DNA of 35,143 bases, taken from assembly GCA_003614675.1 (NCBI GenBank), contig ML002382.1, forward strand, positions 1-35,143. Direction: 5' to 3'. Position numbers and translations under genes: made by a program. The DNA is from Dimargaris cristalligena. Lineage: Eukaryota. The notes under the pieces are model-generated. The model made no database searches. It saw only the letters and a program-made list of their open reading frames with translations, and had not been told where the DNA came from. Below, one piece after another: positions 1 to 35,143 of this stretch. Positions within the stretch are counted from its first letter, which is position 1, and every line of letters begins with the position of its first letter.

Positions 1-191
1 ATAAACGAAATATAACTATGATATAGAAGGTGATAAATGGATATAGCTATGATATGACATTGCAATTGATAAACTAAGCTAAATATAGTAAAACGGTAGT
101 AATTTGATTAATGGACGTTAGGTACATCATCGGTGACATCACCAAAGCTTAAGGGTGTTCAGTACCTGTCACAACACAACAACAACAACCA

Positions 192-264
192 GCTCGTTTG
201 GCTCAGTTGGCAGAGCGTCAGTCTCATAATCTGAAGGTCGGGAGTTCGAGCCTCCCAATGAGCA
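192..264 (+). tRNA. tRNA-Met (CAT), elongator type, intronless
   Basis: 73-nt cloverleaf: acceptor stem GCTCGTT/AATGAGC with discriminator A, A-box TGGCTCAGTTGG, anticodon arm TCAGT-CTCATAA-TCTGA with the U31-U39 mismatch typical of eukaryotic elongator tRNA-Met, and T-loop GTTCGAG. CAA repeats lie upstream. Confidence 0.97.
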
Positions 265-266
265 TC

Positions 267-273
267 TTTTTTT
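267..273 (+). terminator. RNA polymerase III oligo(dT) terminator of tRNA-Met
   Basis: Run of 7 T directly after the tRNA 3' end, with a second T run at ~284-293. Confidence 0.8.
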
Positions 274-761
274 GTACTCTGTATTTTTTTTTTCGTTTTA
301 AGTTGTTTGAAGCATGAACAAAACAATCATGTAGTTCTCGCCCATTTCCCCCAGTAATACTTACTTGAAATATGTAAATATACACCTTACTATTATATGT
401 ATGTCCTACTGAGAATTTCCCTTTATCCAACCGCCCATGTATAAGCGAGAAGGTGTATCACAATGTTTTAGGAAAGTGGGGAAGGCGGGATATACCAAAA
501 GAAGAACATCGAAACTATGATTAATTTCATCAGTATGGCCATGTTTTAACACACTATACCTAATCCACTAACTAAAGGTGCATGCTTGGCTGTAGTTTCA
601 TCCTAACATGTGGCCTTTAGGCAGAGCTTCGAGATCGCCAGGACTAATTAATAATCATAATAAATAGGTTTATTGCACCAATAAATTTACAATACACGAA
701 ATTCGTAGATATCAATAATTGTTTTGTCTCTAGTGGAGGCGAAGTGGCGATGTAGTGCCGT

Positions 762-1444
762 TCAACGAAGAGATTCTTGGGCCAGCATTCGGTTAAGGCT
801 GTCTTCTAAAGACCGGTTTTCATGATCTAGACCTTCGCATTCCTGCTGGGCGCTTTCTAAGCCGACCAAGAGTTCTGAAGGGATAATCACCGATATGAAT
901 AATACGTTCCCAAAAGGGTCGAAATTAGTCAATAGTTCTAGATACAGGCGATTGGGAATGGGATTTTACCCCGCCATAGGTTAGATAAGAAATAAGGGGG
1001 GGGTGATGGGCGAGAGGCCACGAAAACCCGACTATTATTGAAGATTACCATACCTTGAATATCACTTTGAAGGTCAATGGCCCGCCTTAAATTAGCATTT
1101 GAATAGCCCAATAATGGGACAGGATGGGCGCAGGTGATGAATAAAATGAGAAGGGCAGAGGAAGGCGTCAGTAAGAAATGAGTCGTGAAGGGTAAGGAAA
1201 CGCCGTATTTTCCGAAGCTCCAGGCAGATAATATCGAAGCCGTACGGGGAGAGACGGAATTTATTCAAAAAAAAAATGGCGAGTCGATACTACTAAGGCA
1301 GTACACAGGTATTGGGGTTGCTATAGCCGGAGGCAATGGGTGGGTGAAGGTTCGCTCGCACGTAACTTACTGTAGGAGTTCCTCACGGGAGAGTCGGCCT
1401 AAAGAACGGAGGCGCGTTTCCACTGACGTCGTTTCGGTGTGCAT
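762..1444 (-). CDS. Short coiled-coil protein, SCOC/Slo1 (DUF2205)-like, 72 aa, 3 exons
   Basis: Exons complement(1371..1444, 1054..1085, 762..874) total 219 nt, in frame, with GTAAGT/GTATGG donors and AAG/CAG acceptors. Protein MHTETTSVETRLRSLGRLSREELLQRAIDLQSDIQELLVGLESAQQECEGLDHENRSLEDSLNRMLAQESLR shows a heptad pattern and the 'L..EN..L....' spacing of SCOC. Confidence 0.75.
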
Positions 1445-2038
1445 GGTGTTTAAGAAAAGAGGGAGTCGTCAATGAAGAGAAAGTGAAATGGGAGAGCAGG
1501 GGCGTTGTGGTGTACGCCAAGGGCACCGGTATATGGTGTTGTGGTGTCAATGGAAAAGGTAAACAATAATAAGGTAGAGGGAGAGAGAGGAGGACGCAAG
1601 TTTTTGTGGCCAAGGCTATATTATATATACTACTGCACTTGGGCTAGTAAAGGAAACGAATATAGAACCAAGCCAATCCTTTACAGATGAGCCCTATATA
1701 TTGGACTATACTATGTGCACTCGAAAGGCCCCCGAACCTGACTCTCAAAGAGGGAAGGGGGGAGGTCCCACACCCGCTATTTTCAAGCTTTGCATCTTGG
1801 TTCTCGTCTCTTCCTCCTCTTCCAATTAACGTTTTCTAAACTATTATACGTCATTGACGCCCTCCCTTCGTTTGACGCATTCCTGTCGTGTATTCTCTCT
1901 CATTGGGCCGCCTAACTACTCGCTCGTCCTTTACTTTGTCTTTCGCAGAGAGCCCTCTTGGCACAGCTTTGTTTTCTGTTTTACTCTCCCCACTACCCAC
2001 CCCCTGCCCACTGCACTGCGCCGCAGAATCCGAACTAC

Positions 2039-3939
2039 ATGCCCAAGGAAGGCCCCGTCGATGAGCCCATGTCGTTGCCGTCACCTAGCGCCTCGGCCGC
2101 AGGGGCGGCCTCCGCCGTGTTCTTCCGGGACGCACGCTTTCTGACCCTCGTTAACCGGCTAGTCCCAGTAAGTAACTTCCCCACCACCCCGCTCCACTAC
2201 CAGAGCGATTGCTTCAACAACGAACTCCGACTGGAAGCGGCCCATGGTAAGTTTTACAATATTCTCTTCCATGCTCCCTCTACATTACCTCTGGTTTCCG
2301 GCCTTTATCTTCACGGCTACACCTTATCGGTCTAATGCCTATAGTGAATACTCTCCTCCCCAATGTGGAAGTCACCTGGACTCTTAGCTAACCCAGTGCC
2401 CCCCCTGGTCTGCTTTTATCTTGGATTCACCCTATGTTTGTGTTTTGCTGTCTTTAAAATCAACCACAGGTTTCAATCGGGATTTGGCTGACCCCGCTTC
2501 GTCCTCGTCACCGGCGACCGCCTCGCGTCGACCGACCGACCTGACTGACAAGTTATACGATATGCGTAATCCTGCTTATGTTGCCAACACTATTTTGACC
2601 TATGATTTGAACGAATTCGCCCGGTTTCTCGATAGCAATGCCACCAGTTTATCACGTAACGAGCCCGACTACTTGACCGTACGCCAGCTACAGGATTCCG
2701 ATCGGGCACGCTCTAGGTAGGTGTAGCACCCACCCCTCACCCTTCTCTCTCTTTCTTTGATTGGTCAACCGGTTTCTTTATCATCAGTCCTGATTATTTC
2801 CTCAAGTGCCCCTTCAATTTGTAAGCAGGGGAAAATATTCTCGATCTTACGGCTACTGGGAATGTCCCCTCCATAGTCCTTGAAATACTCATGTCGGAGA
2901 CTTTAATAAGTTTTTCTAAAATGAATTCCTGATTATTCATTACTCACTGACCTTCCTGTTCTGTTCATTCCCTTGGATCATCCCTAATAGTCTCGAGCAC
3001 GCCAATATCTTTTTCGATCAAGGCAACTTCAAAGAAGCCCTCGTGGAAGCCAACCGAGCGGTAAGATTACGGGCCGACTATATTGAAGCCTACCTCACCC
3101 GCACCCAACTGCTTTACCACGATCAACAGTACGAAGCGGCCTTTGCCGACCTTGACCGAGTATTCCGACTCGAAAAAGACCACCCCCAAGCGACCACCCT
3201 AGCCCGCCAATTCTCTAATCGGATGCCCTGAACCCAACACACCGCGAAAGCTCAGGCGCTGGGACAGTCGCTAGTACTCAAGGATTTACTGTTTGATCCT
3301 GTAGTAGCACAACATCCCACCAATAAGGAAATTATCCACCTGGGCCACCGGAGCAGCACCAGCAGCAGCAGCCGTATGAGTAGTAGTAGAAAACATAAAA
3401 AGAGGGACTCTGAAAAGGAGGTGGCTGTTTCGTCGTCATCCAATATAATCCAATCAGGAAATGGACAGCATCGCCCCATGCAGCCATCGGGTGGTAGTGT
3501 GGAGCACTCTAGATTATCGGAACAGCTGACCCGACGGAAACGTAATTACAGCCCCAGCCCCAGTCGGAGTCGAGACCGAAGCCAAAGTCGACCAGGACGT
3601 TCAAGACGGCGCCGAAGTCCAAGTCCTACCCCCAGTCAGTATAGCCGCTCTCGTCGTCGTCATCGTTATAGTCGTCACCACAACGGCAACGGTGACCCAA
3701 GTCATAGTCGGCTTCGCTCATACTCACGCCCCCGCTCGCGATCCCCTTCTCGTTCGCGTTTGCATAAACACCGCCATGAGAAATCCCGGGCCGATGAATC
3801 CTCCCATGCGACAACAACCCACCACCACCGCCGATGGCGAATCCGTTTACCCAGTCGGCGGCGGTCCCGCTCACCTTCCCCGACTTTATCGTCCCGCCAA
3901 AAGGCCCGGTCCCGTCGAACCCATAGTCCCCGGTCATAA
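2039..3939 (+). CDS. TTC14-like TPR protein with Arg/Ser-rich C-terminal region; single in-frame TGA at 3229-3231
   Basis: Exons 2039..2246, 2470..2716 and 2991..(3231 or 3939), with GTAAGT/GTAGGT donors and CAG/TAG acceptors. 'NPAYV...EPDYLTVRQLQDSDRARSSLEHANIFFDQGNFKEALVEANRAVRLRADYIEAYLTR' resembles the pre-TPR and TPR segment of TTC14. The same frame stays open for 235 codons after the TGA into an RS/SPSP-rich tail. Confidence 0.7.
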
Positions 3940-4835
3940 TAATAGACCCCAACCGCGGGTCTGATCCGCAGTTGGTTGGTTCTGAACTAAGCGTTCACTT
4001 CCGAGACCATTTTTAGGCTATTTTGGTATGCCTGCGGCACTCCTTTATTATTATTTCAGCGAATATAAACCATTAACCAATTCGAGTTATAGTTCCGAAA
4101 TTCGCTAGGTATTTCTCCGAATAAACGTGAAACCTTAAACTAACTCACCAGAAGAGGTTTCTTTCATTTTTCATTCGCATCGTTATGTATATTTATACTA
4201 TCCTAAACCCACTCATACTTGGCTATCAATTAAATGTCAAATATAAAAAACTTTGTTGAAAAAATTTTGTACAGTCAAATATTTGTATGAGGGAGCAAAA
4301 GTAGAGCAGTAGCTGAATATCGAATCCAGGCCATGGTAGAGTGTAAATAATAAATGTATAAAAAAAAATTAGCCGCAGTAGCCTTCAGGGCCACCCAAGA
4401 TAACAGTAAAATAAAGAGGAGAGAGAGGTGAAGAGAGATGGAATGTGCGAGGCGAAGAGATAGAGAATGTGAGGAAAAGAGCAATTGGGTCTCTTATAAA
4501 TGTGTATAAATTTTTGTAAAGATCAAAATAAAAAATAATATAAAAAACAACAACGATGCGCGGGTGGGAGAGAATTGATACGGGATGAAATGGTCGGGAA
4601 AATACGACCTTATGATACGACAACACTTACAAATGTTAATATATATATATAATAGGTATATATAGAGAGTGTGGGGCGTGAAAATACGGATGATGGTGGT
4701 GTATTCATAAAGACACTTTGAAACCAACCGCCATGGGCACAAGTCGACCCTGTAAAAAAATTGTTAAGATAAAGATCAAGAATGGGGGTGGTCGGGTAAA
4801 CCTACTAGTTTAGGTCCATTTTTGATAGATGACGC

Positions 4836-7800
4836 CTAAGCTTCAGTTTCGCTTGACCATTCCGCCCCTTCTCCGTGACCGCCGTCATCCTGGCCCTGCT
4901 CTTGATCCTGGCCTTGGTCTTCGTCGTGGTCATTCGACCCTTCCACCACCTCCACTTTATCGAGCTGGCCCACCCCCGTCATAAATTTACCGGGATCGGC
5001 CTGCACCATATTCATAAACAAATCCAACGCCGCTTGCAAATATTCCGGATGCTGGGTGAATACGGCGGGTGCGTCTTCGAGCACTTTGAGGGCCCCTGCT
5101 GACTGTTGGGAGTATAAACTACGCGTGGCATGGTCGATACGGGTGATAAGGTTGTCGGCCGCACGGAGGAGGTCGGGTTCGTGGAGGGACTGGGCCGGGC
5201 CACTGAACCGGTAGGGCTCAAAAGGACGATGGCTTGACGTATCGGACTTTGATTGGGCATTGGCAGAGAGGTGGTCGTTAATGAAGAATTGGGAAAGGCG
5301 TTCCACTCGGAAACAAATCTGTTCCAAATGCCATAGTGATTCCCGACTGATAAGGTGTGAGGTAGGCGAAGGTGACTCAACGATCGGAGCCCCGAAAGAA
5401 CCGCTCAAGCGATCGAATCCACCGTTGGAGCCACCCAGCATACTGATGGATGAACCATTATGTATCATTAAGCTGGCCCGATTACCCGTCGACTGGCTTA
5501 ACCCTCCACCGCTCGTGCTGCCGCTTTGACTCGCATTTAAGGCAAACGGGGGTGAGCCGTACACGCTTCCCACCCCGGACGATACCTGGTAGTTGGATAA
5601 ACTGCGGTTGCGGCGGTGCAGGGGTTGCGATGGAATGCCCACGATACTGGTACGTAGGGCCGAAAATTCCGGAGATAGGCCTGGCAGGGTATCCACGGGG
5701 GGGCGGACAATAATCCGCGGACCGGAAGATGGGGAAATGGTGGGTAACTCGGACCCCTCTACTAGGGTGGACAGGTCGGATTTGTCGCGCTGGGAACGTA
5801 GCCGGGGAGAGTTATTAAGCGATAAGCTGGGTGGGGTCAGGTTGTCCACCGACTTGAAGGAAATAGGCGTGACCGTGCTGATTCTACCTCCAACTCCGGT
5901 GGATGAGTCTCCGGATCCACTAGGCTGGGAGGGCGCGGCTGTGGTCGTAGTAGGGAACGCAGCGGTTGAGGCATCGCCCATGGGTAGTAAATTCGGCATC
6001 CCTGATGCAGTCGATGTACCCGTGACGGGTGTATTCGCACCGGTCGTATTAGTCGCCATACTAGGGGCCCCAGTCGAGCCAGGAGTGGCCGCCCCGATTT
6101 CAACCGCCCCAGTCACTGTACCCCCTTCAACCTGAGCTGCTCCCACCGCGGTTCCAGCGGCGGGTGGATTCGCCAACTCCGCCTTTTGCTTCTCGAATTC
6201 CAAACGTCCCGCCAAATCCTTAGGGTAAGCCAACACCAAAGTTTCCGGGGTTTCCAATCCCTTCAGGCGCCGTTCCCCTTTCAGAATCATATTCAGGCCT
6301 AGTTTGTTTAAGCCCTGGATATCCCGAATGACCTGTTCGCGGGTGACTTTGGCGAAGGTATTGTTTAAATAGGCGGTAGCGGAGAGAGCGGCGATGGAGG
6401 TATTGGAAGCGATGGATGACGAATGGCTACCACTGATGGGGTGGTGTATGCCGCTGATACTGGCTATACTATCCCCACCAGCACCGGGAGTAGTAACAGT
6501 ATTAGCTGCACCCACACCTGGGGCACTGCTAATGCTACCATTACTACTATTAACCAGCCCATTCTGACTCATAAACGTCGACCCCGAGGTATCAAACATA
6601 TTCATATTAAATATGATTTCCGAAACCACGTCCTGGCTTACGTAGATTTGACCCCCGTCGGCAGCACCGCAAATTCGGGCTGTTCGGTTGACCATGGGTC
6701 CGAAATAGTCCATCCGTTTAGTTACGGGGTCTTCCTCGCACACGGGGGAACCCCAATGCACGCCCATTCGTACCCATAAACCGCGGTAAATGAGTTGATT
6801 CGCATCGGTCGGGGAATAGATTTCGCGTCCGTCGGCGGAGTCGAGGATCTCCTGGGGCCAGTCGGCCTTGAGGAGTTGGAGTTGGACGGAAAGGCACCAG
6901 TGGAGGGCGGAGGGGACGGTGGCGAAGGACACCATGAATGCATCCCCTTCGGTTTTGACTTCGTAGCCACCGATGGTACGGAGCTCGCGACGCATGATGT
7001 GATTGTGGACCCGGATGGCCGACCGCATGGCCACGGGGATGGTTTCCCAGAGGAAGGTGGAGTTTTTGATGTCGGTGAACACCAGGGCTACGTCACCCGT
7101 CGGGGGCTCGACTTCCCGGTCAAGACGGGCCAGAGTAGAATCGGCGGGTAAGTCGTCCTTGGCGCCCCGCCGGGCCCGACTAATCACAGTGGGAGGCATG
7201 GAAGGCATATGGGATGGAACGTGGGCGAGTAGAGCCCCAATACCGTTGGGGTCATCTTTGAGGTCACCCAGGGAGAATTTACCCCAGTTGGCGGGGAGGA
7301 CGCGGGACCGGGCGTTGCGGTTACGGAGGCTCGTCGCTTGGCGACACAGGTCGCGCATACCCAGCACCATGACCATGAGTGATTTATCGGCACCGTAGGA
7401 TATGGCGTAATCGCGCAATTTCTGGGCGGCCAGGTTCATGTCATGGCGTAACGTCCGGGCCACATCGACCGCCATTTGGTGTGACAGATAATCCCATAGA
7501 CCACGACTCGCAATAATCAGGAACTCGTCCTCCTCGGTGACTTCGAGGTGATAGACACTGGGGTTAGCGTTCACGTAGGGCAGGAGGTGGAAGTACCCGA
7601 ACGACCGTGTCACTTCCACTTCACCCTGGACCAGCCCCTCCTGTGAAATGTACCCGCCCGCTTCTCGGATACGCGTCACTTCGTCGGGGTTAGCCGGGGT
7701 GTGTTTATCCGACAACAGCTCGGCCCGCCCTTTACGTGACGCCACGGCCATGATATTGCCCACGTTGGCCAGGTACACGTTATTGCCAACGAAGTAGGCA

Positions 7801-10800
7801 AACAGGGCACTGGCCCCCAGTTTGGAGTCGTCCCCACTGCTTCGTTCAGTATGGCTACCCAGGTGTTTATTCAGAGCCAGGAAAGCCCGCCGTAAAGCGG
7901 CAGGGGGGGCTTCGTCGCTGCGTAATTTGTCCAGCTCGGCTTTGAGAATCGGGGCCACCTGGTCGTTCAAGCAGGCAAACAAGCGCGAACCACCTCCTTC
8001 CTCGCCGCTTAGCTTATCGGCATCGGTAATCCCATTCCCGCCGTGATTGTTCGGGAGGTTTCTACCTGGGGTGGCTGAAGCGGAGTTAGTCGAGGGGGAC
8101 GGACTATCGAACAGACCAAAGAGCGACTCGTCCATCCGACCTCTAAAACTTGGCACCACGAAATCCCACAGGCACAAATTTTCGTCGGGCCCCAATTTAT
8201 CCGCCATGCCGTACTGGATCGAGTCTACTACCGACGGCGTCGTTCGCACACGCCTCGTCGCCGTCTGGTCCGGCGGACTCACCACCATGGTCACATCCAT
8301 CAACCCCAACACCCGCAGGCTCGTCAATGCCCTAAAGTGGGCCAAGTCACGGTCGTGTTTCCCGTGGGGGGCGACCACGTCCATGTGGCTGCGTTTAATT
8401 TCCAAGCGCTTGTTGTTGGATAAGTTGAGGTACTGGAGGTCGAGATTCCAGTTCCAATTCCAATCGTACGGCCAGTTGGAGATGTTGTAGCGGAGCGTAT
8501 TGCTACCCGCGTCGAGTACCGTGAGTTTGCCGATTTTGCCCAGTTCCGCAGGCAGGGTCTGGAGTTTGTTCGCGTTGACGTGGAGAACCCGGAGGGCACG
8601 AAGACGGTCCAGGTCCTCCCCAGGTAGGGTGGCGATTTGGGTACCCGATAGATACAACTCCACCAAATTGGTGTGGTGGTAAAAGGCGCCTGCGGGGATT
8701 TCGTAGATCTGTTCATTGAAGGATAAATTGAGGATCCGCAGTTCCTCAAGATACGTCAGGGGGGTGAAAATTTCCTCGTTGAAGTAATTACCTCCCATAC
8801 GGAGATCCATCAGGGTTTGGCAGAGCGGGGGTACGTTGCCCGCTAACGAGGTTCGATTAATTCCATTGGCATTGTTGCCGTTATCGTCACCATTGCCTTC
8901 CAGATCAGCGTCGAACTGACTTTGCGAGCGACTCAGAGTACGATTAATACCATTGGCACCCGTAATAGCGGAAATCCGACTGACCCGACCGGACGCCGTT
9001 TCATCGAGGGAGGATTTACGGTAGCCGCCGTAGTCGCGGACATGATGTCCCTTACCACCGGGTAAGACGGAGCGCCGCCGCTGATTGTCATCCATCGCCA
9101 GCGGAGAGGATACTGCCCCCGCGCCTGGACCGACTCCGCCGGTAAGAAGCGGGGATGGGAATGCTGCCGCTGCCGAACGGCTTCGTTCGAGCTGCGACGG
9201 ATGGGGGAAAAACTCGAGTAAGTTGGAACTTATGTTGAGCGTTCGAAGTTTCGGCGCCATCCAAATATCGACAAAGAGCGACTTGATGTTATTACTATGT
9301 ACATCCAATATTTCCAGTCGGGGCAGGCCGGCCACCTCCACGGGGAGCGATGTCAGATTATTGTTGGTACACGCCAGATGCCTTAGTCGGGATAGTTGGC
9401 CAATCGATTTGGGGAGGGAGGTCAGGTGGTTGTTGTTGATTTCGACATGCTGCAAGGAGGGTAAGAATGTAAACAGGTCGGCGGACAGTTCGTTGATTTG
9501 GCAGTGGGACAGTTTAAGGTGGACCAAGGTGTGGGAGGCGTCCCGCAGGAAAAAGTTGGTTAAGTGACTCTTGGCCAGCGACAAGTCCTTCAGGGCTTGG
9601 AAATCGCCGCTCAGTTTGGACAGGGAGTTGTGGTCACAGTACAGGATTTGTAGACGGGGGAGGCGGGAGAGAATCATGATATCCTGAATATGGTTCCGCC
9701 GCACGTCCAGTTTCTCGAGGCGTCGGAGATTTTTAAAGGTCACCGGGAGGGCCCCCGTCAAGCGATTGCAGAGGAACGACAGGTTACGTAAATCCTTTAG
9801 CTGGCCAATGCTTTCGGGGATGGCTGGGATGAAATTGAAGGACAAATCCAGCTGGGTCAGGGTTGTGATTTCACACAGCACTTCGGGGAAATTGGTGAGA
9901 TTATTGTTGGACAGGATGAGCCGGCGCAAAGTCTTGAAACGGGCGAAAGTGGGTGGGATACTCTGGAGGCGATTATTACGAATCAGCAGATCCTGGAGAT
10001 TGCGCAGCTCCTCTAGGTGCGCATCGTTCAAGTGGTGGAATTCATTGCCGGATAGATCCAGTAAAATCAGACTACTGATGTAGCGTATGCTCTGGGGTAC
10101 CCGGCGGTACTGACAGGTGGCCAGCCGAAGCTCGCGCAATTCGGTACAGAGCTGGGTGAAATCGGTGGGTAGGTCAATTTTGAGGTTCTTGGATAGATTC
10201 AGGTAGAGGATTTTACTCGGATCGTGGTAGAGGGACACCGGGATAGTCTGCAAGCGATGGCCCTTGAGGTCGATTTGGCGTCCGGCGTGAATTAAGTGGT
10301 CCAAATTGGCCGACACGCTGGGGATGGCCGCTTCAATTAGGGTGAATTGGCATAGATAGGTGTTGTCTTCCCGCATATGGGCCGATAGGTTGTCCTCCCG
10401 CGTATACCCCATTTGCTCCAAGTAGTCCCGTAGCATTAGTACGGGTTTTTCGGAAGCGCGGAGGGTCCGCTCCAATGAGTTGGCCTTTTTCACGTACAAA
10501 CAGTACTTGGATGAGTTCTCGATGTAGAACTTCTTGGCGGCTAACTGAATAATTTCGGCCGATGTGGAATTGAGGCGACAAGCCACGGTACAGAATGTCA
10601 GATCCCGACGGTAAATACGGAGGTAATATGCTGTATCATCCACCTCGGGTTCGCCCTCCTCCTCGCTGCCATCGTCTAGCCCGGCCTCATTATCGGGACC
10701 CTCGGGCCCACCCGGAAGGATGGCCCATGAATCGGGCGGGGCCCATAACTCGGGGGACTCTGCACCACCGTCGCCGTCGGAACCCCCGAAGAAATCACGG

Positions 10801-12982
10801 GGCCCTCCAACGACCGAGGGTAGGGTAGACATGGGGGGCAGGGCCCCGTTAGGACCACCGGGTTCCGAGCCGAGCCCCTCCCGATAGGGCAACGAGGTAT
10901 TGGAATTGGAGGCGGTGCGGGAATTCATGCCGATGGCGTTGTGCCGCTCTGACTCGTGTAACGTATCGCGGTCCGAATAGTCGTCATAGAGGCTACGTTG
11001 GTTGGAACCCCGGCGGGAGTAGTTGAAGGTATCGGGGTAGTCCTTGAGCGAATGGGCCTTGTCCATATTAACAATGCCTTCCATATCGCTCACATTGGTA
11101 TCGACTGGAAACGGGGATCAGAAAAGGGGACATGGGGAATGGCATCAGGGGTCAACGCCGAATAATGGGAATTATTAGAAGAGGTTTCGACCGGGGTTAT
11201 GGATAAAGTGGCGGGAAAGGGGAATAGCAGGGCCCCAAGGTAGGAATGTGCCCAGCAGCACTATATTTCGGGGTAGGGGAGTCAATACGGCCGATTCTGA
11301 CAACCATGGGAATCCGATTTGGCCAAAAAATTCACGGAAAGCACACAATTTCCTAAAATAGACTGCCTGTCTGCGGTGAGTCAGGGGTAGTAATATTAAC
11401 AGTGTATTGGCATCTCCCTCCCAAAAAAATATAAAGAATACTTACGTTGTAGGTCATAGTTATCAGCCGCCGATGGCTGCTTAAGTCGGAATGATTAATG
11501 GTCAACCCCGACAAAGGTCAAAAATAATAGCGTGGGTAAATTGCAGTAAATTAGATTAGTGGCCACTTAATTGAAATATAGAAAAGGGTCGATCAAGCTC
11601 ATTCGTGAATGTCGATGGAAATGCCCGGCCCGGAATCCAATGGATAGAGCGAAGCCCATTTTTAAAATATTGAAGCGCGGTATAGCAGTACCGGTTTAAA
11701 GCTAATAATGTTAACTACTTGAGAGACTCGTACCTTGCCAGGTGGAGGGCGTGAGAGGGACGATACGAGATGGCCCAGGCCCCAGCTGCTGTTGCTCCCA
11801 CCATCACTGCCACTTCGCTTTTCACGATGCTTGGCAATTTTCTGTCGCTCGGCCTCTTGCTCGGCTGGTGAGGTGCACGGGTTGCGGATTAAAGTAAGTA
11901 ACGAAGGGAATGTTAGTCGAACTGAGACGGTGTGAGGTGGGAAGAGAAAGGCGGACAATGGCCCTGCCGTGAACCCTTCCATAGATTGGGGACTTTTCAA
12001 AATATGAGTAAACACCCCATCAGTTGACTGGGGTAATGGGGTTGATGAATGCCGTGTAGGTCTTACCCTTCTCCTTATCGCGGTTCTTCCTCCGTTTGAA
12101 AAAGGGGAACCCTTTCTTTTTTTCCTTCGTCGGGGAATGATGCGAGGGTGGGTATACATTGGGGGAATTGGGGACCGGGGTCAGTGAACTGGTCCGGTAT
12201 GCCACCGGGGGCTGCTGACCACCACTACCACTATGGTGTACATGCGTCGTACTACTACTAACGCTACTATTCAGCGAATAATTAGCCAGTGGATTAGCGC
12301 CTTGGAGTTGGTTTGGTCGGCCCGGTGGGTGGGGGGAGTCGAGCTGGGCTGGCCCGGAAATTAATGTCCGAGCCGTGTCGTTGGAATTGCGGGGCGATAC
12401 GTTGGCCGCAGCAGGTGGGTAGGTGGCTTCGTTTAGCAAGCCATGCTGGGCTCGACTAGGTGGATGTATGCGATGGGTGGGATGCCGCGAGTCGGACTGC
12501 TTAGAGGCTCGTAGGGGAGTTGGGCTTCCGGGGTAACCGCCACTGTCGAGACCATTGGGCCGAGGGGGCGGGACCGGCGAGGCCATCTGTTGGCTTATGG
12601 TTGCGGGTAGGCGGGACCTACTCCCGCCCGGCGGGGTAGGGTAAGAAGAGGGGTGAATGGACGGCTGGATGTTCGGAGCGGATAGATTGCGCGGAGTGGC
12701 CGTGGGGTCACCACTGCTGGATGGTGGTGGCGGTTGAACCGGGGTGGGTTGAAATGAGGGGCGCTGGGCAAGAGGGGAGGGTCGGAGACTACTAGTTGGG
12801 TTGCTACCGAAGCGGTTTGAAAAGCGTTGGTGTGGCTCATTCTCGGGGTTGGGGCGGGGCGGGGCGAGTGGAGGACCACCCAAGGGAACTAGACTGGGAT
12901 ATGGAAGGCCAGCGGGGGAAGGCACCGCGGGCAATGGGGCCTCTTGGTAATAGGATGTGGGGCTCTTCTCGGGCGAGGGCAT
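4836..12982 (-). CDS. CYR1: Fungal adenylate cyclase, ~2448 aa, 4 exons (Pro-rich N-terminus, Ras-association, LRRs, PP2C-like, class III cyclase, C-terminal CAP-binding region)
   Basis: Exons complement(12067..12982, 11734..11864, 11446..11476, 4836..11104) total 7347 nt, in frame. Splicing restores the conserved 'LDTNxxDMEGIV' motif. Also present: WAPPDSWA, many LxxLxLxxN repeats, YNISNWPYDWNWNWN, catalytic VFTDIKNST/EVKTEGDAFM/MDYFGPMVNRTAR/GGQI and LKGLE. The start codon is the least certain part. Confidence 0.96.
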
Positions 12983-15308
12983 CGCAACTGGAAGAGGGGA
13001 CGAGGGAGGAGTCGTGCCCAGGTGTGTGTGTGAGGCAGGCAAGTGGAGGGGTGTTGCGGTTAGTGGTATTTATAAAAAGTCCAACAAGTAAAAGAGAAAA
13101 ATGTGGGTGAATATAAAAGGAGACGGGACTAAACTAGGAGGGATAAAGGGAGAACAAAGCAATACAATGTCGAGAGATGGGAATGGGGCAGTGAGGGGAG
13201 GGGTGGTCTGACTGGGGCTGACGAGATATAAAAGACAAGTGAGTGGAAAGAGGGGGCCGAGTAAGACAAACGACGTGGCCTAGAAGACCCTGGGCCAAAG
13301 GGAGGGAAATATCAAAAGCTATCAAAGCCTTAAAGAATAGGAAGGAACAGAATAGGCAGGCGCTGAGGAGATACTCAATATATGGAAGAGAGTAACGAAG
13401 GAAGAACAGGAAAGGAAAGAAAGGGTCCTCTTCAAGGATATTTCAAGGGCAAAGAGCAGCATATATACCACGGGAAGAAGAGCATATACACCAAGGGAAG
13501 ACGAGGGTCTCACACTCTATGCCTTCACCTATAAATAGCATGATAGGTAAGACCTGCGTAGAGCTCAGTGGTGTGTGAGAAGGAATGAGCCAGTCGGGAC
13601 TATGTGAATGGGGGGCATGGAGGAGAAGAGAGCGAAAGAAAAGGGATGGGTAAGGCAAGTCAAACTAAGCGTATAGCGGGGTATTTAACCAGAGAGAGTC
13701 GAGGAAGGACAAGTGGTGGGGGAGGAGCCGCCCAAAGAAAGGGAAGAGAAATATTAGTATACTAATTATTATTACAGCTAGGCTACACAAAACATTCCAG
13801 CCCGGTTCTCAGGGTTAGCCGAGGGACCCGTTCCGGTGAGACCAACTGCTATGGGGCAATGCCCAGCCGTGGCTCCTTTAGATCGTATTATTGCTATTCT
13901 CCGGAGTTCTATTTCCAGCTCCCTTCACTCAGTCGGCTCCATTGCAGGACTACGTCACCAACCATCTATCTACATCCCCATAATAAGCATACCTACTACC
14001 TCTACTTGCCATACCCCCCTCCGCCTATTGGACCAAGTAGCCGGGACACACTACTAAGAGACTCTCCCCTCGGCTGGATATAAAAATCAGATTAATTAAC
14101 CTCCATCCCCCCCATTCGCACTGCTGTGGAGCGGTTTACTTACCTACTTATTCACTTGCTGCCAGTTGCAGGTGTCAGAACACCCCCCGACTTTGCCTTA
14201 GCCTCAAATAGTTGAACCTACCCTCCATTGCCTCTGTTCTCCCCTGCCGCTAATCATTCGACTCGGACGTGGAATTAATGATCCACCGGCGGCCATCTCT
14301 CACATTCTCCCTCCCCCATACCCAACCCTCGTGGGCCACAGGACCAGTTAGGGGTTTTCGAGTACCAACAACCCACTTGGTACGTGTCTATTGCCCCCCC
14401 TTTTCAACCATTGCTAAAACGGATACCGTTTAATGGCCATAATGTAAACAGGGAGGGATCCCCCCGTTTCCCCGAGATGTTAACTTCCTTAGTCTAGACC
14501 CCCCGATGGACCGTTTGTACTGGAGTAACCAGAGCAGCTTCGCTCGCCCTTTTTGAGGGTCCCAGTGTAGGGAAACGACGACACAGGAGCCGGATATGCA
14601 GGTGCGGAGACTCGGAAGATATCAATCATAACGCACTTGAGGCATCGTCTAAATCAATCCGCTTGCCAATTATCGGAGCAATAAACTTTGGTTGCATACC
14701 ATATTCCCCCTCCATCACTACGAATCCCTTTCAACTAAAGGCCATTTGGCATGACTACCCGGACTATCTGCCCCTGACTTCTCTTCTATTGAAGTCCTGC
14801 ACTGTTGTAAGCACACCCTCATGCCCGAACCGCCTCTTCCGAATCCCAAATAAAAATGAGGTCGTTTATCCCCCCCCCTATACGCAAAGGACACCTGGAG
14901 AGATAAGTCCACACTGGTCTTTTGTTTTGCATCTCGACTAGGGCAATTGTTCTAGAATTCTTTACTTACTGGTCTACTTTTCACCGTTTTTCATCAGATT
15001 TCACCATAGTCCATCACACACTCAGAAACCACCAATATATAGATAAATACACCAACTCAAGTGTATCAAACCGGCCGCTAAGCTATCAGTCGGCTTGGAC
15101 TACACAGCTCCAAGCGGGTGTATGTTTTTAATCAAAAATGGAGTTGGCTTTACACCTTTCGAGAAAATATCCCAGTCCATGAAGAATCGGAGTGTTGCAC
15201 AATGCCCACATAATATGAAATTCGGGATATGGACGAAGTGGAAGAAGTGCACAGTATACTGCAAAGCGAATGAGAAGAAACGTAGGATGGGAAATTCGGA
15301 AGCCGGTT

Positions 15309-17208
15309 TTACTGCTCAGAAAAGGCCGGCCGTCTTTGTTGCATAGAGTTGGCCACTACCGTTTTTTTTTGCAACTGCCATAGCTGGTAGCCGCTCTGAC
15401 CAAATTCTTGGTCAATAAGGTCAACTTGAATCTGTTTTTTTTGTTGTTTTACACGGCAAGTGTCAAAATAAAGAAATGGATAATAACGCCGAGAGGGAAG
15501 GCAAACAGAGGGAGAGGGTGGTTATTAGTGATGGGAATTGGTGGGTGTACAAGTTACAGATCATGCGGGTCGACTTAAAGTCGCCTCGAAAATCCAGGGT
15601 GGAAATGCAGAGAGAGGTAGGGGGGTGGAAACCAGCTCATTGGACACTAATATTTACACTACAAAGATAATAGGAAGAAAAGCACAGAATTGGCTACCCG
15701 GCTTACAAATTCACCTAATCACTGTAAATAGAATGGGTAAATACTGGACAACATAGATGTGCACCACTTACCTGTTGGGCCTTAAACCCGGCATGTTCGG
15801 CTAGGCGAAAAAACCGTTCTTCGCCGAACCCCCTTGGTTTAAATGTCAATAAGATACGGGTATCGGAGTGCGACAATCGGTTGAAAGTCGACAACAAATG
15901 CTTGTGAAACTCAGGCAGGTACAGAATCTCGGAGCCGAGAATGATATCAAACGACCCATCCTCGTCTGGAAAAGTGTCGGGCTGATCCCTATGCCACATT
16001 AACCAATATATACCCACCGTTAAAATAAAAAAAGGCACGGGTGAGAATGTCAGTATAATACTCGGGTAATGGAGGGATATTGAACGCTACTATTCGAACA
16101 GTCCGGCCCCAAAAGTACCAAGGTCGTCAAAGATGAGGATACCTACCAATAGAGCGTTTGGGCCGAAATGGATTCGGCTACTAAGGGAATCGGGGTGGGA
16201 GTATCTTTCCGACCGAGTTTGGGGTTGACCCGTACTACCTCCGGTGTGTGTTTCATTATATGGTCAGTGTTGAGGCGTATATTGCGTTCGAGGTGGGGCA
16301 AGGCATCAGTGATGTCGGTCAATAGTACCGTTGCCCCTAAATAATTTCGAGTGCAGTCAAACAATATATATATATATACCTATAAATGGTTAAATTAGCT
16401 GCTGGATACAGAAATGGTAATTATATTTTCTAATAATAATAATAATAATAAGGGAAGCATATGTAGACAAATGTCCTTCACTAGTGTTTCCGGACAATTT
16501 ACTGTCGGACAGAATGGTTTTAATTTACCTTGGAGCCACGCTGCGAGTCCAACCAATCCACAGCCCGCACCCAACTCAATGCACCGCTGATTGTGAAGGT
16601 CTAGGTGGTGATAGACATAGTGAGCAAGGATATACGCCTGTCCCAATAGCACGGTAAATAAGCAGCCACATCCCGATATCAATAAGCGTGTAAGTACGGT
16701 GAGTTATGATCCATTTTAATCAAACAAGGCGGCCCGATAATGGGGGGATACTAAAAGCAATGGTAGGAAATTACTAATAGGCCATAAAATTACCCGAATC
16801 CCCCGCTATATCAATCGTTATAATCTATATTTACCCCATCCCAAACGAGATTCCCGGTGTGTGAGTCGAGACTAACATCTTGGTCGAGTCTTTGGTATAT
16901 AGTCACTAGTTACACTCCCATACATACGCAATATATAGGTTAGACCCTCGGATGGCCTCATTTAAGACTGAATAAAAGCCGTCTTGAAGATTGGCAGGGT
17001 ATAATCCGTTATGATAATCTATAATCGTATTGTACATTATTTGACCCAGCCACGAGCGTGCCATACCCACGGATAACCACATATTCCAACCAGTATTCCA
17101 TAATGACAACCTCTACTTACACTTGTGGGGGCCCAAAATGAGATCGCGTTGGGTTTGCTGACGGGGGTCCACAAACGGATTGGAAAACTTCCAGGGAACT
17201 AGAGCCAT
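15309..17208 (-). CDS. METTL21-like (Methyltransf_16) protein-lysine methyltransferase, 265 aa, 6 exons
   Basis: Exons complement(17121..17208, 16835..16905, 16529..16637, 16147..16336, 15772..15988, 15309..15431) total 798 nt, all phases consistent. Begins MALVPW (compare METTL21A MALVPY). Motifs: TGNLVWDG, IELGAGCGLVG, VLLTD, LYW, FDIILGSEILY. Confidence 0.9.
16431..16450 (+). repeat. (AAT)n microsatellite in a methyltransferase intron
   Basis: taataataataataataata read directly. Confidence 0.85.
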
Positions 17209-17635
17209 GTGGGGGAATGGGCGGAGTTTCTATTTATACGCTCGGAATATATCGGGGTTCTTGACGACGAGTACTCGGAGGAAAAGCAGAACAAAACTAG
17301 ATGTTAGTACAACGGAAGCAAGGGTGTATGAGCGAATGCCCTGTTGAACGGGTCTGAGAGCAGGCTTTCTTGCCGAGGACCGTTAGGGAACCCTGAAATG
17401 GGCGGGGTTTGTGATCCTACACCTATTCAAGGGGAAAACTCTAGGGGGCGATGGGACTGGCATTGACTTTCCTTACTAGGTCCTCCACCTCCTTCCCATT
17501 CAAGGACATTTAAGCGCTTGGGCTTGTCCATAGTTTTATACCATTATATCCACGTCAGCCCCCTTTCTCATACCCACTTCGCCCAGCTGCTAAGTAGATA
17601 TCTATTTTAACCTACCTCTTTAAATCCACTACACC

Positions 17636-19097
17636 ATGGCCCTCTTTCAAGCCACCATCGCCGCCCTGGAACGTCGGTTTCCTCTCTCCCTCGCCAGCAG
17701 CACCTGGGACAATGTGGGCATTATGCTCGAGTCCGTTTTCGAACGCCCCCAAGCCGATCGGGTACTCCTCACCATCGACCTTACCCCCGCTGTGCTCCAC
17801 GAGGCGGTGGCCGACCCCCGGGTGGGCGCCATCGTCGCCTACCATCCCCCGATTTTCCGCGGGCTCAAGCGGCTTACCCGGGCGGACCCCAAGCAAAACA
17901 TTCTACTGACCTGTGCAGCCAAGGGCATTTCGGTGTACTCGCCCCATACGGTGTGGGACAATAATGCGATTGGTAATGCGGATTGGTTGGCGACGTGCTT
18001 GGGGGTGGAGTTGACCCAGAGTATGACCATTGATCGGACGGAAAGTGCGTTGGTGGGGCAAGAGGAGGCGGGAACGGGTCGGTTGGTCACTTTGGAAATT
18101 CCGCAGAAACTGTCGACGTTAGTGGCGAATATCAAGCATAATTTGGGCCTTGATCACGGTAAGTGACTTGGTGGATTGGTTATACTCACTAATCCAACCA
18201 CTATGCCTAATAACCTGAGTATGGATGAAGGGGCATGATTAATCCTTAATACGCTATTTTATTTTCCTCAGCTCTGGCTTTAGATCGGATAGTTAATGCG
18301 TATGCCTGTTTATTATGCTTCACATATACCACGTAACCGACCTCCTATCGCAGTCCGTGCCGCGCGGGCCTCTAAGCATTGGACCAATGGCCAAGACGAT
18401 GAGCCGATTAGTTCAGTCGCCATCTGTGCCGGATCTGGTAAGTACCTATCTATTTAAAGGTTGGGAAGTTATTGAACAATCTTACGAATCAGTACCGTTG
18501 TTAAGATTTCCAAATATAGGGATGAATTACAGCAGCTCGGTTGGGCTGTTCATCGGAATTATCATTAATAGTATTAAACCTCCTAAGTGTAAATTACCCT
18601 TAACTTCACTCTCGACCCCAGGTGGATCTGTTCTCGTCAAGGCGAAGGCCGACCTTTTCCTGACCGGTGAAATGTCCCATCACGAAGTACTAGCCGCTGT
18701 GGAACAGAATACCAGTGTTATTCTATGTAAGTTAGCCAAAGCAGTGTGTTTATACCCTTTTTGTTTATTTATTTTTGTATCGGACGTCTCCATTGGACAG
18801 GATATACCTTGAATGTCATCAGTCAACAGGTAATTCAAAGGTTCTGGGGCTACCAGGGAATTTAGGTGATACTACTGTTTTCTAATAGTACATTTATTAT
18901 TTTGGATGATACACCTTCCATGGGTGGGGTGCCTTTACCCAATTTATTTGACACGCGTAGGCGAGCATTCTAATACGGAGCGGCGTTATTTGGGCCAGAT
19001 CATCGAACCCTATTTGCGCGAAGAGTTCGCCAAAAGCGGGCTTCCATTTGATGTGAAATGCAGTCAGGCCGATCGTGACCCCCTAGAGTATGTCTAA
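17636..19097 (+). CDS. NIF3: NIF3-family (DUF34) dinuclear metal-centre protein, 282 aa, 4 exons
   Basis: Exons 17636..18158, 18354..18437, 18622..18726 and 18961..19097 total 849 nt, in frame. Motifs: WDNVG, LLTIDLT, AYHPPIF, YSPHT, AICAGSGGS, TGEMSHH, EHSNTER, DRDP. Confidence 0.95.
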
Positions 19098-19200
19098 TCC
19101 ACTGAATAGAATTGGTCCAGGTCGCATGGCGTGCGTTTGTGATTGACCTTAAAACCGCAGTACTCAGGAATGAACCCTTCCTCCCGTCTTTCTTTCTTCT

Positions 19201-20281
19201 CTAAAAGTCGCGTTTACCAATAAACTCCACAAAGCTGTCAAAATTCCGACTGGATACGGGTGCAGTGCCGTCAATATCATAGAATGGATTTGACGCCAAA
19301 GATATATAGGCGGCATGAATTTCTCGGAAGATCTATGTCCAATAAGCGATAATTTAATATATGTAGCATATAGATTTGTTGGTTAGTCTCGAATCATCTT
19401 AATGAGCCATCGCATATGTAAGCCTTAAGTCGCACTTGATCCCGTGTATCTATGAATGGTCAACTCATACCGTGGGCTGTATATTGAAAACTGACTTACG
19501 TTTCGAATCTCGATGTCTTTAACAATCGTTTCGGGAATGGTAATCACCACAACGAATTTTACCCGGGTGTTGGTAATATAACCATATCTAAACATCGATT
19601 TAATCGGGAATCGCATATGGATAGGGGATAAAAGTACTTTAGATTAAGACAGCGCCTTTGTTTCTGGATGCCGCTGTTTAAACATGCTCTAAAGAAAGGC
19701 CCCTGGGACTTAGGGGTAGGAGCTAATGGCGAGGTTAGATTATGAACTTACACAGCCAAATCGCCGACAGTTTGCAGTAGACCAAGGTACATGTCCAGAT
19801 TTTTCGACCCCGCGGCCACTAATAAACATGGTAAGTTTCAAACACAGAGGGTGGGAAGGAAGCGGTTGTATTACAGTTACATGCGATGTAGATATAAAAC
19901 TAATGGTGACTGAGGTGGGAGGTGTCCGTGAGGAGTGCGGTACCTATAATAGTGAGGACTGTCATATTCAGGACGCTAGGGGCAATGTAATAATATACCT
20001 ACATTTCTCTTCAATGACATCGCAGGACGTATGGGCAATATAATGGTACTTCAGGTCATCGTCGGTCTGTTCCATATTCCGGATATAGAGTGGGTTGTTC
20101 TTGAATTTTACAGCAAAAATTGAGACAGTTGAGAGGGTGTCGATTGGTTAATAGTGGTCCAAGTTGGCGAAAGACAAGGGGGAGTGACTTCCGTTCGGGT
20201 GGTTTGGGCCAAGGGTTAACTAGGAAGAGGACGTGAATGACTAACCTGTTTGCCAATAATGGCGATGCAGTTGACGCGCAT
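19201..20281 (-). CDS. TRAPPC2L: TRAPP complex subunit 2-like (sedlin family, Tca17/TRAPPC2L), 139 aa, 5 exons
   Basis: Exons complement(20246..20281, 20003..20099, 19752..19818, 19500..19587, 19201..19332) total 420 nt. Protein MRVNCIAIIGKQNNPLYIR...LKYHYIAHTSCDVIEEK...MYLGLL...VYGYITNTRVKFVVV...IFREIHAAYISLASNPFY...SRNFD carries the TRAPPC2L signature. Confidence 0.93.
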
Positions 20282-21341
20282 GATGGGGAGCGGCGACCGA
20301 ACGAATGGTGATAATAGGTACGAGTAATATAAGGGAGGGAAGGAGGCGGATGTGCGCAATCTAAAAATGCGACGTTTCAAGTGGAAGGTGAAGATGACTG
20401 TCACTGGAATGTAGGCTGGAGAAAAGAGTAGTATAGATGCTCTCGGGCTGACAGTGGACAATGGACAATGGGCATGAGCGGACCAGGGAATCCTATAGTG
20501 GTGGGAATGTAAATTGGTTCTTGGAGGTTACCCCACATCTCGATTCGGATATACTATGCGCATGGCTCTCCACGCCCGTCGTGGTTACTGTCCATAAAGG
20601 TACGAAACATAGCCCTGGCGTAGCTGGGCTTTAAAGGCTAAACTGGGTTTGATTAGCCCAGGATACCAGGGGGATAAATATACCCAAGTTAAAGTAGCCG
20701 AATATTATATTCCTTCTTTGGCCGGGACAGGCCTATCCACCATTGCAGCATTGCCATATGTTAGGGAGACCACAGTTAAGGAGAAGTGCTGCCTACGTCC
20801 AGTGTGTTGCTGGTGCTGCACAAAATAGTACGCTTACCATGCAAGACGTGGTCAGTCCGACTCGCTAATTTGGCCCTGGGTTAAGAATAGCATGTGATAA
20901 TTAGAAGGTGTTCTATAGTAAGCCAAATGTAGATCATTATTATTCAGGCTTGGTTAGTGGGGAGCCTCCCCTCCCATTATGGATATCGAACCATATACAC
21001 GCCAAGTCGGGTGGGGGATATTTCGCCAGCCCCATTACCCCTTCACGGCTTCGGCCTCCGCGAATTAGACGAATGGGAGAGGGTCGGCTGATTTTGTTCC
21101 GGAATGGATGAAGGTGGCGGAATCGATATCTCTGTATCAAAATCCCAAAATATGGCCGCGAAAAACCCCGAGGGAGCCGCAGTGTTCCGGGCATGTCCGG
21201 GGATACCCTTGTACAAATCCGGGGCCGATACAACCGGATAGAACTTAATGATCACCAACCCCTTCCTTTTCACTGACTTGTTATAAGGCAATATACATCA
21301 GGCCTTGGGCATGGAAGGGAAGTTGGTTGGTTGCATTGTTG

Positions 21342-21485
21342 ATATGGGTGAAATTCGGCCCAGCTATAGAAGGGTTTACATTATACGTGTATGGGAAAAT
21401 ATATGGGAAATGTATTTTTAACTAGTAATATTGGCTGAATCTAATGGATTTTTCGTTATACAGCTTGGATGAACTTCTCCCATAT
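21342..21485 (+). mobile_element. MITE-like element, copy 1 (136-bp core GGG...CCC flanked by ATAT)
   Basis: ATAT-GGGTGAAATTCGGCCCAGCTATAGAA...TTATACAGCTTGGATGAACTTCTCCC-ATAT. Imperfect ~25-bp terminal inverted repeats; same length and internal motifs as the copies at 27740 and 31225. Confidence 0.75.
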
Positions 21486-22039
21486 ATGTGGCAGGTATGA
21501 TATCCAAGAGAGACGGCCAACGTAGTTTTAGAGTGCGTGTCCCCTGGGGAAAGTGGTGGTGGAGAGTTACAATGAGCAAAGGGGGGAAGGAAGGAGGGGG
21601 GAACTAATGACGGGAATGAATGGGCCAAGAAGGGGGAGGAGGGTTGATAGAAATCAGGCCATTCAGGTGTGACGGGCAGGTGTGGTTGGGACAAGGATTG
21701 GCCGATGGTCCGAAGAGACAGTCCGTCGGGTCGTGCTTAATTTGACCTGGCGTGAATCTCTCTGCCACTCATTGGTGTGGCCTGTTTTTTTCCTCCAGTG
21801 TTTTGGTCCCACTCCACATACTTGCAATCCTATCTATTCGCGCACAATCGATTAGTATGTATGTCAGCCTACCTTAACAAGCCTCTCCCCTGCGCACACT
21901 TTCATAGGCATCTGAGGGGTGAAAAAAAATGATGATAGAGTTGTCCAGACCCGCCCATGCGCTGGGGAGGGAGGTCAGCTTAATTTTATACCCTTTGTAT
22001 GCACGCATACATTCATCCTCGTGTATGCCCTACATTGAG

Positions 22040-22056
22040 TATATATATATATATAT
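22040..22056 (+). repeat. (TA)n microsatellite / TATA-rich tract upstream of ERG25
   Basis: tatatatatatatata read directly ~220 bp upstream of the ERG25 ATG. Confidence 0.7.
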
Positions 22057-22270
22057 ACCTTCCCCCGGGTTACCATCGCATACACCCTTTGGTGCTAGTG
22101 CATAAATTCTCCTTCAATACTGCCCTACTTTAGATACGGGGTCTTTATATATCCCATCCGTTGTATTATTATTATTTATATTAATTTTATATTCGACACC
22201 AACCTACCACCTTCCGTCCCTTATTCTCTTCTCCTCACCCTCTTATATACCCCCAAGTCAGTCAGTGACT

Positions 22271-23137
22271 ATGAGTAACATCACCCTCGCTGACGCTAGT
22301 GCCCAGTACGCCGCCACCGCGGGCCTCAATTTCGTCGAACAGTGGTGGCAGTCCCTGTTCATCGGCCGTGACGAATGGGTGGTCATCACCGTCGTCAGTC
22401 TCGTGATGCACGAGGTTGTCTACTTTGGCCGTTTCCTGCCCTTCTGGCTCTGTGACTACATTCCCTACCTGCGCCAGTACAAGATTCAGGACAAGGACAA
22501 CACCCCCGGCCAGCTGTGGAAGTGCACCAAGAGTCTCCTTTTCAGCCACACATTTATCCAACTCCCCCTCATCGCCCTTTTCCACCCCACCGGCAAATGG
22601 TTCGGCATGAAAATCACCGAGGTACCCTTCCCGAGCTGGCAGGCGATGGCCCTGCAGATCTTTTTGTTCATGGTCTTCGAAGATACCTTCCATTACTGGA
22701 TGCACCGGGCGTTGCACTACGGTCCGTTCTACCGCTATATCCATAAGCAGCACCACGAGTTCTCCGCCCCCTTTGGCTTGACTGCTGAGTACGCCCACCC
22801 CCTGGAAATCCTGATCCTCGGTATGGGTACCATCGGAGGTCCCCTGCTCTGGGTTATGGCCACCGGCGATATGCACATCTTTACGGTGCTGACCTGGATT
22901 GTGGTGCGCCTGCTCCAAACCGTCGACTCTCACTCCGGTTACGACTTCCCCTGGTCTCTGCGTCACTGGCTGCCCTTCTGGTCCGGCGCCGAGCACCACG
23001 ACTACCACCACATGGCCTTCGTTAACAACTACTCCACTGCTTTCCGCTGGTGGGACTACCTGTGTGGCACTGACTCTAAGTACCGTGCCTGGAAGAAGGA
23101 ACAGGAAAAAATCAAGGCCAGCAAGAAGGTCCAGTAG
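22271..23137 (+). CDS. ERG25: C-4 methylsterol oxidase, 288 aa, intronless
   Basis: MHEVVYFGRFLP, YKIQ, EDTFHYWMHRALH, HKQHHEF.APFGL.AEYAHP.E, DSHSGYDFPWS and HHDYHH histidine boxes. Strong C/G-ending codon bias. The ATG at 22271 is preferred over the GTG at 22265. Confidence 0.96.
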   Translation: MSNITLADASAQYAATAGLNFVEQWWQSLFIGRDEWVVITVVSLVMHEVVYFGRFLPFWLCDYIPYLRQYKIQDKDNTPGQLWKCTKSLLFSHTFIQLPLIALFHPTGKWFGMKITEVPFPSWQAMALQIFLFMVFEDTFHYWMHRALHYGPFYRYIHKQHHEFSAPFGLTAEYAHPLEILILGMGTIGGPLLWVMATGDMHIFTVLTWIVVRLLQTVDSHSGYDFPWSLRHWLPFWSGAEHHDYHHMAFVNNYSTAFRWWDYLCGTDSKYRAWKKEQEKIKASKKVQ

Positions 23138-23290
23138 ATGCTAATCTACCCTTGCATAGCCGTATATATATATATGAATATATTGCCTTTTTTTTTAGAT
23201 TTCAACCGGGGGATGAGATTCTTTCGTTTTGATCTAGTACTTTATTAATATTATTTACTATAAATTAATTCCTTTAAAATACATTATGTG

Positions 23291-23490
23291 GTAGTATTGC
23301 TTTGCCAGCGATTGCGTATAGTTAAATCAATGCTGAGAATAATAGAAGTCTCACAATTGTACTGGGGTTTCGTGGATGGGGAAATCTGTGGTATTGTTTA
23401 AATCCCATCCGCTCGTAAATTTTGCACCAAAATATTATTCGCCCATTGACTCTTGCTGTATCCCTCTATTGATCACAGGAGCATTACTAC
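23291..23490. repeat. ~200-bp imperfect palindrome (decayed foldback/MITE-like)
   Basis: Nested complementary blocks: GTAGTATTGCT/AGCATTACTAC, TCAATGCTGAGAATAATA/TATTATTCGCCCATTGA and GGATGGG/CCCATCC. Confidence 0.55.
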
Positions 23491-24456
23491 TATATTCCAT
23501 CTTTAGGTAGTTGACCCGCTCGAAAATATACCTGTTTTTTGAAATAGGGTTACATCGTTGTCTGGTTTTTCCATCCCAACACCACTTATGCCTGGTATTG
23601 ATTTGGGGCACTGGAATTCATCAAGTTCGGTGGAATAGTCAACATTACCGACTATTCAGATATGCACCGATGGGGAGTGCGGCGTGGTGGTCGTGGGGTG
23701 GTTGTGGTACAGCAGGCCTAACTCTTGTACTATGGGTAAAGAAGGATCGAGAAATAATTTATAGTAAATTTTAATCGGTATTATTCCAACCCAGCCATTA
23801 ACTCGGGCTTCGAAATACCTGGCGGCTGAATACACCCACTCAATTTCGCGGGATGGTCAAAATCGCCTTTACTTCTGGATTGGTCTCCAAAGAATTAGCA
23901 GCCGCTCTTAGAAAAACACACTGATGTTTCATATTACCAAACCCACACTTTCAAGTGACAGGTGTCGTCTAGTTCACCTTTGGGGGGGGGATACATCTAC
24001 TCTGGGGATGGCGCATGTTTCAGATCATTCACTTCGGTGGTTTTGTCCAGTAACATGTTCGATGTGAGCTGCTTACTGCATTTTAAACTGCCCCAATTTA
24101 CATTGTGATACCACACTACAAGTCTGTTCATCTCCATGGTTTATAACCAACCGAGATTTATAACCGCCCCAGTAGTCGTCGTCCTGATGTCTGGTTAGGC
24201 TTACACTCATTATTTTTAATATCTGTTTAATTAAATTAGGAAACGTGCACGTCTCTATCCTATTTATCTACCTTCAAAAGCCCCTTTACCATCAGTACTG
24301 GTTCATGGTCATCCCTATTATCCCAGATTTCATTTATCCGGCGGACCTTCCGTATCCCTCGTTTCTTCTATTTATCAGCTGGCAGCCCTTCGCCACACTA
24401 TCCCTTTGATTGGCGAGAGCCTACATCACCATGGAGTGCGTGGCTCGGGCTCCGTC

Positions 24457-27400
24457 ATGGCCAGATTCGTTTTCGCCCAAACCCCCATCGACCCCCAACA
24501 TGAATATGCTGTCATGTACGCCCAGATGGGGGTGGGGATATTGTCCATGGTCTGCACACTCCTAGCCGTGCTAACCTATTTTGCCATTCGGTCGTATGAC
24601 CGCTACCTCGTCAACCGTCTCTCGTTCCGCCTGATGGCCTACGTGTGTATCGTTGATTTTTTGTATACCCTAAGCCAAACCCTAGCCTATCGGGTTATCG
24701 TGGGCACCGGTGCGGCGTGTCGATTCTTTGCTTGGGGTTTTGTGTTCTTTGGGCTCGTCTCGATCATGATACGGACCATTATGGCCTTTCATCTCCAACA
24801 GCTGATTGTTTTCCATAACAACACCTATGTCGCCCGTGAGCGCTATTATTGGGGTATCACCCTGGCCTTCTGCCTGACTGTATCTTTAATTCCCCTGTTT
24901 GCCCAACAGCTAGGTGATGCGCCTTGGAAGGGGCAGTGTTGGTACCTACATAATGGCCAAAAGAGCGGGGTAGTATGGGCCTGGACCACCTATTACGGTT
25001 GGATGGTCATTTTCATCATTTACAGTGTCGTAGCATTGATAAGTATTGGGGTGGTTATTCATTATAAAATCCGGCAAGTCACTAAACAGCTACAGTCCCA
25101 GTCGGCTCAATTGGAGCTAAAACGGCACCGGCGGCGGCGGGGTTCTAGCATGAGCATCCGGTCCCTGTTGGCTATTTTAACCGATTGGACCATCCGGCGG
25201 CCCTCCAGCCGGGCCCATACTCATAACCATAACCATACTCGTACCCGTGCCCATGCCCATCCTAAGGATGCCGGTGACCTCGAATACGGGTCTAATAACC
25301 CACAGTCGACATTCCTATCTAGCGATGACGATGCATACGACTTTCCATCGACGGCCCCTCCGAGCGACCCTATTCCACCCCAGACCTGGTCCCGGCCGGG
25401 TCTGACCCACTGTACGCTTCGCGATAACACCAACCGGCCGGTCAATCTAGTCAACAAACTAGCCCTTCGGGTCATGTGGTACCCCCTCATCCCCGTGCTG
25501 TGCCAGTCCCTCGATATCGTGGAGCAGTTCAGTCAAATCGGCACCCAGCGTTTTCTATACACCCTGTATTTATTATCGACCATCGCTTCGGCCATTCAAG
25601 GATTTTTAACCGCCATGGTATTCTTCACCGACCCTGTGGTGGTAAAATGGTGGGGGCTAATGAAGCAGGATCTCATCGTGGTATTTTTTTACGAGTTCGA
25701 GTGGGAGAAGTTCCGCATGGACCACGATTTTCGGATCCGGCGCGAAAGGAATGATACTACTCTCACGAACGCCGCCCGAGACTTTACCATTAATCGCTGT
25801 CTGCGGCATTGGAATTCCCGGGGTCACCACGGGGATCGTCAGCGCCGGCGTGATTTGCCTCGGCCTAATAGGGGAGATACCCAGTCGGATACCCATTCCA
25901 ACCGCTCGTCGACGAGCGGATCAAATCCCAGTCAAGGTAGCCCGCCCTTGCCAGCCAAACGTCCGAATTGCTACCAGAAGCGCAGCGTATTGAGCGGTCG
26001 TAAATCGTTTTGGGACCGGCCTAAGCTACATAGCTACCCCTTTCGCTCCCCGCGATCACCTTCCGTCCAAGCTATACTGGACCACCACCGACGACATCGA
26101 TCAGAGCCACAGATCACCTCCAATAGTGCCATTCCATGGCTGGTACCCCCTAATCCATTCCTCCCGTTCCGACCCAGGAGAAGTGAGGGCAACGTCGGCA
26201 TCCTTGATGGACACCGCTTACGACACCCGTCTAATAATAAGCTCCCGGCTTCGTCTAATTTTCCGACTCGACGGGAGTCACTGGTATCTTTTGTCGAGGG
26301 TACCAATCACGCCAGGCAAAATCGACCCTATTCACATTATCGTCGCCGATCAGGCCAGCCCGGCCCTTTACCATGGACTGCCGAGACCTCTGATATTCCG
26401 TTTGGCGATGTACCCGCAAACGATACTTATCGTCCGCAGGGAAGTCTGGCCAGTGGAAGTACACTCCGTTCCCGTTCCATTAATGGTTGGTCCTCCCTGC
26501 GACCGGGAGGTGCTAGGGAATTAGAGAGGATAGGCCCTCCGGTGGTGGACAATAATCCCCGGGCCACTTGGGGATCGCTTGCCAGCTCCATCAATTACAA
26601 CCATATCCCGTTCCATCGCCAAAGTCTATCCGAAAGCCAGGCGATCACATCCGGCCACAACGCCTACCATACAGAAAACGTCCCGTTTAACCCGCTGGAC
26701 TCTCAACCGACGTTGGAGAGGCGGTTATACGTGAGTTCCCCCCACCCTTTGAGCTCGCAAGAAAACACGATGGGTTCTCCCGATAGTAGTGGACGACAGG
26801 GTAGCAGTGTTCCGCCTATTTCGGGGGCTTTGACGAGGGATGCCGAATATTCACAACGATCTCCCGGCCTTCACTCCATCGGGCCAGTGGGCCACTCCCT
26901 CCGTAACGATGCCTTTAGTTTGGACCCACTGTCAACGACCCGCCAGATGCCTAGTATTCAGGACCGAACCCAGCTGAGTGAATATAGCCTAGGGATAGGC
27001 CCTCTCCCGCCCCAGGATACTACTTCCAACCACCACCACTTGCGTATTCCTAAAAGCTCGGATTCGACGGCTACTGTTGCACGTCATGGCCAATCCTTGT
27101 CACCCTCAAACTCGATCGCCACCACCACCACTACCACTTCCACCTCCCTAGGGGGGCTGCCCCGGGGTCCAGTCAAACGCTCGCTCTCTACCATCTTAAC
27201 ACCGGAAGAACGCTTCCGCCTGCAGGTTAACCACTACCGCGCCTGGCGTAAACGGGCCCAGGACACCCGGGTCCGGCAATGGTGTAGCCTCCGTATCCCC
27301 GGTTCGTCACTCGACCAGCCCCTCGCGGCCATTTCCCGAACGCCCCCTTTCCACGTACCTTCCCCCCACCACCCGCTGCGCTACTACTTCGGTCGGTGCA

Positions 27401-27519
27401 TCCACTGGTGGGTCAAAAATTATTTGGTGTCCGACCGGGATAAATTGGAATTGGACTACATTATCGGGGCCATTCATTTTGATCCACGGAGCCAAAGACC
27501 GCCGTATCCGGACGCCTGA
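24457..27519 (+). CDS. 7-TM G protein-coupled receptor, Git3/cAMP-receptor-like (Dicty_CAR/CRL) type, ~1020 aa, intronless
   Basis: Seven hydrophobic segments with family motifs: GILSMVCTL, NRLSFRL....IVDF, ACRF (TM3 Cys), ERYY, CWY (ECL2 Cys), YYGW, long ICL3, LRVMWYPLIP, IQGFLTAMVFFTDP. These are followed by a ~625-aa mostly S/P/R-rich tail. First in-frame ATG is at 24457. Confidence 0.88.
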   Translation: MARFVFAQTPIDPQHEYAVMYAQMGVGILSMVCTLLAVLTYFAIRSYDRYLVNRLSFRLMAYVCIVDFLYTLSQTLAYRVIVGTGAACRFFAWGFVFFGLVSIMIRTIMAFHLQQLIVFHNNTYVARERYYWGITLAFCLTVSLIPLFAQQLGDAPWKGQCWYLHNGQKSGVVWAWTTYYGWMVIFIIYSVVALISIGVVIHYKIRQVTKQLQSQSAQLELKRHRRRRGSSMSIRSLLAILTDWTIRRPSSRAHTHNHNHTRTRAHAHPKDAGDLEYGSNNPQSTFLSSDDDAYDFPSTAPPSDPIPPQTWSRPGLTHCTLRDNTNRPVNLVNKLALRVMWYPLIPVLCQSLDIVEQFSQIGTQRFLYTLYLLSTIASAIQGFLTAMVFFTDPVVVKWWGLMKQDLIVVFFYEFEWEKFRMDHDFRIRRERNDTTLTNAARDFTINRCLRHWNSRGHHGDRQRRRDLPRPNRGDTQSDTHSNRSSTSGSNPSQGSPPLPAKRPNCYQKRSVLSGRKSFWDRPKLHSYPFRSPRSPSVQAILDHHRRHRSEPQITSNSAIPWLVPPNPFLPFRPRRSEGNVGILDGHRLRHPSNNKLPASSNFPTRRESLVSFVEGTNHARQNRPYSHYRRRSGQPGPLPWTAETSDIPFGDVPANDTYRPQGSLASGSTLRSRSINGWSSLRPGGARELERIGPPVVDNNPRATWGSLASSINYNHIPFHRQSLSESQAITSGHNAYHTENVPFNPLDSQPTLERRLYVSSPHPLSSQENTMGSPDSSGRQGSSVPPISGALTRDAEYSQRSPGLHSIGPVGHSLRNDAFSLDPLSTTRQMPSIQDRTQLSEYSLGIGPLPPQDTTSNHHHLRIPKSSDSTATVARHGQSLSPSNSIATTTTTTSTSLGGLPRGPVKRSLSTILTPEERFRLQVNHYRAWRKRAQDTRVRQWCSLRIPGSSLDQPLAAISRTPPFHVPSPHHPLRYYFGRCIHWWVKNYLVSDRDKLELDYIIGAIHFDPRSQRPPYPDA

Positions 27520-27739
27520 TACATATGTATATTACAGAACGGCTATGTGCATAAATCACTTTGGTGTGTTGTCTCTACTAGTTTTTTTACCACTTTGCAT
27601 TAAATTAGATTGCGCAATGGCCCTTGCTAAATCTCATTATAAACCTTAGCTTCAGATTACTTATCTGTCCTTCCATTACTGCTTTACAGTTATGTTTTGT
27701 AAATTTTATAACATATATTCATACCTTCTCACTGTATTT

Positions 27740-27883
27740 ATATGGGTAAACTTCAACCCAACTGTATAAGATTTTACACAATATATGTATGGGATAATAT
27801 GTGGGAAAATAACTTTTGACCAGTAATATTTACCTCATTAAATGGATTATTCGTTATACAGCCTGGATGAACTTCTGCCATAT
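27740..27883 (+). mobile_element. MITE-like element, copy 2
   Basis: ATAT-GGGTAAACTTCAACCCAACTGTATAA...TTATACAGCCTGGATGAACTTCTGCC-ATAT; length identical to copies 1 and 3. Confidence 0.78.
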
Positions 27884-27947
27884 GTACATATTTAATACAC
27901 ATATATTTTAAATAATAGTAATAAGGTTATCACCCAGGTTGACCACT

Positions 27948-28904
27948 CTTAGTCCATCAAGAGTCCCGAGGATAGGCTTTTAATAGCAGACAGGGCTCAG
28001 CTTGGCCAAGTGGGTTACTAGCATTAGGTAGGGACAGATATTAACTAATAAAGACTATAATGCAGGTACAGGTAAGGGATATGCAGTAAGTACACTTACT
28101 AGTCAGTACAAGGGGGTAAGCATATATGGAGTTTATTGGGATAAACTAGGGGGTAAGAATAAGCTAGAGAATCTAACTGGTCCTAATGGGGCCTGGTTAT
28201 ATATATATAGGGGCAACTCCAGAGGGAGGCCCTGGGGGAAGAATATTACTAAGACTAGGGTATGGTAAATAGGCCAACCGGATAGCCATGAGGACTGGAA
28301 GGCTCTGATGGTAACCAGAAGAGTCTTTGGATCAGCCCTCAAGTGATTAGTGTGAAGTGGCAGAGTCCAGAAGGGGAATAGTTATATTGCAACTGCTAGG
28401 TAAGGTGGAACACCTAACTATAGAATAACTAGGACATCTGGCCAATGAAATTGTCCAGCTCATCCCTCCCCTTACATCTGCCTCCACCAGGCAAGTGGCA
28501 AACAGCAACCACCCAAGCCAGTAGGCAACTAACCAAGTAGTATATAATGAATAGACATGACAATCCTGACTCCTTAAATTTTGATTTAATAATTAATAAA
28601 TAATGCTTTAGAAGCTTTCCCACCCAACTTGGTGCCTTGTTATTTTATCAAATCCTTCCCTCCTTTGGAAACCCAGTTGATCTATGGGTCCCACTTGACC
28701 CAAACCATTACAATATAATATAGAATAATCCCATAGTATCAAGTATGGTCATGGGAGGGTTGATATGGCACTATAAGGCCTAATAGGGACATATGCTAAT
28801 GTGTCCAGATTAAGGTAGATTAGGTGGTCCAACAAAGGTTGATAATGGGCTGAGAATTGTAAATGTGGTTGGGATTGAAGTATTGACATGGATGGTCCAA
28901 ATGG
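27948..28904 (+). repeat. Degenerate dispersed repeat, copy A (inverted relative to copy B), interrupted by a solo LTR
   Basis: 27948-28387 and 28713-28904 align with the reverse complement of ~34296-34931 (e.g. CAGTAAGTACACTTACTAGT identical). Nearly devoid of CpG, TpA-rich, many stops. Confidence 0.85.
28388..28712 (+). mobile_element. Putative solo LTR (325 bp)
   Basis: TGCAAC...ATTACA termini (TG...CA), ATAT duplicated at 28384-28387 and 28713-28716, internal TATATAA (~28541) followed by AATAAA (~28595). The segment is absent from repeat copy B, which has a single ATAT at the matching site. Confidence 0.72.
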
Positions 28905-31224
28905 AAAAGAAAGGGGTACTGGATGTTATTCCCCAAACCACACATGGTTTTAGAAAGCCAATCTAGTCCTAATATATATATTTCCTGAGTGTGAGCTGCT
29001 TAAAAATACCAATCTGCATTGAATTTATTGGGAAGACACTGTTTTCTGGTTGGATGTTAAGGATATCACTAGCCATGACTTATTGTCTCATTACTGCAAG
29101 GAATTTGCACAAGTTTTTAGTGGTATGATATATAACCACATGCCCAGAAGTGGGGGTTTCCTAGGCACCAGATTCTGCCCATTATTAAAGTTGGATAATC
29201 TGCAGTAAGGTTGTTGGGGCACCTACTGGGCCAGCTCTCCCTTTGGTAGGAGCGGAAGGCGGAACTATCCAGACAATTAAACGATACTGTCTTTACAATT
29301 GCTATCACCGCAGCAGCGGGCCGGAGGCCCTGTAAGTAGGACCCAATACTGCGTAGGCCTTTTTCTGTGAGAGCCGTCTAATAGTCTAATATTGTGTCCT
29401 GCTAGGAAACTAGTTTGGTGCCATACTCTGGATTGCCCCCCCCCCTAATACCAAGTTGGGTGGTTTAAACTCGACGGTAACAAAATAGGCCAGCTTGATA
29501 ATGGGTTCCTGGTGGGAGATAGTAGGCCATTCCTATTGATTGGCTAAGGTGGTAGATGCCTTTTTTTATAACCACCAGGGGAAAAACCAACGAACTGCCA
29601 TCCTTTGACCATACCGAGTCCACCGCAGCTAGCTGGGGCACCACTTAGTATGCACATGATTCCTTGGTCCCAGATGCTGGGGTTGCGCAGGGGCCGAGGT
29701 AGTCGTTTTGTCTCAACCACGGAAGTATCAGCCAATCCAGTGTTAATATACAGTGACATGACCTGGATGTCCGAGAGGGTTTTGGGTGGTTCTGCTGGGT
29801 GGAGGGGACCTGGTCCGTGATTGGGAGTCCGGCCCAAATAGCCGATATAACGGGGATTGAGGGTGGGAAGGCGGTGGTGATGTTGGCGGCTCCTGCGGGG
29901 AGGCCGAACGGTGGCGGTTTAATGAATGAACAAAAAAAAAGCGAGTGGTTTTTTGGAGTCGGAATAATATGTGCTTGGGGGAATCGTGGCTACTTTTGTC
30001 TTCGCCCTTGTCGACCCCTCTCCAAAGTTATTAAACAATCGGTGTTTGGTTATTTAAAGAGATTTTATATTAACAAATTTATCAATTTTTGGAATACTTC
30101 GAAACTACTTGTAAGGTTGCACTCCCCATTTTTAGGACAGATTCGGTAGCTTTAAGTACTCCGGGCTGCAAGACTAAGGGAGATGGTACCGGAGGTGCCT
30201 ACACAGTCATCGGTGAAGGGTCCTTCGCCATCGATGGCCTCCATCGTCGCTCTGTATCCTGTTTTGGAGGTTCAATTTTTAACCATGGCTTTAGTGGTGA
30301 AGATTGACTCTTTCATTAGGACTGACGATAAAGTCTCTGTACTAACAATATGGATGATTTCGGAAATGATACCAACCGATAAAATTGATAAAACCAAACT
30401 TCCTTTAACTCTGTACTCTGTAGCAATAAGCAAGGGTAAGGGTCATACTCCTCCACAGGGAACCTACAGAGTTGCCTAATTCTACCTTACCAGGGCGCTA
30501 AAAATGAAAAGGGGGTATTTAAGGCCATCAGTTTTAGGGGCACTCGCTCTCCCTCAAAACTCGCAGGCGAGTCTAGCTGAAGATTGAAGGAAGGTACCCC
30601 CCCCTCCACCCCCAAAAAAATAATAATTGATTGTCGCTTTTTTTTCGTAAGGTCCACAAGCTTTTAATATCGTATTTAGACCTGCATAAATGCCGAAGGG
30701 ATGCTCATGTGTAACTATGGAATCCCACAGTTAACTGTGGCTTTAAGATTGGGTGACCAAGGACCATCCCGTGTATCAACTGGTCCCTTTCTTCACCCTT
30801 TTAGAGTATCTGCCAATTATTCGCAAGACGGGCAGGCCGATGTCAGGCGTATGCCACCCGGGGGGGGGGTACTAGACGTGTAGGCATATGGTAGGTTGGT
30901 TATACTAACGTAACGGCCCACTCGGCCAACAACAGAGCTAATGTAACCAACGGCAAGATAGGGGAGGGTGGTTCCCTATACTTTCATCAAATATTAGGGC
31001 TGCGCTGATTAATGGCAGCATGGTTAAGCTTGGTAATCCGCGCCGAAGAACCTCCGACAAGGCTACTTGGGATACTCCTATAAAGGCACTTATACCATTG
31101 TGTAATTTATCGATCAAGGGCAGTGTACTTTAAAATATCGATAGGTATTAGTTTTTAGATCAAGGTAACCTCTTACTCAGCAGGGGATATTTTTTTCTAA
31201 CCTTCAACACCACTGCTGAAGAGT

Positions 31225-31368
31225 ATATGGGTGGAATTCAGTGCAGATGTATAAGGTTTTGGATACTACGCGTATGGGAAAGTATACGAGAGATCCATTA
31301 TTAACCAGTGGTTTTTGCCTCATCCAACGGATTTATCGTTATACAGTCTGGTTGAACCTTTCCCATAT
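31225..31368 (+). mobile_element. MITE-like element, copy 3
   Basis: ATAT-GGGTGGAATTCAGTGCAGATGTATAA...TTATACAGTCTGGTTGAACCTTTCCC-ATAT; length identical to copies 1 and 2. Confidence 0.78.
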
Positions 31369-32154
31369 TCACGGCTTTGGGTGGGGTATTGGCCCTCAAA
31401 TTCTTTCATAATATTATTTTCCTGATAAATTAGCTATTAAAGAATCGTTTACTCTATAGCTGCTTAATTCACTAGGTAAAAATATAACTTGGTGCTGAGA
31501 ATTAAGTGGAGTACCATATGCCTGGCACACCAGTCCTCTGGGTAGCAGCCCTTTCGAGGGCAGTGGATGTACCACTAGTTCGGTGGAGTGTTCGAAAAAA
31601 TGTCGAGGCAATTAATACACAACGGGAGAGACCCTTTGCTAAATAGATACACCCTCCCCTATGCCGCGACTCCCTGCATTTTACATCTCAACCTTTTAAA
31701 GAATTAAAATGAAGATTCGACCCAATAGGCCGGACATGGTAACTCCTGTTCTACTTTTCCCTTCAGTCTGTTTCAAGGGATATGTAAATATATTGTTATG
31801 GTATACTATTATTGGAGTATGGCCGTGTAAGTATGCCGACTTCACCACCCTGGTACGAGTAAGTTGCCCATGGGTTAAGTTTCCTGAACATGCCCTGGCT
31901 TGTTTTCATTTCATCATTAATTTTCGCCCAAAATATCTATACATATAGCCTCGCTTTGCTTTCCCCTTTACTTCGTTGTATTATATCCACTCCCCACTTA
32001 TCGGATTCTCCTTACCTTTTGCCTACCCCTTCATTAGCACTTGTCCTTCACTACTATATTTGCCACCTGGAAAAATTCACTATTGGTCATTCCATTATTG
32101 TTGTTTCCCATCTCTCTCCCACCCCCTCCCTTCCCTTATTTTCGTTGGTCAATA

Positions 32155-33711
32155 ATGAAATCGTTTATTATACCTATCACTCTGCTAGGTTTATCTTTGG
32201 CCAATGCTGCGGTCAGTCGCCCCAAACCCATCGGCGGAGAAGTGGTAGTTGATGGTGATACCTTCTACGACGCGCTTGAATACCAGCCTGACCTCGGGGA
32301 AGATGGCAATATTTCAACTAAGCTTGGCTCATTTAACACAACCCCCGTGGGACTTATCTATGACATGCTAGACCGTTTGTCATTAAAAGACATGGTGCAA
32401 ATGTCTAATGTTAATGCATATTGGCACGCTATTGTCAAGCAGCATCTAGAAAACCAGGTATGTTTAAAAATAAGTTCACTGATACCATCTGTAAAAGTTT
32501 ACTGTCCATGCTATCCCTCATCTAACCACCCTGTATTTAGATTCCGCCGGAACGTAATTGCACCATTGTATAACAGACAGGCGGCTGGTAGCTCTGTGTA
32601 TTTTACTTCACAGTCGACTTCTATTGTATTAACCATTGGCCAATTCCCTTTTTCTAATCCTAATTTCAATGATATACTACAATTTCTTCCTACTCTCGTA
32701 TTATCTATCGTTAAAAAGTGTTTGGTGAATGGCATTCAGCCAATTCTAAATGGTAATCCGATTAACCTGAGCATTTTACAGTCGCTTTTTCCAATGCAAC
32801 CGATGGACGCAATCATGGCCTTTGCCTGGGAGCGAAATGGTGGTCATAACGCAGACTCATCAGAGTATCCAAGTGAGGAGGCGTATAATGGCGACTCAAC
32901 GTTACGTATTCACTCAGAAAACCTTATCAAATTAAGGGACATTAAAGCGCAGTGGGCGTACCTGGACTATACACGGATGAGTGATACCCAAAGACAGGTA
33001 CTTTTCCCCCTGTTACATTTTTTGCCGAAACTGTCCGTGAACAACATCATCAATATTTTTTCGAAATTCAGACAATTTTCTACAAACCTCGGATTGCTCT
33101 ATGAAGTTCAGGGCCTGTATCAAGGAGACCCAATGCTCGCAGTATTCACCGGACGCTTTTATGACATATGGCGGCATGTGGCCGAAAGTATACCCTTTGA
33201 ACAACTCATGGCCAGTGTCAGTGCAGTCCTCGCTACCACCGGTGAACTTGCTAAGTTGCGAGAACTATGGGATGCAGTCGTACGTGCTCCTCAATTGAAT
33301 TCTAGATCCACTGCTTACATGGCTATGTTGCTTTTAGAGTTTGACAATTCCGACCCCGCCCAAGTGCTTGAAATGGCCGGTCAAATCAACATCGACTGCG
33401 AATATGCCGGTATAATGGGATTCGAAAATGCCAAGACAAAATGCCTAAGTGTTTCTCAGATTCGGCCTAAATATCACAATGCCCTTTCTCAAATGACTGG
33501 CCGCGGGCTGGTGTATGTGCGTCGCGATTACCATGGTAATCCGGAGCTGGCCATTCGAGCTCGCCGCTCGGCCGTCAGAGCATTGTTTGGTGTAAAAGAG
33601 AATGAACCTGATGCGTTTCCTTGGTTGGATACTCCAGCTGTCGACGAACAGCTGTACATGGTGAAATATCGCGAACATTTACCTCCTCCAAGAACTCCCG
33701 GCCAACAGTAA
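32155..33711 (+). CDS. Secreted protein with FFAT-like and F-box-like motifs, candidate effector (518 aa unspliced; possible intron from 32458)
   Basis: ATG at 32155 (AATAATGA) gives the signal peptide MKSFIIPITLLGLSLANA, then DGDTFYDALE, then FNTTPVGLIYDMLDRLSLKDMVQMSNVNAYWHAIVK (F-box spacing), then ~400 aa unrecognised. The upstream TTG start in the ORF track is unlikely. Confidence 0.75.
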   Translation: MKSFIIPITLLGLSLANAAVSRPKPIGGEVVVDGDTFYDALEYQPDLGEDGNISTKLGSFNTTPVGLIYDMLDRLSLKDMVQMSNVNAYWHAIVKQHLENQVCLKISSLIPSVKVYCPCYPSSNHPVFRFRRNVIAPLYNRQAAGSSVYFTSQSTSIVLTIGQFPFSNPNFNDILQFLPTLVLSIVKKCLVNGIQPILNGNPINLSILQSLFPMQPMDAIMAFAWERNGGHNADSSEYPSEEAYNGDSTLRIHSENLIKLRDIKAQWAYLDYTRMSDTQRQVLFPLLHFLPKLSVNNIINIFSKFRQFSTNLGLLYEVQGLYQGDPMLAVFTGRFYDIWRHVAESIPFEQLMASVSAVLATTGELAKLRELWDAVVRAPQLNSRSTAYMAMLLLEFDNSDPAQVLEMAGQINIDCEYAGIMGFENAKTKCLSVSQIRPKYHNALSQMTGRGLVYVRRDYHGNPELAIRARRSAVRALFGVKENEPDAFPWLDTPAVDEQLYMVKYREHLPPPRTPGQQ

Positions 33712-34295
33712 GTTGAACTGACCCTTGAATACGTCCGAAAATCTATTTGTAGTTTTGTTTACTTTATGGCCGCTTTATTTTCTTCTTTGTCTTTAACTCG
33801 GCCCTAGAAACAGTGGTACTGTCTACTGTATGTCGGGTTATATTAAACTGGGGAACCAACTTCCTATCTTTTGTGTTCCCCTTGCTTTCTCATTTAGCTG
33901 GCTTTTCATCATGCATTATTTGCATTCCCTTGTTGTGGCCGGGTCTACCTAAACCTTATGAGCATGGCCCAATCAGACTATTTGGTTATTTGGGAAAGGT
34001 AAAGACCCCCACTGGAAGTAGGTCTTCATACTTCTACCCAGACTAGTACTTCAGAGGTCATGACTAGTCTCCCAATATCCATTATTCAATATTTCGTCTA
34101 TTTTTCTAGCTATTTATCTTGTTTAGTCAACATTGCCAGTTGTGTATACTGGCACTATAGTGACACTTGCCTTCACCCATTGGCAAGATTAGCCTTAGGT
34201 TCCAGTAGGTCACTATGTTTATGTCCTTTTCTATTTACTATCTTTGCTATAAATATCTGATGGGTAATCTCTCAATAAACACAATCAGTTTTACA

Positions 34296-34931
34296 CCATT
34301 TGATTTACTATTAGTTTTTCCCTAATACCCAGTACCATCTTATTCATATTACCACTTGTCCCAAGTATGGGACCATCTAATCTATCTTAATCTAGCCAGC
34401 TTAGGTGTCTGTCCCTATTAAGACTTATAGTACCATATTAGCTTTCCCATAGTTACCCCTAGTACCATGGGATTATCCCTTATCATATAACCCTTCCCCT
34501 TCCAGACTCTGCCTATTCACACTAATTATTCAAGTACTAATCTGTTATACTCTTCCAGTTACCATCAGAGTCTTCTAGATACTAGTAGCTATTCAATTAG
34601 CCTATTTACTTATCCTATAGCCTTAGTAGTATCCTTTCCCTAGGACCTCCCTTTAGAGTTATCCCTACATATATATAACTAGGTGCTATTAGGACTGGTT
34701 AGATTCCTTGGCTTATTCTTACCCCTGGTTTACCCCTAATAAACTCTATATATACTCACTCCCCTTATACTAACTAGTAAGTGTACTTACTGTATATCCA
34801 TTACATATATATTATCTCTAGCTTTTATTAGTTAGTATTATACCCTTGTACCTAATATTAGTGACTACTTAGCTGAGCTTAAGTCTAACCTACCATTAGA
34901 AGCCTATCCTTGGGACTCTTAATAAACTAAG
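34296..34931 (-). repeat. Degenerate dispersed repeat, copy B
   Basis: Reverse complement aligns with 27948-28904 minus the LTR. The CpG-depleted, TpA-rich composition extends from ~33850 to the window end. Confidence 0.85.
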
Positions 34932-35143
34932 TATAAAGAACTGAAATCAAATCCCTGAAAACTGAACTTTATTTGAAAAACTAGATAATAAGAAAGGAAA
35001 GGTAATGATAGACTTACTGTTCCAAGAGGTGGTGGCAAGGGGGAGTATTTATACTTAAAAGGGGAGGCCTAAATGAAAAGATAGATAAATAATAGAGAAA
35101 GGGAGAGAAGGTCCCAGAATATTGGATGACTAAGCAGAGGGAA

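Follow-up and report, generated by a model that had tools for sequence, protein, structure and literature searches.

A Dimargaris cristalligena-specific protein family with a signal-peptide-like leader, a divergent F-box, and a novel C-terminal domain: candidate mimics of SCF substrate adaptors

A window of 35,143 nucleotides of Dimargaris cristalligena DNA, which is the whole stretch that was analyzed, carries an uninterrupted open reading frame whose product is here called P0001. An initial annotation made from the DNA letters had described a hydrophobic leader, a string resembling an FFAT motif, an F-box-spaced segment, and a novel C-terminal region at this locus, and all of these strings, together with the coordinates assigned to them, were confirmed within one open frame (Table 1). 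The first ATG of the frame is the position at which the N-termini of the related proteins (MK..) align. A contig from a second strain of D. cristalligena spans the region with no indels and four base differences over 2301 nt, and it preserves the frame with one synonymous and two non-synonymous changes (codon positions were assigned by hand). A tblastn search recovered no further paralogues within the window.

Table 1. Features of the P0001 locus, numbered from the first nucleotide of the window
Feature	Coordinates	Strand	Residues	Basis or remark
Whole open frame, P0001	32155..33711	+		518 codons plus stop; ATG at 32155, stop at 33709-33711
Signal-peptide-like leader	32155..32217	+	1-21	Rule-based check and family alignment
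RPKP, first residues of the predicted mature protein, conserved in the family as [R/H]P-x-P	32218..32229	+		Family alignment
FFAT-like string DGD-TFYDALE	32251..32280	+	33-42 (core 36-42)	Private to P0001
EYQP leader motif	32278..32289	+	41-45	[EDQ][YHSL]Q[PS], in 6 of 15 paralogues
Divergent F-box (TPVGLIYDMLDRLSLKDMVQMSNVNAYWHAIVKQH)	32341..32445	+	63-97	Paralogue alignment, sub-threshold Pfam match, model helices
87-codon in-frame segment	32458..32718	+		Alignment gap: absent from all paralogues; begins GTATGT
Family-specific C-terminal domain	32719..33708	+	189-518	Family alignment and AF2 model
C-terminal tail PPPRTPGQQ	33682..33708	+		Ending ..PPPR...Q[EQ]-COOH shared within the P0001-like sub-family

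Public annotation offers no single 518-aa product but divides the locus between a 133-aa N-terminal model, present in one annotation, and a 192-aa C-terminal model, which is the sole product in two independent annotations. These short models could be the true products, one with the F-box alone and the other a fragment of the C-terminal part, in which case the locus would be a decaying or mis-joined copy. Consistent with such a view, fragments are frequent among the family members in the databases, and the best-looking intron signals at the locus (GTATGT...CTAAC...TTTAG) delimit 83 nt, and splicing these out would cause a frameshift that ends the protein downstream of the F-box. Nevertheless, we consider a decayed locus very improbable. 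No stop interrupts the 518 codons in either strain, same-frame homology to the full-length paralogue P0002 is present on either side of the in-frame segment, and the 133-aa model substitutes an unrelated exon for the leader that the family conserves. Moreover, the in-frame segment (261 nt) would be open by its composition with a probability of only 0.007.

This segment may be an insertion or, in part, an in-frame intron, for which possible acceptors would define lengths of 123, 156, 261, or 282 nt. It is open in frame 0, and the other two frames hold six and eight stops. In the structure model, pLDDT stays below 50 over residues 111-164 but reaches 62-85 in a helix at residues 171-198.

P0001 had been taken for a singleton, but it proved to belong to a family. 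A profile search of 1.84 billion representative sequences returned 29 family proteins at E<=0.001, and all 20 of those whose source was looked up are from D. cristalligena, drawn from two assemblies. The paralogues were collected from protein databases, and the number of loci is estimated at about two dozen (~25). Within the databases searched, the family is restricted to D. cristalligena, and the arrangement of leader, F-box, and C-terminal domain is conserved over approximately 15 intact paralogues. Because paralogues have them in common, these three features go beyond what chance would produce. Our literature searches found no paper joining Dimargaris and F-box and no title on a fungal secreted F-box protein. 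The main text of a D. cristalligena genome paper contains no occurrence of F-box, secret*, effector, or ubiquitin, and its supplements may list such families. Because gene models are fragmented at this locus, and probably also at several paralogues, the family is invisible to standard secretome screens.

The leader of P0001 (MKSFIIPITLLGLSLANA-AVS) consists of an n-region MK, a 14-residue apolar run, and a polar c-region NAAVS, with cleavage predicted before Arg22-Pro23, that is, between A-V-S and R-P. By a rule-based check, all 15 paralogues with an intact N-terminus begin with a signal-peptide-like leader, each with a positively charged n-region, 12 to 19 apolar residues in a row, and small residues at one aligned site, where position -1 is A, G, S, or C and position -3 is A, V, T, or I. 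The features sought were those of Sec signal peptides (a positive n-region, an h-region of ~7-15 apolar residues, and small uncharged residues at -3 and -1), and they were found in 15 of 15. The leader is thus predicted to be a cleavable Sec-type signal peptide, and the proposal originally made for P0001 extends to every intact paralogue. The residues that would follow cleavage are also conserved, with [R/H]P present in 14 leaders and LP in that of P0022. When residues 1-40 of P0029 were used to look for this leader on other families, the matches were restricted to P0029 itself and P0021 among six candidates of 89-286 aa, and there were none among 24 candidates of 287-2000 aa, a weak result given a short query and a very large database.

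A leader of this kind might instead stay uncleaved and anchor the protein to a Dimargaris organelle, with the F-box and the C-terminal domain facing the cytosol, where the protein would use the fungus's own Skp1. The FFAT-like string of P0001 would then be cytosolic beside the anchor and could bind the fungus's own VAP. The F-box fold is normally cytosolic, and FBXW7 beta provides the example of an ER-anchored F-box isoform. The scarcity of cysteines (0-6 per mature protein) is likewise as in cytosolic proteins, although effectors acting in a host cytosol would fit equally. However, the apolar run is only 12-14 residues long in 11 of the 15 leaders, and the modeled helix of P0001 (AF2 residues 8-20) comprises only 13 residues, which is short for a membrane span. 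Charges flank the run on both sides (MK.. and ..RP), with no bias toward an N-out, C-in orientation. Furthermore, the small residues at -3 and -1 recur at a single site in every intact leader, a pattern that points to cleavage and that a membrane anchor is not expected to show. We therefore regard a tethered adaptor as unlikely and continue with the cleavable signal peptide as the preferred reading.

The segment that had been described as F-box-spaced (32332-32448, residues ~60-98) gained support through a paralogue, whereas P0001 itself falls below the Pfam cut-offs. The N-terminal 120 aa of P0001 match P0002 with E=6e-11, which aligns the F-box with P0002 residues 73-107, and this P0002 segment exceeds the Pfam F-box cut-off (25 versus 20.5 bits). 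The corresponding P0001 segment scores 13.4 bits against F-box PF00646 (E 0.076, cut-off 20.5) and 13.8 bits against F-box-like PF12937 (E 0.051, cut-off 24.3). These are the only Pfam families that the segment matches, and both are in register; the full-length protein matches no Pfam family. Among 26 members scanned, of which ~15 contain the F-box region, four match F-box and two match F-box-like at E<=0.1. The structure model places helices at residues 65-74, 77-84, and 88-96 with pLDDT of ~70.

A search of the PDB with a family profile gave marginal matches to the F-boxes of FBXW7 and Skp2 (E 0.027-1). Nine of the 19 rows returned are named as F-box, FBXW, or SKP2 chains, and each of these aligns as one stretch over the greater part of the profile (no wider than positions 6-42). 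The six top-ranked rows and one other, all LRR, VLR, or repebody chains, were rejected because they are sums of repeated L..LP.G.F units with no single passing stretch.

Across the 12 F-box regions that were aligned, the proline is invariant and the Glu and Ser are conserved in at least 90%, yielding the pattern LPxE...S..N. Its retention in distant paralogues is suggestive of selective constraint on the N-terminal portion, which faces Skp1. P0001 has the most degenerate F-box among them and is alone in lacking the near-invariant Glu. It keeps the hydrophobic spacing, including the W of 'VNAYW', but begins with T-P-V-G rather than L-P-x-E, and its binding to Skp1 may therefore be poor. Nevertheless, the combined evidence from alignment, profiles, and model supports the assignment of a genuine though divergent F-box to P0001.

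The C-terminal domain of ~330 aa is modeled as mostly helical with a beta-hairpin (AF2 pLDDT 81.7, pTM 0.85), and it is 38% identical to P0002 over 352 aa. Conserved blocks within the family include W.YLDYT.L, AVLATTG.F.KL.EL, LLLEF, C.YAG.LGF..A, and VY.HRD..G.PKLAIRVRRS. The domain has no Pfam match at E<=10 and no usable match in the ESM Atlas. Foldseek searches of the PDB returned nothing at E<=0.001 either for the domain model (best E 0.67) or for the full-length model (best E 0.37), with TM values of at most 0.22 in both cases. Several weak winged-helix rows on the last ~100 residues were rejected as noise, and an ankyrin-repeat identity, which the appearance of the sequence had suggested, was dropped because neither Pfam nor the fold search gave a match. 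The fold is novel and has no relative outside the family in the databases searched, in agreement with the initial annotation, which had called this region new.

A different account of these data would make the family secretory or extracellular and its F-box-like three-helix element a mere structural remnant that engages no SCF complex, with the C-terminal domain acting extracellularly or in the lumen or vacuole of the parasite. The paucity of members with a Pfam match and the sub-threshold scores of P0001 itself are in keeping with a remnant. So too are the N-x-S/T sequons, of which one to five occur in 11 of 15 members, and a C-terminal fold of no known function. Against this, LPxE...S..N persists in distant paralogues, and a low cysteine content is unusual among extracellular fungal proteins. 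We consider this account unlikely and retain the reading in which the F-box would engage Skp1.

The remaining element is the FFAT-like string, from which it had been proposed that P0001, once delivered into a host, binds host VAP/Scs2 through TFYDALE and Skp1 through its F-box, thereby bringing an SCF ligase to ER contact sites. Mikitova and Levine (2012) accept at most two sub-optimal elements among the six core residues plus an acidic flank, and they further expect that key residues are more conserved than their neighbors and that the motif is cytoplasmic and non-helical (PMC3261905). We assessed the string by the rules in the main text of that paper and a regular expression of our own rather than by an exact score. 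By these rules F2, D4, A5, and E7 are optimal, and T1, Y3, and the flank score of 2 (VVVDGD) are each sub-optimal.

Several observations favor a working FFAT motif. The core matches x-F-Y-D-A-x-E, and two of the six residues upstream of it are acidic. The string is identical in the second strain, and it lies in a stretch modeled as coil with pLDDT below 50, as a disordered FFAT motif should. Bacterial effectors with FFAT motifs exist, as described for XopM (PMC11631713). The match is also rare per protein: among 200,000 shuffles of P0001 the core appeared in 0.31%, and in 0.026% with an acidic flank. Such rates nonetheless mean that several chance cases are expected per proteome, and throughout the family the linker surrounding the string is acidic and rich in aromatic residues, so that chance matches become more likely still.

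Conservation argues against the motif. When the paralogues were compared, as the initial annotation had suggested, the F-box was found to be kept, but the FFAT-like core occurs in none of the 14 other leaders. Among the 45 proteins scanned for it, its only other carrier is P0012, a gene model of the same locus. In aligned paralogues the key F2 is replaced by V, L, or I and Y3 by F, H, S, or N, and the last residue of the core overlaps EYQP, a motif with a different pattern of conservation. The expectation that key residues be conserved (PMC3261905) is thus not borne out in P0001, for which no orthologue outside D. cristalligena was found in our searches. TFYDALE also lies 14 residues behind the predicted cleavage site, so that it would not be cytoplasmic in the producer and could become so only upon delivery to a host. 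Most probably, then, TFYDALE arose by chance as a variant of the acidic leader and does not serve to bind VAP. We see only a slim chance that the motif works and parks a ligase at host ER contact sites. The complete dual-binding model, which moreover places its F-box function in the family's weakest F-box, is highly unlikely.

F-boxes meet Skp1 in the cytosol. Whether the leader is cleaved or acts as a type II anchor, the F-box would be luminal or extracellular, and Skp1 could then be contacted only in another cell; the earlier argument that the F-box cannot meet cytosolic Skp1 inside the producer therefore holds, provided that the leader works. Dimargaritales parasitize fungi by means of an appressorium and a haustorium (PMC9866270). 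With such a haustorial mycoparasitic lifestyle, delivery into a host cell is reasonable to infer. As judged from sequence, the family unites an export-signal-like leader, an F-box, and a lineage-specific expansion in a parasite, which is the combination sought for host-delivered F-box mimics. With moderate confidence, we favor the interpretation that P0001 and its paralogues, a family specific to D. cristalligena, are secreted F-box proteins and act in the host fungus as mimics of SCF substrate adaptors.

Under this preferred interpretation, the signal peptide would direct entry into the ER and be removed before Arg22-Pro23, and the protein would leave the parasite, with the haustorium as the most plausible site of exit. 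It would then enter the cytoplasm of the host fungus. No route into host cytoplasm is known for the Dimargaris group, and the RPxP...EYQP leader is a candidate processing or uptake signal. Once inside, the F-box would dock on host Skp1-Cul1, and the family-specific helical domain would bring substrates for ubiquitination. As an alternative to supplying substrates, the protein might titrate Skp1.

One close parallel is the SSGP71 effectors of the Hessian fly (Mayetiola destructor), which carry a signal peptide, an F-box, and LRRs, and for one of which, the candidate vH6, the F-box binds wheat Skp1-like proteins (PMC7330099). SSGP71 and the Dimargaris family alike join a eukaryotic signal peptide, predicted in Dimargaris, to an F-box and a domain of substrate type. 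Each is a large expansion confined to the lineage of a biotrophic parasite, and for each a mimicry of host SCF adaptors has been proposed or shown. The families differ in that SSGP71 proteins use LRRs in an insect that attacks a plant, whereas the Dimargaris proteins use an unmatched helical domain in a fungus that attacks a fungus. The Dimargaris family, at ~25 loci, is also far smaller, and its Skp1 binding is predicted from sequence, whereas that of vH6 has been demonstrated.

Legionella AnkB, Ralstonia RipG/GALA, and the Orientia Anks likewise are described as placing a parasite F-box on host Skp1-Cul1 together with a substrate domain of their own. In the accounts of these bacterial effectors, however, delivery is by type III or type IV secretion without a Sec signal peptide, and the partner domains are ankyrin repeats or LRRs. 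The bacterial proteins are acquired or evolved mimics, whereas Dimargaris would be a eukaryote redeploying a domain of its own. With canonical F-box proteins such as Skp2 and FBXW7, the family is predicted to share a three-helix element of ~40 residues with an L-P-x-E start and the hydrophobic spacing, and a putative substrate domain C-terminal to it. The canonical proteins lack a signal peptide, and P0001 differs further from them in scoring below the Pfam cut-offs and in lacking the Leu and Glu of LPxE. Finally, P0001 resembles the FFAT ligands OSBP/ORP, CERT, and XopM in presenting x-F-Y-D-A-x-E after acidic residues in a stretch modeled as disordered. Unlike the motifs of those ligands as described, its string is unconserved, is predicted to be luminal or extracellular in the producer, and is sub-optimal at positions 1 and 3 and in the flank.

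A bolder form of the interpretation, which we offer tentatively and give less than an even chance, would have ~25 self-made SCF-adaptor mimics sent into the cytoplasm of the fungal host, with a previously unseen substrate-receptor fold and a shared RPxP...EYQP leader that would act in processing or uptake, as RXLR does in oomycetes. To our knowledge, almost nothing is known about host manipulation by biotrophic haustorial mycoparasites of early-diverging fungi. The family provides a testable candidate for effector hijack of the ubiquitin system of a fungal host. If the interpretation is true, no host-translocated F-box effector would have been described before from any fungus, nor from a parasitism of fungus on fungus. 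The proteins would extend to fungi the F-box mimic strategy of bacteria, viruses, and a gall midge, and would contribute a novel domain for substrate recognition and perhaps a novel leader for uptake.

The leader, FFAT-like motif and F-box-spaced segment on which the initial annotation was built were all found, with their quoted strings in place, within one open frame, whose predicted protein is here called P0001. The remainder of the window holds ordinary fungal genes, including an intron-split NIF3 gene and a fatty-acid hydroxylase, and tblastn detected no second copy of the P0001 gene in the window. In public annotation the 518 codons do not appear as a single gene; the gene models represent the locus as two separate proteins, P0012 (133 aa) and P0031 (192 aa). 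The first exon of P0012 (31709-31828) is unrelated to the family and stands in place of the family leader, and a 119-nt intron also truncates the P0012 protein. Many database paralogues likewise look like fragments. At a paralogous locus outside the window, one assembly fuses the family member P0020 to an upstream small protein to give P0036 (528 aa), whose upstream part has a signal-peptide-like start different from that of P0020, and the other assembly carries two models, P0037 and P0020. This discrepancy is a further sign of unstable gene models around the family. Because the public models look fragmentary, secretome screens would miss these proteins.

Features of the P0001 locus and its surroundings
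Feature	Position or sequence	Strand	Details
P0001 open frame	32155 (ATG) to stop 33709-33711	+	518 codons, single frame
Leader	MKSFIIPITLLGLSLANA	+	N-terminus of P0001
FFAT-like string DGD-TFYDALE	32251-32280	+	P0001 residues 33-42
F-box-spaced segment	P0001 residues about 60-98	+	
Public-model segments of P0012 and P0031	31709-31828, 32191-32457, 32577-32591, 33133-33708		
Adenylate cyclase frame, fungal-type	4836-11117	-	2093 codons; RA, LRR, PP2C and cyclase domains; ordinary housekeeping neighbour
Open frame without a Pfam family at E<=0.001	24235-27519	+	1094 codons

A word-index search with P0001 returned one relative among 8000 scored candidates. The relative, P0002 (Dimargaris cristalligena, hypothetical protein, 449 aa), shares 38% identity with P0001 across 352 residues of the C-terminal part (E 2e-78) and 31% across the N-terminal 120 (E 6e-11). 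A profile built from P0001 and P0002 matched 29 proteins at E<=0.001 among 1.84 billion representatives; 24 of the matches reached 1e-10 and 12 reached 1e-30. All 20 matches that were looked up carry the source name D. cristalligena, from two assemblies. Among the 20 are P0012 and P0031, the gene models of the P0001 locus itself, which identifies the window as D. cristalligena DNA; P0003, from the second strain, and P0031 differ at 2 residues. The family is expanded and, within the databases searched, confined to one haustorial mycoparasite. The Dimargaritales are described as using an appressorium and haustorium to parasitise other fungi (PMC9866270).

Classical signal-peptide rules were applied by script to the 15 paralogues with a family-type N-terminus. 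Each leader carries one K or R within residues 1-5. Its apolar run spans 12-19 residues (12-14 in 11 leaders), and its c-region is polar. At one aligned position all 15 have a small residue (S, G, A or C) at -1, the -3 residue being A, V, T or I, and [R/H/L]-Pro comes directly after the predicted cleavage site. In P0001 cleavage is predicted between A-V-S and R-P-K-P, three residues past the ANA noted in the initial annotation. The leader helix in the P0001 model comprises 13 residues (8-20). Because the cleavage-site pattern is conserved and the h-region is short, these features argue for a cleaved signal peptide and not a membrane anchor. A membrane-tethered endogenous adaptor, for which the apolar run would serve as the anchor, is on the same evidence unlikely.

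The proposal of a divergent F-box fares better for the family than for P0001 itself. Full-length P0001 matched no Pfam family at E<=10, and its 46-residue segment alone matched two families only, F-box-like (13.8 bits, E 0.051) and F-box (13.4 bits, E 0.076), in register but both under the cut-off. However, P0002 residues 73-107, which align to P0001 residues 63-97, exceed the Pfam F-box gathering score (25 bits versus 20.5). Among 26 family members scanned, of which only about 15 contain the region, F-box was matched in 4 and F-box-like in 2 (E<=0.1). A profile built from 12 family regions and searched against PDB sequences yielded 19 rows at E<=10, of which nine bear F-box, FBXW or SKP2 names (best E 0.027, FBXW7), each matched by a single stretch that takes in the bulk of the profile (at most positions 6-42), and three are other chains. 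The other seven (LRR, VLR or repebody chains) were rejected as repeat sums with no single passing stretch. In the AlphaFold model of P0001 the region forms three helices (65-74, 77-84 and 88-96; pLDDT about 70). Profile matches and model support divergent F-box homology at the family level. The P0001 copy is the most degenerate of the 12 aligned, with TPVG versus LPxE in the others, and it alone is missing a near-invariant Glu. That the F-box is merely a vestige in a secretory protein is a reading we also consider unlikely.

Residues 102-188 (32458-32718) are without counterpart in any paralogue in the alignments, and the segment begins with GTATGT. It is open in the P0001 frame, with 6 and 8 stops in the other two frames; 0.7% of composition-matched shuffles are open. 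Introns using in-frame acceptors would be 123, 156, 261 or 282 nt long. Splicing at the most convincing signals (CTAAC...TTTAG, 83 nt) would break the frame and terminate the protein downstream of the F-box. In the AlphaFold model, residues 111-164 have pLDDT <50 and residues 171-198 form a helix (pLDDT 62-85); residues 168 onward can be aligned to P0002. The second-strain contig differs over 31600-33900 at only four positions (32049, 33033, 33299 and 33310), one upstream of the ATG, one synonymous and two non-synonymous in the C-terminal domain (N382S, T386A). Within the CDS this amounts to 1 synonymous change and 2 non-synonymous ones, and no indel is present (codon positions by hand). Because family homology flanks the segment in one frame, and because both strains keep that frame intact, we take the predicted product, full-length or in-frame-spliced, as real. 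A non-functional or split locus, as the public models and the frame-shifting signals would have it, is highly improbable.

The FFAT-like string is present as first reported, its core T-F-Y-D-A-L-E preceded by VVVDGD and modelled as coil with pLDDT <50, but the core is private to the P0001 locus. A regular expression made for this analysis, [DEST][FY][FY][DE][ACST].[DEST], matched only P0001 and P0012, from the same locus, among 45 stored proteins. Family alignment columns under TFYDALE include VFNGVED, LH-DASK, IHSNAVE, ISLDEVE, ITLNEAE and VNTAADQ, without conservation of the critical F2 and Y3. The expression matched 0.31% of 200,000 P0001 shuffles (0.026% when a flank score of 2 or more was also required); such a match is rare for any one protein, yet a whole proteome should hold several by chance. 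A different motif, [EDQ][YHSL]Q[PS], is conserved at residues 41-45 in 6 of 15 leaders (EYQP in P0001) and shares only the last residue of the FFAT-like core. By the four criteria of Mikitova and Levine, an FFAT candidate should be cytoplasmic and non-helical, keep its key residues in relatives and have no more than 2 sub-optimal elements, among which they count F3>Y and a weak flank (PMC3261905). Because the key residues of the P0001 motif are not conserved and the motif would not be cytoplasmic in the producer, a working FFAT is improbable. Over 32050-33032, FFAT-like stretch included, the second strain shows no difference, an identity that is uninformative at such divergence. The dual model of the initial annotation, FFAT plus F-box aimed at host VAP and SCF, keeps the string in its favour but meets the same objections, and is very improbable. 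Two relatives, P0029 (residues about 50-80) and P0021 (about 50-62), have an extreme Asp/Phe-rich tract, DDDDFDNFDDDFDNFDDDFDDF..., between leader and F-box, in which no window matches the FFAT-like expression. The tract illustrates the generally acidic and aromatic character of the family linker.

The C-terminal region was originally described as novel, a description that stands, with the amendment that the region is common to the whole family. Modelled with 21 relatives, residues 189-518 gave a mainly helical domain (pLDDT 81.7, pTM 0.85) with a beta-hairpin at full-protein residues 453-470. Neither this model (best E 0.67) nor that of full-length P0001 (best 0.37) had a Foldseek match in the PDB at E<=0.001, and the domain had no Pfam match at E<=10 and no usable ESM Atlas match. 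The P0001-like sub-family has a conserved tail, ..[LF]PPPRxxxQ[EQ]-COOH (33682-33708 in P0001), also found at the C-termini of P0002, P0032, P0006, P0009, P0011, P0019 and P0004; this tail might serve as a proline-rich ligand or as a C-terminal signal. Members of another sub-family (P0014, P0016, P0020, P0030 and P0017) end in ..P.W[LV]... instead.

Secreted or injected F-box mimics are already known as a kind. In the Hessian-fly SSGP71 family of exported F-box adaptors, the F-box of member vH6 is reported to bind wheat Skp1-like proteins (PMC7330099), and bacterial F-box effectors are described as a further precedent for adaptors exported by parasites. In the main texts of the searchable literature we found no description of a fungal, fungus-targeting F-box family with such a leader and C-terminal fold, no match for Dimargaris together with F-box and, by title in related literature, no fungal secreted F-box case. 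The main text of a D. cristalligena genome paper has zero mentions of F-box, secret*, effector or ubiquitin. Because the P0001 F-box sits behind a conserved, cleavable-looking leader, it would lie on the wrong side of the producer membrane for Skp1. Given this layout, the expanded, mycoparasite-confined family and the precedents for exported F-box adaptors, we favour, at somewhat better than even confidence, the reading that P0001 is a secreted SCF-adaptor mimic that would act in the host fungus.
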